Of a stretch of DNA of 64,000 bases, positions 1 through 64,000 are shown piece after piece. The translations under genes were made by a program, and so were the position numbers. Each line of letters begins with the position of its first letter. Position 1 is the stretch's first letter. A model generated the notes under the pieces. It was not told the origin of the DNA, searched no databases, and was given only the letters and a program-made list of their open reading frames with translations. Source of the DNA: Planctomycetota bacterium (GTDB lineage Bacteria > Planctomycetota > B15-G4); NCBI GenBank assembly GCA_029245865.1, contig JAQWOM010000056.1, forward strand, positions 30,417 to 94,416. Direction: 5' to 3'.

Positions 1-346
1 CGACCAAAACAATGGCCTTGGACTTCACCCCCACGGGAAGTGCTCGGCGATCTCGCCAGGCTTTCAAAGTGGGGCCGAACACTCGGTGCCTGAGCAACCA
101 TTCCAGAAAGCGTGGATCACCTCGGGCAAAGCAGGCCGCAGCCAACAGAAGGAAGGGAGTGGTTGGCAACAACGGCAGAACAGCGCCCGCCCCACCAAGA
201 CCGACACAGGCGAAGCCCGCCACCAGCCACACCCGACGCGAGGCTCGACTTGATTGCACAGGCTCAGCGCTCAGTTTCTCAGCCGAAGTCTGTTCAGCTG
301 CCGTTTCTGAGACGGCTCGCGGCGACGATCCAGGATTGATAGTCAT
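1..346 (-). CDS. YbaN/DUF454 family inner-membrane protein (partial, runs off the window start)
   Basis: Manual translation of the minus strand from the ATG at 346 gives ...VWLVAGFACVGLGGAGAVLPLLPTTPFLLLAAACFARGDPRFLEWLLRHRVFGPTLKAW..., containing the LPLLPTTPFLLLA and H-x-x-FGP signatures of DUF454. Absent from the ORF track because it has no stop inside the window. Confidence 0.85.
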   Translation of the reverse strand, partial: MTINPGSSPRAVSETAAEQTSAEKLSAEPVQSSRASRRVWLVAGFACVGLGGAGAVLPLLPTTPFLLLAAACFARGDPRFLEWLLRHRVFGPTLKAWRDRRALPVGVKSKAIVLV

Positions 347-430
347 GAGGCGCTTGAGAGGATAGCCGCAACAGCCTGCCGTCGTCAGCACCTCAACAGA
401 GCTTCATGCCATTGTTGCTAACATCCAGGC

Positions 431-1165
431 ATGCGTTCTTACACGATTCAGCACTACGACACGCTTGACAGCACAAATACCCGCGCACGGCGCCTGGTCG
501 AAAGCGGCGAAGCACCTGCGGGCTTGGTCGTGGTTGCAAACGAGCAGACCGCTGGCCGAGGGCAGCGAGGCGCTCCCTGGGTCACGGTCCCAGGCGCTTC
601 CCTTGCGGCCAGCCTCGTGATCGCGCGCCCCGACCTGCCCCGGCCGAGCCGGATCACTCTCCTGGCCGCTCTTGCCGCCGCACGATCGCTCGAAGCACTC
701 GGCAGTCAATCCATCTCTATTAAGTGGCCCAACGACCTCATGCGGCAAGAACGCAAGATCGGTGGGTTGCTCGTAGAAGGGGTCCACTCCCCCTCGGGCG
801 AAGCCATGCTCGTGGTGGGCCTCGGAGTCAACCTGTCCCTCCAACCCGGCGACCTGCCCTCCTCACTCCGTTCATCAGCAGGTGACGCAGGACTGCCTGC
901 AGACACACTCACCAGGGATGCTCTGCTCATGCGCGTGCTTGAAGAACTCGATCGCCTGCTGGATGGCGTGGGGACAAAGGCCGATCAAGCGGCCGGCGAG
1001 GAATACAGGCAGCGATCCTGGTTACGAGGCCGGCGAGTCTGCCTGGACTGGGCAGGAAAGGAGGAACATGTCGAGATCGCCGATGTCACCGGCGAAGGCG
1101 ACCTGATTCTTGCGGACGGCCGCACGGCACGCGGCGAAGAGGTCCGACTGATTCCTCAGCCCTGA
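431..1165 (+). CDS. birA: Biotin--[acetyl-CoA-carboxylase] ligase (no N-terminal HTH)
   Basis: Motifs DSTN, QTAGRGQRG, IKWPND, KIGGLLVE and GLGVN. Confidence 0.92.
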   Translation: MRSYTIQHYDTLDSTNTRARRLVESGEAPAGLVVVANEQTAGRGQRGAPWVTVPGASLAASLVIARPDLPRPSRITLLAALAAARSLEALGSQSISIKWPNDLMRQERKIGGLLVEGVHSPSGEAMLVVGLGVNLSLQPGDLPSSLRSSAGDAGLPADTLTRDALLMRVLEELDRLLDGVGTKADQAAGEEYRQRSWLRGRRVCLDWAGKEEHVEIADVTGEGDLILADGRTARGEEVRLIPQP

Positions 1166-1332
1166 TCGGCTCATCCCAGCTGTCTGAGGCCAGGGGAAGA
1201 TCTGCACACCGGCGACCAGACACCGCATTGGCTCTCGAGTCTGGCCGCGTACGTTGATCGCCCCACGCAGACACTCCTATACTTATTGACTAGGTTCAGC
1301 CCTCTCGATTTGCCCCCCATAGCCAGCCTGCC

Positions 1333-2055
1333 ATGACTTCCATCCGCCTTGACGGTCGCGCAGCCCATGAGCTCCGACCGATTCACTTCACTCGCCAATG
1401 GCTGCCCTCTGTCCCAGGCTCGGTCCTTGTCGATGCAGGTCGAACCCGAGTGCTGTGCACGGCCATCATCACCGAAGGCGTTCCTGCCTTCTTGCGTAAC
1501 AGTGACCAGGGCTGGCTCACGGCCGAGTATTCCATGCTTCCGGCCTCAACAGACACCCGCAAACACCGTGATCGCAATGGGCGCGTTGACGGTCGATCCG
1601 TCGAGATTCAGCGGCTCATCGGCAGGGCCTTGCGCGCTGTCGTCGACCGCAAAGCCATCAAAGGACGCACCATTTGGGTTGACTGCGATGTCCTCGCTGC
1701 GGATGGCGGTACCCGCACCACAAGCATCAACGGGGCCTACGTTGCAGTCCACGACGCACTCATGGACCTGAAGAATCAGGGCGAACTCAAGCAGTGGCCA
1801 CTCAAGGACTCTATCCAGGCCACCAGCATTGGCATCGTCGATGACGGACTTTGCGTCGATCTCAGCTACTACGAGGACAGTTCGGCCGATGTAGATCTCA
1901 ACCTCATCATGACCGGCGAAGGACAACTTGTTGAACTCGGAGGAGGTGCCGAGCAAGGCACCTTTAGTGTCGAGCACATGCACGAAATGGTCTCGATGGG
2001 TCAGTCGGCTCTGCAGCGCATCAAGGCGCTCCAGGAAGAAGCCCTCACGAAGTGA
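1333..2055 (+). CDS. rph: Ribonuclease PH
   Basis: Motifs R-x-DGR, GWLTAEYSMLP, GRSVEIQRLIGRALR, ADGGTRT and Y-x-EDS. Confidence 0.97.
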   Translation: MTSIRLDGRAAHELRPIHFTRQWLPSVPGSVLVDAGRTRVLCTAIITEGVPAFLRNSDQGWLTAEYSMLPASTDTRKHRDRNGRVDGRSVEIQRLIGRALRAVVDRKAIKGRTIWVDCDVLAADGGTRTTSINGAYVAVHDALMDLKNQGELKQWPLKDSIQATSIGIVDDGLCVDLSYYEDSSADVDLNLIMTGEGQLVELGGGAEQGTFSVEHMHEMVSMGQSALQRIKALQEEALTK

Positions 2056-2687
2056 ATCGCCTGGTCGTTGCTACGACGAACAAGGGCAAGCTTGCCGAAC
2101 TCACCCCGATGCTCCGTTTGCTGGGCTATGAGGTCTGCGGCCTCGCTGACTTCCCAGACATTCCCGTAGCCGTGGAAGACGGAAAAACCTTTGCTGAGAA
2201 TGCCCAGAAGAAGGCGGATCACTACGCCCGAGCCACCGGGATGGATGCCCTCGCGGATGACTCGGGGCTGTGTGTGGGGGCATTAGACGACGCCCCGGGT
2301 GTCCACTCGGCACGTTTCGCAGGCGACGGTGCGAACGACACCCAGAACAACGAAGCCCTTCTGCTTCAACTTCAGGGAACTGAGAATCGCTCAGCACACT
2401 TTGCATGCGTCCTCTGCCTCGTCCGACAAGACAAGCCCGTCGCCCTCATGGAGGGACGGTGTGAGGGGCACATCGCCGAGACCCCTCGTGGAACGAATGG
2501 TTTCGGGTACGACCCTTTGTTCATTCCGAATCACCCCTCAGCACAGGGCCGTACTTTCGCCGAGGCACCCAGCGACCTGAAACGCGAACTCTCTCACAGA
2601 GCAGCCGCACTGGCGGCCCTCCGCACCATGCTTGAGCACGAAGCCGTCGGCGCCTCGCCTGGCTCAGGGGCTGGAGCGTCATCATGA
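2052..2687 (+). CDS. rdgB: Non-canonical purine NTP pyrophosphatase (RdgB/HAM1)
   Basis: Motifs ATTNKGK, ADDSGL, APGVHSARF, GFGYDPLF and SHR; GTGA overlap with rph, the usual synteny. Confidence 0.95.
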   Translation: MNRLVVATTNKGKLAELTPMLRLLGYEVCGLADFPDIPVAVEDGKTFAENAQKKADHYARATGMDALADDSGLCVGALDDAPGVHSARFAGDGANDTQNNEALLLQLQGTENRSAHFACVLCLVRQDKPVALMEGRCEGHIAETPRGTNGFGYDPLFIPNHPSAQGRTFAEAPSDLKRELSHRAAALAALRTMLEHEAVGASPGSGAGASS

Positions 2688-4480
2688 ACCGCGATTGCAT
2701 TCGCAACTTTTCCATCATCGCCCACATCGATCACGGCAAGAGCACGCTTGCGGACCGTTTCCTGGACATCACTCGAACGGTGGCCAAGCGCGACCAGAAA
2801 AAGCAGCAACTGGACGACATGGACCTTGAGCGTGAACGCGGCATCACCATCAAGGCCAAGGCCGCCTCAATGGACTACATAAAGGACGGCAAGAAATATC
2901 GGCTAAACCTGATCGACACTCCGGGGCATGTGGACTTCAACTACGAAGTTGAACGCGCGCTCGCTGCGTGCGAAGGAGCGCTCCTTCTCGTCGATGCCAG
3001 CCAAGGAGTTGAAGCGCAGACCGTGCACAACACCATGCTCGCCGAGCAGGCTGACTTGATGATTTTTCCAGTCATCAACAAAATCGACCTTGCCACGGCA
3101 CGATCCGACGAAGTCATTGAAGAAATTGAGAATGCATTAGCCATCGAGGGCGAACGCTCCATGAAGGTCAGTGCAAAGACGGGCGAAGGTGTGCGCGAAT
3201 TGCTGGACGCCATCGTGGACCGCGTACCGCCACCAGAAGGACTGCAGGACGCACCGCTAAGGGCTCTCATCTACGACGCTGAGTTCAATGATTACCGAGG
3301 GGTCATCCTGCACATTCGAATTGTCGACGGAGCACTGACGGCAGGCGCTCGCATTCGACTTTTCGAAGGGAACACGCGTCATGAAGCTCTTGAGATCGGC
3401 ATCTTCCGGCCCGCCTTAACCCCTGTAAAATCTCTGAGCACAGGCGAAGTCGGCTACCTCATTGCCAATATCAAGACGCTGTCGGACGTACGCATTGGCG
3501 ACACAATCGTCCTCGATAAAGACAGCGCCAGTGAAGCTCTCCCGGGTTACCGCCCCGCGCGCAGCATGGTCTTCTGCGGAATCTATCCGGTGCAGAACGG
3601 CGAATTCGACAACCTGCGCACGGCGTTGATTCGGCTGCAGTTGAACGACTCGGCATTCACTTTCACGCCAGAGAGCAGCGACGCACTGGGTTTCGGCTTC
3701 CGCTGTGGCTTCCTGGGCTTGCTGCACATGGAGATCGTGCAAGAACGACTCGAACGTGAGAGCGGAGTCGACATCGTCCAGACGGCTCCAAACGTGACGT
3801 ACGAGATCCTCACCATCGATGGCGAAGTTCTCCAGATTCACAGCCCGTCAGAAATCCCCGACCCGACAAAGATCGAAGAGTTTCGCGAGCCAGTGGTCAA
3901 ACTGGACATCGTGACGCCAGACACACACGTCGGGGCCATCATGAAGCTAGGCATCGATCGACGCGGTCGATTTCTAAAACAAGAGTACATCGGCCCCGGG
4001 CGCGTTCTCATCGGCTTCCGCATCCCCCTGTCAGAAATCATTTTTGATTTCTTCGACAAGCTGAAGAGCGTTACGCGCGGCTACGCCACCATGGATTACG
4101 AGTTGGAAAACTTCGTCGCCGACGATCTGGTGAAGATGCGCATCCTGGTAAATGGGGAAGAAGTTGACGCGCTCTCAACGATCGCTCACCAAAGCCACTG
4201 CGAGCCTCGAGGGCGCGCCATTCTCAAAGTCCTACGCAAAGAGATTCGCCGACACTTGTTCAAGGTTGCCTTGCAGGCAGCCGTCGGCGGAAAGATCGTT
4301 GCGCGCGAGGACATCGCACCTGTGCGTAAAGACGTGACAGCAAAGTGCTACGGCGGAGACATCAGCCGCAAACGCAAACTGCTTGAGAAGCAGAAAGCTG
4401 GTAAGAAACGCCTGAAGATGGTCGGCAACGTCGAGATACCGCAGAAGGCCTTCCTGGCGGTTCTGTCTGCGGACGACTAG
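2684..4480 (+). CDS. lepA: Elongation factor 4 (LepA)
   Basis: Motifs IRNFSIIAHIDHGKSTLADR, ERERGITIK, DTPGHVDF, GFRCGFLGLLHMEI and KCYGGDISRKRKLLEKQK. Confidence 0.99.
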   Translation: MNRDCIRNFSIIAHIDHGKSTLADRFLDITRTVAKRDQKKQQLDDMDLERERGITIKAKAASMDYIKDGKKYRLNLIDTPGHVDFNYEVERALAACEGALLLVDASQGVEAQTVHNTMLAEQADLMIFPVINKIDLATARSDEVIEEIENALAIEGERSMKVSAKTGEGVRELLDAIVDRVPPPEGLQDAPLRALIYDAEFNDYRGVILHIRIVDGALTAGARIRLFEGNTRHEALEIGIFRPALTPVKSLSTGEVGYLIANIKTLSDVRIGDTIVLDKDSASEALPGYRPARSMVFCGIYPVQNGEFDNLRTALIRLQLNDSAFTFTPESSDALGFGFRCGFLGLLHMEIVQERLERESGVDIVQTAPNVTYEILTIDGEVLQIHSPSEIPDPTKIEEFREPVVKLDIVTPDTHVGAIMKLGIDRRGRFLKQEYIGPGRVLIGFRIPLSEIIFDFFDKLKSVTRGYATMDYELENFVADDLVKMRILVNGEEVDALSTIAHQSHCEPRGRAILKVLRKEIRRHLFKVALQAAVGGKIVAREDIAPVRKDVTAKCYGGDISRKRKLLEKQKAGKKRLKMVGNVEIPQKAFLAVLSADD

Positions 4481-4529
4481 CTGACCCTGCGGATCTTGTC
4501 GCAGCCAAGAGGGCCCCTCTGATCTCTCG

Positions 4530-4892
4530 CTAGGACGCCCACGGCGAAGCGAGTCCGAGCCCCGAGAGCCCCCCGAAGAGCCACAGCAAGAGCAAGGCCA
4601 GTTCGAGGAACACCAAGAGCCAAAGCCGTGTTTGAAACGACCGACTCGCCGTCTTGTGGTGAGCCGCCGCCATGCCCAGCAGCGCGCCCGCGAGGCCGCC
4701 GGTGAGCGCCAAGGTCAAAAGAACTGCCTCTGGAACTCGCGCGCGCCCCCTCTTTGCCTGGAGCTTGTCCAAACAGAACACCAGGAATGTGACGACGTTG
4801 GACGGTATGAGCCAGGCGAAATCCCATCCCATTCCAGGCAACCGCCATATCAAGAACGCTGCCGCGGAAGCGATGGAGCCCAAAGTCCACAA
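4530..4892 (-). CDS. DUF1294 family small membrane protein
   Basis: DK-x-x-A-x-RG-x-x-RVPE-x-x-LL-x-LAL-x-GG-x-x-GA-x-LGM...HHKT-x-x-x-SF matches the DUF1294 pattern. Confidence 0.85.
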   Translation of the reverse strand: MWTLGSIASAAAFLIWRLPGMGWDFAWLIPSNVVTFLVFCLDKLQAKRGRARVPEAVLLTLALTGGLAGALLGMAAAHHKTASRSFQTRLWLLVFLELALLLLWLFGGLSGLGLASPWAS

Positions 4893-4899
4893 TCCATAG

Positions 4900-6522
4900 T
4901 TGCGTGTGATGCGGTTCGTGACAGAACTCCGATTCGAAGAGAGCCCTCAGCGTATCCGCCAGTTACGACTCGGCACCACCCTCCACGACTCGCAATCGCC
5001 ACGGACGCGCCGTATCGTGGCTCCTTGGGGCGCTCTCCTACGAGGCGCGCTCCACCCCGCAGCCGCACGATCAAACGAACGAGCTCAGATCATTCCAAGC
5101 CACGGAACCAGCCACCGAGGGACCGCGCCCACCACTTCCCCGCGGCGCTCGCTCGACCTGCGAGTCTGCGACAACATCGAGGCCATCGCGATCTCTATTG
5201 CCATGGCGCTCGTCCTCAAGTTCTTCATCATCGAGGCCTACCAGATCCCCACGGGCTCGATGCAGCCCACGATCCTCGGCGACCCTGCGACAGGTATCAA
5301 AGATCGCGTCTTGGCCGACAAGCTCATCACGATGCTGAGACCGCCCGAGCGCTGGGAAGTCATGATCTTTCGCTTTCCGCTGGACGAGCGAAGGCTGTAT
5401 GTCAAACGCATCGTCGGGCTCCCAGGCGAAACACTCCAGGTGCTCGGTGGTGACATCTGGATCGACAATGGCATCGCGCGCAAACCAGACCACGTCAACG
5501 AGTCAGTCCTCAAGCACATTGCCCAAAGCGACGGCCCCATGGATGTCGGGCGATGGTTCTCGACGCAAGGAGCTGTGGAAGTCGAGGGCACTTCAGCGAT
5601 CTTCCGGAATGCGGGAACTCCGCGCCTGAAACTTCGCCACCCAGTCGTTGATGATTTTTTGCACGGTTTCGATCCTGACTGGGGCATGGCGCCCATGAAC
5701 AGTGGCGACCATGTGGTCCCAGACCTTGATGTCACCTTGGCGGCGCGGCTGAATGCAGAAAGCGAATCCTTGCGGATCATCTTTGAGGATGACGCCGGAA
5801 ACACAGTCTTTGTGCTACCACGGACCGGATCGTCCGAGACTGCGCACGTCATGCTGCCCATCAACGGAACACTGCAGCGCATCCCCATAGAAACCGAGGA
5901 CGGTGAGCCTCCCCGCGCACTGCCAATCGACACCGACGTAGAAATTCTTGCTCGAGTGGTGGACAGACGCCTTTTGCTGATCGTCGATGGCGAAGAGTGG
6001 CTTCGCTACGATGACGATGAGTCAGGGCCGCGCCCGCAAAACCCGCGACGCGCTGGGATTGCCTTCGAGATGCCCGGTGGCGGCCGTTTGTCAGAGATCA
6101 CCGTTCAACGAGACATCTTCTACCTGTCCTCGACGCGTCCGTCTCTCGCCAGCCCGCCCAAGAAATGGGAGATACCAGACGATTCCTACTTTGGAATGGG
6201 TGACAACACCCAGTTCAGCCACGACAGTCGATCCTGGAGGACTGCGACCTATACGCTGCGAGATGGTCGCGTCATCACAGGCTTCGATTTCCCTGGCGGT
6301 GGATGGGGCCGCCAGCCCGCAGATGCCAATCCATTCGCCGAGCAGGACGGCAGCCTTCGATTCTCAGACGTCCACGGAGACTCGATTGTGTTTCAAAGGG
6401 GCGACATTGTGAACGAGTCCAGGCACTATGAGCCCTTCATCAACCAGCGTTTTCTGCTCGGTAAAGCAGGCGTTGTCTTCTGGCCCGTCTTCGATCCCTT
6501 TCGTTGGAAACTGATCCGGTGA
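4900..6522 (+). CDS. lepB: Signal peptidase I with large internal insertion (true start uncertain, probably downstream of 4900)
   Basis: TM helix followed by IPTGSMQPT (catalytic Ser), YVKRIVGLPG (catalytic Lys) and MGDNTQFSHDSR box E; lies near lepA. Confidence 0.88.
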   Translation: MRVMRFVTELRFEESPQRIRQLRLGTTLHDSQSPRTRRIVAPWGALLRGALHPAAARSNERAQIIPSHGTSHRGTAPTTSPRRSLDLRVCDNIEAIAISIAMALVLKFFIIEAYQIPTGSMQPTILGDPATGIKDRVLADKLITMLRPPERWEVMIFRFPLDERRLYVKRIVGLPGETLQVLGGDIWIDNGIARKPDHVNESVLKHIAQSDGPMDVGRWFSTQGAVEVEGTSAIFRNAGTPRLKLRHPVVDDFLHGFDPDWGMAPMNSGDHVVPDLDVTLAARLNAESESLRIIFEDDAGNTVFVLPRTGSSETAHVMLPINGTLQRIPIETEDGEPPRALPIDTDVEILARVVDRRLLLIVDGEEWLRYDDDESGPRPQNPRRAGIAFEMPGGGRLSEITVQRDIFYLSSTRPSLASPPKKWEIPDDSYFGMGDNTQFSHDSRSWRTATYTLRDGRVITGFDFPGGGWGRQPADANPFAEQDGSLRFSDVHGDSIVFQRGDIVNESRHYEPFINQRFLLGKAGVVFWPVFDPFRWKLIR

Positions 6523-7595
6523 CGCTGCTCGACGTAACAGGCTTGGTCAAGTCTTATGGCGACCGCACGGTGGTGCGGGACGTGAGCTATCACGTCAATG
6601 AAGGTGAAATCGTTGGCCTCTTGGGCCCCAACGGGGCTGGCAAGACCACCACTTTCCGCATGACCGTCGGAATGATACGCCCCGACAAAGGGCGGGTGAT
6701 TCTGGGCGGCAAAGACATCACGAATTTACCCATGTACAAACGAGCCCGACTCGGCATGGGCTACCTCAGCCAAGAGCCGTCAATCTTCCGGCACATGTCC
6801 GTGAGAGACAATCTTCTCGCTGTGCTCGAAGCACGTGGTATCAATTCCAAGACTCGCCTGTCTCGAACCGATGAACTTATCGAAGGGTTCGGGCTCGGCC
6901 ACGTGGCCCGAGCGGGAGCAACAACTCTTTCAGGAGGTGAGCGACGGCGACTCGAACTCGCACGCACCCTCGCACTCGAACCGCAACTGGTCTTGCTCGA
7001 CGAGCCATTTTCCGGCGTAGACCCCATAGCTGTCGAAGAGATCCAGCAACACCTGCACACCTTGCGTGACGAAGGCATTGCCGTCCTCATCACGGACCAC
7101 GCCGTGCGTGAGACTCTGGGAACGACGGACCGCGCCTACATCATTTACGAAGGCAGTATTTTTCAGCACGGCGATGCCAAGACGCTTGCCGACGACCCGC
7201 AGGTACGAAAGATTTACCTCGGCGAAACTTTCAGCATGAATTTCTCGACTCCCACGGAGAGTCTCGCTGAAAAAGAGACGCCACCCCCCGAGGCAAGCAC
7301 TCCCGCCCCCCTCCCCAGGCCTGAAGCCCCCACTCCAGCGCCTCCGACTCCGGTGGAGAGCCTCCTGCCTCCCGGCGAACTCCCCCCACTCGACGACGAA
7401 GCACCCCCTTCAAAAAGCAAAGCGCCCAAGAAGGCCGCGAGCGCCAAAAAAGCCTCCTCGGCCAAGGCCAAGACAAAGAAAGCCGCGGGCCGAAAAGCGA
7501 GTGCGCGCAAGGTGAGCCCCAAGAAGGCAGCCAAAGCGGCCCCCAAAAAGTCTAGCCGAAGCCGCAAGTCGCCCGAGGACAAGACGGGATCCTGA
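6519..7595 (+). CDS. lptB: LPS export ABC transporter ATP-binding protein with Pro-rich and Lys/Ala-rich C-terminal tail
   Basis: Motifs GLLGPNGAGKTT, LPMYKRARLG-x-GYL-x-QEPSIF, LSGGERRRLE, LDEPFSGVDP, LITDH-x-VRETL and VRKIYLG. The GTG at 6519 overlaps the lepB stop. Confidence 0.92.
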   Translation: MTLLDVTGLVKSYGDRTVVRDVSYHVNEGEIVGLLGPNGAGKTTTFRMTVGMIRPDKGRVILGGKDITNLPMYKRARLGMGYLSQEPSIFRHMSVRDNLLAVLEARGINSKTRLSRTDELIEGFGLGHVARAGATTLSGGERRRLELARTLALEPQLVLLDEPFSGVDPIAVEEIQQHLHTLRDEGIAVLITDHAVRETLGTTDRAYIIYEGSIFQHGDAKTLADDPQVRKIYLGETFSMNFSTPTESLAEKETPPPEASTPAPLPRPEAPTPAPPTPVESLLPPGELPPLDDEAPPSKSKAPKKAASAKKASSAKAKTKKAAGRKASARKVSPKKAAKAAPKKSSRSRKSPEDKTGS

Positions 7596-7663
7596 CCCTC
7601 CGAGAGGGCACACTGTAGGCGCGGCCCGTGGCGGGCCCGACTCTTTTGGAGGGGCGACCTAAC

Positions 7664-8740
7664 ATGGTGCGTCAAGCACAGGCAGGCATACGGGCACAGG
7701 AATCAAGCCGGCCCGATTGGCATCGGCTGGAACGGTCAGCGATTCTTGTCGTTGATGACGACCCGGGAGTGCGCGACACCGTTTCACGCTGTCTGCAAAT
7801 CGACGGCTACGAAGTGTGCGGCGCGGCAAATCTCGGCGAGGCGCGACAGCATCTCGAATCGCGAGACATCTTCCTCGTGCTGACAGACATCACACTTGAA
7901 GGTGGTGAAAGCGGCCTGGACCTGCTGGACGAACTCCAGGCACAACGGTCGAGCATGCCCATCATCATGATGACCGCAAACAGCGAGTTGACCTCTGCGG
8001 TCGAAGCACTCAAGAAGGGCGCGTACGACTATCTCTGCAAACCTTTTCCCTTTGAGGCTGTGCGCGCTGCTGTACGACGCGTGGTGGATCACTTGCGAGC
8101 TGTCGAGAGATCAACACTGATCGAAGAACTCGAGACGCGTAAGCAAGCGGAAGACGAAAGCCTTCAACAGTTTCTCGTTTCCATGGCAACTGTCGTTGAT
8201 GCAAAAAGTCGCTTCACGGCGCTGCACGGAGCACGCGTGTCAGAATTGTGCCGTTTGCTTGGAGAGGCGCTGGGCTACGACTCCGAACGCACGGAGCTTG
8301 TCGCGCTCGGAGGGCGCCTGCATGACATTGGAAAAATTGGCACGCCCGACGCGATTCTCGACAAGCCTGGCCCACTGACGCGCGAAGAGTACGCCGTGAT
8401 TCAAGAGCACCCAGCGATCGGTGACGATCTCATTGCACCGATCAAGGTCCTGAGCCACCTTCGCCCCATGATTCGCTCTCACCACGAGAGCTTGGACGGC
8501 AAAGGATATCCGGACGCGATGCCGGGCGATCAGGTCCCCGAGGAAGCCTGGGTGGTCAAAGTGGCGGACTACTGGGAGGCCATCACGGCACGCCGCCCCT
8601 ACCGCAATCCAATGCCGCTTGAAAAGGCCGTAGCCTGCCTCAGGGGGGAAGCGGGCATACGCATTCCCGAAGACTTCGTAGAGGTCTTTTTGGCCGCAAT
8701 TCCCGGGGCGCCGATCGCACTACCCTCAGGCGCTGCCTGA
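7664..8740 (+). CDS. Response regulator with HD-GYP c-di-GMP phosphodiesterase domain (RpfG-like)
   Basis: REC domain (VVDDD, LTD, MMTA, KPF) plus HDIGK, HHE and GKGYP. GGAGGG lies upstream of the ATG at 7664. Confidence 0.9.
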   Translation: MVRQAQAGIRAQESSRPDWHRLERSAILVVDDDPGVRDTVSRCLQIDGYEVCGAANLGEARQHLESRDIFLVLTDITLEGGESGLDLLDELQAQRSSMPIIMMTANSELTSAVEALKKGAYDYLCKPFPFEAVRAAVRRVVDHLRAVERSTLIEELETRKQAEDESLQQFLVSMATVVDAKSRFTALHGARVSELCRLLGEALGYDSERTELVALGGRLHDIGKIGTPDAILDKPGPLTREEYAVIQEHPAIGDDLIAPIKVLSHLRPMIRSHHESLDGKGYPDAMPGDQVPEEAWVVKVADYWEAITARRPYRNPMPLEKAVACLRGEAGIRIPEDFVEVFLAAIPGAPIALPSGAA

Positions 8741-8886
8741 AGCCTCGCCCGCCCCCACCCACGTTGACTCGCCACGCCTGATCAGCGAGAGTACCGGGCC
8801 GTTTCACGGCTCCGGAAACGTGTGCGCATGCAACCCACAAGCGCCGCCATTCCGCTCCAAACACACTTCGTTACGAGCTTTTCACC

Positions 8887-9645
8887 ATGAACATCGTGGT
8901 CTGCATCAAGCGCGTCCCGGCCACCGATTCGCGCATCAAGGTCGGCGCCGACGGCACCTCGATCGACGACAGTCAGCTCGAATGGATCATCAGTCCTTAC
9001 GACGAGTTCGCCGTCGAAGCGGCCTTGCAGATGAAAGAGGCTGCCGGAGAAGGCGAAGTCACTGTGATGACGATGGGCCCGGCCGAAAGCACCAAGGAAC
9101 TCCGCACCTGCTTGGCAATGGGTTGCGACAAAGCGGTTCTGCTCACGGATCCCGACTCAGGAACACGCGACGCACACACCACGGCCCATGCACTTGCCAA
9201 AGCGATTCAAGGGCTAAGTCCAGACCTCGTACTGTGTGGCAAGGTGGCGGTGGACCGAGACCAGGGACAGGTGGGCTCATTGCTCGGCGGCATCCTGGAC
9301 ATGCCCTGCATCACCGAGATCAAAGCGCTGAGCATCACGGACGGCAAGGCGACCGTAGAGCGCGCGGGAGACAGTGGAACAACCGAAACCTGGACCGTCA
9401 GCCTGCCTGCCGTGTTGACCACGACCAAGGGCTTGAACGAGCCTCGGTATGCGGGCCTCAAAGGCATCATGGCTGCAAAAAAGAAACCTATTGATGAGCA
9501 GGAAGCTCAGCTGGGCGAAGCCGCCCTGACCATCAAGAGCCTCGAGCTTCCGCCCCCACGCCGCGAAGGACGCATCATCGGAGAGGGCCCTGAGGCTGTC
9601 ACCGAACTCGTGCGACTGTTGCGCGAAGAAGCAAAAATTCTCTGA
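8887..9645 (+). CDS. etfB: Electron transfer flavoprotein beta subunit
   Basis: Motifs MNIVVCIKRVP, PYDEFAVEAA, LAMG-x-D, GK-x-AVD-x-D-x-GQ, NEPRY and IMAAKKK. Confidence 0.96.
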   Translation: MNIVVCIKRVPATDSRIKVGADGTSIDDSQLEWIISPYDEFAVEAALQMKEAAGEGEVTVMTMGPAESTKELRTCLAMGCDKAVLLTDPDSGTRDAHTTAHALAKAIQGLSPDLVLCGKVAVDRDQGQVGSLLGGILDMPCITEIKALSITDGKATVERAGDSGTTETWTVSLPAVLTTTKGLNEPRYAGLKGIMAAKKKPIDEQEAQLGEAALTIKSLELPPPRREGRIIGEGPEAVTELVRLLREEAKIL

Positions 9646-9735
9646 TCCAACGCGCGCGTCGAATGCGCATTTCTATCAACGTCACACATACCGGTTCGAT
9701 GCATGGCACGACCCGGACACCAACAGGAGCACCCC

Positions 9736-10707
9736 GTGGCTGGTGACATTCTCGTCGTGGCCGAACACCAGGCTGGCACTGTAAAGCGCCCCTCGCTCGA
9801 AGCCCTCACATGTGCTGCCGGACTTGCCGGCTCTCTGGGCGGCAGCGTTGTCGCACTCCTCGCAGGCGATGGCGCCGACCAGGCCGCAAGCGCCTGCGGA
9901 CAACATGGCGCAGCACGCGTCCTGACGCTCGATGTAGACATCTCAGACACCACGGCTTGGGCATCTGCCGTCGCCGGTGTTGCGAGTCACGAGTCACCCA
10001 GCCTTGTGCTCTTCTCGCAATCCAACCGTGGCAAGGACCTCGCGCCTCGTGTCGCTGCACTGCTCGGCCTTCCCTTGGCCTCTGACTGCACGAACATCTC
10101 TGCAGATGGTGGCGCTCTTGTCGCACGCCGCCCCGTGTTCGCTGGCAAAGCACTCGTCAACGTCACGGCCACAGGCACGATGCTTGCGACGCTTCGTCCA
10201 AATGCTGTCTCGGCTTCAGTCAATCCTGCCGCTGGCGAAACCTCTGCGGCCGAGATCACAGCACCCACCAGAGGCCTCGGCGCCGTACTTGCAGAGATCG
10301 TTGCTGCGGCCAGTGAGAAAGTCGAACTCACCGAGGCTCCCATCGTGGTCTCCGGCGGCCGCGGTATGAAAGAGGCCGAGAACTTCCACCTGATCGAAGA
10401 TCTCGCAACCGCCCTCGGGGGAGCTGTCGGCGCTTCCAGAGCCGTGGTAGATGCGGGCTGGCGCCCCCACGCTGAACAGGTTGGACAGACAGGCAAAACC
10501 GTCTCTCCTCAGCTCTACATTGCTGTCGCCATCTCGGGTGCCATCCAGCACTTGGCGGGCATGCGTACGAGCAACTACATCGTGGCTATCAACAAGGATG
10601 CAGAGGCCCCTATTTTCAAAGTGGCCGACTACGGCATTGTTGGCGACGCCTTCGAAGTCGTTCCACGACTCATCGAGGCAGTCAAAGAACTCAAAGCACA
10701 CGCATAG
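9736..10707 (+). CDS. etfA: Electron transfer flavoprotein alpha subunit
   Basis: Motifs VVSGGRG, GASRAVVDAGW, QVGQTGKTV-x-P-x-LY, ISGAIQHLAGM and INKD-x-EAPIF. AGGAG precedes the GTG at 9736. Confidence 0.96.
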   Translation: MAGDILVVAEHQAGTVKRPSLEALTCAAGLAGSLGGSVVALLAGDGADQAASACGQHGAARVLTLDVDISDTTAWASAVAGVASHESPSLVLFSQSNRGKDLAPRVAALLGLPLASDCTNISADGGALVARRPVFAGKALVNVTATGTMLATLRPNAVSASVNPAAGETSAAEITAPTRGLGAVLAEIVAAASEKVELTEAPIVVSGGRGMKEAENFHLIEDLATALGGAVGASRAVVDAGWRPHAEQVGQTGKTVSPQLYIAVAISGAIQHLAGMRTSNYIVAINKDAEAPIFKVADYGIVGDAFEVVPRLIEAVKELKAHA

Positions 10708-10713
10708 TGAAGG

Positions 10714-11268
10714 TCACCTGGCAAAGGTGACTTCTTGAAGGTCGTCACCTTCCATCTTCACCACCACGGCTGAGTTGAGACGGCTCAGCCAGACGGCTCG
10801 AGCCGCCGGGTCCATGCGCTCGGTTTTTTCGGCATAACTCACACTGTGCAGGCCGTCATTGCCTCTCAACAAACGCACCAACTCGTGTTTGTCGGCGTGT
10901 CCACGACACCCCTCGACACGCCATTCATAAGAGAGGGCGTTTTCATCGTGGGAGAGAACGATCCAGGTGACATCGGGGCAGTCACTCTCGATGGTGGCGC
11001 GACGCGCCGCCATCCACTGCTCGAGAGTGAGTGGCGTCTCTTCGACAAACTCAATCGTGATGCGGTGAGTCCAGTTTCCGAGTTCTTGCCCCACAGGAAC
11101 AAGTTCGGTGATCGCGCCCCTTCCAGCACCGAAATCGACCATCCGGCCAGTTTGCCAGGCAGGACCTACACCCGGAAGTTTCACTGTCTCCAGAGGCGTG
11201 GCGCAACCCACCAGAGCCAAGGTCAAGAGCAAGCTCGCACTCCATGAAAAGATCAAGTGCCGCTTCAT
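10714..11268 (-). CDS. Hypothetical lipoprotein
   Basis: Start re-called at ATG 11268 (GAGGAG upstream) so it does not overlap the next gene. Signal peptide with LVGC lipobox. Confidence 0.7.
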   Translation of the reverse strand: MKRHLIFSWSASLLLTLALVGCATPLETVKLPGVGPAWQTGRMVDFGAGRGAITELVPVGQELGNWTHRITIEFVEETPLTLEQWMAARRATIESDCPDVTWIVLSHDENALSYEWRVEGCRGHADKHELVRLLRGNDGLHSVSYAEKTERMDPAARAVWLSRLNSAVVVKMEGDDLQEVTFAR

Positions 11269-11311
11269 CTCAGCCCCTCCTCTTGAACGCCTTGTTGACA
11301 TGTATCTCTTC

Positions 11312-12928
11312 CTAAACCAGTTCTGAAGGCACTGCTTCTGCCCGCCACCGGCGCACAAGAGCATCCGCGACTCGCAGTCCGTCGACCGCAGCGGACATGA
11401 TGCCACCCGCATGGCCAGCACCTTCCCCGACAGGGAACAGGCCCGGATGACTTGGGGACTCCAACGTCTCAGCGTCTCGCAACAAGCGTACAGGCGAACT
11501 GCTGCGACTCTCGGGGCCGACCAGCATGCCATGCTCCCCTGCAAACCCAGGCAGGCGTCGATCGATATCGAGCAATGCCGCTCGCAACGAATCTGCCGCG
11601 CCCACGGGAAGCACCTCATCCAGTGGTGCTGAAGTCAGCGGCAAGGGATAGGAGGTCTTTCCGAGTGACTCGGAAACGCGGCCTGCCAGGAAATCGGTCA
11701 CTCGCTGAGCAGGCGCAGCGAAACCGCCCCCGCCCAGATCCCAGGCACGGGATTCAAGTTGACGCTGGAGACGCAATCCATCACGCGGGTCCGTGCCGTA
11801 AACATCAGGGATCACTGTGACAACCAAACCACTGTTGGCGAACTGGCCGTCGCGCGCCTTGGGACTGGCGCCGTTGACGCACATGAAGCCTTCCCGCTCC
11901 ATCGCAGGAAGAATCTCTCCGCCAGGGCACATACAGAAACTGAACACGTCTGAACGCGCCCCCTTGCGATCTCGAGAGCGCAACGCGTACTCCGCAACAG
12001 GCAATGCCGTATGTCCACAGGAGTCTCCGTACTGAAGTTTGTCGATCAGAGCCTGGGGATGCTCGATGCGCAACCCCGTCTGAAACGGTTTCGCTTCCGC
12101 AGCCACCCCTTCGTCCAGCAGCATCTCCATCGTATCGCGCGCAGAGTGCCCGATGCCCAACACCACGGCTCCTGCTGGCACCTCTCTTTCGCCGCAACGC
12201 ACACCCGCAAGACGCCCATTCTTGGCGGTCAACCCATCCACCTTGGTGTCGAAGCGCACGACAAGTCCACGTCGCTGAAGATCAGATCGCATACGCCGGA
12301 TAATGGCTGGGAGTGCATTGCTACCTATGTGCGGCGCAGCCAGCCACTGACATGCCTCTGGCGCGCCATACGTGACCAGAACTTCCAGAACGTCAGCAAC
12401 CCGTGGGTCTTTTATGCGTGTGGTGAGCTTCCCATCACTGAATGCTCCGGCACCTCCTTCGCCGAACAGCAAGTTGCACTCGGCATCGAAGGCCCCGCCT
12501 TTCACAAAGTCAGCCCAGCGGCGACCGCGCTCTGTGATATCGGGACCGCGCTCAATCAAGATCGGAGCGAAACCCTCTCGTACAAGTCTCCATGCTGCAA
12601 AGAGACCTGCGGGCCCACCACCCACGATGACAGGTCGACCAGGCATCTCGGGCCGCTCATCAGAGAACACTTCAGGTATGCGGGCCGGCCCAGATCGGCG
12701 CAACTTCTGCTTATGCCGACCGTGCAGTGCAAGTTTCTCGTGTCGCGGTGAAAGTGTCAGCTCCAGGGCATAGACATACACGGGATCGCGCCCGACACGC
12801 GCATCAAGCGACTTGCGCAAAATACGTGCATGCTCGACGGGCAGCCCGAGCCGTCGGCCCGCAAGGCGGGCTGGATCTGTCCCCTCGAGTTCAAGCGGTA
12901 CGCGAAGATCTTGGAAGACGAGCGTCAT
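11312..12928 (-). CDS. FAD-dependent oxidoreductase (COG2509-like uncharacterised dehydrogenase)
   Basis: Motifs IVGGGPAGLFAA, FGEGGAG-x-FSDGKL, PHIG, FSFCMCPGG, SSSPVR and GEGAG-x-AGGIMSAAVDG. Confidence 0.88.
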   Translation of the reverse strand: MTLVFQDLRVPLELEGTDPARLAGRRLGLPVEHARILRKSLDARVGRDPVYVYALELTLSPRHEKLALHGRHKQKLRRSGPARIPEVFSDERPEMPGRPVIVGGGPAGLFAAWRLVREGFAPILIERGPDITERGRRWADFVKGGAFDAECNLLFGEGGAGAFSDGKLTTRIKDPRVADVLEVLVTYGAPEACQWLAAPHIGSNALPAIIRRMRSDLQRRGLVVRFDTKVDGLTAKNGRLAGVRCGEREVPAGAVVLGIGHSARDTMEMLLDEGVAAEAKPFQTGLRIEHPQALIDKLQYGDSCGHTALPVAEYALRSRDRKGARSDVFSFCMCPGGEILPAMEREGFMCVNGASPKARDGQFANSGLVVTVIPDVYGTDPRDGLRLQRQLESRAWDLGGGGFAAPAQRVTDFLAGRVSESLGKTSYPLPLTSAPLDEVLPVGAADSLRAALLDIDRRLPGFAGEHGMLVGPESRSSSPVRLLRDAETLESPSHPGLFPVGEGAGHAGGIMSAAVDGLRVADALVRRWRAEAVPSELV

Positions 12929-13045
12929 GGGGCGAGAGCGTACCCGTTGACCCCATTCTCAACATACTCACCTCTTTTACTCGGCCTCTCCAGAGCCCTC
13001 GAAAAGACCTCTCCGAGGGAGCGTCACCCCGGAGTGCCCATGGAT

Positions 13046-13288
13046 TTACGTCAGCCCCTCGTAGGCGGAGACAAAGCATGCCCGACCGCTTCGGCAATCC
13101 TCAGGGTCTACAAAGCCTCGATCCGGACCGAGTTGATGCCCCGTCGTTCGACACCAACACCAGTTACTGGCATCGAGGACGTCTGCGTCGGTCATCGGCA
13201 ACCCGGTGCTGGTCAACACCTTCTTGCTCGACAACTCTCGGCAAAATGGGCTGAACCGCAACGGCTTTCTCGAATGCGTCGTGGCCAT
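13046..13288 (-). CDS. Small Cys-rich hypothetical protein at the end of the molybdoenzyme operon
   Basis: ATG 15 nt after the FAD-subunit stop with a strong AGGAG RBS; 80 aa with 5 Cys (WCWC...GPD...C-x5-C). Confidence 0.7.
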   Translation of the reverse strand: MATTHSRKPLRFSPFCRELSSKKVLTSTGLPMTDADVLDASNWCWCRTTGHQLGPDRGFVDPEDCRSGRACFVSAYEGLT

Positions 13289-13303
13289 GATTATTTCTCC
13301 TGA

Positions 13304-14293
13304 TCAGGACGCGAGTGTCTGTAGAGCACGAGTCACAAGCCCTTTGGTCAGCGGCACTTTGTAGGCATTGTCGGACAAAGGCTCGGCCTGCCTGAGAGCC
13401 TCATCCACCACGCGACGGATCGTTTGCTCGTCTACGGCGTGGCCAACAAGTAAGAGCTCACTGCTTTCGCAACGCCATGGCGTCGGGGCAACGCCACCCA
13501 AGACGAGACGCGCACCAGTCGTCATGCCATCACTCATCCACAGACACAAGGCAACCGACGAAAGTGCCCAGTCATAGGAACCGCGTTCTCGAAACTTGAT
13601 GTAGGTGCTGCGCATACCCTGCCTTTGAACAGGAACATGAACCGAGGCCAGCACTTCATCAGGTTCACGAATGGTTTCGCGAGTGATCCCGTCGTCAGCA
13701 GGGAGCAGGTAGTATTCGCTCAACAGCACGGTACGCCGACCGCGAGGACTCACCAGCACGGCACTTGCTCCGAGGGCAACAAGCGCGGGCGCTAAATCGC
13801 TGGGGTGCACGATATAAGTCGGACCGCCTCCGAGGATGGCGTTGTATTTATTCTCGCCAAGTTGCGCAAAGCAATGCGTGCCGCCCTTTTTGAGGCAGAC
13901 GGAATCTGCGTTGCGGTAGTACCAACAACGCGGACGCTGGTTCAGGTTGCCACCCACCGTGCCAACGGAACGAATCTGAGGACTTCCAACCTGCTGCGCT
14001 GCCTCGGCCAGAACCGCCATCTCTTCAAGTACGCGTGGCTCTTCGGCAAGAGACTGCAGAGTGACCAACGCACCCAGTGTCAGACTTCCATCAGCCTCCC
14101 AGTTCATGGCATCGAGGCCGGCAACACCCTTGAGGTTCACAACGCGTTCGGGCTCAACCAACCCGTCTTTCAATTCACCCAACAAGTCCTGCCCACCTGC
14201 CAGCAACACCGCCTGGCGGCTGTCAGACGAAGTCGGCAGAAGTGCGGCAGCACCTTCGATGCTGGTCGGCTTTTGCAGATCGAACGTGTTCAT
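13304..14293 (-). CDS. Xanthine dehydrogenase-family FAD-binding subunit (PaoB/YagS-like)
   Basis: Motifs LAGGQDL, QIRSVGTVGGNLNQRPRCWYYR, HPSD and LGGVAPTPWR. Confidence 0.92.
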   Translation of the reverse strand: MNTFDLQKPTSIEGAAALLPTSSDSRQAVLLAGGQDLLGELKDGLVEPERVVNLKGVAGLDAMNWEADGSLTLGALVTLQSLAEEPRVLEEMAVLAEAAQQVGSPQIRSVGTVGGNLNQRPRCWYYRNADSVCLKKGGTHCFAQLGENKYNAILGGGPTYIVHPSDLAPALVALGASAVLVSPRGRRTVLLSEYYLLPADDGITRETIREPDEVLASVHVPVQRQGMRSTYIKFRERGSYDWALSSVALCLWMSDGMTTGARLVLGGVAPTPWRCESSELLLVGHAVDEQTIRRVVDEALRQAEPLSDNAYKVPLTKGLVTRALQTLAS

Positions 14294-14294
14294 A

Positions 14295-16442
14295 TCAGCT
14301 CATCCCGCCTTTTGCCTGCAGCACACGTGCTGGCGTAAATGGCATTTCTCGCAACCGCAAGCCACATGCGTTGTAAATCGCATTGCCGATCGCGCTATGT
14401 CCGGGAATATTGGACGCCTCGGCCATACCCATCACAGCTTCTCGTGTGTCTTCATCATCGATGATGGCCACAAGCTCCGGCATTTCTCCGCAACCGGCAA
14501 TCTTGTAGTTCTCCAGGTTGCCCGAAAGCATCAGGCCCGTTTTCTTATCCAGGACCCGCTCTTCGAAAAGCGCAAAGCTGAGCGCCTGGATCATGCCACC
14601 ATTCATCTGACTTCGGATGGCCATGCGATTGAGCGGAAGCCCTTGATCCTGAATCGACACCATTTTCAAAACCGTCACGCGGCCGGTGAGTAAATCCACT
14701 TCCACCTTGGCGGCTTGTGCCCCATGGATGCCCTGATCACGCAAGTGAGGCTGGAAACGCCCCGACACTTGCAAGGGATCTTTCCCCAAGGACGCGCAAG
14801 CCTGCTTCCAACTCACCGATCGGCCAGAATCCCCTTCCACGAAAACGCGGTGATCTGCAAACCGAATCTCCTCCGGCTCCGCATCTAGCATCGGCGCGAT
14901 CCGTTTCGCGAGTTCGACACGCGCATTGAAGGCACCATCCTTGACCGACGGGCCAAGACTCCCTGTTGTCACACTGCCGCCGGAGGCAACCGAAGGCGGC
15001 AAGCGACTGTCACCTATGTCCGTGGAAACCTCATGTGCGGCCAAGCCCAGTTCCTCCGCGACGATGGCCGCAACGAGCGTCCGCGCGCCCTGCCCAATGT
15101 CCTGGACTCCCGTCGCCGCCAGTACCGACCCATCCGGCCCGATACGCACATCCACAACCGTGATGTCTCGGCTGCGACTCCCCCAGATGGCGACACCAAA
15201 TCCAATGCCCACAGCCAGCGCGTTCTCGGGAACACCCGGCTGAGTGCGATGGGGATGCTCGAGCCAGCCGATCTCTTTCGCAACTCGGTCTAACTGTCGG
15301 TGGTAAACCGGATCGGCGAGGTTCTTCTTACGAAACTCCACCGGATCCATGTTGATTCCATAAGCGAGTTCATCGAGGACCGATTCCATGGCAAAGCTAG
15401 CCTGTGGATGTCCTGGAGCCCGCATGGCCCGGCTGCTGTCTGTCGCAGTATGTACGGAACGAATTTCCGAGTAAGTATTTCCCACCGAATAGATGTATGG
15501 AGGAGTGGGTAGCGCGCCACGACCGACACCACCGTGCCGATCTGCTTCGACAGCAAGCGCTTTGAACACACCGTCCCGGGACGCGCCAGCAATCACGCGT
15601 TGCTCCGAGCCACTCCTGTTTCCGGCCATGAGGAACTCATCCTCGCGAGTCAGCATCAGATGAACAGGGCGCCGGAGTTCCAACGCGAGTTCACAAGCGA
15701 TGCGCCCTTCGATGCCACCCCCGAACTTCGCACCGAACCCACCGCCCACATTGTGCGCGACAACGCGCACGTTTTCCGAAGGCAAGTCTAGATGGCTGGC
15801 GAACTCTCGATTACTTCCCGTCACGCCTTGTGTGGAAAAATAAACCGTCGCTTCATTCCCCCCACGGTAGTCCACCACAACACCGTGCGTCTCAAGACTG
15901 ACATGGTGCTGCACCGGGACGCGAAAAGTGCCGCGGACAACAGCTGCGCACTCACTTAACGCCGCTTCAACCTCTGCTCGGTCTCCGCTGCTACTCAGGC
16001 CTGTCACGTTGCCGCGTCGCCCCACGACCGGGGCTCCTGGAGCAAGTGCGTCCTCGGGTGTCACGACCGGCTCGAGAACTTCGTAGTCGATTTTGACCCC
16101 GCACAGCCCAGCAGCCGCAGCCTCAGGTGTCTCCGCCACAATCGCACCGACCACACCGTCCGCACCTTGGAAAGCGATCGAATCGCCGACCTCTTTGAAT
16201 GGCGCGCCGTGCACCACGCCCGGCACCTTGCGGGCCTTGCGGTAACTCTGCGACTTGATCTTCGCGCGCGGGTAGGGACACACGACAAGACGCGCATAGA
16301 CCATCTGCGGAAGCCGAATGTCATGCGTATAAATCGCACGCCCCGTCACTTTTTCCGGGCCATCAACCCGTGGGATGTCAGAGTTGAGCAACGCGTGAGT
16401 GTCGTTGCTTCCCCACTCGGGTCGATTTCTGGCGCTTGTCAT
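14295..16442 (-). CDS. Xanthine dehydrogenase-family molybdopterin-binding subunit (PaoC/YagR-like)
   Basis: Motifs KVTGRA-x-Y, Q-x-H-x-x-LE-x-H, GGGFGAK, AMRAPGHPQ, DIGQG, SGGS and the catalytic Glu (GMAE). ATG 16442 overlaps the 2Fe-2S subunit stop. Confidence 0.92.
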   Translation of the reverse strand: MTSARNRPEWGSNDTHALLNSDIPRVDGPEKVTGRAIYTHDIRLPQMVYARLVVCPYPRAKIKSQSYRKARKVPGVVHGAPFKEVGDSIAFQGADGVVGAIVAETPEAAAAGLCGVKIDYEVLEPVVTPEDALAPGAPVVGRRGNVTGLSSSGDRAEVEAALSECAAVVRGTFRVPVQHHVSLETHGVVVDYRGGNEATVYFSTQGVTGSNREFASHLDLPSENVRVVAHNVGGGFGAKFGGGIEGRIACELALELRRPVHLMLTREDEFLMAGNRSGSEQRVIAGASRDGVFKALAVEADRHGGVGRGALPTPPYIYSVGNTYSEIRSVHTATDSSRAMRAPGHPQASFAMESVLDELAYGINMDPVEFRKKNLADPVYHRQLDRVAKEIGWLEHPHRTQPGVPENALAVGIGFGVAIWGSRSRDITVVDVRIGPDGSVLAATGVQDIGQGARTLVAAIVAEELGLAAHEVSTDIGDSRLPPSVASGGSVTTGSLGPSVKDGAFNARVELAKRIAPMLDAEPEEIRFADHRVFVEGDSGRSVSWKQACASLGKDPLQVSGRFQPHLRDQGIHGAQAAKVEVDLLTGRVTVLKMVSIQDQGLPLNRMAIRSQMNGGMIQALSFALFEERVLDKKTGLMLSGNLENYKIAGCGEMPELVAIIDDEDTREAVMGMAEASNIPGHSAIGNAIYNACGLRLREMPFTPARVLQAKGGMS

Positions 16443-17128
16443 CGTTCGCCTTTCAACACGCCAGATTCTCCGGCCGCTTGCACTGCTCGAATGATGTGCG
16501 TCTGAGTTCCACAACGACAGACATTGCCCGACAACTCGCGTTTAATCGTGTCGACATCTGGCGCGCCGTGCTTTTCAAGGCACGCTGTCGACGCCACGAT
16601 GAAACCAGGAGTGCAGAACCCGCACATGAGCCCATCAAAACGACAGAACTCTTCTTGCACCGGCGAGAGATCGTCAGGGGTGCCTATTCCTTCAATCGTT
16701 CGAATCGCATGGCCGGGCATGTCGTCAGCAAGCTGCATGCAGGAGTACACAGGGCGTCCGTCCACAATCACGGTGCACGCGCCACAGCTCCCTCGATCAC
16801 AAACCTCTTTGGTGCCCGTCATCGGGGGCGAAACATGGTGCCGCAGAGCCCCAAGCAAGGTGGTCTGTGGTTCCACATCCACGAGCACCTGCTCACCATT
16901 TACCTGCAAGGCAATCTGATGCCTTCCGCTCAGAGAAACCGTCGAGGCCCCCGGAGCCGACGCCTCCTGCGGCACGACGCCCTCAGAAGTTGACGGCTGC
17001 GCCAGCCCACCAGCCAAGGCGCCAGCAACGACACCTCCACCGGCCCCCTTCAGGAACGAGCGGCGGGACAATCCCGACAGTTCATCGAGTTCATCTTGTT
17101 CTGAGGGGCTTCGGTCATCTGGGGTCAT
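16439..17128 (-). CDS. 2x[2Fe-2S] subunit with Tat signal (PaoA/YagT-like)
   Basis: Twin-arginine motif SRRSFLKG; CDRGSCGAC...C, CGFC and CRC ligand sets. Confidence 0.93.
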   Translation of the reverse strand: MTPDDRSPSEQDELDELSGLSRRSFLKGAGGGVVAGALAGGLAQPSTSEGVVPQEASAPGASTVSLSGRHQIALQVNGEQVLVDVEPQTTLLGALRHHVSPPMTGTKEVCDRGSCGACTVIVDGRPVYSCMQLADDMPGHAIRTIEGIGTPDDLSPVQEEFCRFDGLMCGFCTPGFIVASTACLEKHGAPDVDTIKRELSGNVCRCGTQTHIIRAVQAAGESGVLKGER

Positions 17129-17294
17129 GAAGCAAGTGTCCGGGCAAATGAGCAGTCGCTACGAATGGTCCACGCAGATTGTAGGCAGGTCTGCCCCCGA
17201 ACGGGCACCTGACTCAAGATTCACATGAACTGAGTTCGGGTGCGACCGTCCCGGCCACGGGCCCCATCCACAAACCGGACGCCACCCAGCAGCC

Positions 17295-20200
17295 CTAGCG
17301 AACCGGCGGATCCACCTCGCGAATCGCCGCGCCATGCTCTTTGCTGGCTACGAGTACGCTGTATGCCTCTGCTGGAGCCAGCTCCTCTCCAGAGTGGGAA
17401 ACATAGTCAAAACGCCCACGCAGGTCCGTGTAGCCGTCCTTGTGGAAACGCGTCCTCCCACTTCGCGTCCGGGCATAGACCTTGATGTACACCTCAGGTA
17501 AAGGCTGGCCGTTCGTCACATCCGCCACCTTCAGTTGCCCGTAATTTTCCATCATCTGCACCAACATGCTGTTGGCAAAGACCTCCTCACGGCGGACCAC
17601 TCCGCCGCCGCGCACCTCCACCAGCACATTCTTGTTGCGGAAAGACTCCGGAAGTTCGAGCGATGTCTCACGGCTTCCCGAATCGAACACCAGCGCATCA
17701 CTCTGGTTCGGTTGAATGAACGCAAAGATGTCACCTTCTGCCTGGGAAAATGGCCTGGCTGAAAACAAGAACTCGATGTCCATCAAGTAGTAGCCAATCT
17801 CGCACTCACCAAGATTGTCGTGCCAGATCGTGACGCGTCCGTCCGCCACCTCAAGCTCCAACAACGGCTCTTGAGCAGCAAGCTCTGCATCCGACTGCAT
17901 GCGGCTCTCCGGGTCCACGACGACCACTGCGGCTCCTTCCGCCTCATCCAGCTGATTCAGGACATCCAGAAAACGGTCGCGCCAGCGTGGCACAGGGTAA
18001 TCGCGATAGGGCTCCGCAAGGCGCCGGGCCAGAGCGTGGTCCGGAGTAAAGAAGTCCAGATAAGCCGCTGCGTAGTCGTGCTGCATCCGTGCTTCTATCG
18101 CATCTCGTGGCACCCGACCAAAAGCAGCCAAAGCTTCTTCGACACGATCCTGCAGCAATAAGTAGTAAGTCACCTCCAGCCAATCGTTGGCATTCAACTG
18201 TGGACGCCTGGCGGTGATCTCTAGAAAAGATTGGTATTGAGCAGCAAAGGCCTCATTGAGAATGCGGCGCTCGCCCCCGAAGCTGTGAACGCGCTCGTTC
18301 ACGAGTGGAGCAAACTCTACGTGTTCATAGAGCCGCCGCTGCACCGGGTTGATGGTCACCAGAGGCGACTCGAGTACAGGGCCGCACTGCGCCAGAAATG
18401 CACTGTCCATCTGGAGAAGTTCTCCGGTCGCCTGCGCGTCGGCGTGCATCAGCGCATAGGCCCAGAGCGAGCGGTCAAAAACATGCCTCTCTCGGAGAGC
18501 CTGGAGAACCTGCTGGAAGGCTGTTTTATCAGCCATTCGCCACGCGATGCGCTCCAGATCAAGCCGTCCGGGATTGCTCTTGGCGATGTATGCCAGGACC
18601 CCTTCCAAGGTGCCTCTCTGCGACACATAACCCCAGGAGCTCTCGTCGACCGAACTCGGCTCGGAAACCACGTGGAACGTCTGAGATTTGCCGGCTACAA
18701 GAAACCGCCCCTCACTCGACACATGCGCCGGATACATCGGGAAGTCACCGATTCTCGGAAAGTAGAAGAAGACCTCGCGCATCACACTTCCCAGGGCGGG
18801 CAGAGAAATATCGAGGCCTGCTGTCTTGAGTCCGTTGGCCACTGGAATGGCTCCTTCCGGAATCTGCAACAGGAGTTCCAGAGAACGTGGCTGCGACGTC
18901 GGGTTGGAGATCACCACCTGGCTGCCATAGACGACATGCGTGAGTAGTTCACCATCAACGTATGACTCGTAACGCCGATTCCCTTCGTACCGATAGCGTT
19001 CATCAGCACGGAAAACTTTTTGCTCGACGAGTAACGGCCCCCCTGCCTCATCACGCTCCGCAACACGCAACTCCCTGCAAACAAGCAAGGCGTGTGATGC
19101 TGTGGTGATCGTCAGGCGCCCTGGAAATGCCCAGGTGCCGTTGGTCGTGTGATCACTGGCCTCAAAAGGCAGATCTAGCAAAGCAAGCGCCAACAACATC
19201 TCGTTGACATGCCGCGTGGCAAGCGCGAAGTGCTTCGAGAGGAATGCCTTGTCATCTCCAGCCCGTGCAAAGTCGAGCCAGAAGGCCGTGGGCGTGATCA
19301 ACGCGGCGCCCTGCTCCCAGATGCGAAGGTGCCAGTAGTTGTCCTCGACGTAGGATTTCGTCGCCCCCGTTCCACGATAAAGCGACTTGCCAAGAACACG
19401 CATGGCGGCGTCAGAGGCGAGACCAGCGTCGTAACCCAGTGACCGCAGCTGAGCTGCCGTCTCTTCATCAACGGCAAATTCAGCCTCGAACGCATCATCA
19501 ACCATAGACTCGGCGCCCGGCCCCCGAGGGCCACGGCTCTTTGGACCCGGCAGAGACTCCTGTGCAACATCCATCGCCGATCCCAGCAAGGCAGCCTCGA
19601 ACAACTGGCGCTGCAAGGCGATGTCGGGCGTCATCAGATCCAACTCTTCGACGATCTGACGCATGACAGCCTGACTTTGGCCCGGCATGCGCTTCCCGAG
19701 CAGGATGCGTTCCATCACGTTCAACTGGGAGTACGCAAAAGGCTCGAGATACGCGGTCAAATCTCGCTCCAGCAACCATTCGTCGAGGAAAGTCTTCGAG
19801 GACTTGTTCTCAAGGTAGGGCAGAACGATTTCTTTGAAGAAATCCGGATCTTTCTGATGCAAAAACACGTGCATTTCGTGAGACCCGAAATCGTTGTAGA
19901 ACTCGAGCTTTTCGGAACGCGACCAGCGAGGCCAATCCAGAAGAAAGCGCCAGGCATCGAGTTCATCCGTCTCGTCAAGCGTCGCATAGAGACGGAACAC
20001 GGACGCCAGCGAGTCGTACAACTCAAACTTTGCCGTGCTCACGTCATCGATCACCACCGACGAGCCCTCGGGCACAACCTGCAGGGTCCTCTGAACAGCA
20101 ACGTGATCCGCAGACGGCAAAGCATGCTCAAGACGCACGTCACGCGGAACAAGTTCGCTTTGCTCCAGAGCCAACGACTGGTAAATCGTTGACTCCGCGT

Positions 20201-23200
20201 CCAGAGCCAGAACGTGCAGCAGGCGACCGGCTCCGAGGTCTGCCAGCGGCACACGCACCACACCAGATGCGTCTGGCCGCAAGTTCGCCAGCAAAATGGA
20301 AGGCCGCGGCAAGTAGGCCAGGTTCGGAAACTCACCGGGGTTCGGAGCGATCTGGGTGCGGTCCCACGTGAGGAGGCCTCCCTTAGAAGCCCGAATCCCA
20401 CGACCGGTCCCTTTTCCATAGCTGGCTGCTGCCCCCCCGCTCATCCCCACGAGGGTCTCGGATTCCCGGACCTCCCACGGGTTCAACAGCAAGCTCGGGC
20501 GTCTGAGCATGTTGCCGGGGAAGGTCGTGGCGTAACGCCGCTCGAGGATGTACCGGGCTTCGTCGGAGATCTCCAGACCTGCGTGGTAATCAGAATCTGG
20601 CGCAGTCGACCAGACGATGGCCTCCTCCCGACTCGCCGGGGTGTGCATCCAACCGAACGGGTTGTAAACGGGCAAAGACCGGGTGCCGACGACGTGCACC
20701 CGCGCGTCGGAGCGAGCGTTGTCCAGACGGACAAGCAAGACGTCATCTTCCACACTCAGCCCAGCCACCTGCAACGAAGACACCTGATTCAGAGGAGCGA
20801 TCTGGTCGCGACTGACGGCCCATCCGTCGTGCGCAACACCAGGCGCCACGTGAATCGCTATGGGAACCGTGACCGGGGTGTGGCTGTCTTCAACCCGTAA
20901 GTCGTAATCGCCCACAGGGAGACCTTCGATCTCAAGGAACCGGCCCTTGAGAGAGACATGGCTGGAGCGATCGTAGGCGTAGTCATCGCTGCGATAAGAG
21001 TAATCATTGCCACGAAGCTCTAACAAAGACACGACGGATCGCGTGATCTCGCTGGCCTCCCCGTCGTAAGGAACCCGAATGGTTGTGCCTTCCAGCGCGC
21101 GCAATTCCGAAGGCCGCGACCGCCGCTCCGGCACCAGTTCCCACGTATGGTGAGCGCCGGGTGCGTTCACAAGCGTGACGGCAAGGATGTCATCCAGGGG
21201 GCCAAGATCGATTGAACCCTGCTCATCCGTCTTGAGTTGCACGTCAACGGGATCGACAAAGTCCTCGTGCTTGAGCCTCAGTCGTACAACCTGATCCGCA
21301 AGCCCTTCACCACTGCGACCACGCGCTTCCAGCACATATCCGCCAGGCACCCGTGACAACATGAAGGCAGAGATCTCCTCCGTCCTCAGAATGCCGTTCA
21401 ACTGAAAGGCCGAGTCCGAGGCATTCAGTTCCACATCCTCGCCAAGGCTCAAACTCTGCACCGATCCATTCATGCTTACTGTCAGGGAGACGAGCCGATC
21501 GGGTACGCGAAAGGCGTGAATCAGTTCCGCATTTTCGGTCAGTTCAAGATCGACGACTTCAGAAGTCGTGATGACACCGTCACTCTCTGTCGCCATGAGC
21601 TTCAAAACCGGACTCTCGAGCAACGACAAGCTCACGGGACGTTCATTCAGACTCAAATGCACACGCACCATCAGATGCGCCGTGTCTCCCGGGAGAAGGC
21701 TTTCCCGGTCAAGCCATGCCTGCAGTTCTAGCGCGTAGCTCTCTTCGGCGTGATCGAGCTCATCGAGGCTGGCGCGCTCACCATGTCGCAAGATGATCTG
21801 CTTCTCACCGGGTTCGGTGGAGTAGGGCAGCACGATTTCGCCGTTCGCATGCGCAACATAATCACGTCCCCCAAACCATATCGATGCTCCTGGCAAGGGT
21901 GTGCCTTCTTCGTCATACACCCGGAAGACATGGCCGGCTGCACTCTCTCGTTGCGAAGCTCGTAATTTCCCTTTCCGAATCACGGCACGGCTCGAGATGC
22001 CATTGCCGACGAGTTCCACGACCCATATGCCTGCACTCGTCAACGAAGGGAAGTCGAAACGTCGACGAACGCGCTGCAGTGGCGATTCGTCGAGCGACAC
22101 AGAAAACTCCTCATGTGCCACAACGCCGTCAAGATCCAGCGAGACATCGATCTCTTTCCCGGTCTCGACATAAACGTTGAAAGGGTCAATCTCGAAGACC
22201 TTGACCAACAAGGTCCCCACGTTTTTCAGATCGACATCCAGGGAGACGGCCGCGTCTACCGGAAACAGTGCGGGCTGGGTCGGCGCGAATTCGATTTCGA
22301 CGCGATTCTTGAGCGCCTCGTATCCCGCTGGATCATTCAGCATGGCGTACCACTGCTGCATGTCGCCGAGACCGTAGAGAATCTTGGTTTCGGCAAAGAT
22401 GCGCTGCAGAACCTCGGTGCGCAGATAGGGTTCGAAACGTTCGAACCCCTTGGCTGTGCGGAAATCCTGCTCCAGATACGCGCGGATCAGAGGCTGATCA
22501 TCAGCCACAGGGGGCAAGCCAGGGACAGAGATGCCGTCTGAACTCCGCGCCCTGTTCGCTCTCGCTGGAAGACGCCAGTCACTCTGGCGAGGAATGGCGA
22601 GATAGTCGAGGAAGCGCTTGCTGTCGTGAAGACCCAGTGCGTGATCGTGAACGAGACGGTGATACAGGACGTTTGCGAGCAGAGCGCTCTGCGACTCCGG
22701 CAGCCGACGCGCAAAATCTTCGAGTCGGTCAAAATAGGCTTCGCGCTGCGCCGCATCGTGCCGCCAGTCAACACCCGACGCGGGCTGCAATCGAGACACA
22801 TACTCGTCAACAAACTTTTTTAGACCCAGTAAGTTTGGCTGTTTCTGAGCGCAGGCATCGAGTTGTTCGAGCATCAAAAAATTGTGGATCGCGAGACTTC
22901 CGAAGCCACTGCTGTTTTTCGTCTTCAGGTTTTCCGAGATCAACTGAACAAGGCCTTCGTGGTCGGGCGTTTCAATCCGCTTCAGAAGATCCATGACTTG
23001 ATCATTGTTCAGCTTGCGGTCGATAAGCCTTGGGAGAGCGCGGCGTTCAAAGCCACGAAGACTGCTCGAATCTTGCTGCAAGGCTTGCTGCGCCAGGACA
23101 TCCCAATCGATCAATCGGGAATCGAAAGCAGTCGGCAAGTCTGGCACCACGCCGGGAAGCTGCGGTTGATGATTGAGACGGACCAGGAGTGCTTCGCGTA

Positions 23201-23531
23201 AATAGCGATAGGTCTCGGAAGGGTCGAGATCGAAGGCCAGCAGTTTTTGCCTGTGTTCGATCTCGAGAAGCTCAGGCGTTCGACCATGACGCTGAGCCCA
23301 TTGCGCAAGCACCGCCGGCACCTGGTCGTAGCTCTCCTCGTGCTGCAATAGAAGGCATCTATAGAGATAGAAGGCGGGCGTTCCTGGGATCAACTGGTCG
23401 AGAGTCGCCGCACGATCGGTGGAAAGTGCAAATGTCTCCTCAAAGCCCAGTCGTTCGCCCTGGGCCAAGGGCATCGGAGAACTCATCAAGACGCACACAA
23501 GCAGCGTGCCGGGCAAGCATCGAGCAAACAT
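17295..23531 (-). CDS. Very large secreted hypothetical protein (2078 aa), possibly an alpha-2-macroglobulin-like scaffold
   Basis: Uninterrupted 6.2-kb ORF with an N-terminal signal peptide; segments resemble MG domains. Function is inferred. Confidence 0.8.
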   Translation of the reverse strand: MFARCLPGTLLVCVLMSSPMPLAQGERLGFEETFALSTDRAATLDQLIPGTPAFYLYRCLLLQHEESYDQVPAVLAQWAQRHGRTPELLEIEHRQKLLAFDLDPSETYRYLREALLVRLNHQPQLPGVVPDLPTAFDSRLIDWDVLAQQALQQDSSSLRGFERRALPRLIDRKLNNDQVMDLLKRIETPDHEGLVQLISENLKTKNSSGFGSLAIHNFLMLEQLDACAQKQPNLLGLKKFVDEYVSRLQPASGVDWRHDAAQREAYFDRLEDFARRLPESQSALLANVLYHRLVHDHALGLHDSKRFLDYLAIPRQSDWRLPARANRARSSDGISVPGLPPVADDQPLIRAYLEQDFRTAKGFERFEPYLRTEVLQRIFAETKILYGLGDMQQWYAMLNDPAGYEALKNRVEIEFAPTQPALFPVDAAVSLDVDLKNVGTLLVKVFEIDPFNVYVETGKEIDVSLDLDGVVAHEEFSVSLDESPLQRVRRRFDFPSLTSAGIWVVELVGNGISSRAVIRKGKLRASQRESAAGHVFRVYDEEGTPLPGASIWFGGRDYVAHANGEIVLPYSTEPGEKQIILRHGERASLDELDHAEESYALELQAWLDRESLLPGDTAHLMVRVHLSLNERPVSLSLLESPVLKLMATESDGVITTSEVVDLELTENAELIHAFRVPDRLVSLTVSMNGSVQSLSLGEDVELNASDSAFQLNGILRTEEISAFMLSRVPGGYVLEARGRSGEGLADQVVRLRLKHEDFVDPVDVQLKTDEQGSIDLGPLDDILAVTLVNAPGAHHTWELVPERRSRPSELRALEGTTIRVPYDGEASEITRSVVSLLELRGNDYSYRSDDYAYDRSSHVSLKGRFLEIEGLPVGDYDLRVEDSHTPVTVPIAIHVAPGVAHDGWAVSRDQIAPLNQVSSLQVAGLSVEDDVLLVRLDNARSDARVHVVGTRSLPVYNPFGWMHTPASREEAIVWSTAPDSDYHAGLEISDEARYILERRYATTFPGNMLRRPSLLLNPWEVRESETLVGMSGGAAASYGKGTGRGIRASKGGLLTWDRTQIAPNPGEFPNLAYLPRPSILLANLRPDASGVVRVPLADLGAGRLLHVLALDAESTIYQSLALEQSELVPRDVRLEHALPSADHVAVQRTLQVVPEGSSVVIDDVSTAKFELYDSLASVFRLYATLDETDELDAWRFLLDWPRWSRSEKLEFYNDFGSHEMHVFLHQKDPDFFKEIVLPYLENKSSKTFLDEWLLERDLTAYLEPFAYSQLNVMERILLGKRMPGQSQAVMRQIVEELDLMTPDIALQRQLFEAALLGSAMDVAQESLPGPKSRGPRGPGAESMVDDAFEAEFAVDEETAAQLRSLGYDAGLASDAAMRVLGKSLYRGTGATKSYVEDNYWHLRIWEQGAALITPTAFWLDFARAGDDKAFLSKHFALATRHVNEMLLALALLDLPFEASDHTTNGTWAFPGRLTITTASHALLVCRELRVAERDEAGGPLLVEQKVFRADERYRYEGNRRYESYVDGELLTHVVYGSQVVISNPTSQPRSLELLLQIPEGAIPVANGLKTAGLDISLPALGSVMREVFFYFPRIGDFPMYPAHVSSEGRFLVAGKSQTFHVVSEPSSVDESSWGYVSQRGTLEGVLAYIAKSNPGRLDLERIAWRMADKTAFQQVLQALRERHVFDRSLWAYALMHADAQATGELLQMDSAFLAQCGPVLESPLVTINPVQRRLYEHVEFAPLVNERVHSFGGERRILNEAFAAQYQSFLEITARRPQLNANDWLEVTYYLLLQDRVEEALAAFGRVPRDAIEARMQHDYAAAYLDFFTPDHALARRLAEPYRDYPVPRWRDRFLDVLNQLDEAEGAAVVVVDPESRMQSDAELAAQEPLLELEVADGRVTIWHDNLGECEIGYYLMDIEFLFSARPFSQAEGDIFAFIQPNQSDALVFDSGSRETSLELPESFRNKNVLVEVRGGGVVRREEVFANSMLVQMMENYGQLKVADVTNGQPLPEVYIKVYARTRSGRTRFHKDGYTDLRGRFDYVSHSGEELAPAEAYSVLVASKEHGAAIREVDPPVR

Positions 23532-23898
23532 GGGATCTTTCCAGGGAGTCAGCGAACAAGCGGGCCTGTCATCCAGCTGCGACCGAAGATCATCACCGGT
23601 CTATCGGCCTACTGTCGAGGTAGACGGTGGAGCCCGAGTTTTCTTAGTCCAATTTCGAGATCTGGGGAACCCGTCACGGCCGACACCGAAGGCCAGGACC
23701 CCCACTAAACTCAACGGGAAACACACCGATGTCGGATGCTTTACCCAGGAAAAGGCCTCTTCTGAAAGGCTGGGAGAAAACCAGGACTCACAATGTGCCG
23801 CTCAAGATCGAGCTTCTCGCGCTACTGCTCCACACCCCACAACCTAGTACAATGCAGGGCTTCGAAGCCTCACGACGAACCCCTTCGAGTTTTATTTT

Positions 23899-25242
23899 AT
23901 GCCGACGTTCGAACATGTGGTGATCCCTGAGGGAGACCTCATCCGCACAGAGGGAGGGCAGCCTGTTGTCGGGTCACAACCGATCATAGGACTCCTCAAC
24001 GGTGACGGAGTCGGCGTCGACATCAGCCCGGTCATGACGACAGTCGTGAACGTCGCCGTGAAGAAGGCCTACGGCGGCGAACGCTCAATCGCATGGTGCC
24101 CTCTGTATGCGGGTCTGGAAGCGCTGCAACGCTACGGGACCGAACTGCCCGACGAAACGATGGAAGCGATCCGCCACCTGGGCATCGCCATCAAGGGTCC
24201 TTTCACGACCCCCATCGGTGACGAGCCCTTCGTCTGCCTTTACTGCGCACATCAGCAAGACACAGAGGATCGCTGTGAAAAGTGTGGCAAAGAAGATGGG
24301 CTCACAGGCCGCTATCGCAGCATCAATGTGCGGATGCGACAGCATCTAGATCTCTATGCCTGCGTACGCCCCGTCCGATACTTCGAAGGCGTCCCTGCAC
24401 CAAACAAGTACGCAAGCGACGTAGACTTTGTGATCTTTCGAGAGAACACTGAAGACGTCTACGCAGGCTTTGACTTTGAACGAGGCAGTGAAACGGCCCA
24501 GGCTGTCATCGCTCTCATGAAAAAGGAAACCGGACGCGACATCCGACCGGACAGCGGCATAGGCATCAAGCCCATCAGTGAAACAGGTAGCAAACGACTC
24601 ATACGCATGGCGATTCAATGGGCCAAAGCACGCGGACTGCCCTCTGTGACACTGGTGCACAAGGGCAACATCATGAAGTTCACCGAGGGGGCCTTTGCTG
24701 CATGGGGCTATGAGGTCGCAGCAGATGAATTCGGGGACTGCACACTCAGCGAGAAGCAACTCCAAGGCGCGCCCGAGGGCAAGATGCCACCCGGCAAGAT
24801 CCTCATTAAGGACCGAATCGCGGACTCCATCTTTCAGCAGATTCAGACGCGCCCCGGCGAATACAGCGTGCTCGCGACTCCCAATCTGAACGGCGATTAC
24901 ATTTCCGATGCAGCGATTGCCTTGGTCGGCGGCCTGGGTCTAGGCCCAGGCGCAAATATCGGCAAGGAAGCGGCTGTCTTCGAAGCAACGCACGGAACAG
25001 CCCCAAAATACACCGGCATGGATAAGGTGAACCCTGGGTCGTTGATCCTTTCCGCAGTCATGATGCTTGAGCATATGGGCTGGCAAGAAGCCGCCGATCT
25101 CATCGTGAATGGCATGCGCAGCGCCATTCGCTCCGGTACGGTGACCTACGACCTCGCACGCCTGATGCGTGCCGAAAACCGCAAAGACGTCACCGAGTTG
25201 ACCTGCTCGGGCTTTGGGCAAGCCATCATCGAACACATGTGA
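23899..25242 (+). CDS. icd: NADP-dependent isocitrate dehydrogenase (E. coli-type dimeric) with Cys4 insertion
   Basis: Motifs GDGVGVD, IKGPFTTP, RSINV-x-x-RQ-x-LDLYACVRP, IFRENTED, VHKGNIMKFTEGAF, NLNGDYISD, and EATHGTAPKY plus TYDLAR carrying the NADP determinants. Confidence 0.96.
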   Translation: MPTFEHVVIPEGDLIRTEGGQPVVGSQPIIGLLNGDGVGVDISPVMTTVVNVAVKKAYGGERSIAWCPLYAGLEALQRYGTELPDETMEAIRHLGIAIKGPFTTPIGDEPFVCLYCAHQQDTEDRCEKCGKEDGLTGRYRSINVRMRQHLDLYACVRPVRYFEGVPAPNKYASDVDFVIFRENTEDVYAGFDFERGSETAQAVIALMKKETGRDIRPDSGIGIKPISETGSKRLIRMAIQWAKARGLPSVTLVHKGNIMKFTEGAFAAWGYEVAADEFGDCTLSEKQLQGAPEGKMPPGKILIKDRIADSIFQQIQTRPGEYSVLATPNLNGDYISDAAIALVGGLGLGPGANIGKEAAVFEATHGTAPKYTGMDKVNPGSLILSAVMMLEHMGWQEAADLIVNGMRSAIRSGTVTYDLARLMRAENRKDVTELTCSGFGQAIIEHM

Positions 25243-25336
25243 AGGACTCCAAGACGCTGTTCACCATGAGCCAACTGATGAAACTTTCACGCACCAACGA
25301 TCACATCTCTCGGCACATGCGGAGAGGGAACAAAGC

Positions 25337-26962
25337 GTGAGGGTCATCGCCGTCTACAACATCAAGGGTGGGGTCGGGAAAACAGCAGGTGCTGTAAACT
25401 TTGCGTGGCTCTCAGCAAAACAAGGCGCTCGAACGCTTCTCTGGGACCTCGACCCTCAGGGCGCCGCAAGCTTCACCTACCGCGTCAAGTCAGGCGTCTC
25501 TGGCGGTGGCGAGAACATCGTCAAAGACAATCATGCCGTCCTCTTGTCAATCAAAGGCACGGACTTTGACGGACTGGATGTGTTGCCGGCCGATTTCAGC
25601 TATCGAAATCTCGACATCGTGCTCGATCAGGGCAAGAAGCGCATCAGTCAGTTAGATCTCATGCTGAGGCCTCTTGAGAACGAATACGACACCATCATTC
25701 TGGACTGCGCCCCGGGCATCTCGCTGGTTTCCGAAAACATCTTTGCGGCTGCCGATGCGCTGCTGGTGCCCACCATCCCCACGGTGCTTTCGCTACGCAC
25801 TCTGGGAAGGCTTCTCAGACACCTCGAACAAAGCAAACGCCGGCCCACGCATGTCTTGCCCTACTTCGGTCTTGTCGATCGCCGCAAAGGACTGCACAAA
25901 AAAGTATGCGACAGAGCTCTCCAAAAAGGACGCGGCTTCCTTGAATGCTCAATTCCTTACGCGAGCCTCGTCGAGCAAATGGGCGTGCGCCGCAAGCCAC
26001 TGATGGACTTTTCTCCGCGAAGCCCTGCCGCCAAGGCCTACGCCGCACTCTGGAAAGAGATCTGCACGCGACTTGATCAAGCCGATGGGGTCTCAGAGAT
26101 TCCCTCTCGACGTCGGGTGCGCACGATGATCAATGACCTGCTTCCCGAAGAAGCAACCCGCGACTCTGCTTCCGCCGTCGCAGACTCGGACATCTCTGGG
26201 CTAGACATCGCCCCTGAGAGCCTTGACCCACCGCCCACCCCTCCAAAAACTTCTGCGCCTCCGCAGGCGAAACCCACGATTGCCCGTGAACTGGAGTTCA
26301 AGATGCGGGTGACCGACATGAATGACTTCACGGCACTGGCACGCGCACTTCCCGAGCTTGGCGACGTGGTGAAGATCAAGCCTGCCAACCAGGTGAACCA
26401 CTTCTTTGACACCAATGACTGGGCACTTCAACGCCACGGATGCGTCGTACGTCTACGGGAGGAAGACGGGTCGTATACAATCACCGCCAAGGGCCCCCCT
26501 CGCCAAACCATTGATCGAACCCTGAGCAACCGTGTTGAAGAAGAAGTTGCTGTAGACGCCGCCCGCGCGCGTCAAATCTTGACGGGCAAGCTCTCACCCT
26601 TGGGCGCACTCAAGATGAGGCACAGCGGGCAACACGCCACGCTCACATCAGAGCTCATACGTACTCTTGGCCACAGAGAGTTGCTCCACGTGGGCAGCTT
26701 CCAGAATGAGCGGCGTCGAGTTGGGCCTGTGGTCGTCCCCACGGAAAGCGGCCCACCACTCCATGTGCTCTTTGAAATGGACCGAACACAATTCCCTGAC
26801 GGCCGCATCGACCATGAAGTCGAGATCGAGATTCATCACGAGGATCCCAGTCGGTGCCGTGACGCGCTGAAGGCGCTCTTTACAGAAGCAGGGATTCCTT
26901 GGCGATCGGCCCCCAGTAAATCAGCCCGCTTCTTTGGCAGTTTGGCGCGCACGACGGTCTGA
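25337..26962 (+). CDS. ParA/MinD-family ATPase fused to a C-terminal CYTH (triphosphate tunnel) domain
   Basis: Deviant Walker A KGGVGKT, DLDPQG and LDCAP, then a Pro-rich linker, then ELEFK (ExExK), RLR, TAKGP, RVEEE, EVEIE and SK-x-x-R. GTG 25337 has a GGAGAGGG RBS. Confidence 0.88.
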   Translation: MRVIAVYNIKGGVGKTAGAVNFAWLSAKQGARTLLWDLDPQGAASFTYRVKSGVSGGGENIVKDNHAVLLSIKGTDFDGLDVLPADFSYRNLDIVLDQGKKRISQLDLMLRPLENEYDTIILDCAPGISLVSENIFAAADALLVPTIPTVLSLRTLGRLLRHLEQSKRRPTHVLPYFGLVDRRKGLHKKVCDRALQKGRGFLECSIPYASLVEQMGVRRKPLMDFSPRSPAAKAYAALWKEICTRLDQADGVSEIPSRRRVRTMINDLLPEEATRDSASAVADSDISGLDIAPESLDPPPTPPKTSAPPQAKPTIARELEFKMRVTDMNDFTALARALPELGDVVKIKPANQVNHFFDTNDWALQRHGCVVRLREEDGSYTITAKGPPRQTIDRTLSNRVEEEVAVDAARARQILTGKLSPLGALKMRHSGQHATLTSELIRTLGHRELLHVGSFQNERRRVGPVVVPTESGPPLHVLFEMDRTQFPDGRIDHEVEIEIHHEDPSRCRDALKALFTEAGIPWRSAPSKSARFFGSLARTTV

Positions 26963-27129
26963 CGCCACGATCAACGAGTGCGAGGGTTCGCACGAGAGAC
27001 TGCTTAGCTGCCTCCACTGCTCCAATCCGGGCAGGTTTCGCAAAGGTCGAGTATGCTTCTTTGCGTCGTTATCGGGACGGCACGAGGCCCATTTTCAGGC
27101 CCACCACTCATCAGAGAGCTCCGCGCACC

Positions 27130-27768
27130 ATGACCAGAACCTGCTCTGAAAATAAGGGCCAAAGCTCTGCACTCACGCTGATCTTCACCTGTGGACTGCT
27201 CGGGCTTTGCTTGCTCACGCCAAGTGCAGAAGCACAACTCACAAGCGCAACGGCTCGCCCCGCCAAAAGCACGACAGCTGCCCCCTCCATACCCACAACC
27301 GAAACCTGGGAATTCGATGAAACCACCACCGGTGGCAACATCGTGTGGGCCTCACCAACAGGCGTTCACTCCACCTCACCGTTCTACACGGTGCAGTTTT
27401 CCATCGACGCCGTGGAAGTCAGTGCATCCTGGATCGGTATCGACCTCGGTTTCTTCAACGTGATCGATCAGGTACCACCTGAGTTCCTCGTGAACTCGCT
27501 CACCATTTCTGGGCCAGCGCCTCTTTCCTTGCTGAACATTCCGGTCGAAGCCCCCCCTCCACCAGATCCGATTGCAATCGGCGCCACGATCAGCGTCGAA
27601 CTCGATGCCACCGGTCATGCGAATCTGCTCGCAAGCAACATCGTCCTCGGAACATTCGACTTCGACACAGGCTTTCCCTTCGGAGTCCAGACCGTGGACA
27701 TCACGGGGTTCCGTATTGCAGGCACAGTCATGATCACCCCGGTGCCCTGGAGGCTTCTGCCTCTCTGA
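27130..27768 (+). CDS. Hypothetical secreted beta-rich protein
   Basis: Signal peptide ending AEA-Q followed by a Thr/Gly/aromatic-rich mature region. Confidence 0.65.
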   Translation: MTRTCSENKGQSSALTLIFTCGLLGLCLLTPSAEAQLTSATARPAKSTTAAPSIPTTETWEFDETTTGGNIVWASPTGVHSTSPFYTVQFSIDAVEVSASWIGIDLGFFNVIDQVPPEFLVNSLTISGPAPLSLLNIPVEAPPPPDPIAIGATISVELDATGHANLLASNIVLGTFDFDTGFPFGVQTVDITGFRIAGTVMITPVPWRLLPL

Positions 27769-27784
27769 CTTCAGCGAGCATCGC

Positions 27785-28216
27785 ATGGCCTCTGCTAAAT
27801 ATGATGCCTCCGAGGCGGGCGCGAACCGCAGCGCATACAACGCTGAACATCACGGACCGCGACGTGTTGTAGGGCCGGGATTTCACGAAAAGGTGTGGGA
27901 CGTGGTGCGACGCGTTCCCACCAGGCGCGTGACAACATTTGGCGATATCGCCAACGAGCTCGGCCTGCGCTCGGTCGCCCGTCAGGTGGGATGGGCTCTT
28001 GCAGCCCTGCCGCCTGATCGGGATGACGTCCCCTGGCACCGCGTGGTCAATGCGAAAGGCGAGGTGAGCAAGCGCAAAGGCGGAATTCCCTGCGACCAAC
28101 AGGTCCAGCGCCTTCGCGCCGAAGGCCTCGTGGTAACCCAAAACGGCCGAATTGCTGACTTTCGGGCATGCCGCCATGATTTCCTGGCACAAGGCATCCC
28201 CAGAAACTCTGGCTGA
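27785..28216 (+). CDS. Alkyltransferase-like protein (ATL/YbaZ; MGMT family lacking the active Cys)
   Basis: Motifs V-x-x-VP...TTFG-x-IA, ARQVG-x-AL and VPWHRVVN (Trp in place of the PCHR Cys). Confidence 0.88.
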   Translation: MASAKYDASEAGANRSAYNAEHHGPRRVVGPGFHEKVWDVVRRVPTRRVTTFGDIANELGLRSVARQVGWALAALPPDRDDVPWHRVVNAKGEVSKRKGGIPCDQQVQRLRAEGLVVTQNGRIADFRACRHDFLAQGIPRNSG

Positions 28217-28412
28217 TTGGTGCCGCTCTTAGCAGAGCGAAGGCAACTTCAAAAGATGGCGATCAGATCCAAAACAACCCAACTCCTCAAGCATGCCGTA
28301 TGATCGAAAATCTCATGCTGCCTTCCCGGTGCCCACCCGAACCTTGGACACCTTGATCGTGATGTGCAACCTCCCGCAACTCTCCCCGTTAAACCACAGG
28401 AGTGGACGCTCC

Positions 28413-30914
28413 ATGCGCTTTTTCATTGCCCGATCTGCAGTTGCAGCCGTCTTTCTTGCTGCCACCCTTCCCGCACAGTCCTTCATGACGTCACCTGTCA
28501 GTACTGAAGGCACTTTCTCGGGAACGAGTCTTCCCGTCGTCAGCATGGATGGCTCTGCAGTCTCAGATCTCTACGCATCGCCCGAGTCTGAACTGCGCAT
28601 GTCGAACTTCGAACTCATGGACGGTCGCACTGTCGACCTCGAACTGCGCCGCCTCGACTTGAACCGGATGAAGTTTGGATTCCAGGTCAACGGAACTCCC
28701 ACCCCGGGCTTGCTCGAAAGCATCGAGATTTCAGTCTGGGCCGGAACCGTCGCCGGAGAGAACGGGTCTGACGTCCTGCTGTCTTTCAGCAACGTCGGAA
28801 CCCGTGGATGGATTGATGACGGCCGAGACGTCGTGCACATCATGCCCCAGCCCGACACCATCAACGGTTGGGACAGGAGCTACTCCATCCTGGCCCGTGA
28901 CGAAGATCTTTCGCAACTTGGCGTGGAGATGCGCAACACATGTGAGGCCACCCAGTTGCCCACGAATCCTTCGTCTGCCATCCGCACTCCCCAGCCCCCA
29001 CTCAACGGGCAGGGAGGACAAAGTGAAAACGCTTTCTTGGGTGGTTGCAGCAACTGGGAAGCTCGGCTCGCCATCGAGACGGACTTTCAACTGTTTCAGG
29101 TCTTTGGCAGCTTGGCCGCCGAGACGAGCTACATCACAACTCTTCTCGCTGCAGCAAGTGATCGCTACGAGACGCAGATCAACACGGTCCTCAGCTACCC
29201 CTACGTGCAGTTCTACACGACCTCGGCTGACCCGTGGAGCACGCCAGACAATGGCGGCGGCTCGAGCAGCATGCTCAACGAGTTCGAATCCGCCTGGAGC
29301 GGCAACATTCCGGCTGATGCAGACATCGGGCACTTTGTGTCAGGTGCAGGCCTGGGTGGCGGCATTGCCTACCTGAGTGTGCTCTGCGACACGAGCCACA
29401 CTTTCAGTTTCGCCGTGAGCGGCAACATCGACGGCAGTGTTCCCTTTCCAGTCGCCGTTGGACCGGCGAACTGGGACTTCATGGTCTTCACCCATGAAAC
29501 CGGGCACAACTTTGGCTCACCACACACGCATGATTATTCACCGACGATCGACGAGTGCGCTTTGGGCACCTGCACCACCACCGGCACCATCATGAGCTAC
29601 TGCCATCAGTGCCCGGGCGGCATGACCAACATCACAACCTTCTTCCATCCGACAGTCGTCAATGTGATGCAGTCGCATGCCAACTCATGCCTCCCGTTCT
29701 TCGCACCACTGATTGAACAGGACGGGCCGAGCATCATCGCTGCGGGCGTTACGACACCGCTCACTGTCGAGTTGCAGGGGACTCCTGTTTCTGGAGTGGA
29801 CCTTGAGTATCGCTTCAGCCCCAGCGATCCATACTCGAGCACACCTGCCAGTGACCAGGGAGGTGGTATCTGGGAGGCCGACCTTCCAGCAGCGTCCTGC
29901 GGCCAAACACCCGAGTGGTTCTTCAGCACAGTCGATGCCAGTTGCGGATCGTTCCAGACAAGCTTGGCCACAGCTGACGTCGGGACACAAAGCCTCCTGG
30001 CGGAAGACGATCTTGAACTCTCCTCCGGCTGGAGCGTTGGCGCTGCGAGCGACACCGCAACGACCGGCGTCTGGGAACTCGGCAATCCGAACGGCACGGC
30101 TGCGCAACCCGAAGATGACCACACCCCGAGTGGTTCAGATTGCTGGTTCACCGGCCAGGGATCGCCTGGTGGAGGCCTCGGAGACAACGACGTAGACGGC
30201 GGAGCCACAACGCTCACCTCGCCGACCTACGATCTCTCCGGCAGTGTTGAGCCTGTTGTCAGCTACTGGCGCTGGTACAACAACAATGCGGGTTCATCTC
30301 CCAACGCCGACGTCTTCGTTGTCGACATTTCGAACAACGGTGGCGCCAGCTGGACCAACGTCGAAACGGTCGGCCCCACGGGAGACGGCACAGGCGGCGG
30401 ATGGATTCTTCACTCGTTCAGCGTGACTGACTTCGTCACTCCAACGAGTGATGTGGTGCTGCGCTTCATCGCGGAAGATGCAGGTTCCGGATCGATTGTT
30501 GAGGCTGCGGTGGATGATCTCTCGATCTACTCCGTGGACTGTGGCAACCCGTGGACGAACCTGGGCGGCGGCGCTCCCGGCATCAATGGGACACCTTCGC
30601 TGGCCATGACGGGCCCACTCACGCCGGGATCCTCATTGAGCCTGGACCTGACACAAGCAGCGCCTTCGGCACTGTCCTTTGTCTGGTTCACGTTCGCCTC
30701 AACTCCAGCACCGTTCCTGGGTGGCACGCTGTTCGCCTTCCCCATCAACATCCAGATCCTTGTCTTCACCTCCGGCAGCGGAACCCTCAGCGGTTCTGCA
30801 ACATTCCCCGGCGGAGTCTCAGGGCAGCAGATCTGGGCCCAGGTTGGCGTGAGCGATGCCAGCACTGTCGAAGGTGGCTCGCTCTCCAACGCCACGGTGG
30901 GTCTGATTCCCTGA
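28413..30914 (+). CDS. Secreted metzincin (M12B/reprolysin-like) zinc metalloprotease with C-terminal beta domains
   Basis: Signal peptide; HETGHNFGSPH zinc motif (HExxHxxGxxH) and GTIMSYCH Met-turn. AGGAG precedes ATG 28413. Confidence 0.88.
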   Translation: MRFFIARSAVAAVFLAATLPAQSFMTSPVSTEGTFSGTSLPVVSMDGSAVSDLYASPESELRMSNFELMDGRTVDLELRRLDLNRMKFGFQVNGTPTPGLLESIEISVWAGTVAGENGSDVLLSFSNVGTRGWIDDGRDVVHIMPQPDTINGWDRSYSILARDEDLSQLGVEMRNTCEATQLPTNPSSAIRTPQPPLNGQGGQSENAFLGGCSNWEARLAIETDFQLFQVFGSLAAETSYITTLLAAASDRYETQINTVLSYPYVQFYTTSADPWSTPDNGGGSSSMLNEFESAWSGNIPADADIGHFVSGAGLGGGIAYLSVLCDTSHTFSFAVSGNIDGSVPFPVAVGPANWDFMVFTHETGHNFGSPHTHDYSPTIDECALGTCTTTGTIMSYCHQCPGGMTNITTFFHPTVVNVMQSHANSCLPFFAPLIEQDGPSIIAAGVTTPLTVELQGTPVSGVDLEYRFSPSDPYSSTPASDQGGGIWEADLPAASCGQTPEWFFSTVDASCGSFQTSLATADVGTQSLLAEDDLELSSGWSVGAASDTATTGVWELGNPNGTAAQPEDDHTPSGSDCWFTGQGSPGGGLGDNDVDGGATTLTSPTYDLSGSVEPVVSYWRWYNNNAGSSPNADVFVVDISNNGGASWTNVETVGPTGDGTGGGWILHSFSVTDFVTPTSDVVLRFIAEDAGSGSIVEAAVDDLSIYSVDCGNPWTNLGGGAPGINGTPSLAMTGPLTPGSSLSLDLTQAAPSALSFVWFTFASTPAPFLGGTLFAFPINIQILVFTSGSGTLSGSATFPGGVSGQQIWAQVGVSDASTVEGGSLSNATVGLIP

Positions 30915-30966
30915 TCGGAGTCTGAGCAGGCACACCAAGGGAGGGCCAAGCGCCCTCCTCGCCACA

Positions 30967-31006
30967 AGCGGGGGCGAGTCGCGATTCACTGCGGCTCGCC
31001 CCTGCT
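30967..31006. terminator. 17-bp GC-rich hairpin between convergent genes
   Basis: AGCGGGGGCGAGTCGCG-attcac-TGCGGCTCGCCCCTGCT pairs fully when G-U is allowed; no clear U-tract. Confidence 0.5.
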
Positions 31007-31070
31007 GCGTTGAAAGGTGCCTCTGTCTCAGCTCAAAAAACCGTCAGGCTCGGCCTCGGCCCTGCCTCTG

Positions 31071-33836
31071 TCAGCGGCCCAGCATGCGTAACACAGAGCC
31101 AAGCAAAGCACGTGCTCTGGGATGCAACATGCTCGTGAAACGCGTGGCTTTGTAGCGACCGGCCTTGTCCAAGGCCCACTCGACCAGCATGTCGTCCAAT
31201 CCATGCCAGAGGTCATAAGCCCCGCGACCGTCCGCCACATTGCCGAGCAAACGTCGCAAGCCCACCCGCTTGAGGTCTTCCATCCGCGTGGTCACCGTGT
31301 CTCCCTGCTGGACATCACCCAGCAGCGCACTCTCCTCCGGCGTGAGCGCCGTCTGAATCTCACCGATACGAAAACCGGTGCATCGGTTCCCATCGATCAC
31401 AAGTTCCAGGCGTTCTTCGTCAGGAGATGGGTCATGTGCGTCGGTCAGTCCGCCCCCGCGCCCGGTCATCCGCCAGCAACCATGCGCATAGTCGCGTGGC
31501 TCAAGAAGAACTCCCTGAGCACCATTTTTGAAATGCAGTGTGAACTGCGTGCCCCCCTCCACGCGGGATTTGCGCGCCGACTTCAAAGCCTGTCCGTCAA
31601 AGAGAGTCTTCAGCATCGCGAAGCCGTGGTAACGATAGGCCGAGCGGTCGAATGTCACCGAAGACAGCGGGCCCAACCAGCTGTCGCGAGCCTCAGAAAC
31701 CGTGTCGAGCCACGGCAACGTGCTGCAATCTTCAGCAACCCAGGCATTTCGAAAGCCTTCCAGGAGCCGCGCGTGCCCCAGGTGCTTGAACATGAGCACA
31801 GGAGTGTCAATCAGCACATCGAGGTGCCCTGAGGAATGCTCCGCGAGCCTCTTCAGCACTTCAGGAACAGCGCCCTTTGACACGGCGATGTACGCGAGAT
31901 CTGCCGCCAAAACATCCTCGTCCGTCAGTGAACGGAAGTCGCGGGTGTGCGTCACTCCATCTGCAAGCGGACGGCGACTGCGCGCGAAGATATCGAGAAC
32001 CTCATAGCGATCTGGCAAAGACCTCAATGCCGGCAAGACATCTGTGTTGACGCGCTCGCCCGCCCCGATCACCAGCACTCGTCGTCGAGTACCTTGCCCA
32101 GCAGTCAAAGAATCACCGGCGTCCGTCTCGAGGTCGTGAGCCGGACGACGGCCGTCTTCCAGCAGAAGTTCTTTCAGCTTGTCCGCCTGACGAATCGCCA
32201 ACGCCACGATCGTGAGGGTCGGATTTGCGCACCCGCTCGTCGGGAATAAAGATCCACCGGCGAGGTAGACGTTACTCACGGTGTGCAGCCGCCCACAGGC
32301 ATCGGTCACAGAAGACCGCGGGTCGGTTCCCATACGCGTCGTGCCCAGGTGATGCGACGCGTCCAGGTCAATGGGCCAAGGCTCCGCAGTTTCCAGGTCA
32401 CTTTCCAGGCTGCCGAACCCGTTATGCGCCAACTCGTCAGCAAGCACCTGGTGCACGGCTCGCAGCGAATCCTTGTCGTGCTTCGTTGGCCCGTGACTCA
32501 CCACAGTCTTCCGCTGACCCAGCACATCAAGCTTGTCACCCAATGTCACACGGTTGTCTGGATGCGGCTCCATCTCGAGAAAGTTCCGCACCCGCACTCG
32601 CCGCACCAGGGGCGCCTTGCTCGAGAATCGCGAAATCACATAACGCGTAACGCTCGGAGCATGAACGACGATGGTCCCGAGAAGCCGCAGCCAATCGAGA
32701 AGACCTTTGCGTGCATTCTGAAGATCGCTGTCGTCTCCGGTCTCCGAATAATCGCGCAGCGTCACCAGCTTGTCGTGACTACGTTTCTTCCAGGCACCGA
32801 ACAATCGCGTGCTGCGCTTCACCAGCAGCACCAAAGCCTCAACCCCTTGCTTGTCAGACCATGGAAAAAGCGGCTCGAAGCGTACGTAGGCGTTCAAAAG
32901 GCCCCGCCGTTGTTGCTCAGCATCGCTCAACCGCAGCCCCGCATACCCGGCATAGCCCTTGTGTAAGCACCCGAAAAGATACGGCAGCTCTCGAACCGGA
33001 CGGGTGAGGCGAATGATCCCGCAATAGTTCTTTGGGTGATTCATCAGACAGCGACCGACCTGGTCATGCTCGTTACCCAGGCCGGCCGCACAGAGGTCCT
33101 GTGACGCCAGAAGAATACGTGCGTTCTCCAGGCCTCCTGTGGCCAGAACGAACACCCTTGCATTCAGTTTTCGCTCACTGCCGTCGGCAGAGCGCACAAA
33201 CCCCGTCGAGACCTGGTGCAGGGCATCCGAGTCGGCCGATTCTTCGTCAGCCCCTTCTAACCGCACCAACGTGGCATCCAGGTACAAGTCTGTACCTGGT
33301 CTCTCGAAAATGTGTTTGTGCTCTTTGCCAAAGTGCTGCGGCTCAGAGGCCGCGAGAAAAACTTTCTCCTGCAGCAGCTTCCAGGAAAGTTTCTGTTCGC
33401 CTGCCTCGCGCAGCGCCTCGAACCCACCGGGTTCGTACAACTTCATGGGAGCAAAGCGGTAGTCAGAAGCCGCCCGCTTCCAGTAGGTCTCCAGTTCGTC
33501 ACGCTTCAGCGGCCAACCCGGGATTCCCATCTCCGGTCTCGGATTCAAGACCAGCGAATCCAAGGGGGCCGAGAGTCCGGCCCACGTCGACGACGCTCCT
33601 CCCAGGATCCGCTCTCGCGAGTAGTCCTTGATCGTGACAGGCCCCTGGCTCACCACCTTGCGCAGATCGTCGCCGAACCGGGACGTCTTCAATCGCCCAC
33701 TTTCCAGAACGCAGATCGACAACCCTGTTCCAGACAACTCCCGGGCCAACGTCATCCCTGCTGGACCAGAACCCACGATGGCCACGTCTACCTTCGGCAG
33801 ATCGCCCGCATGTGCCTCGTGAAGATCGACGATCAT
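31071..33836 (-). CDS. GMC-family FAD oxidoreductase fused to a Gfo/Idh/MocA-like NAD(P)-binding domain
   Basis: IVGSGPAG, LGGASSTWAG, GRCLMNHP, SHHLGTTRMG and NPTLTIVALA, followed by a second Rossmann start RVLVIGAG. Start re-called at ATG 33836. Confidence 0.85.
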   Translation of the reverse strand: MIVDLHEAHAGDLPKVDVAIVGSGPAGMTLARELSGTGLSICVLESGRLKTSRFGDDLRKVVSQGPVTIKDYSRERILGGASSTWAGLSAPLDSLVLNPRPEMGIPGWPLKRDELETYWKRAASDYRFAPMKLYEPGGFEALREAGEQKLSWKLLQEKVFLAASEPQHFGKEHKHIFERPGTDLYLDATLVRLEGADEESADSDALHQVSTGFVRSADGSERKLNARVFVLATGGLENARILLASQDLCAAGLGNEHDQVGRCLMNHPKNYCGIIRLTRPVRELPYLFGCLHKGYAGYAGLRLSDAEQQRRGLLNAYVRFEPLFPWSDKQGVEALVLLVKRSTRLFGAWKKRSHDKLVTLRDYSETGDDSDLQNARKGLLDWLRLLGTIVVHAPSVTRYVISRFSSKAPLVRRVRVRNFLEMEPHPDNRVTLGDKLDVLGQRKTVVSHGPTKHDKDSLRAVHQVLADELAHNGFGSLESDLETAEPWPIDLDASHHLGTTRMGTDPRSSVTDACGRLHTVSNVYLAGGSLFPTSGCANPTLTIVALAIRQADKLKELLLEDGRRPAHDLETDAGDSLTAGQGTRRRVLVIGAGERVNTDVLPALRSLPDRYEVLDIFARSRRPLADGVTHTRDFRSLTDEDVLAADLAYIAVSKGAVPEVLKRLAEHSSGHLDVLIDTPVLMFKHLGHARLLEGFRNAWVAEDCSTLPWLDTVSEARDSWLGPLSSVTFDRSAYRYHGFAMLKTLFDGQALKSARKSRVEGGTQFTLHFKNGAQGVLLEPRDYAHGCWRMTGRGGGLTDAHDPSPDEERLELVIDGNRCTGFRIGEIQTALTPEESALLGDVQQGDTVTTRMEDLKRVGLRRLLGNVADGRGAYDLWHGLDDMLVEWALDKAGRYKATRFTSMLHPRARALLGSVLRMLGR

Positions 33837-34002
33837 TTGCTGATCCGGTCTGTTAATGACAGACCGTGCCTGACACGGTCCGAATGCGCGTGATCGTAGA
33901 TTCCTAGACGCACGAAATCCCGCCCTCGCTCTGAGAGGACACGAGTGCCTCACAGCCTCAAGCCCCGTGATATCTTGCCTATCCAGCCGTGGAGTGCCCC
34001 GT

Positions 34003-34560
34003 ATGCCTGACATCAAGACCGAGATCGCCACTCTGGGTGCCGGATGCTACTGGTGTGTCGAGGCAGTTCTCGAGCAACTCGAGGGCGTGCTCGACGTCTC
34101 CTCGGGCTTCATGGGGGGCCACGTCCAAGACCCGAGCTACGAAAGTGTCTGCTCCGGAACGACAGGCCATGCTGAAGTCGTCCGAGTGGTCTTTGACCCC
34201 GATCGCATCAGCTACGAACACATCCTCGCCTACTTCTGGAAGCTCCACGACCCCACAACGCTCAACAGGCAGGGAAACGATGTCGGAACCCAGTACCGCT
34301 CCGCCATCTTCGTACACACCCCCGAACAGCGAACGGCTGCCGAGCTTTCGAAGAGGCAGGCAGATGAATCGGGCGCCTTTGCTGATCCCATCGTGACCGA
34401 GATCGAAGACGCATCCACCTGGTATGACGCGCCGCAATCTCACCAGGATTACTACCGACAGAACAAGGAACAGCCCTACTGCCACTTCGTGATCTCTCCG
34501 AAGCTCGACAAGCTCGGCCTGAACACCTCCCCACCGACGGACACACCAACCCGCCAGTGA
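34003..34560 (+). CDS. msrA: Peptide methionine sulfoxide reductase A
   Basis: Motifs GAGCYWCVE, GTTGHAE, HDPTTLNRQGNDVGTQYRSAI, HQDYY and PYC. Confidence 0.96.
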   Translation: MPDIKTEIATLGAGCYWCVEAVLEQLEGVLDVSSGFMGGHVQDPSYESVCSGTTGHAEVVRVVFDPDRISYEHILAYFWKLHDPTTLNRQGNDVGTQYRSAIFVHTPEQRTAAELSKRQADESGAFADPIVTEIEDASTWYDAPQSHQDYYRQNKEQPYCHFVISPKLDKLGLNTSPPTDTPTRQ

Positions 34561-34564
34561 CACC

Positions 34565-35953
34565 ATGACTCACGAACATCCCACGGTGGAAGTCGACAGC
34601 TCGCGCAAACTCAGCTCACTCGATGCCACGCTGCTCGTCATGGGAGGCATCGTCGGCATTGGGATCTTCTTTGCGCCCCAGTCCATTGCTCAACTCATCC
34701 GTGAGCCCGGGGCCTACATGGCGATGTGGCTCTTCGGCGGACTCATCGCCTTGTGTGCAGCTTGGAGCTTCGCCGAGTTAGGAGGAACGTTCCCTCGCTC
34801 AGGCGGATGGTTTGTCTACCTTCGAGAAGCCTTCGGTGATTTCCCTGCCTACCTCTTCGCGTGGGTCGTGTTGTTTGTCATTTCGACCGGAGCTATGGCT
34901 GCGATCATCGGATTCACTGCTTCGATGCTGCACTCCGCTCTGCCTGGCCTCGTGGGCGGACCAGACTCGCTCAGCCACCACGTCGCAGCGATCTCGATCA
35001 TTGTTGCACTCACGGGCCTCACACTCTGCGGAATCAAGCACGCCGCACGACTTCAGAACATCTGCATGGTCGTGAAAGCCCTTGTCCTGCTCGGGCTCGC
35101 CATCACCGGCCTGGTCTTCACCACAGGCGACGCACCAATCGCCGCGGATCCGGCGACATTGGTCCCACTCGCACCTATCGAAAACAGCCTTCCTGAACGC
35201 ATGCTCGCTGCCTTGCTTCCCATCTTCTTCACCTTTGGCGGCTGGCAACTCATCTGCTACATCGCTCCAGAGTTGAGGGAACCGCGACGCTCACTGCCGC
35301 GCGCGATTGTCCTGGGCGTGCTGGGCGTCATGGCGCTCTACCTGACTGCCAACGCAGCTTTCCTGCAAGGACTAGGCCCCGAACAGTTGGCTCGCGACCC
35401 CACCTTTGCCAGCACCCTCGCCCGCACAGCCCTGGGAACAACAGGCGAGAGATTGTTCAGTGCGGGCATCGCCATCTCAGCCATTGGTGTCTGCGCCGTG
35501 AACGTGATTGCCGGCCCCTGGCTCTACGTCGCCATGGCGCGCGAAAAACTATTCTTCGCCACCATCGGTCGCGTGCATCCAAGGAGAGGTGTCCCCGTGA
35601 ATGCACTCCTTCTCCAGGCTGCTCTCGTCCTGGTGTATTACTTCAACAGCACGCTTCAAGACCTGGTGATCTCGGTGGTCTTCATCGAATGGATCTTCCA
35701 TGGGCTCGCCGCACTCGCACTCATGCGACTGAGGTTCCGCCGCCCAGAACTCCCTCGGCCATTTCGAAGCCCGTTCTATCCGTTGGCTCCCCTCGTCTAT
35801 GCCGCCACCGCTGTCCTCATCGTGATAGGGACCCTCTGGCAGGAAGACAGATCTATCACCTGGACCGGGCTCAGCCTGCTTGCCGTCGGCGCGCTGGTCT
35901 ACCGCCCGTGGCGAATGCTCGTCGAACGCGCGGGACCGTCGCAACAGGGCTAG
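34565..35953 (+). CDS. APC-family amino acid permease
   Basis: Motifs GGIVGIGIFF, AELG-x-x-FP-x-SGG, YLREAFG, FGGW, E-x-R-x-P-x-R-x-LPRAI and RPFR; about 12 TM segments. Confidence 0.9.
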   Translation: MTHEHPTVEVDSSRKLSSLDATLLVMGGIVGIGIFFAPQSIAQLIREPGAYMAMWLFGGLIALCAAWSFAELGGTFPRSGGWFVYLREAFGDFPAYLFAWVVLFVISTGAMAAIIGFTASMLHSALPGLVGGPDSLSHHVAAISIIVALTGLTLCGIKHAARLQNICMVVKALVLLGLAITGLVFTTGDAPIAADPATLVPLAPIENSLPERMLAALLPIFFTFGGWQLICYIAPELREPRRSLPRAIVLGVLGVMALYLTANAAFLQGLGPEQLARDPTFASTLARTALGTTGERLFSAGIAISAIGVCAVNVIAGPWLYVAMAREKLFFATIGRVHPRRGVPVNALLLQAALVLVYYFNSTLQDLVISVVFIEWIFHGLAALALMRLRFRRPELPRPFRSPFYPLAPLVYAATAVLIVIGTLWQEDRSITWTGLSLLAVGALVYRPWRMLVERAGPSQQG

Positions 35954-36012
35954 GAGGCATTCACAAGAGGGCAAGGCTGCATCCGCCCTCCAGAAATGAT
36001 CTGCTGAAGGAC

Positions 36013-36279
36013 ATGGATGGCCAACCGGACAAGACTCCCGATCCCCGCGGCTACTGGCGCGCGAATCTTCGACTGGTGTCCCTATTGCTCGTCATCTGGG
36101 CGATCGCCTCCTTCGGGCTCTCCATCATCTTCGTCGAGCCCCTGAATGAAACGCGCCTCGCCGGCTTCCCGCTCGGCTTCTGGTTCGCACACCAGGGAAG
36201 CATCTACGTCTTCATCCTGCTGCTGGTCGCATACGCACTGCTCGCCGATCGCATCGCTCGCAAATACGGCGTGGACTGA
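36013..36279 (+). CDS. DUF4212 small subunit associated with sodium:solute symporters
   Basis: YWRANLRL...GFPLGFWFA-x-QGSI-x-VF-x-x-L...Y; immediately upstream of the SSS gene. Confidence 0.9.
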   Translation: MDGQPDKTPDPRGYWRANLRLVSLLLVIWAIASFGLSIIFVEPLNETRLAGFPLGFWFAHQGSIYVFILLLVAYALLADRIARKYGVD

Positions 36280-36291
36280 GAGGTGCGTTAA

Positions 36292-38007
36292 GTGGACATC
36301 CCCGGCTGGACATACCTCACCGTCGGATTGTCTTTCTCGCTGTACATCGGCATCGCCATCTGGACCCGCGCAAAGAGCACCAAGGGGTTCTACGTCGCGG
36401 GGCAGGGCGTGCCCGCACTCGCGAACGGCATGGCAACGGGTGCCGACTGGATGTCTGCAGCATCCTTCATCTCCATGGCGGGACTCATCTCGTTCATGGG
36501 CTACACGGGCACCGTCTACCTCATGGGCTGGACAGGCGGCTACGTGCTGCTGGCTCTCTTGCTCGCGCCTTATCTACGCAAGTTTGGTCGTTTCACCGTG
36601 CCCGACTTTGTGGGCGCTCGCTACGAATCGGATGCCGCGCGCATCGTCGCAGTCGTGTGCGCCATCTTCGTGTCTTTCACCTACGTCTCGGGGCAAATGC
36701 GCGGCGTGGGCGTCGTCTTCTCACGCTTCCTCGAAGTTCCCGTAAACACGGGAGTCATCATCGGCATGGCACTCGTGTTCGTGTACGCAACCCTGGGCGG
36801 TATGCGCGGCATCACCTACACGCAGGTCGCGCAATACGTGGTGCTGATCATCGCGTATCTCATTCCGGCCGTGGCCATCAGTTGGACCATGACCGGCAAT
36901 CCGGTGCCTCAGCTAGGCTTCGGCGACACCATCAAGGACGGACAGCACGCGGGACTCTATCTACTCGAAGCCCTGGATGGCATTCATCGAGACCTTGGCT
37001 TGCCCGAGTACACCGCCGCCTTCGTTGCCGGCAAGAAAAGCATGATCGACGTGGGCGCCATCACATTGGCCCTCATGGTAGGTACCGCGGGCCTGCCCCA
37101 CGTACTCATCCGTTTCTACACGGTAAAGAGCGCGCGGGCCGCACGCTGGAGTGTCATGTGGGCGCTGATCTTCATCGGCCTGCTCTACACGGCGGCGCCG
37201 GCGGTGGCGGCCTTTGCCCGGGTGAACATGGTGGACAGCCTGCACGGCACGGCCTACTCGGAAGCTCCTCCCTGGTTCAAAACCTGGGAGACCACCGAAC
37301 TGATTGCCTTCGAGGACAAGAACGCCGACGGCGTCATCACTTACAGCGGCGACCAGGCGGTCAACGAGTTGCACGTCGACCGCGACATCATGGTGCTCGC
37401 GAATCCGGAGATTGCTCGCCTGCCAGCCTGGGTCGTGGCATTGGTGGTGGCGGGCGCATTGGCGGCAGCGCTGTCAACGGCTGCCGGCTTGCTGCTGGTC
37501 ATCTCATCTGCCGTTTCCCACGACCTCATCAAATCGATCTGGGCGCGTGACCTCAGCGACCAAAAAGAGCTGCGAATCGCTCGCTGGGCTGCGGGCGGGG
37601 CCGTGGTCGTGGCGGGCGTTGTCGGCATCTACCCGCCGGGCTTTGTCGCGCAAGTGGTGGCCTTTGCGTTCGGTTTGGCTGCTTCCAGCTTCTTCCCCGT
37701 GCTGGTGCTGGGCATCTTCAACCGCCGGGTGAACAAACAGGGTGCCATCGCCGGCATGGTCAGCGGACTGCTGTTCACGGCGCTGTACATCGTGTGGTTC
37801 CGTTTCGTGGATCCGAGCGCCGGCGCGGAGCAGTGGTGGTTCGGCATCAGCCCCGAGGGCATCGGTTCCCTGGGCATGATGCTGAACTTTGCCGTGATGC
37901 TCACCGTGAGCCACCTGACGCCGCCCCCTTCCGAAGAGGTGCGCACGATGGTCGAAGAACTGCGCCTCCCCCGCCAAACCACACCGCAGGGCTCCAAGAT
38001 CATTTGA
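36292..38007 (+). CDS. Sodium:solute symporter (ActP-related subfamily)
   Basis: Motifs NGMAT-x-ADWMSAASFISMAG, GWTGGYVLLA, APYLRKFG-x-FTVPDF and GTAGLPHVLIRFYTV. Confidence 0.93.
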   Translation: MDIPGWTYLTVGLSFSLYIGIAIWTRAKSTKGFYVAGQGVPALANGMATGADWMSAASFISMAGLISFMGYTGTVYLMGWTGGYVLLALLLAPYLRKFGRFTVPDFVGARYESDAARIVAVVCAIFVSFTYVSGQMRGVGVVFSRFLEVPVNTGVIIGMALVFVYATLGGMRGITYTQVAQYVVLIIAYLIPAVAISWTMTGNPVPQLGFGDTIKDGQHAGLYLLEALDGIHRDLGLPEYTAAFVAGKKSMIDVGAITLALMVGTAGLPHVLIRFYTVKSARAARWSVMWALIFIGLLYTAAPAVAAFARVNMVDSLHGTAYSEAPPWFKTWETTELIAFEDKNADGVITYSGDQAVNELHVDRDIMVLANPEIARLPAWVVALVVAGALAAALSTAAGLLLVISSAVSHDLIKSIWARDLSDQKELRIARWAAGGAVVVAGVVGIYPPGFVAQVVAFAFGLAASSFFPVLVLGIFNRRVNKQGAIAGMVSGLLFTALYIVWFRFVDPSAGAEQWWFGISPEGIGSLGMMLNFAVMLTVSHLTPPPSEEVRTMVEELRLPRQTTPQGSKII

Positions 38008-38034
38008 CGTAAGCAAAAGTCCCGGCTATATACT
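38004..38034 (+). promoter_or_regulatory. Sigma70-type promoter placing the transcription start at or near the ATG at 38041
   Basis: TTGACG (38004-38009), 17-bp spacer, then TATATACT (38027-38034) ending 6 nt before the ATG; no Shine-Dalgarno sequence. Confidence 0.6.
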
Positions 38035-38040
38035 CACCGT

Positions 38041-38370
38041 ATGCAGGCCCGCCTCCTCACCCTCGCGCTGTTGACGCTTATTAGCTGTGAGCCCTTCCAT
38101 CAGTGGGTTCACGGCAATAACGGGGCCATCTCGTCGGGTCAGTACGAAATCCACGACGGCGACTGCGAACACCAGCCCGAGCATCGCGAGAGTGATCAAT
38201 GCCCGCTCTGCATCAAGGGTCATGGCGACGCCCTGGCGATGCAAAGCCCCTCTCCCGCCGGCAGAGAGCTGGCTCCGAGCAGGGTCACATCAGGGGCACC
38301 AAGCTCCGACATACTGCGTGAAACGCTTGTAGGCGCTCAAGGAGCAAGGGCTCCCCCGGTCATCAGCTGA
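38041..38370 (+). CDS. DUF2946-like (CruR/CutF-type) His/CxxC leader protein ending in RAPP
   Basis: N-terminal hydrophobic segment, His-rich middle, CPLC and C-terminal ARAPPVIS; first gene ahead of a metal uptake operon. Confidence 0.75.
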   Translation: MQARLLTLALLTLISCEPFHQWVHGNNGAISSGQYEIHDGDCEHQPEHRESDQCPLCIKGHGDALAMQSPSPAGRELAPSRVTSGAPSSDILRETLVGAQGARAPPVIS

Positions 38371-38376
38371 GTGATT

Positions 38377-38403
38377 GCCTGCCTTCGGGCGGGCCTCTTA
38401 TTC
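38377..38403 (+). terminator. cUUCGg hairpin with pyrimidine tail just after the leader ORF (possible attenuator)
   Basis: GCCTGCC-TTCG-GGCGGGC followed by CTCTTATTC. Confidence 0.5.
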
Positions 38404-38529
38404 ACCCTGCTGCCTTCTCCCGACCGGGAATACGCTTTCATGTTAGTCCGTCAATTGAACCGGGCGCATCCACGCCCGTCCTCCGATTCTTTTCCATTCC
38501 AACAACCAGCCAGCGGCTTGATTCGTGTC

Positions 38530-39915
38530 ATGCGAGCGAGGCTTCTGCCCTTGCTCCTCCTCACCCTGGGGCTGATGCCCGCCGCTCTCGCGCAATCTAC
38601 CGGCACACCCGACGCACCCGACGCACCCGACGCAACGGACGCAAATAAAGATCTGCGCGAAGCGCTTCGCCAGGCCCTTGCGACCATCGCCAACCTGGAA
38701 AAACGCGTCTCGCAACTCGAAACAGTTAAAGGCAGCGAAGACCCCATGGAGGCGCAACTGCGGCGCCTCATGACACCGGTCGAAGCCGCGCCCGCGCAGC
38801 GCACAGTGTTCCCTAGCTCGAACAATCCGCGCATCGGGGTCTATATGAATGCCGTGATCGAATCCGGCAACGTCGAGGAAAAGCTGGGAGAAAACGGGGA
38901 TCGATTCTCGCTCAGTGAAACCGAAATCGATTTCCGGATGCCCATTGCTCCCTTCGCTGAGGGCGTCCTCGTCACCGCGATCGAGGACGAAGGCAACAAC
39001 GAATTCCACACCACGATCGAGGAAGGCTACGCCAACGTTTCCCTGGGGGGACTCTTCGACTTCGAAAGTGCCACGCTGGCAAAGATTGGTCGGTTCCGCA
39101 TTCCGTTCGGCCGAGACAACCAGTTGCACACGCACGACCTGATGCAGGTGGACCGGCCGTTTGTCATCACGCAGTTACTTGGCGGTGAGGGGCTCATCGG
39201 AGACGGTATCGAGTTCACCACTCCTCTCGCACACAGTGAGTCCAAGGACGGCTATGGCAGAACAACAACACTGAAGGCCGCTCTGGTCAATGGCGAGGTG
39301 TTTACTGGAGAGGAGTCCTTGCTCGGCGAGTTGGCAGACGACGCCGGCCTCTCCTTGGATTCGGACGCGCCCGTTCTGGTGGCACGCGCCACCCATTACA
39401 TGGAGCTCAGTGAACTTTCCAACATCGAAGTGGGCGTTTCAGTCCTCGACAACGTCGGAAGCAACGCAGTGAAAGTCGAGTCCGGAAGTAAGATCGACAC
39501 CCGCATGTATGGTGTCGACGTTCTCTGGCGCAACCATGACGACGAGACCGGCGTCGGCAGTTGGCTTCTCCAGGGCGAAGCCGTGCAGTCAGACTTCGAC
39601 TACGGAAAGCCTTCCGGAGGAGGCTTCCCCACGGGCTCGCAAACTCGTCGAGGCGTCTCAGTCACAGCGCAACGTCAGTTGAACCCGGATATGTATGCCG
39701 GTCTCCGCGTAGGAAAAACAGATCAACTGGGTACGGATCTGAAGGTGCGCAACATCACGCCTTACATTTCCTGGTACCCCGATGAATTCTTCCGCATCCG
39801 CCTACAGGGCGAGCACCTGGATGTCGACCCGGGGAGCAATGCCAGTCGCGTCTTCCTCCAGTTCAGCTGGAACTTTGGCGCACACCAACCTCACCCGTAC
39901 TGGACCAACCGCTGA
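38530..39915 (+). CDS. Outer-membrane beta-barrel/porin associated with metal ABC uptake
   Basis: Signal peptide, coiled coil, NPRIG, IEEGY, GRF...FG-x-x-NQLHTHD, amphipathic strands and a C-terminal FGAHQPHPY. Confidence 0.75.
   Translation: MRARLLPLLLLTLGLMPAALAQSTGTPDAPDAPDATDANKDLREALRQALATIANLEKRVSQLETVKGSEDPMEAQLRRLMTPVEAAPAQRTVFPSSNNPRIGVYMNAVIESGNVEEKLGENGDRFSLSETEIDFRMPIAPFAEGVLVTAIEDEGNNEFHTTIEEGYANVSLGGLFDFESATLAKIGRFRIPFGRDNQLHTHDLMQVDRPFVITQLLGGEGLIGDGIEFTTPLAHSESKDGYGRTTTLKAALVNGEVFTGEESLLGELADDAGLSLDSDAPVLVARATHYMELSELSNIEVGVSVLDNVGSNAVKVESGSKIDTRMYGVDVLWRNHDDETGVGSWLLQGEAVQSDFDYGKPSGGGFPTGSQTRRGVSVTAQRQLNPDMYAGLRVGKTDQLGTDLKVRNITPYISWYPDEFFRIRLQGEHLDVDPGSNASRVFLQFSWNFGAHQPHPYWTNR
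38606..38632 (+). repeat. In-frame 9-bp tandem repeat (CACCCGACG x3; PDA linker)
   Basis: Read directly from the sequence. Confidence 0.85.
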
Positions 39916-40874
39916 TGAATATCCCCACACTCTTGCTCGCCGCGACGCTGGCGCTTGTCGGAAACGATGTCAGCGAAATCGCCTCGAGTTCACAACCTGG
40001 CGCACAGGTCCAGAAGGACACGGTGCCGATCAAGGTCATTGCGACTGTGCCCACTTATGCTCGACTCGCCGAAGTGATCGGTGGAGATCAGGTGGATGTG
40101 GTGCTTCTGACCCGCCCGACTCAGGATGTGCATTCGGTTCGCGCCACTCCGTCACTCATGGCACGCGTACGAAACTCAAACCTGTGCTTGCATACAGGTC
40201 TCGACGCCGAACTGTGGCTGGACGGCCTCTTGCGCGGATCGGCAAATCTGGACCTGCTGCCGGGGAACCCCAACTCCATTGCCATGTCTGACGGCATCGC
40301 ATTGAAAGAGGTCCCGGGCATCGTCGACCGCTCGCAGGGAGACCTGCACGCCTTCGGCAACATTCATATCTGGGCGGATCCGTACAACGTTCGCATCATG
40401 GCCGGGCACGTGCGTGACGCGCTCATCAGGCAACGCCCCTCAGAAGCCGAGGCCATCACGGAGCGTCACGCGGCTTTCCACAAGCAACTAACCCAAGCTC
40501 TCATCAAATGGCTCACCGAGTACCAATCGCTCAAGAGCCAGCCTGTGGTGGTCTACCACCGCTCGTGGATTTACTTTCTCGATCGCTTTGGCTTGATACA
40601 GGACGGTACCCTGGAACCCAAACCACGAGTGGCACCGACGGCTTCACATCTCGCTAAACTTGAAAAGAAGATGAATGAGCAAGGCGTTCACGTGATTCTC
40701 CGCGAACCTTTTCAACATCCCGAAGCGGCCGATCACGTCGCGGATGCGACAGGTGCCAGCGTGCTCTTGCTCTCCACTCACCCGGGCTATCCCGAGGGCG
40801 TCAACGGCATCATCGAGCACTTCGACTACAACCTGCGCAAGATTGCCAACACCTTGACTGCGGACGATGGCTGA
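39915..40874 (+). CDS. Zn/Mn ABC transporter substrate-binding protein (ZnuA/TroA family)
   Basis: Motifs QDVH, G-x-DAELWL, GDLHAFGNIHIW, YH-x-SW-x-YF and EPKP-x-x-x-PT. Confidence 0.9.
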   Translation: MNIPTLLLAATLALVGNDVSEIASSSQPGAQVQKDTVPIKVIATVPTYARLAEVIGGDQVDVVLLTRPTQDVHSVRATPSLMARVRNSNLCLHTGLDAELWLDGLLRGSANLDLLPGNPNSIAMSDGIALKEVPGIVDRSQGDLHAFGNIHIWADPYNVRIMAGHVRDALIRQRPSEAEAITERHAAFHKQLTQALIKWLTEYQSLKSQPVVVYHRSWIYFLDRFGLIQDGTLEPKPRVAPTASHLAKLEKKMNEQGVHVILREPFQHPEAADHVADATGASVLLLSTHPGYPEGVNGIIEHFDYNLRKIANTLTADDG

Positions 40875-41667
40875 CGGAGGCACACGAGCCCCGACCTTGC
40901 TCCGGGTGATGGATGTCTCGGCGGGTTACGGAAAACTCCGTACGCTCTCGAACGTTTCCATCGATGTCCAACGCGGGAAGGTCACGGCGCTCGTCGGCCC
41001 CAATGGCTGTGGGAAAACAACGTTACTGCGCGTCCTCCTGGGGCTGCTGAACCCGCAAGCGGGTTCCGTCGAATGGCCCCAGGGGCGCGTGCGCGTCGGT
41101 TACGTCCCGCAGGCCGACGCCTCCGAACAAATCTTTCCGGTGTCGGCCCTCGAAGTGGTGTGCATGGGTCTCACGCCCGGCATGGCTCTGCTGCGCTCTC
41201 CAGGAAGCAGGGAACGGGCAGACTGTCAGGAGGCCATGGAACGCTTCGATGTGGCACGCCTCGCGGGCCATCCGTTTCGCGAGTTGTCCGGAGGTCAACG
41301 CCAGCGCGTCATGCTTGCCCGGGCCACCGTGGCCAACCCCGAACTCCTGGTCCTGGACGAACCGGTGCGCGGTCTCGATTTCGCCAGTTCAGCCAAGCTG
41401 GTGTCGTCGATGCGGGACCTCGCTCTGAACGGCGGAATGGCCGTCGTCGTGGCAACGCACAGTCTCGACCTGGTGGCCAACTACGCCGACACCGTCGCTC
41501 TGTTCAAGGAAGGACGCGTGCTAGCGGGGCCTGTCGCCGAAATACTGGATGACGCCCATCTCACCGACTACCTGGGAACGCCCATCCACGTCGCCGAGGT
41601 CGACGGAATACGCATGGTCGTCCCGGGAGAGATGGTGACACGATCCGTCGATGAGCAGCGGCCATGA
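40867..41667 (+). CDS. Zn/Mn ABC transporter ATPase (ZnuC-like)
   Basis: Motifs GPNGCGKTT, VGYVPQ, ELSGGQRQRV-x-LARA, LDEP and TH. Confidence 0.9.
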   Translation: MADGGTRAPTLLRVMDVSAGYGKLRTLSNVSIDVQRGKVTALVGPNGCGKTTLLRVLLGLLNPQAGSVEWPQGRVRVGYVPQADASEQIFPVSALEVVCMGLTPGMALLRSPGSRERADCQEAMERFDVARLAGHPFRELSGGQRQRVMLARATVANPELLVLDEPVRGLDFASSAKLVSSMRDLALNGGMAVVVATHSLDLVANYADTVALFKEGRVLAGPVAEILDDAHLTDYLGTPIHVAEVDGIRMVVPGEMVTRSVDEQRP

Positions 41668-42938
41668 CTGGGTGGCTGGATGGGACTGCTTTCGCAGCGA
41701 TTCCCGGAGCGGTGGCAGGCGGACTGATCGCCGGAACCTTGCTCCCGCTTCTGGGCATGTGGGTGGTCTTGCAGCGCGTGGTGTTCCTGGGTGTCACGCT
41801 CGCTCAGGTGGCCGCTGCCGGCGTAGCGCTCGGCCTGATACTGAACCTGCCCTCGCTGCCATTTGGCATGGCGGTCACACTGGGCCTTGTCACGCTGGTC
41901 GGGTCACGTCAGCGCCTCACCCGACTGGGCGACGCAGCATTGGGCGCGGGTTTCTGCGTGGCCTCTGCACTCTCGCTGCTGTTCATCTCACGGTCCGCCT
42001 CGGATCTAGATGAAGTCAACCACGTCCTCTACGGCAATCTGATCTACGCTGCACCTGAGGCCGTGTGGACGGTTGGTATCACGCTGGCAGCGTGCGCCAC
42101 AATCATTGTGATTTTTTTCAAAGAGCTTCTTTTCACGTCCTTTGATGCGGAATCTGCAGCGGCTCTTGGCATGCGTGCACGCGGCTGGCAACTGCTGCTC
42201 TTTCTTGTGCTTGCACTCGCGCTCTCGGTGTCCATGCGCACCACGGGATCGCTGCTCTCCTTTGCCATGTTGGTGCTCCCTCCGCTCGCAGCACTCCGAC
42301 TGCGCGTCGGGCTACGCACCACTTTCACTCTCTCTGCCGTGCTCGGCTTCCTGGGCACACTGGCGGGCCTTGCGCTGGCCGTGTCTGCAGATCTGCACGT
42401 TGAATCGTCCATCACCATCGCACTCTTCATGATGATTCCAATCTGCGCGGCGTGGAGGCGACACCCGGCATGGGGCCTTGCCCTCGCAGGTGCGCTCTTT
42501 GCCGCAGGCGCCTCGATCACTCCGACCGACTCCGGAGATGCACACCGACACCATCACGATGCCGCCATCGTTGCAGCTGCAGGCGATCCTTTTCATGCGG
42601 ACGTGGCTCTCCTGGCCACCCAACCCCTGGCCGGAGGCCCTCTGCGCATCGAATGGAGCATTGACATCCATCGAGACCCCGAAGAGACACAGGTTCCACC
42701 CGCTGTCTGGTTGCTTCTGTCCAGCGAGGGCCTTTTTGACGAACACCTGCTCGTGCCGGATCTCTACGCACTTCCCGCGGGCGACTCTCTTCACACCGGC
42801 ACCTACTTGGTGGACGTGGACAGACCGATTCACCACATCGACGGCCAATTGTGGAGCGGGCCCTCGGACAGCATGGACTCCGAACCGCTCGACCCCGCAC
42901 ATACCTCTGTGGAAAGCTGCGACGTCACCCGGCGTTAG
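41664..42938 (+). CDS. Zn/Mn ABC transporter permease (ZnuB-like) with His-rich C-terminal extension
   Basis: Motifs LG-x-WVVL-x-R-x-VF-x-G-x-x-LAQ, LYGN and KELLFTSFD, plus an extra ~150-aa C-terminal region. Confidence 0.87.
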   Translation: MTGWLDGTAFAAIPGAVAGGLIAGTLLPLLGMWVVLQRVVFLGVTLAQVAAAGVALGLILNLPSLPFGMAVTLGLVTLVGSRQRLTRLGDAALGAGFCVASALSLLFISRSASDLDEVNHVLYGNLIYAAPEAVWTVGITLAACATIIVIFFKELLFTSFDAESAAALGMRARGWQLLLFLVLALALSVSMRTTGSLLSFAMLVLPPLAALRLRVGLRTTFTLSAVLGFLGTLAGLALAVSADLHVESSITIALFMMIPICAAWRRHPAWGLALAGALFAAGASITPTDSGDAHRHHHDAAIVAAAGDPFHADVALLATQPLAGGPLRIEWSIDIHRDPEETQVPPAVWLLLSSEGLFDEHLLVPDLYALPAGDSLHTGTYLVDVDRPIHHIDGQLWSGPSDSMDSEPLDPAHTSVESCDVTRR

Positions 42939-42993
42939 CAGAGCGGCATCGACTCCATCACTGGATGGGTCTCTGATGAGCCAAGTTCGTAGC

Positions 42994-45966
42994 TCATAAG
43001 TCTCCAAATTCTCCAGAGGCCTTTTGGAGCTCGGCTGCCAGGGACTGACCTTCTTCCGATAGATCCTGCTTTCCCAGGAATGCGCCCACTTGCTCTTTGC
43101 TCTTGGAGAGCACCTCGTCATGCTGCCACCTGACATTCCCCTGCTCCATCAACATTTCGCCAGCTAGGTTTCTGAGCCTGGCGAGCTCCGGTGCAGACAA
43201 CTGGATTTCTGAGTTCACCGACAAGAAGATTCCAAGGTTGTAAAAATCAGTGGCCAACTCGAAATCACAATAACCAGCCTCTACATCTTGCAGATCCTGA
43301 AACGCCGCGCCCTCCCTTTGATCTTGAGCATGTTGGTTCTTCACTCGAATCAGTTGCAGCTCAACCCCACTCAAGTAAAGCTCGACCAGCTCATCAAAAA
43401 TCGCTGCGGCTCCCTCCGTATCCCCACGCTCTTTATGTGCCAACCACTCAAAATTCATCGCCTGGTAAAGCGCCCTGAGGCTGATCAAGGTGGAGATATT
43501 GTATTTCCCGGAAGTCTTCCGCTTCTGTGCGAGCGTCTCCTTGGCAACGTCGAGAGCGCCCTGATGGTCACCCAGGCCATCGAGTAAGAGTCCATAGCCA
43601 GTCTTCGCCTGAAGTGTATTCAGGTTCTCAGGACCGAACGTGCTCTCCATCTGCGCAACGACTTCCGAGTAGAGCTTCAGAGATCGCTGCCCGCTGGCTG
43701 CTTTTTCCTCGGACCGAGAGACAACGTCCATTCTGTAGAACTGCTCCAAGAGCGCCCAACCGAGACGCCACTTGGGGATCAGGACGTTGAGCGGGGTTGT
43801 TCCCGGTTCGCCATGAGAAATCTCGCTCCACCAGGCCAGGACATCCTCGACTTGAAGCACGGCCGCCTCGTAATAAGCCATCCTGCTCAGTGACATGGCC
43901 CACTCAAGCTGAAGATCCCGCGTCAGCGGGTGATTGGCCCCCATCAAGCGTTCGTTTCCCAACGCCTGCTTGTAGAAATCACCGAAGAGCCTTTCCGCCT
44001 CTTCGTACTCCTTGAGATGAGAGTGCAAAAGGCCCTTTGCAAGGCCAAGCTTCATGACGCGAGGGTGTGACGGAGGCAAGTAGTTGCCCAGCGTCTCCAT
44101 GCGTCTGTTCAAGTACTTCTCTGGGTCCTCAATTTCCCTTCTAAAGCGCAAGAGGTCTTGCTCAAGGTCACCGCGCAAAGCTGCAATAAGCAGGTTGGTC
44201 CGCACGGGAGCGAGACGCTTCTCAAGATCTTCAAGCTCGGCTTGAATCTGAAGTGACTCCACAGATGAAATGGACACATCCTCATACTTACCTCGAAGCT
44301 TGTTGGCTCTCTGTCTGTAGGTCTCCTGCCACTCCCACAGCCCCTCGACCGCCCTGTGGTACTCACCTTGCTCGAGCTCGATAAGCGCCTTGTACTTCAC
44401 GGGGAACTCACCGAGTGCTGCTCCTGCTATCCCAGCGACTTCCGCTTCATCCAGAATCCTCTTTGCCTCCTCATGAAGGCAGTACTCAAGATGTGCATCG
44501 ATGAGCCTGCGGTAAGCACGCGCTCGCATCGCGAGTGACGCATTCGAGCCCTGGCCACACAGCTCATAAAGCGCTTTGCCCTCAGCATTAAGCTGAAACA
44601 ACGGAACGCCCTGCGGGACGCTTCGGTCGAGATCAAAGAACACAGGCTCCCGCTCAAACTTCGTAAGCAGCTCCTGAATCGCAAAATTCGCGAACTCTTC
44701 CGTGTTCTGTGAGAGCTCTTCGTCAAGCAGTCGGTTCTCTTCCTTGAGTTGCACCGACATGATGAACACCACACCGACGGTCGCCATAGCGAGGAAGATT
44801 CCGAGGGCCACTCCGACCAAAAGCTGCGGCCTTCGGCGGAGCCAGCGCCACCCCACTTTGAGACGTCCAGGGCGTACTGCGCTGATAGGTTCACCGGCCA
44901 AGAAGGCGTTCAAATCGCTGGAAACGGCAACCATATCGTCATATCGATGGGCCGGATTCTTCTCCATCATCTTCATCACGATGGTTGCGAGGTCTTCTGG
45001 AATACGAGCCCGAACCGACCGCGGATCTGGCACATCATAGGCCTGGACCTTCTGGCGAACGAGTTCCACAGAGTCGCCAAAAAATGGCTTCTGAAAAGTC
45101 AGCGCTTCGTAGAGGGTTGTTCCGAGAGCAAACATCTCAGTGCGTGCGTTTGAGATTCCGTCGAACTGCTCTGGAGACATATACATTGGAGTCCCGATGA
45201 GCTCCCCTAGCAGAGAGATCTCCACCTGGTCATCCATCTGACCCAACCCAAAGTCGATGAGCCGCGCCCGGCCGTCATCTCCGATCAAGATGTTGGCGGG
45301 CTTCACATCCCGGTGAAAGATCTCTAAATCGTGCACCGTCTCCATCGCAAGAGAGACATCCAGGAACCAGGCGGCCACCTTCCGATCGTATTGCTCCCCG
45401 AACGCCTGGTTCGCCGAAAGTTCTTCAGCATGAAGCTTGAGCAGTTCACTGAGTGTTTGCGAACCCTCGACAAGTTCCTGGACGAGATATGGAATGCTTC
45501 CATAGAGGCCGCTCGCGTAGACAGACACAAGTCCTGGATGCCGGACTCCAGCGAGGATGCGCCCCTCTCGATCGAATCGATCACGCGCCCGATCAGAAAG
45601 CAGCGCCAAACTGAGTTGCAAAAACTTGATCGCGACAAGTCGATTGAGAGAGAGCTGGCGTGCCTCCCACACGACGGCGGAGCTTCCCGCCCCGAGCTCT
45701 CGAATCAGTTCATAGTCCCCATCAACAAGAACGCCGGCCGCAAACACCTGGTCCTTGTCGTGGACGATCCCGGCCAGCCTCAGGTGTTCTCGAATGCGTT
45801 CCTTGAGGAGAGGTCGCACATCCTCGGATTGTGCCGCGAGGAAGCCGTCGACCTGGTCCATCTCGCCGGCGCGGTAGAGTTCAAACCACTCTCCATAGGC
45901 CGCATCAACCCTGAAACTCAGGGGAACGGTTCCCGCTCCTTGAGTGCTGCTCGTGGGGTCATCCAT
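42994..45966 (-). CDS. Hanks-type Ser/Thr protein kinase with a hydrophobic segment and TPR-like C-terminus
   Basis: Motifs LGAG-x-x-x-x-V, VAIK, HRDVKPANIL, DFG and GTPMYMSPEQ; helical repeats such as GANHPLT and GPENLNTL. Confidence 0.92.
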   Translation of the reverse strand: MDDPTSSTQGAGTVPLSFRVDAAYGEWFELYRAGEMDQVDGFLAAQSEDVRPLLKERIREHLRLAGIVHDKDQVFAAGVLVDGDYELIRELGAGSSAVVWEARQLSLNRLVAIKFLQLSLALLSDRARDRFDREGRILAGVRHPGLVSVYASGLYGSIPYLVQELVEGSQTLSELLKLHAEELSANQAFGEQYDRKVAAWFLDVSLAMETVHDLEIFHRDVKPANILIGDDGRARLIDFGLGQMDDQVEISLLGELIGTPMYMSPEQFDGISNARTEMFALGTTLYEALTFQKPFFGDSVELVRQKVQAYDVPDPRSVRARIPEDLATIVMKMMEKNPAHRYDDMVAVSSDLNAFLAGEPISAVRPGRLKVGWRWLRRRPQLLVGVALGIFLAMATVGVVFIMSVQLKEENRLLDEELSQNTEEFANFAIQELLTKFEREPVFFDLDRSVPQGVPLFQLNAEGKALYELCGQGSNASLAMRARAYRRLIDAHLEYCLHEEAKRILDEAEVAGIAGAALGEFPVKYKALIELEQGEYHRAVEGLWEWQETYRQRANKLRGKYEDVSISSVESLQIQAELEDLEKRLAPVRTNLLIAALRGDLEQDLLRFRREIEDPEKYLNRRMETLGNYLPPSHPRVMKLGLAKGLLHSHLKEYEEAERLFGDFYKQALGNERLMGANHPLTRDLQLEWAMSLSRMAYYEAAVLQVEDVLAWWSEISHGEPGTTPLNVLIPKWRLGWALLEQFYRMDVVSRSEEKAASGQRSLKLYSEVVAQMESTFGPENLNTLQAKTGYGLLLDGLGDHQGALDVAKETLAQKRKTSGKYNISTLISLRALYQAMNFEWLAHKERGDTEGAAAIFDELVELYLSGVELQLIRVKNQHAQDQREGAAFQDLQDVEAGYCDFELATDFYNLGIFLSVNSEIQLSAPELARLRNLAGEMLMEQGNVRWQHDEVLSKSKEQVGAFLGKQDLSEEGQSLAAELQKASGEFGDL

Positions 45967-46010
45967 TCGACCCCCTCATTGTAGCAGCCCTCCTCCGAGA
46001 GCCAGCCGGA

Positions 46011-46754
46011 TCAGGAGCGCGCCTTTCCGCTTTCTTCATCACGCGCTCTCTTCGCGAAGTCCAGAAGTGATCGTGCGTGGTTCAGCGCGCGCCTCAGCGC
46101 CTTTCGAGCACTCCCGATCTCAAGGCCGTAGGCCTCGGCCAGTTCAGCGACGCTCCGGCCCTCCAGGTGATCCATGATCAGCTTTCGCTCCCGCTCTATA
46201 GGCAAAGCCATGATCGTCTTGATGAAGAGTTCATTGTCTTCGGCACGAACAAGCTCCGTGATCGGGCTGCCTTCGCTGGAAGAGCCCTCCATTTCATTCA
46301 CGTCGAGATCGACCCTCGCATCGTCCGAGCGCTTGTACCGTCGCAGGTCACGGCCCCGATTGGAGGCTTTCCAACTGAGGCGCTGAACCAGCATGGCTAA
46401 AAACTGCGGAAAGGTCGTGAACTCGAGCTTGTCGACATCACTCCAGATGTTTCCCAGTACTGAATTTGCAAGGTCCTGAGACTCGAGGTGGCGCTTGAGA
46501 TCGGGTGCAACGCGACCATGCGACCGAGCCTCTGCATGAGGAATGAGAAACATGAAGAATTCTTCGCTGAGCTCTTTCTCTCCGTCTCCGCGCTTGAGCG
46601 CGTCAAAAACAGCCCCCAAGACGATGTCGAGGACTTCGCCCCCCATCTCTTGTCGCCGCCGCAAACCCTCTTTGCCCAGTTCGGTCTGAACCAAGCGATA
46701 GGAGGCAGGCCCCAACTCACGTGCCGCGAAAGCCTGATATTCATCCTGGCTCAC
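46011..46754 (-). CDS. ECF-type RNA polymerase sigma factor paired with the kinase
   Basis: Sigma2-like region (LKRHLESQDLANSV...FLAML...KASNRGRDLRRYKR) and sigma4 HTH (LEGRSVAELAE-x-x-G-x-x-x-GSARK). GTG 46754 has a GGAGGT RBS. Confidence 0.82.
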   Translation of the reverse strand: MSQDEYQAFAARELGPASYRLVQTELGKEGLRRRQEMGGEVLDIVLGAVFDALKRGDGEKELSEEFFMFLIPHAEARSHGRVAPDLKRHLESQDLANSVLGNIWSDVDKLEFTTFPQFLAMLVQRLSWKASNRGRDLRRYKRSDDARVDLDVNEMEGSSSEGSPITELVRAEDNELFIKTIMALPIERERKLIMDHLEGRSVAELAEAYGLEIGSARKALRRALNHARSLLDFAKRARDEESGKARS

Positions 46755-47045
46755 GGTGTGTACACCTCCATCTCTTTGTCCGAACGTTGTCTTCAAGGCC
46801 TTCAAGCTAAGAGATCCTTCCGGTGGCATTCCGGGACATCTGATTAAAGAAATTTCTCGCGGCACGAAACCACCGGATCATACCCACGAGGGATTCCCTC
46901 TTGTGAAAGACGAGATCTCCTCGCCCGCTCGCCAACTTTCTCGGACCTAAGGGGATCCCGCAGTTCCAACTGCCAATCCGACCAGCCCCCTGATCAGGTG
47001 AAATCCTCCGTACGACTTCTTGGGTTTTCCGGCTAGCCTGTGAGC

Positions 47046-48479
47046 ATGCCGACCGGTGACCACATGACGCCCGAAGAGTTTCGTGAAGCGGGCCACGCCA
47101 TGATCGACTGGATCGCTGAATACATGCAGCAGGTCGAAGAGTTTCCGGTGGCGTCGCGCGTCGAGCCAGGTGAAGTACGTGCCATGCTCCCGGCGCACCC
47201 TCCCGAACAAGGCGAGCCATGGTCCGAGATCGCGGCGGACATTGACCGTGTCGTGATGCCAGGCATCACGCATTGGCAATCGCCCAATTTCTTCGGGTAC
47301 TTCTCTTCCAATTCGTCCGGGCCCAGCATTCTCGGCGACCTGCTCTCCACGGGTCTCGGAGTGCAAGGCATGCTGTGGGCAACAAGCCCGGCGTGCACGG
47401 AACTCGAAACCCACGTCCTGGACTGGCTGGTGGACATACTTGGCTTGCCCGCCGCGTTCGCGAGCGATAGCAAAGGTGGCGGAGTCATCCAGGACACGGC
47501 CTCCTCGGCAACTCTCGCTGCAATCTTGACGGCACGCGAACGTGCGACCGATTGGCTCAGCAATGCCGAAGGAGCCAAAGGTCCTCTTGTGGCCTACACC
47601 TCAAGCCAGGCTCACTCGTCCATCGAGAAGTCTGCGATGGTGGCGGGCATTGGCAAGAACAACGTCCGGATGATCGACGTTGACTCGGCATTCGCGATGC
47701 GGCCCCAAGCACTCGCGGAAGCGATCACCGCCGACCGCGCGGCGGGTCGCACACCGTTCTTCGTCTGCGCTTCTCTGGGAACGACATCTTCTCACGCGTT
47801 CGACCCGCTGGCATCCATCGCGGAGATCACGCAACGCGAAGGCCTGTGGCTGCATACCGACGCTGCGGAGGCCGGGGCGATGCTGGCCTGCCCCGAGTTC
47901 CGTCACCTCGCCGAAGGAATGGAAGCAGCCGACTCGTTCTGCTTCAACCCGCACAAGCACCTCCTGACCAACTTCGATTGCGATGCCTACTTCGTGCGCG
48001 ATCGGGAAGCCTTGATTCGCACGATGAGCGTGCTGCCCGAGTACCTGAAGAACGAGCAGACCATGGCGGGCAAGGTGATCGATTACCGTGACTGGCACGT
48101 GCCGCTCGGACGACGATTCCGTGCGCTAAAGCTCTGGTTTGTGATCCGCCATTACGGCGTCGAGGGTTTGCGAAGCTACCTACGCGAGCACGTTCGCATG
48201 GCCCAACTGTTCGCAAGCTGGGTCGATCAAGATCCCGACTTCGAGATCTTTGCGCCGCACCCTCTGACGCTGATCTGCTTTCGACACCGCAGCGACGACG
48301 CCACCAACCGCGAGCTGATGCAACGCCTGAACGACTCTGGCGAGCTCTTTTTGACCCACACGGTGCTCAACGATCAGTTCATCCTGCGCATGGCAATCGG
48401 CGGTGCGAAGACAACCGAGAGTCACGTGCAGCGCGCCTGGGAAAAAATCCGCGCGATGGCAACCGAGCTCAGTACCTGA
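47046..48479 (+). CDS. Aromatic-L-amino-acid (DOPA) decarboxylase, group II PLP-dependent
   Basis: Motifs MPGITHWQSPNFFGYF, W-x-TSPACTELE, AHSSIEK, HTDAA, NPHK (PLP Lys) and PLGRRFRALKLWFV. Confidence 0.93.
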   Translation: MPTGDHMTPEEFREAGHAMIDWIAEYMQQVEEFPVASRVEPGEVRAMLPAHPPEQGEPWSEIAADIDRVVMPGITHWQSPNFFGYFSSNSSGPSILGDLLSTGLGVQGMLWATSPACTELETHVLDWLVDILGLPAAFASDSKGGGVIQDTASSATLAAILTARERATDWLSNAEGAKGPLVAYTSSQAHSSIEKSAMVAGIGKNNVRMIDVDSAFAMRPQALAEAITADRAAGRTPFFVCASLGTTSSHAFDPLASIAEITQREGLWLHTDAAEAGAMLACPEFRHLAEGMEAADSFCFNPHKHLLTNFDCDAYFVRDREALIRTMSVLPEYLKNEQTMAGKVIDYRDWHVPLGRRFRALKLWFVIRHYGVEGLRSYLREHVRMAQLFASWVDQDPDFEIFAPHPLTLICFRHRSDDATNRELMQRLNDSGELFLTHTVLNDQFILRMAIGGAKTTESHVQRAWEKIRAMATELST

Positions 48480-48502
48480 CGCGTCAACGCCAGCGCTTGC
48501 CG

Positions 48503-50437
48503 TCACGGCGTCGTGGCGCGCAATCCGTTCGAACCGATCCAGCCCAGCTTGCCGGTGGCATCCTGCTGCCAGGACTGAAACCAGATGTTCGTGCCGGCGG
48601 GAAGGCCTGGTGACCAGGGCACCGTGACAGACCACCCGCCCTCCGCATCTGTGCCAAAAACGCGAATGATGTCTGGCGAAGGAACAAAGACACCCCCCTC
48701 GAAGGGCAGTTGCACCGAGGTCGTTGCGAGCACAAAGTAAACCAAGCTGCTTGGCTTCGCGTTCGTCAAGGAGAGTGACGTCAGTTGGCCGGCCACGAGA
48801 TCACCCGTGCCGCGAATCTGCGGCACGCCATGCGCGCCCCCGATGCCGAGGCCGACACGTGTCCAGTTGTCATCCTCCGGCGGCGTCACAACGAGCGTCT
48901 GATTCACGGCGACGTTGTTCATCACGGTGACCATCCCGTTCGACCACTCCACGCGCAGTTCGTCGATGCTCGTGGCGGCGCCAAGTCCGAAATGCGCCGA
49001 GAGTTCACTGGAACTCAGATAGTTGTCACCGCCAAAAACATGGCGGTATTGAGTGGACGTCCCCACCGTGGCAGAGATCACGGTGCCGTAGCCATCCGCG
49101 GCGAGGTCATCGTTCGCCGTCGTGTCCAGGAACACGCGCAACCAGGCGATCTCTGAACCGCCGAGGTCGTTGTTCCAGAGAGTGAAGAGCCCGAAGTTCG
49201 TGAAGATACCGATGTCCTGGTCGCCGTCATCGTCGTAGTCGAGGTTGACCATCCCGCGCCCGGCATTGGAATGATCGAGGCCCAATGCGAGGGCCGACTC
49301 TGTGAAGCTGCCGTTGCCATTGCTCATGAACAGGTAGGACTGCTCGTTCAGAAACAAGTGCGTTGAGTTGTCACCGTTCGTTTCGGCGATGTCGAGGAAG
49401 CCGTCGTGGTCGAAGTCAACGCTCACCGCGCCCCAGCCGTAACCACCATCACCGACCCCGGCGGATGCACTGACTTCCGCGAGCGGTCCCGTGGACTTGT
49501 TCAGGTAGAGCTTGTTGCCTGTCCAGCCAACCGAGGGCCAGTGAATCGAACAGACGTACCAGTCGAATCGTCCGTCGTTGTCAAAATCTCCGACGGTCTG
49601 CCCCATACCGTTCTCATCCTGATTCGCGTTCTTCGCGAGAGTCACGTCGGTGAACGTGCCATCCGCTTCGTTCTGGAAGTAACGACTCGTCCCATAGTCA
49701 CCGACCAGCAGCAGCTCTGGATACTTGTCACCATCCATGTCGACGAAACGGGGTGCGAACCCCTTGACCGTGATGGTCGTGCCACTCCAGAAGCCGATCG
49801 CATCCGTCACGTCAGTGAAGGTGCCATCCCCATCGTTCTGAAAGAGTCGACTGCCTGCGTTGTTGGTCTTCCAGCCGGCGACGAACAGATCGAGGTCGCC
49901 ATCCAGGTCGTAGTCACCGAAGGCTGAGCCGTAGCCATCCTCCGTAACGGCGGAGAAAGCCACACCGGCTGCGACTGCCACATCGGTGAACGAGTTGTTC
50001 CCGTTGTTTCGAAAGAGCTTGTGCTTGCCCGGGCTCTGGTTTCCAACGGCCCCTGCACTGGTCACATACATGTCGAGCCAGCCGTCGTCATTGTAGTCGC
50101 CGCTGGTGGCCGCCTTGCCAAGATGGACGGTGGTCATGCCCCAGGCGGCGGCGCTGTCCGTGAACGTTCCATCCCCGTTGTTGATGAACAGGTGGTCGAG
50201 CCCGCTGCCTCCACTCACGCCAAAAATGTCGGTGCTGCCGTTGCGGTCGTAATCGCCCACCGTCCCGCCGCCCGTGTAGTCCGACTTGTTGAACACATGG
50301 GGGTTCTGATGCATGAAATCGACGCCAGCCGCCCCAGCCTGGTTGGAGAAACTGGGCACTCCATCCTGGGCCCCAAGCGGCGCAGCGACGAGGCTGCAGA
50401 AGAAAGCGAGACCGAGCGGCATCCGAAGCATGGGCAT
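48503..50437 (-). CDS. Secreted FG-GAP/VCBS repeat protein with ASPIC/UnbV domain (CRTAC1-like) and C-terminal beta domain
   Basis: Repeated D-[YF]-D-x-DG-x-x-D and N-x-GDGTFTD units; YLS...HFGLG...VEW-x-x-G. Confidence 0.9.
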   Translation of the reverse strand: MPMLRMPLGLAFFCSLVAAPLGAQDGVPSFSNQAGAAGVDFMHQNPHVFNKSDYTGGGTVGDYDRNGSTDIFGVSGGSGLDHLFINNGDGTFTDSAAAWGMTTVHLGKAATSGDYNDDGWLDMYVTSAGAVGNQSPGKHKLFRNNGNNSFTDVAVAAGVAFSAVTEDGYGSAFGDYDLDGDLDLFVAGWKTNNAGSRLFQNDGDGTFTDVTDAIGFWSGTTITVKGFAPRFVDMDGDKYPELLLVGDYGTSRYFQNEADGTFTDVTLAKNANQDENGMGQTVGDFDNDGRFDWYVCSIHWPSVGWTGNKLYLNKSTGPLAEVSASAGVGDGGYGWGAVSVDFDHDGFLDIAETNGDNSTHLFLNEQSYLFMSNGNGSFTESALALGLDHSNAGRGMVNLDYDDDGDQDIGIFTNFGLFTLWNNDLGGSEIAWLRVFLDTTANDDLAADGYGTVISATVGTSTQYRHVFGGDNYLSSSELSAHFGLGAATSIDELRVEWSNGMVTVMNNVAVNQTLVVTPPEDDNWTRVGLGIGGAHGVPQIRGTGDLVAGQLTSLSLTNAKPSSLVYFVLATTSVQLPFEGGVFVPSPDIIRVFGTDAEGGWSVTVPWSPGLPAGTNIWFQSWQQDATGKLGWIGSNGLRATTP

Positions 50438-50781
50438 TCTCCGTGGTTTGGCCTGCAGGCCACCCTACGCACTCAGCCGCTCTGTGCATATGCATTTTTT
50501 ATGTATATGCGTGACAGGCCCGAGAGCAAAACGCCCCCGGAGCGCCCTTCGCACGCTCGCTGGCGAGCGGGTGTGAATGCGCAGAGAGCTCGTAGGCATG
50601 CCAACTCACAGCGATGAAAGCACTTAGGATTCAACTGAAACAGATGTCCTGGCTCGCTCTTAACGGATCTTTGCTCTTACTATGCTGAAGTAAGAACTGA
50701 GTGGCTGGAGCGCCGCCGGGAGGGCCGAGCCCGGGACCAAGGCTTTCATGACACGCAGTACGACCACGGGCGGAGGCTGAG

Positions 50782-52461
50782 ATGAGCGCTTGTTTGGTCA
50801 TCGCGGGCTTTCATCGATCGGGAACTTCCCTTGCGGCCGAGATGTTGCAAGGGGCGGGGCTCTACCTTGGCGAGCAGCTCGGGGCCCCTGACCGTTTCAA
50901 CCCCAGGGGGCACTTCGAAGACCGTGTTGTCGTCGACCTACATGACGGGCTGTTGAAGCAACACGGATCGAATTGGCAGTTTTGTGATGAAGTCCAATTG
51001 CACAAGACGACCGCGGCGCATCAGGAGATGCGCGAGTTGGTGGAATCCAGAAACGCCGCCGGCTTGAACTGGGGCTTCAAGGATCCACGCGTTTGTCTTT
51101 TCTTGGACGACTGGCTAAGCACAAATCCTGAGATGCGTGTCTTGATCATTTATAGACACTGGGTGGAGTGCGTTCGCTCAATCCACTCGCGTGCAGCTAC
51201 GTTGCTCTGCACGAATCTTCCCGAAGTTGGTGGAGACCAACTCGCATTGTTCAGCGATCCGGAACTGCCGCTAAAAATGTGGCTGGCCTACAATCGCCGA
51301 CTGATCGCGTACGCCAGCAAGTATCCCAAGACATCGCTCGTCGTCCCTCACCACACTCTCATTGAGGGGTATCCATTGATCGATCGCGTTCGGACGGAGC
51401 TGCAAATTGAGTTGTCGCCCCCGCAAGAGAACGTTACGGATACGAGCCTCCTCCATCACAACGTTGATGACCCTCGGCCCGATTGGATCTCAGCAGGGCT
51501 TGTCGAGCAGCTCGACCAGACCTGGGAATCGCTGAACAAGCAGGCCAACGTTTGTTCCGTTGCGCCGCCCAGGCGCACGAGTGCACTCGCGCCGAGTACG
51601 AAACTGCAGAGAGAGATTGAGCTCAAACTGGGCGATCCTCCTGCCAGTCAGGCAAGCGGCCTCGCTCCGGACATCAAACCTTTGGATGCGAGTGCTGAGG
51701 CTTGTCGTTTAGAGGCGGAGCGGCTGTTTCGGGCCGGGGAGGCGCGCGCAGCACTCGAGTGGGCGCAACGTGCCTGCAGCATTCAATCGTCAGCCTCCGC
51801 ACTCACCATTCTCGGCCGCATTCAGCTTCGCTTGGTCGATTTTGGAGCCGCCCGTATCTCCTTGCTTCGAGCAATCGAGATCGCTCCCGACCAGCCGTTG
51901 CTCCAACTTCATCTCGCCAATGTCGAGGCCGCGTCTGGTGACATGAAGGAAGCATTGAACAGAGCCGAAGCGGCCATTGCGATGAAACCCAAGAACACCA
52001 CGCCCTTCTTGGCGAGACGCGGCTGGCTGCGTCGGTGGAACGGAATATTAGATGGTGCAATGGATGATTTTCGCAATGTTCTGCGATGCGATCCCCAGCA
52101 CGTCGATGCGTGGCTCGGAAAAATTAGTGTCTATCGCCATCGCGCTGAGTTCGAGCAAGCGCTTAACGCCGCAGATTCACTGCTCGAGTTTCACCCAGAT
52201 CTCGTGCGAGCCCAGACAGCGCGTGCCTTGGTCTTGATGGAGCTGGGAAAGTCCAAGGAGGGTGTGGAAGCCCATGATCAAGCGGTTCGCCTCGCGTTCG
52301 ATAGGCACCTGCTGCGTGCCCGACTCGAAACGAGTTATCTGCCAGAGATGCCAACCGAGACTGCGCGAGGCAACTTCCTTTCGGCGGTTGCAAAATACCT
52401 GCCGAACCTGATGCCGCAAGATGCAGAATCGAGTTCAGATCAGACTTCTCAAGATTCCTGA
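50782..52461 (+). CDS. Sulfotransferase-family protein with C-terminal TPRs
   Basis: GFHRSGTS (PAPS 5'-binding loop), NPRGHFED and WGFKDPR; TPR-like helices after about residue 300. Confidence 0.87.
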   Translation: MSACLVIAGFHRSGTSLAAEMLQGAGLYLGEQLGAPDRFNPRGHFEDRVVVDLHDGLLKQHGSNWQFCDEVQLHKTTAAHQEMRELVESRNAAGLNWGFKDPRVCLFLDDWLSTNPEMRVLIIYRHWVECVRSIHSRAATLLCTNLPEVGGDQLALFSDPELPLKMWLAYNRRLIAYASKYPKTSLVVPHHTLIEGYPLIDRVRTELQIELSPPQENVTDTSLLHHNVDDPRPDWISAGLVEQLDQTWESLNKQANVCSVAPPRRTSALAPSTKLQREIELKLGDPPASQASGLAPDIKPLDASAEACRLEAERLFRAGEARAALEWAQRACSIQSSASALTILGRIQLRLVDFGAARISLLRAIEIAPDQPLLQLHLANVEAASGDMKEALNRAEAAIAMKPKNTTPFLARRGWLRRWNGILDGAMDDFRNVLRCDPQHVDAWLGKISVYRHRAEFEQALNAADSLLEFHPDLVRAQTARALVLMELGKSKEGVEAHDQAVRLAFDRHLLRARLETSYLPEMPTETARGNFLSAVAKYLPNLMPQDAESSSDQTSQDS

Positions 52462-52529
52462 TTCGAATCGCAAGAACCTGGACGCACTGATTCACCTTTT
52501 CCCAACACGCCTGACCGCGGTACCCAGGG

Positions 52530-53459
52530 TCAGTCGCTGTCCGCGTTCAGGGCCTGCATGGCGGCAGCGATGGGGACAAACTCCAGTACCTGAGCGTGAT
52601 TGGAAGCGGTTAGCTTCAGCGGTCCTATTTCCAAGCCCCATGCCATGCCAGTCACTGAATAAAAAACACCGACCAATTCGAGACGCTCGGCATCCGCATT
52701 CCACAGAAAGACACCGCTCCCCGAGTGACCTGTGGGTGCCGGCCAGTCGGGCGGGTATTGGATACCGGCCCTGCCGTCTTCGGGGTCGTGGATGACCTTC
52801 CCGCGCAGAGTGTAGGGGCCAGACTGAACGAATCTTAGATGGGCCCGAGACCTCTCCTCGTCGCTGGATGCCTCGTCCTCTTCTTCTTCATTGAAAATCG
52901 GGGAGAAACCCAGAACGAAGAGTTCGGTTCCCTCCGGGACCACCCAGTTGGGGTCCGTCGCCGCTGGGTGGATGAAGGCCACTTCGTCGAGATCCCAGAA
53001 CGGCTTGTCGGTCTCGATCAGCGCCCAATCCGAACGTCCTATGCTGGCTTCTGTCGCTTCCCCATCCGGCCCGTACTCCAGACTCTCCTCTCCCGAAGCC
53101 GCGAGTCGAAACTGCCGCCCGGAGATCTTGTGGTGGACAACCGAGATCTTTCCCCCGCCTTCGATGGTGTGGACATGGGCGGGCCCCTCCTCGTAGCCCC
53201 AGATCTCCTGATTCAGGGGCAACTCGCTCGCCCACCAACGAAGTCCGCCCCCCCATATGTGAGCATTGGTCAAAAGATGACGGGGGCTCACCGCAACCGC
53301 AGAGCCCCGAACGCCAGACTGCTCCGCTATCCAGAGAGCAGAGGCAACCTGCTCATCGGGTATGAAGTCGGGTCGCTGATCCACCACATGAACCGGCGCC
53401 CGACAGGCGCTTAGCAACATGACAAGCGTGCATGCTGCAAAGTTGATTCGCGTGTTCAT
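52530..53459 (-). CDS. Trypsin-like serine protease lipoprotein
   Basis: LLSAC lipobox; LLTNAH (His), DWALI (Asp) and GHSGSGV (Ser). Confidence 0.78.
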   Translation of the reverse strand: MNTRINFAACTLVMLLSACRAPVHVVDQRPDFIPDEQVASALWIAEQSGVRGSAVAVSPRHLLTNAHIWGGGLRWWASELPLNQEIWGYEEGPAHVHTIEGGGKISVVHHKISGRQFRLAASGEESLEYGPDGEATEASIGRSDWALIETDKPFWDLDEVAFIHPAATDPNWVVPEGTELFVLGFSPIFNEEEEDEASSDEERSRAHLRFVQSGPYTLRGKVIHDPEDGRAGIQYPPDWPAPTGHSGSGVFLWNADAERLELVGVFYSVTGMAWGLEIGPLKLTASNHAQVLEFVPIAAAMQALNADSD

Positions 53460-53504
53460 GATCGGCCAGGACTCCTTTGAGGACCTCGGTTTCCGCCTTA
53501 GGCC

Positions 53505-54296
53505 CTAATCGTCCGACTCGGCCTGAACCTGCTCAAGCGCGTGGTGTGCCACGTGCGCCACGAAGAGGCACACGACGACGGTCACCAGGAAGCCGGCAAA
53601 CAGGCTGATCTCGTGGGCCATGCTGAGCTTGTCGACACCGGCACTTTTCTGAGCGACGTGCCGGGCCACCGTGCCGAAATAAACCGTCGAGAAATTGCCG
53701 GGGATGACGGCCACCAGCGACAACAGGTACGGCGCCAACCGCACGTCGCTTGCACCACAGATGGCGTTAAAGATCGAGAAGTTGAACGGCGCCAGGCGCA
53801 TCAGCGCCATCAGCTTGAAGCCCTTGGAAGAGACAGCCGATTGCACGGCCTTCATCTTGGGGTGGCGCTCGAGCAAGTGATCGAAACGGTTCCTGAAGAT
53901 TCGCCGGTAGATAAAAAAGGCGAAAAGTGCCGCGACCACGTTGGCGGCACTGACAACCAGAGTCCCTTCCCACAAACCGAAAGCCACACCCCCCGCGATG
54001 GCCAGAAGGAACTCGGGGAGTTGAAGCAACGTCAAGATCGAGAACGCGACGACAAACACCGCCGGCCCCCACCACCCAAGAGATTGGATCCAGAGCTCGA
54101 ACCGAGGCAACTCTGCACCAAACCACTTGCCGAGAAACACCGTGAAGGCGATGGCCGCGATCATGCTGACGAGAACAAGCGAGATCTTCTTCCAGCGCGT
54201 AGAACTCGTGGCCACGGCCTGAACCGAGTGTCGGATTGTTGGCCTGACCGGCGCAGAAGAGGTCTCGTTGTTCATCAGGTCACGATCCCCGTTCAA
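53505..54296 (-). CDS. TVP38/TMEM64 (DedA/VTT) membrane protein
   Basis: Motifs LGWWGP, GG-x-x-FG-x-x-x-G, LMRL-x-P and N-x-x-x-G. Confidence 0.87.
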   Translation of the reverse strand: MNGDRDLMNNETSSAPVRPTIRHSVQAVATSSTRWKKISLVLVSMIAAIAFTVFLGKWFGAELPRFELWIQSLGWWGPAVFVVAFSILTLLQLPEFLLAIAGGVAFGLWEGTLVVSAANVVAALFAFFIYRRIFRNRFDHLLERHPKMKAVQSAVSSKGFKLMALMRLAPFNFSIFNAICGASDVRLAPYLLSLVAVIPGNFSTVYFGTVARHVAQKSAGVDKLSMAHEISLFAGFLVTVVVCLFVAHVAHHALEQVQAESDD

Positions 54297-55756
54297 CGAT
54301 CGGTTGGCAACACCCAGATGTTCCGATAACGCACGGCATCACCGTGCTCCTGAAGCAGCAGCGGGCCAACCGGCATTTCGACCTCGGACACACCCCCGGC
54401 CGTCGCACTGTCGATCTCCACATCGTCGTGCACGAGAAGGCCGTTGTGCCAGGCTGTCATGCGGGCAGCCGCAGTCTTCGCCCCATCCGCATCAAAACGC
54501 GGGGCCGTGAAAAGGATGTCATAGGATTGCCAGCGCTCGGGCGGTCGCGTGGCGACCTGGTCGGCGAGATGCTTGCCATAAATCGCTCCACATGTGCCAA
54601 GGCCGCCCTCACGTTCATGTGAATCCAGCACCTGCACTTCGTAGCGACCCTGGATGTAAACGCCGCTGTTGCCCCGGGCCTGTCCCTCATCTTCTGGCTC
54701 GAGTGGCGTGCTGAACTCGACGTGGTAAAGCCCATCACCAAAAGAAGCTGCCGACACGAGATCACCAGTCCCTGGCACCACTTCGATGGCAGCACGCGGC
54801 TCCTCTGCGGAAGCATCATCAACCCACCAGGCGATGGGCTTCCCGTCGCGATGGGCCCAAAGGCCCTCGGACACCTCGCCACTCGGCCCGAGCAACACGG
54901 TCGCTCCCTCGGGAACGGGCGCCGGCAGATCAGGGCCGTCAATGGTCCAGGTCAGGGCACCCAGCACGTGCTGTAGAAAGGTCGCGTCTTCCCAGAGTTC
55001 AGTTCGATGACCCAGGGCGGAGTAGAACACGCGCCCTTCTCCATAGTCACGCCACCAAGCCACTGCATAACGACCGTCGTCTCGCTTGCCAAGGCTGGCA
55101 TCCACCGATGCGGTGTCCAACTCCAACAGAATGCGCAAGGGCTCGGGACGCCATGCGCGGAATTGGTAGAGCTCATCGGTCAGCGCCCAACTGTCCTCGA
55201 GGTGTTGCGTCGCCGGGTGTTCATTCGAAGTGACCTCCAGGGCTAGCTCCTGGTGCCATGGGTGTCCGTCGAAAGTTCCACCGACCATTTCGCGATAGGT
55301 TGGAAATTCGTAGAACGTGTCACTGGCAGAATGCAGCCCGAGAAACGCCCCGCCACCTCGAATCCAGGAGAGCAGCGCTTCGCGATCATCGAGGTCTACG
55401 GGCAACTCGCCCGAGGTGAAGAACACCACCGCATCGAAGTCGGATAAACCCTCTGCGCTGAGAACGTCGCAATCCTGCGTGACGGTCACATCAAAAGACC
55501 CTTTCGCCGCAGTCAGCAAGGACTTCTCAGCATAGCTGAGTTGCTCCGACGTCGCGCGTTTCACCACAGCGTGCTCGTAGCCCGCGGAGTGCGTCAAAAA
55601 AAGAACCCGCGGCAGCACCTCTTCGGCGCTCTCTGTGCCTGACGACTGACCGCTCGCGAGACGCGCCATCAGGCACGCCAGCAACACGAGGCCCACGCAT
55701 GCCTGGCTCCATGCTCTGCCATCTCGATCTCGACACCTGCTGAGCGGTGACTTCAT
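54293..55756 (-). CDS. Secreted ThuA-like plus DUF1080 (3-keto-disaccharide hydrolase-like) protein
   Basis: ThuA motifs GYEH, GLHSASDT, F-x-GHPW, DELY and GRVFYSALGH; DUF1080 motifs GNSGVY-x-QGRYEVQVLDS, WQSYDI-x-F-x-APRF and LQ-x-HG-x-x-V-x-YRNIW. Confidence 0.88.
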   Translation of the reverse strand: MKSPLSRCRDRDGRAWSQACVGLVLLACLMARLASGQSSGTESAEEVLPRVLFLTHSAGYEHAVVKRATSEQLSYAEKSLLTAAKGSFDVTVTQDCDVLSAEGLSDFDAVVFFTSGELPVDLDDREALLSWIRGGGAFLGLHSASDTFYEFPTYREMVGGTFDGHPWHQELALEVTSNEHPATQHLEDSWALTDELYQFRAWRPEPLRILLELDTASVDASLGKRDDGRYAVAWWRDYGEGRVFYSALGHRTELWEDATFLQHVLGALTWTIDGPDLPAPVPEGATVLLGPSGEVSEGLWAHRDGKPIAWWVDDASAEEPRAAIEVVPGTGDLVSAASFGDGLYHVEFSTPLEPEDEGQARGNSGVYIQGRYEVQVLDSHEREGGLGTCGAIYGKHLADQVATRPPERWQSYDILFTAPRFDADGAKTAAARMTAWHNGLLVHDDVEIDSATAGGVSEVEMPVGPLLLQEHGDAVRYRNIWVLPTDR

Positions 55757-55903
55757 GGGCCTTGATCCACCGAGAACTCCGACTGAACCGCGAGCCCCCA
55801 TCGTAGCTGGACACCCGCTAGCCTCGCGAGGCCGAGGAGAACTTCTGGCGGCAGTCTGGGCAGAGGAAGACGCTTTGCCCGACTGGCAGCCCCTCCGGCC
55901 CCC

Positions 55904-56034
55904 CTTTTCGGGTTCGACGCGGCAGAGTTCAGGACAACTGAGACGTGTGTCTCAGCTTCCCTCGCGATAACTTAGGAGGGTGGCTGGCCGAGACGGCCAA
56001 CCAGAACATGAACTCGGCTCGTGATCTCGAGAAG
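55904..56034. ncRNA. Candidate structured RNA (long closing stem enclosing three hairpins)
   Basis: Manual pairing; see findings. No known family recognised. Confidence 0.35.
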
Positions 56035-56072
56035 ACCGCGGGCCTCCTCAATCCAACAGTCGGCCCCTGACC

Positions 56073-57272
56073 ATGCCTGAGACCTCCGCCGAGATCATGA
56101 CCGCCGAGGATCACTGGCAGATCCCGACCTACACGCACATGCCCATTGCGGTTGTACGTGGAAAAGGCTCATACGTAGAAAACGCCGAAGGAGATCGCTA
56201 TCTCGATCTCTACGGCGGCCACTGTGTCGCCTTGGTGGGGCACAGTCACCCGACACTGGTCCAGGCCATCCGTGAACAAGCAGACAAGCTGCTGTTCTAC
56301 AGCAACGTGGTCTACAACGATGCGCGGGCACGTGCCGCAGCCGCTGTGACCTCCATAGCGCCAGAAGGCCTGCGCCGTGTGTTCTTCTGCAACAGTGGCA
56401 CCGAAGCAAACGAAGCCGCTCTGAAGATTGCGCGAAAGCACACCGGGCGCTCACACGTTGTCTCCATGGTCGATGGATTTCACGGCCGTACCTTGGGCTC
56501 ACTGGGCGCGACCGGACCTGACAAGTTTCGCGATCCGAACTGGCCCGTCTCAACCGACCACACGCGCATACCCTATGGCGATCTACCCGCCTTGCAGAGC
56601 GCCATGGGCAAGCACGTGGCAGCCGTGATGCTTGAACCGATTCCCTCAATGGGCGGCATCCGCGTTGCCGACAAGCAATGGTTTTCGAAGTTACGTGAAC
56701 TCTGCGACACCCACGGCACGCTACTTCTCTTCGACGAGGTCCAGACCGGATTTGGCCGCACGGGGACAATCTTCTTTGGCGAACAGATGGGGATCACCCC
56801 AGACATCATCACGGCAGCCAAGGGCGTGGCGGGTGGAGTGCCCGCGGGCCTTGCCTTGATCCGTGAGGACATTTCCGACGCCGTCGAACTCGGCGACCAG
56901 GGAACAACTTTTGGCGGAGGGCCCTTGGCCAGCGCGGCCATGGAAGCTGTGATTTCTATTCTGCGCGAAGAGAACCTGCCTGCCAACGCGGCGCACATGG
57001 AGCGCTGGTTTCAAGACCGAGTCGGCTCGATCCCTGGGGTCTCCCGCGTTTCTGGCCGAGGACTCCTTCTGGGCATCGACCTCGACCGGCCTGCCAAACC
57101 GATCGTGGCCGCGCTGCGTGAACATCGCATCCTCTCCGGGGCCAGCACGGGCAATCTTCACCAGATCCGACTTCTTCCACCCCTGACACTCACCGAGGAA
57201 GAAGCCGAACCTTTTGCGCTCGCCCTCGAGCAGGTGCTCGCCGAAACATCCGCTCCAGATTCCATGTCGTAA
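56073..57272 (+). CDS. argD: Class III aminotransferase (acetylornithine / LysW-lysine aminotransferase type)
   Basis: Motifs GHSHP, FFCNSGTEANEAALK-x-ARK, FHGRT-x-G, DEVQTGFGRTG, AKG and TTFGGGPLA. ArgD versus LysJ is not resolved. Confidence 0.8.
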   Translation: MPETSAEIMTAEDHWQIPTYTHMPIAVVRGKGSYVENAEGDRYLDLYGGHCVALVGHSHPTLVQAIREQADKLLFYSNVVYNDARARAAAAVTSIAPEGLRRVFFCNSGTEANEAALKIARKHTGRSHVVSMVDGFHGRTLGSLGATGPDKFRDPNWPVSTDHTRIPYGDLPALQSAMGKHVAAVMLEPIPSMGGIRVADKQWFSKLRELCDTHGTLLLFDEVQTGFGRTGTIFFGEQMGITPDIITAAKGVAGGVPAGLALIREDISDAVELGDQGTTFGGGPLASAAMEAVISILREENLPANAAHMERWFQDRVGSIPGVSRVSGRGLLLGIDLDRPAKPIVAALREHRILSGASTGNLHQIRLLPPLTLTEEEAEPFALALEQVLAETSAPDSMS

Positions 57273-57317
57273 GCTGGACGCCTTCTCGCACCGCCCCCTG
57301 AACCCCGAGATGTGGAC

Positions 57318-57812
57318 ATGCCTCATCGTCTCTTGCAAATCATGCTGTCCGCGACCCTGACGTTCGGCGCCCTCGCGCTGTCCTTGGGCTGCAGTGCCGA
57401 ACCCCGCCCGAAAGTCAGCGGCTGGGAAGCTTTTGGCGCCCAGATCTCCGAGGGGCAGCCGCTCTCGCTCACAGAGCTTCTGAGTGATCCCGAACAATAC
57501 AACGGCAAGACAGTCCTTCTAGAAGCTCCCATTGCGGAGTGCTGCCAGAACAAAGGCTGCTGGATGACCTTTGAACTCGAAGAACAATCTGTACGCGTGA
57601 AGTTTCTCGACTACGGCTTCTTTGTTCCACTCGACTCGGCTGGTCACACTGCCCGACTCGAAGGCGTGTTTGCCATTCGCGACATCCCTGCCGATGAAGC
57701 ACGCCATTACCTGGAAGATGCAGGGCACCTCGAAGAAGCTGCGGCCATCTCCGAGCCGCAGCGCGGCTTTGAGATCATCGCCAACGGGGTGCTGCTTACA
57801 TCTGAGAGCTAA
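57318..57812 (+). CDS. DUF4920 family lipoprotein (OB-fold)
   Basis: LSLGC lipobox; C-x-x-KGCWM...RVKF-x-DYGFFVP...ARHY-x-EDAG. Confidence 0.85.
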   Translation: MPHRLLQIMLSATLTFGALALSLGCSAEPRPKVSGWEAFGAQISEGQPLSLTELLSDPEQYNGKTVLLEAPIAECCQNKGCWMTFELEEQSVRVKFLDYGFFVPLDSAGHTARLEGVFAIRDIPADEARHYLEDAGHLEEAAAISEPQRGFEIIANGVLLTSES

Positions 57813-57823
57813 ACCTGTATGGC

Positions 57824-58393
57824 CTAACGTTTCGCGCCATGTTCGGGCTCGCCCCCTTCGCTGTAATACGCACGGGCAAAGTTGAGGAACTGCTCGTCGA
57901 GAAATTCTTCGACGGGCATCTCTCCGCGACTGCGGCACGACGGAGTCTCGATCCTCTCAACGGGCAGGTCGTGATCGCGCACCATGGCGTGACACTCTGT
58001 CAGCAAGTGCCCCTCGCCCTCGGGAGCCAGTAAGAAGGCCAGCCGAGAAAGATCCCGGACGGGGCGCCCGAGTGCATCGGAGTGCGAGGACTGAGCCGTC
58101 ATCTCGATCATGTACCGGCCGTCAAAGAGACGGCGAGACAGGCGGAAACCTGGGGACTCTTCCATGAATTCCCGCGCGAGGCCCTCAATTCGGCCCCTCA
58201 CGACATCCACGAAGTCCAGTGCATTGAGGTGGCCCTGAAGTTCTTCAAGCAACCGAGAATTCTCGCGCTCTTTGACTGCGGCACGACGTTCTTCGCCACG
58301 CGTGCGAAACCTCCGGATGTGCTGGAGGAAGGGCATGCCCTTGGAAGAAGAGGAGGAGGACAGGAAATCGGAACGCGCTGATGAGATAGACAT
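57824..58393 (-). CDS. Hypothetical protein
   Basis: Protein-like ORF with an AAAGGA RBS upstream of ATG 58393; no recognisable motif. Confidence 0.6.
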   Translation of the reverse strand: MSISSARSDFLSSSSSSKGMPFLQHIRRFRTRGEERRAAVKERENSRLLEELQGHLNALDFVDVVRGRIEGLAREFMEESPGFRLSRRLFDGRYMIEMTAQSSHSDALGRPVRDLSRLAFLLAPEGEGHLLTECHAMVRDHDLPVERIETPSCRSRGEMPVEEFLDEQFLNFARAYYSEGGEPEHGAKR

Positions 58394-58938
58394 GATTATT
58401 CCTTTCGTCCCGTCGACTGGACAAAAAGAACAGTGCGCCAGTCGATCGGAGGCGGGAGATCGGAAGGGTAAGAAAGACGAGGCAAGAGAAGGAGTGACGA
58501 AACGAAGGCACCTGGCCTCCGCTCCACTTCTGGTTTGACGCACGAAACCGAATGTCGCCGCACACTTTCTTGTTAGTCCTGAAAGGCGTTGCCGAATCCG
58601 AAAAGCGCATCACATGTTTTCCTGATAGCCCATCAGGAGTTACGAATCTCTTGAAGTGATAAGCGTTTATCTACATAGATAGATTCTCGGGCAGCGCCGT
58701 GATCAGAAAACAGCTCAATTGCCCGAACAATGTTCGATGTTCCGACACCTCCAGCAGATGTTCAAAAGCGACTGGCCGTGACAATCCGTCACACTTGCAA
58801 CACACCTTGCGACGGTTGCGCAGCACTTTCGGAGGCAAACATCTCCCCCGACCAGTCCCTCCGAAGGGGCAAAAAAAATCTTGCTCGCCGAGGCCTTTGT
58901 GTCAGGACGGGCTCGCTGTCTAGAGTCGCCCCGCCAAT

Positions 58939-59406
58939 TCAGGAGGTCATACAGCAGCGCTTGTACTTCTTGCCGCTGCCGCATGGACAAGGGTCGTTAC
59001 GACCGAGCTTGGCTCCGGGGCGCGTGATGGTCTCACCTTTTCCACTCACCGCCCGCTCGTAGGCAGATCTTTGGGCATAGAGGGAGAGCCCCATGGCACG
59101 CCCTTCAGCAAGACGTCCCTCGTCCTCCAGTTGTGACAAGAAATCGCGGCACAATTCGGGAATAGCGGCATGAGCCTCCTCCGAGAGAGCTGTGCAGGCA
59201 ATGCTTTGAAGCAGGGCTTCTCGTAAATCTCCCTGGCTCAGATCTTCTGGCTCCACGTCAGCCTGGTCACACGCACGCACGAGCCAAGACATGAGGAGTG
59301 CCGAGCCCTGTTCAACCAGTTCCGAGGGAGCGCCGCGCAAACCGTCCCCTTCGCAGAAGTCGGAGACCCAGCCTTCAAGACGCTCGCGGGTGTAGGCATG
59401 GACCAT
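58939..59406 (-). CDS. SEC-C motif domain protein
   Basis: C-terminal [20 protein letters not shown] after a helical domain. Confidence 0.88.
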
Positions 59407-59506
59407 GATCGGGACTCCGCAACGGGGCCAGCAAGATTCAGGATGCCGCTCGGCTCGTAACGGGCGAGCCTTGCCAAAAGTCACGGGCAGAGCAAAAGCA
59501 CACTCT

Positions 59507-59830
59507 TCAACGCAGGGTCTGCCACAGAAGGATGCAGATCACGAGAAAAACAATCACGGCCACAACACGCTGTCTATGCAGCACTGCCTTGGCTGGCCGA
59601 TTGTCTTCGGCGAGGCCTTCTCGGCGCAAAAAATCTTGGTAGTCATCCTCTTCTTCATCTTCCTCACCGGAGCCCTCTCCGTACCCGACAGGCAGATCGC
59701 CACTCCAGGCGTCTGCCTCTTCGGACCAGCCGCTCTGTGCATCCGATCCGCAGCCCGGGCAAGACAAGGCGCCTAGCTGGACTGCATGGCCGCAGTGCGG
59801 GCAGGCAAAGGTACGCATGCGTCGTTTCAT
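59507..59830 (-). CDS. Small zinc-ribbon membrane protein
   Basis: CPHCG...CPGCG, an acidic linker and a C-terminal TM helix. Confidence 0.75.
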
Positions 59831-60018
59831 CGTGTCTCGACCCTAGCGCTCCGGAGTGAGAAGACCAAACCTGCTGAGAAGAGCTTGCCCGGAAGGTGGG
59901 TCCCTGACTCGGGCGACGAGTCACACCATTCAGTCAGGGCCGTCGAACCGGGGGGCCGGAGCACATCACCTGAAGCAGAACGTGTGGATCGAACGGCCAT
60001 CAGGGGCACAATGTCCAC

Positions 60019-61989
60019 ATGACCAGAGCAAAATCACCGGAAACAGACTCCGAGGGCATGGAGAAGGATTCCGATCCACTCGATGAAGTCCTGCACAGGC
60101 TCGGCTACGACGCCTTCCGCCTTGGGCAGCGCGAGGCTGTCGAAACGCTTCTCGAAAAGAACCGACTGCTTCTGGTGGCCCCCACGGGAGGTGGCAAAAG
60201 CCTGACCTACCAGCTTCCGGCTTGCCTGCTGACCGGGACGACCGTGGTCATTTCACCTCTCATTGCCCTCATGGAAGATCAGGTCACGGCGCTCGAAGAT
60301 CGGGGCGTAGCCGCCACATTCCTGGCCTCAACTCTCGACAACGACGAACTCCGGCAACGCATGTCGGACCTCGCCGACGGGCACTTTCAGTTGGCCTATG
60401 TTGCTCCAGAGCGATTGGCACATCAGGGCTTCCGGTCACTCTTGTGGGACATCGACTGCCCACTCGTGGCGATCGACGAAGCCCACTGCATCAGCGAATG
60501 GGGCCACGACTTCCGCCCTGAATACATGCTGATTGGCGATGTCATCGATCAGCTCAGCCAGGCTCGGGTTCTGGCTTGCACGGCAACGGCCACGCCTATC
60601 GTGCGCGATGAAATCTTGGAGCGCCTGCATCTGCCTGCCAATACACCGCAGGTTGTTCATGGTTTTGCTCGCCCGAACCTGGCTCTTCGCGCCACCGAAG
60701 TGCGCGGCAAGGCAGACCGAGAGCGAGCCATCGATGCGGCGTTAGCAGAAACTCTCAAGGCACCTGGATCGGATGCGGGGTCCGCCATTCTGTATGCACC
60801 GACACGCCGCAGTTCTGAAGAAGAGGCCGGCCGCCTCGCATCAAACGGATGGCGGGCAGACTGCTACCACGCAGGACTCCAAGGACATATTCGCTCTTCC
60901 GTGCAGGAAGATTTTATTCAGGGCGACCTAGAGGTCGTGGTGGCCACCAACGCCTTTGGCATGGGCATCGACCGAGCGGATGTGCGACTCGTAGGCCATC
61001 TCGCGCCCCCGGGATCGGTTGAATCCTACTACCAAGAAGTTGGACGCGCAGGCCGTGACGGCTCTCCCGCTGTTGGCCTTCTGCTCTGCGGGCCCAGCGA
61101 CATGGCGCTCCGGCGGCGCTTCATCGAGTCCGATGCTGAAGCCACGGGCAATGACGACCTTGCACGACACAAATGGAACATGTTCCTCGAGCTCATGCGC
61201 TGGATCGAAGGCGGCAGTTGTCGCCATGACGCGATCTTGCGCTACTTCGGCGACGAGGCAGAAACACTGGCTGGCTGCGGTCGCTGTGACGTCTGCGTGG
61301 GCCTCGAATCCTCCGACCAGGACGCCGAAGAAATCTCGATCTATGTGCGCAAGGCGCTCAGTGGCGTCGCCCGTGTGCATGGCCGCTTCGGAACAGGTCT
61401 CGCCTCGAAGCTCCTGAAGGGAGTTGCAGACGATCGCCTGGAATGGAGCGGACTCTCTTCCACGAGCACTTTTGGAGTGTTGGCCGACAAGAGCATCGAT
61501 TGGATCACACGACTCTTACGCCGCTGTGTCACGGCAGGCTGGGTCGACTTCCGTGGTGGCGACCGCCCTCTACTCGTCCTGACCTCTGAAGGACATGACG
61601 TCATGCTTGGCAAACGCGAGGCACGCCTGCTTCTGCCGCGCGACGGCCCACTTCTGCGAACGAAGGGGCGTGGCGAGCGGCAGAGAGGGCGAGCGCCTTC
61701 ACGAAAACTGAGCGCGGGCGAAGAAGCGCTCAGCGACTCCGAGACGGAACTCTTCGAGGCACTTCGAGAGCATCGCCTGGGCATTGCTCGGGCAGACTCG
61801 ATTGCCCCCTATGTGGTGGCCAGCGATCGCACACTGCGCGACCTGGCGCGACGCCGCCCGACCGACCTCGACGAATTGCAGCAGGTCCACGGAATCGGCC
61901 CGAGCAAGGCAGAACGCTTTGGCAAAGGCCTACTCAACGTCGTGCATAAGGCTGGAGAATCAGAGACCGACACAGTCGTCGAAAGCTAA
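60019..61989 (+). CDS. recQ: ATP-dependent DNA helicase RecQ (RQC and HRDC domains)
   Basis: Motifs PTGGGKSL-x-YQLP, DEAHCISEWGHDFRP-x-Y, TATA, AFGMGID, YYQE-x-GRAGRDG and the Zn site CR...CGRCDVC, then HRDC. Confidence 0.95.
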   Translation: MTRAKSPETDSEGMEKDSDPLDEVLHRLGYDAFRLGQREAVETLLEKNRLLLVAPTGGGKSLTYQLPACLLTGTTVVISPLIALMEDQVTALEDRGVAATFLASTLDNDELRQRMSDLADGHFQLAYVAPERLAHQGFRSLLWDIDCPLVAIDEAHCISEWGHDFRPEYMLIGDVIDQLSQARVLACTATATPIVRDEILERLHLPANTPQVVHGFARPNLALRATEVRGKADRERAIDAALAETLKAPGSDAGSAILYAPTRRSSEEEAGRLASNGWRADCYHAGLQGHIRSSVQEDFIQGDLEVVVATNAFGMGIDRADVRLVGHLAPPGSVESYYQEVGRAGRDGSPAVGLLLCGPSDMALRRRFIESDAEATGNDDLARHKWNMFLELMRWIEGGSCRHDAILRYFGDEAETLAGCGRCDVCVGLESSDQDAEEISIYVRKALSGVARVHGRFGTGLASKLLKGVADDRLEWSGLSSTSTFGVLADKSIDWITRLLRRCVTAGWVDFRGGDRPLLVLTSEGHDVMLGKREARLLLPRDGPLLRTKGRGERQRGRAPSRKLSAGEEALSDSETELFEALREHRLGIARADSIAPYVVASDRTLRDLARRRPTDLDELQQVHGIGPSKAERFGKGLLNVVHKAGESETDTVVES

Positions 61990-62036
61990 AGGCACACACC
62001 CTCTTGGTGCAGCTTTGACTTGTTACCATCGCGCGC

Positions 62037-62357
62037 ATGGAGATACCTGAAGTTGACGTTGATGTTGCAGCTGAACGACTCGCCGAGGGCACGGCCCTCT
62101 TCATGGACGTTCGCGATCGAGGCAGCTACGAAGCCTCGCACATTCCTGGCGCCGTGCATGTCAGTGACGCGAACATTGAAGACTTCCTCGAAGAAACCGA
62201 CCACAACCAACCCGTGATTGTTTACTGCTATCACGGCAACAACAGCAGAGGCGGCACTGCGTTTCTATTGCAGAAAGGTTTTCAAACCGTGTGCAGCATG
62301 GCTGGCGGATTCGAGGCATGGCGAGGAAAGCACCCGGAGCAAAACGGGCCTGAGTGA
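62037..62357 (+). CDS. glpE: Thiosulfate sulfurtransferase (single-domain rhodanese)
   Basis: Motifs DVRD, HIPGA, active-site loop CYHGNNS and GGFEAW. Confidence 0.88.
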   Translation: MEIPEVDVDVAAERLAEGTALFMDVRDRGSYEASHIPGAVHVSDANIEDFLEETDHNQPVIVYCYHGNNSRGGTAFLLQKGFQTVCSMAGGFEAWRGKHPEQNGPE

Positions 62358-62568
62358 ACTGAGAGCCTCGTCACAGCATGAGATCGTGGGACTCCATGGT
62401 GTCGGCAGTTCCTGGTTTCCGAGGGCGTGGAACACGTAAGCCGCAACCCAGGCCAGCCAAGACGGCCTCTCTTCACGAACACAACCGAGCTTTGCAAGGC
62501 GTTGCTTCGTGCCGGCCAGTCGCAACAAGTACCGTGGAGACTGGCTTCTGCACTTTTTGGAGATCCCT

Positions 62569-63711
62569 GTGCGTGCTGCACCAAACCACCGCATCCTGCC
62601 GCTCTTTCTTGCCGCCTTGACCGTTGCGCTGACGGCCACGGCCCAGGAGCCACAGGATGAGCCCATCGTTTCGGACTCGATTTCGTTTGAGCTGTACAAC
62701 CCGCCCTCGACACTGGCTGTGCCGAGCACCGAGGTTCGACGCGCTCGCTATCCGTTCGTAGATGTCCACAACCACCAGTGGCAGATGCCAACAGACGACC
62801 TCTCTGAGACCGTGGCAGAGATGGACGCTCTCAACATGGCCGTGATGGTGAACCTGAGCGGTCGCTTGCAGGACGACGGTGCGCACCTCCGTGCCTGCAT
62901 CGAGAATGCCCGCCAGAATGCACCGGGTCGATTTCTGATCTTTACCAACCTCAGCTATGAGGACATCGACGAGCCTGGTTGGGGAGAAGCCATGGCGCAG
63001 CGCGTTGCTGATGACGTGGCTGCCGGAGCGACAGGCCTCAAGATCTACAAGAGTCTCGGACTCAGCGTTGTGGACAGTGCGGGAGCGCGCATCGCTGTAG
63101 ACAACCCACGTCTCGATCCGATCTGGGCGAAGTGCGGTGAACTGGACGTACCGGTCCTGATTCACAGCGGAGACCCGTCACCCTTCTGGGAGCCCTGGGA
63201 CAATCAGAATGAACGCTGGCTCGAGTTGAAACAGAAGCCGAGGCGCCGCCGTGATGCCGACTCGCCCCCCTCCTTCGAGCAGGTCATGGGCGAACAACTG
63301 CACGTTTTCAAAAAGCATCCACACACCACCTTCATCAGTGCCCACTTGGCCTGGAGAGGCCACGACCTGAGCACACTGGGAAAGATGCTGGATGACCACC
63401 CGAACATGTACACAGAGATCGGCGCAGTGATCGCCGAACTGGGGCGGCAACCTCGCTTCGCAAGGCAGTGGTTTATCGATCATCAGGACCGAGTCCTGTT
63501 CGGCAAAGACGTCTGGACTCCCGAAGAGTACTGGTGCTACTTCCGCGTGCTTGAAACAGCCGACGAATACTTCGATTACTACAGACGTCGCCACGCATTC
63601 TGGAAGATGTATGGCCTCGATCTACCGGATGAGGTCTTGCGAAAGCTTTATTACGGCAATGCGCTGAACATCTTCCCTCAACTTGATCGCTCGTTGTTCC
63701 CTGACAAATGA
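62569..63711 (+). CDS. Secreted amidohydrolase (Amidohydro_2 family)
   Basis: Motifs DVHNH, GLKIYK-x-LGL, PVLIH-x-x-DP, AH, ELGRQP and FGKD; signal-like N-terminus. Start uncertain. Confidence 0.85.
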   Translation: MRAAPNHRILPLFLAALTVALTATAQEPQDEPIVSDSISFELYNPPSTLAVPSTEVRRARYPFVDVHNHQWQMPTDDLSETVAEMDALNMAVMVNLSGRLQDDGAHLRACIENARQNAPGRFLIFTNLSYEDIDEPGWGEAMAQRVADDVAAGATGLKIYKSLGLSVVDSAGARIAVDNPRLDPIWAKCGELDVPVLIHSGDPSPFWEPWDNQNERWLELKQKPRRRRDADSPPSFEQVMGEQLHVFKKHPHTTFISAHLAWRGHDLSTLGKMLDDHPNMYTEIGAVIAELGRQPRFARQWFIDHQDRVLFGKDVWTPEEYWCYFRVLETADEYFDYYRRRHAFWKMYGLDLPDEVLRKLYYGNALNIFPQLDRSLFPDK

Positions 63712-64000
63712 CACTGACGAGCTTGCTGGAGCGACTCCTCATTCCGCCCGGCGGCTGCCTTCTGCTGGTGGCCGTGGGCTGGTTCCTGGCACGCAACCGC
63801 TCCAAGAAAGCGTCGGCCCTTCAGCGCGCAGGCCGCATCATGATGCTGCTCGGGTTTCTCACCGCATGGGGAGCCTCGTTACCCTGGGTGGGTGTGATGC
63901 TCATGCGCTCGCTGGAAACCGAAGCAGCCTGGGACCCGGCATCGAGTCACGAGGCACAAGCCATCGTGGTTCTGGGCGCTGGCGTGGAAGGGGAAACACC
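63708..64000 (+). CDS. YdcF/ElyC (DUF218) family protein (partial, runs off the window end)
   Basis: ATGA overlap with the previous stop; manual translation gives two TM segments, then L-x-x-SLE...AQAIVVLGAG. Confidence 0.8.
   Translation, partial: MTLTSLLERLLIPPGGCLLLVAVGWFLARNRSKKASALQRAGRIMMLLGFLTAWGASLPWVGVMLMRSLETEAAWDPASSHEAQAIVVLGAGVEGET

Follow-up and report, generated by a model that had tools for sequence, protein, structure and literature searches.

The window analysed here, a stretch of 64,000 nucleotides from a Planctomycetota bacterium, carries on its forward strand five consecutive genes in the order leader, porin, znuA, znuC, znuB. The first is an ORF of 109 codons (38041–38370), recognized from the ORF list, a Pfam search and 25 relatives. 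It is followed by genes coding an outer-membrane porin (38530–39915; 461 aa), a ZnuA-type periplasmic metal-binding protein (39915–40874; Pfam ZnuA), an ABC ATPase similar to ZnuC and AztA (40867–41667; Pfam ABC_tran) and a ZnuB-like permease (41664–42938; Pfam ABC-3). Neighbouring structural genes share 1 nt (porin/znuA), 8 nt (znuA/znuC) and 4 nt (znuC/znuB) at their overlapping ends, and the leader stop is separated from the porin ATG by an untranslated spacer of 159 nt (38371–38529). We consider it probable that the ORF of 109 codons serves as a regulatory leader similar in kind to CruR and CutF (DUF2946) and is the first gene of a five-gene operon; it would act by an arrest mechanism following the logic of CruR.

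The leader begins with MQAR and an 11-residue hydrophobic run that is retained in relatives; this amino terminal segment (aa 1–15) is a candidate for export or anchoring. It is followed by the motifs HQWVHG (aa 20–25) and HDGDCEHQPEH (aa 38–48) and by CPLC, a CxxC motif (aa 54–57; 38200–38211). Residues H20, H24, H38, C42, H44 and the C54xxC57 pair compose a putative metal site. A linker of variable sequence connects this site to the carboxyl terminal GARAPP, whose RAPP motif (aa 103–106; 38347–38358) lies 45 residues from the CxxC and is followed by V-I-S and the TGA stop codon (38368–38370). The ORF of 109 aa, its hydrophobic N-terminus, His motifs, CPLC and RAPP are all found where an earlier note on this DNA had placed them. 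By analogy with published work on RAPP and SecM, the ribosome would be expected to stall when Pro105 occupies the P site and Pro106 the A site (38353–38358). Sequences of the type R-A-(P/G)-P in SecM and ApdA/ApdP stall at the peptidyl-transferase centre and are freed when the nascent chain is pulled during its export. Those peptides monitor the secretion machinery and have no known metal-binding site, whereas the leader described here has a candidate His/Cys site.

The Pfam profile DUF2946 (PF11162) aligns with the leader over the C-terminus of the profile (positions 36–117 of 117; E 2.1e-4). A search with this HMM had been proposed in the earlier note, and it does yield a match, but at 22.5 bits (21.1 bits in a six-frame search) the leader stays below the gathering score of 23.7 bits. 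None of 40 related leaders passes this cut-off and only 15 of the 40 have any DUF2946 match. Several features of the class are present in the leader: the CxxC, the carboxyl terminal RAPP close to the stop, the spacing between them of 45 residues plus or minus one or two (a rule taken from the CruR account in PMC9426467), and the position as first gene of a metal operon ahead of a long spacer, an order that relatives share. Judged from its sequence, the leader is related to the arrest-peptide leaders of DUF2946 (CruR/CutF) but has diverged from them; the near-threshold profile match and the CxxC-45-RAPP arrangement as in CruR bear out the family reading first made from the sequence alone.

Alignment of the leader and its 25 relatives shows that H24, H38, C42, C54, G101, R103, P105 and P106 are invariant. 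C57 is retained in at least 90% of the 26 sequences, the second position of RAPP is either A or G, and R[AG]PP is always found 1–5 residues from the stop. Of 12 loci examined, 11 have a spacing of 44–46 between CxxC and RAPP, and the remaining one (L021) has lost the second Cys. The earlier note had made its proposal depend on conservation of RAPP and CxxC in orthologous loci, and both are conserved. More distant copies of the operon are headed by a second leader type, CxxH-44-CRGPP, which features a hydrophobic segment between CxxH and CRGPP.

The order leader-porin-ZnuA-ZnuC-ZnuB is common to Planctomycetota genomes of the same family. A subfamily profile finds the leader in 7 of 10 other genomes of this family. 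Searched with the Pfam DUF2946 model, the same family gives a match at E <= 0.01 in one of 10 genomes, and that match is spurious. The Pfam model thus misses this branch and, therefore, published surveys based on it would have overlooked these leaders. Note that the literature already mentions DUF2946 members from Planctomycetes. A wider set of 80 metagenome loci was retrieved via the porin alone; several are near-duplicates and the distinct leader sequences number 45. ZnuA directly follows the porin in all 72 loci that have at least 500 nt downstream, and an ORF ending in R[AGS]PP is found upstream of the porin in 44 of the 47 loci that have at least 450 nt upstream, thus providing the neighbourhood survey of RAPP-ending upstream ORFs that had been suggested. 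The background for R[AGS]PP followed by 1–5 residues before a stop is 18 of 3392 frames (0.5%). Because of this enrichment, and of the motifs and spacing kept in the 25 relatives, the leader is a real gene. The non-proteobacterial lineage claimed from the sequence agrees with the Planctomycetota names borne by the relatives' proteins. The porin-Znu module is also carried by uncultured soil and marine bacteria.

The porin has a signal peptide, an N-terminal coiled coil and, in an AF2 model (pLDDT 87.8), a 16-strand barrel as in OmpF, OprP and DcaP-like porins. A Pfam search of this protein matched no family; its best Foldseek matches are VhChiP, DcaP, OmpU/T, Omp32 and OprP (E ~1e-10, probability 1.00). 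Among its invariant His, Glu and Asp residues, H200, H202 and D203 lie in the long loop that connects strands 5 and 6, and H452 and H455 at the carboxyl terminus. The protein represents a candidate metal-selective porin family that had so far no annotation.

The three importer proteins score above the Pfam cut-offs (ZnuA 161.4 bits, ABC_tran 108.1 bits, ABC-3 108.8 bits) and, encoded together, correspond to an importer of the ZnuABC type (cluster A-I). The nearest solved relatives of ZnuA are the zinc-binding proteins Lbp, Lmb, AdcAII and ZnuA. Its residues H73, H151, H215 and E264, conserved in 80/81, 79/79, 72/72 and 64/70 of the loci covering the respective position, align with the His/His/His/Glu of Lbp 3gi1, which we take to be the zinc ligands. 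A His-His-His-Glu set is characteristic of zinc binders (Lbp, AdcAII, ZnuA) and a His-His-Glu-Asp set of Mn/Fe binders; by alignment and presumed ligand identity, the protein encoded here has the zinc-type set of three His and a carboxylate. The top NCBIfam matches of the importer are AztC, AztA and AztB, all of them zinc families. None of ZnuA, ZnuC and ZnuB reaches an NCBIfam equivalog cut-off (AztC 87.7 versus 350 bits, AztA 177.6 versus 220 bits), which leaves zinc as the presumed substrate of the importer. The conserved synteny, the 16-strand fold and the His3-Glu of ZnuA support the coupling, as first proposed, of the leader with a non-TonB porin and an ABC importer of the Zn/Mn type.

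These assignments bear on which metal the leader would sense. It may respond to a metal other than zinc that the porin-ABC system imports, either copper, as CruR and CutF do, or Ni, Co or Mn. The characterised DUF2946 leaders covered in PMC9426467 and bioRxiv 10.1101/2025.02.05.636593 all respond to copper, and PMC9973294 suggests that some members of the CutF family sense other metals, with Ni/Co proposed for the His-rich ones. In addition, CxxC is a classic Cu(I) motif, Cys/His sites bind Cu, Ni and Co too, and the transporter lacks an equivalog-level assignment. We regard this reading as unlikely, however: ZnuA keeps what is presumed to be the zinc pattern and not that of Mn/Fe binders, the importer's best family matches are to zinc systems, and the replacement of CxxC by CxxH in the distant leader type is better suited to Zn or Ni than to Cu(I).

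Upstream of the leader, a promoter-like site (38004–38032) is composed of TTGACG (38004–38009), a 17-nt spacer and TATATA (38027–38032), which ends 8 nt before the leader ATG. The two hexamers match the consensus in 5/6 and 4/6 positions and a sigma-70 scan of the sequence did not call the site because it demands T at position 6 of the -10; the label 'near-consensus' of the earlier note was therefore generous, but the elements that it described are there and 15 of 17 related loci have TTGAC 35–40 nt ahead of the leader start (starts picked by eye). Transcription probably starts at the ATG or a few nt away, which would yield a leaderless or near-leaderless mRNA. RNA-library contigs from three studies contain the leader (38052–38368, 38096–38246 and 38094–38335) and further ones span 38359–38618 and 39727–39959; they are weak hints of expression, as transcript ends cannot be read from such contigs and DNA may have been carried over.

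The spacer that follows the leader is C-rich and G-poor (C 35%, T 28%, G 22%), in agreement with the C/T-rich stretch of ~160 nt originally described. Its (C-G) skew is at the 92nd percentile of the window. The corresponding spacers of related loci have a median length of ~100 nt, and in 35 of 43 the C-over-G skew exceeds the mean of the locus, the other 8 lacking it. The spacer is a candidate site of Rho-dependent termination or of other attenuation, and rho is present in two copies in this genome. A hairpin with a 7-bp stem and a UUCG loop (38377–38394; GCCTGCC-TTCG-GGCGGGC) begins 6 nt past the leader stop and is followed by CTCTTATTCA as a weak U-tract. The attenuator hairpin of the earlier note is thus present as a cUUCGg stem, but its U-tract (5 U in 10) is weak and not kept in relatives. 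Its stability is ordinary for the local DNA (26th percentile of 50-nt windows) and the hairpin is not conserved across the wider class (median percentile 0.43; 6/55 at <=0.1).

CruR (Bp2923) of Bordetella pertussis is the prototype of Pfam DUF2946/PF11162 (PMC9426467). In the features that this source describes, the leader resembles CruR as a small protein, here predicted to be exported, encoded by the first gene of an operon with an outer-membrane uptake function, as well as by its CxxC-45-RAPP followed by 3 residues, a geometry shown to matter in CruR, and by a long spacer (162 nt in the CruR operon, 159 nt here); repression of an importer by its own metal is the expected logic. CruR differs in being the copper sensor of a proteobacterium, where a TonB-dependent transporter and a PepSY_TM protein are encoded after it (PMC9426467), whereas the cargo here, in Planctomycetota, is a diffusion-type porin with a ZnuACB-type ABC importer. 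The leader is also distinguished from CruR by extra conserved His and Cys residues (HxxxH, HxGxCxH), the sub-cut-off Pfam score and an mRNA that is possibly leaderless.

The most likely function of the leader would be to set read-through into the operon by an arrest of the ribosome that depends on metal, probably zinc. The mRNA would start at the leader ATG or adjoining it, and the hydrophobic N-terminus would direct the ribosome, during translation, to the Sec translocon. At RAPP, peptide-bond formation would stall; since the CxxC is then 45 residues behind, the cluster H20, H24, H38, C42, H44, C54 and C57 would have just emerged on the periplasmic side. Occupancy of this cluster by metal, most likely Zn(II) because the downstream binding protein has a His3-Glu site, would set the duration of the arrest. 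The arrested ribosome would stand at the head of the C-rich spacer and its presence or release would decide whether transcription, and translation with it, proceeds into the porin and importer genes. Following the favoured CruR logic, the arrest would persist at low metal and protect the transcript, the operon being on; with metal bound the arrest would be relieved, the ribosome would terminate and Rho would end transcription in the spacer, the operon being off.

The same leader could work with the opposite polarity, as in CutF of Rhodobacter capsulatus, and metal would still repress import. Metal would prolong the arrest and the hairpin at 38377–38394 would form behind the polymerase, ending or destabilising the transcript; without metal the ribosome would reach the stop codon and invade the stem, and transcription would go on. 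As presented in PMC9973294, CutF is a nascent chain exported by Sec that senses metal, has a proline stall motif at its C-terminus and is closely followed by a stem-loop; the leader shares such a motif and stem-loop, and its export and metal sensing are predicted. CutF stalls with copper bound (bioRxiv 10.1101/2025.02.05.636593; PMC9973294). The distances suit such a switch, for with Pro105 in the P site the leading edge of the ribosome would be near 38368, ~9 nt short of the stem at 38377, and once the stop codon occupies the A site it would be at about 38380. A terminator scan calls the hairpin site and same-family loci have a stem-loop 5–15 nt past the stop. We hold this polarity to be quite unlikely given the poor U-tract, the ordinary stability and the limited distribution of the hairpin. 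Moreover, the stem-loop of CutF hides a Shine-Dalgarno site, which the copper-induced stall unmasks so that a detoxifying oxidase is made (PMC9973294; bioRxiv 10.1101/2025.02.05.636593), whereas inspection of the 15 nt before the porin ATG revealed no purine-rich Shine-Dalgarno-like run. CutF is also different in having CxxxC and PPP, and the cargo here is an importer.

Small metallochaperones are often included in metal uptake operons. That the ORF codes for a stable membrane-anchored or periplasmic chaperone carrying metal from porin to ZnuA, with RAPP incidental or merely slowing translation, is very improbable: the His/Cys cluster is the best-conserved part of the leader and the second hydrophobic segment of the second leader type could anchor it in the membrane, but the variable linker of fixed length (44–46), the invariant R[AG]PP 1–5 residues from the stop and a gene that is always first and followed by a spacer compose the conservation pattern of an arrest leader, and CutF was undetectable in vivo in the experiments of PMC9973294.

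The znuABC operons repressed by Zur code for an importer of the same ZnuA/ZnuC/ZnuB type, with negative feedback by the metal through a DNA-binding repressor and no leader peptide. The present locus differs from them by its leader peptide, by a dedicated porin in the operon and by the lack of a clear Zur gene or AT-rich palindrome: the two Fur-family genes of the genome score best as Fur and PerR. Note that the genome is ~91% complete and a Zur gene could be unassembled. To our knowledge, metal sensing by arrest of an exported nascent peptide was experimentally shown only for copper and only in two proteobacteria, and no published paper was found that links such arrest leaders to Znu importers. 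The locus and its many relatives indicate that arrest leaders were adapted to an import pathway of the zinc type, made of porin and ZnuACB importer, in lineages without evident Zur-type control. A broader reading, tentative and somewhat unlikely as a whole, is that a nascent peptide, and not Zur, mainly rules zinc uptake in these Planctomycetota as well as in the uncultured carriers from soil and marine habitats. Before leaving its ribosome, the peptide would read the zinc of the periplasm from across the inner membrane, the leaderless mRNA would have the first ribosome on each transcript take the measurement, and the porin would be His-lined and zinc-selective. In the CxxH/CRGPP variant, membrane insertion of the hydrophobic segment would give a pulling force modulated by metal binding. 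The two leader types offer a testable case of how metal specificity is encoded, by CxxC versus CxxH and by added His residues.

The permease has a further particularity. Its ABC-3 domain spans aa 15–256 and is followed by a C-terminal extension of ~165 aa (from ~42426) that has no match in the PDB at E <= 0.001. The extension comprises one additional TM helix, a linker rich in His (HRHHHD) and an Ig-like beta-sandwich (AF2 pLDDT 85.9), and is conserved in 8 related loci.

The ORF at 38041–38370 (+ strand; ATG at 38041, TGA at 38368–38370, 109 codons) reads as the earlier note had described it. Its product begins with MQAR and a hydrophobic run of 11 residues, continues with the motifs HQWVHG (residues 20–25), HDGDCEHQPEH (38–48) and CPLC (54–57), and ends in GARAPP-VIS, with RAPP encoded at 38347–38358. 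The proposed kinship to the DUF2946 leaders is supported, just below threshold, by profile search: the sole Pfam match is DUF2946 (PF11162; E 2.1e-4, 22.5 bits, short of the cut-off of 23.7), and its alignment covers the carboxyl-terminal two-thirds of the profile. A profile built from four homologues found by word-indexed search and run against 1.8 billion representative proteins retrieves 23 proteins at E ≤ 0.001. H24, H38, C42, C54, G101, R103, P105 and P106 are invariant in the resulting 26-sequence alignment, and H20, H44, C57 and A102 nearly so. RAPP (with A or G as its second residue) and CxxC are kept, or nearly so, within this leader type; a second type carries RGPP and CxxH. The stretch that joins the two motifs is free to vary in sequence but not in length. 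It counts exactly 45 residues in the window's leader, with three residues after RAPP, and 44–46 residues in the relatives; the distance is identical in CruR, the copper-sensing prototype of Bordetella pertussis (45 residues, PMC9426467). Variable sequence at fixed length is what one would expect of an arrest leader rather than of a folded domain. Judged by its sequence, the ORF is a gene whose place is near DUF2946, and its relatives appear to form a branch of the CruR/CutF arrest leaders that is invisible to Pfam and tied to a module of porin and zinc-type importer.

The DUF2946 Pfam model largely misses this branch. None of 40 leaders scores above its cut-off and 15 of them give a sub-threshold match, while at E ≤ 0.01 one of ten genomes of the window's family has a match, located inside a 966-aa frame that a stop codon interrupts. 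A second DUF2946-like match in the window's genome (contig C55, E 0.06) was rejected, being contained in a 711-aa ORF of the opposite strand. Five short Alteromonadaceae/Xenorhabdus matches to the leader in a scan of genome contigs (16–48 residues, E ~1e-4) are regarded as spurious.

Proteins on the contigs of relatives bear names, assigned by their sources, that assign the lineage to Planctomycetota. The subfamily leader profile finds members in 13 of 401 sampled Planctomycetota genomes, among them seven of ten other genomes of the window's family. The order leader, porin, Znu genes is found in six same-family and three distant loci; a tenth leader locus has a weak porin match and nothing more. 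In L027, a locus of genome G136, a leader-like ORF with RGPP is present and porin and Znu genes are absent from the 8 kb fetched. The survey for RAPP-ending uORFs suggested by the earlier note was carried out on 80 metagenome loci fetched via the porin alone, so as not to select by leader. These 80 loci include near-duplicates, and 45 leader sequences are distinct. ZnuA comes next after the porin in all 72 loci that extend 500 nt or more downstream. An ORF ending in R[AGS]PP plus 1–5 residues precedes the porin in 44 of the 47 loci that extend 450 nt or more upstream (43 by the ORF-ending test and L061 on re-inspection; by that test L053, L086 and L088 have none). Among 3392 other frames of 60 or more codons, 18 (0.5%) end in this way, and two of these are themselves leader-like genes. 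The association of such uORFs with ZnuA-type operons is therefore well above background. In six distant loci (L028, L030, L088, L094, L105 and L109) a ZnuB-like gene directly follows ZnuA, with no match to the ATPase ZnuC between them. Locus L039 carries at ~1443–1964 of its minus strand a second leader-like ORF, ending GALGARAPPLMSV, head-to-head with the leader of the porin operon; it presumably heads a divergent operon.

The downstream genes agree with the importer and non-TonB porin named at first reading. The porin gene (38530–39915, +) belongs to no Pfam family. The Protein Atlas gave unnamed clusters only, besides one in which 22% of the members carry Porin_O_P, taken as no more than a lead. 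Its AlphaFold model (pLDDT 87.8, from an alignment of 54 homologues) has a signal peptide, an amino-terminal coiled coil and 16 strands, and resembles the trimeric porins VhChiP, DcaP, OmpU, Omp32 and OprP. The invariant residues are mostly His, Glu and Asp; H200, H202 and D203 belong to the long loop that joins strands 5 and 6, which in the model probably occupies the position of the classical constriction loop. The following genes overlap one another on the + strand: znuA (39915–40874, by 1 nt with the porin gene), the ABC ATPase gene (40867–41667, by 8 nt with znuA) and the gene of the ZnuB-type ABC-3 permease (41664–42938, by 4 nt with the ATPase gene). Among solved structures, the binding protein is closest to Lbp, Lmb, AdcAII and ZnuA, all of them zinc binders. 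Its residues H73, H151, H215 and E264 align with a His, His, His, Glu set of Lbp, taken here as the zinc ligands of Lbp, and almost every related locus retains them. Note that none of the ZnuA-, ZnuC- and ZnuB-type proteins reaches an NCBIfam equivalog cut-off, so that zinc is a best guess for the metal of the importer. The permease has a carboxyl-terminal extension of ~165 residues (42426–42935, +), kept in eight related loci, that comprises an extra transmembrane helix, a linker rich in His (HRHHHD) and an Ig-like beta-sandwich predicted with confidence. This fold is generic (nearest CARDB and CLIPPER domains, E ~5e-3, with no clear match in the PDB), and the extension may serve the permease as a fused metal-handling domain. 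The operon end faces a convergent gene (42994–45966, −) for a Ser/Thr protein kinase of 990 aa, which has a long carboxyl-terminal repeat region.

The second leader type occurs at loci whose porin is just 25–32% identical. It features WHNxxHAxEDA, then HDESNCxxHAQLHxP, a second hydrophobic segment and CRGPP followed by two residues, with CxxH placed 44 residues ahead of RGPP. When their profiles are compared, the two types align over their full length (probability 79%, E 1.6e-5), and L056, L081, L090 and L091 are intermediates that combine CxxC with the hydrophobic segment. Named homologues of the second type's porin come from Tepidisphaeraceae and Phycisphaerae; for one of them two sources disagree, with Burkholderiales in one and Phycisphaerae in the other. 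The leader profile of this type matches 6 of the 401 genomes of the phylum sample, every match being too weak to speak for its range.

The near-consensus promoter claimed to point at the leader ATG is present as a promoter-like site, TTGACG (38004–38009), a 17-nt spacing and TATATA (38027–38032) on the + strand; a consensus scan makes no call there, because the final −10 base is not T. In 15 of 17 related loci TTGAC(A) stands at a fixed 35–40 nt upstream of the leader start codon, often followed ~14 nt later by CGTG(G) (45 nt 5' of leader starts assigned by eye; window 38004–38043 with L021–L026 and L033–L045). Since a promoter spacer and a −10 element leave very few bases of this distance free, it is a reasonable reading that transcripts start at or just 5' of the ATG and that leader mRNAs would be leaderless or nearly so. 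Directly upstream lies the gene of a 571-aa sodium:solute symporter (SSF), its stop codon overlapping the −35 element of the leader. Together with the preceding ORF, for a small membrane protein that resembles the usual small subunit of such symporters, it spans 35689–38007 (+).

These data support the interpretation of a putative CruR/CutF-type arrest leader before a porin and a zinc-type importer. The two prototypes act in opposite ways. Arrest of CruR at RAPP keeps the operon on, and copper relieves the arrest, permitting Rho-dependent termination in the spacer (PMC9426467). In the case of Rhodobacter capsulatus CutF, copper prolongs the stall and the stalled ribosome melts a stem-loop that hides the ribosome-binding site of the next gene (PMC9973294; bioRxiv 10.1101/2025.02.05.636593). 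Either polarity can yield negative feedback on an importer, depending on the role of the spacer. The CruR logic is favoured here: arrest at RAPP would keep the operon on, and metal would relieve it and allow Rho termination in the spacer. It is preferred because the cargo is an uptake system, because rho is present in the genome, because no purine-rich Shine-Dalgarno-like run that could be masked is seen before the porin ATG, and because the spacer is C-rich and G-poor. As had been noticed at first sight, the spacer is rich in C and T (159 nt from the leader stop to the ATG at 38530; C 35%, T 28%, G 22%). In C-over-G skew it ranks at the window's 92nd percentile; of 43 related loci, 35 have a spacer skew that exceeds the locus mean and 26 have one in the top quartile. 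Two rho-like genes are present in the genome (C37:59864–61099 and C28:119930–121036), one of them within a 653-aa frame and hence with a long amino-terminal extension.

The attenuator hairpin of the earlier note exists as a sequence element: the stem GCCTGCC-TTCG-GGCGGGC (38377–38394, +) begins 6 nt 3' of the leader stop, is followed by CTCTTATTCA and is listed by a terminator scan. It could act if a stalled ribosome permitted its formation and a terminating one disrupted it, and the geometry suits this: with Pro105 in the P site the front edge of the ribosome would be near 38368, short of the stem, while at the stop codon the edge would reach ~38380 and open it; same-family loci also have a stem-loop 5–15 nt past the leader stop. 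Its U-tract is weak, however, and the first 50 nt past the stop are no stabler than other windows across 55 loci (median percentile 0.43), which makes this model unlikely and leads to rejection of an intrinsic terminator as a class-wide feature. RNA structure of the whole spacer is unremarkable (z-score −1.14). A leader-porin read-through fusion, suggested by a frame open across 38371–38529 (+) with the TGA at 38368–38370 as sole break, is rejected, as among four relatives with a usable porin start only L025 shares the frame (not L022, L023 or L026) and the open spacer is thus probably due to chance.

As to transcriptional control by Zur, the genome has two Fur-family genes, whose best matches are Fur and PerR and which match Zur only weakly; the genome is 91% complete, so that a Zur gene may lie in the unassembled part. 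No inverted repeat of the Zur-box kind is found in the promoter region, and the single one detected sits inside the leader ORF. The literature search found no link of DUF2946/CruR/CutF-type leaders to ZnuA-type importers, porins or zinc uptake, while Supplementary File S1 of PMC9973294 could list such neighbours. The words ABC, ZnuA, porin and zinc are absent from the main text of PMC9426467, and ZnuA, porin and zinc from three of its supplements, where ‘ABC’ occurs in a strain name only; Planctomycetes are said there to have ‘a few’ members. In one table of a Caulobacter Zur study, a DUF2946 protein is listed as a neighbour of czrCBA (PMC4176598). Section 11 of PMC9973294 puts forward nickel or cobalt as the metal sensed by some CutF-like proteins, so that the idea of other metals is already in print, whereas within the literature searched the Znu-porin branch is not. 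Contigs from four RNA libraries cover 38052–38368 (without differences), 38096–38246, 38094–38335, 38359–38618 and 39727–39959. They are compatible with transcription of the leader and read-through into the porin gene and znuA, as weak hints, given that contigs do not reveal transcript ends, that the runs were chosen for containing this stretch and that DNA carry-over is possible. The DNA runs that contain this stretch are labelled marine or seawater metagenome and come from several studies.
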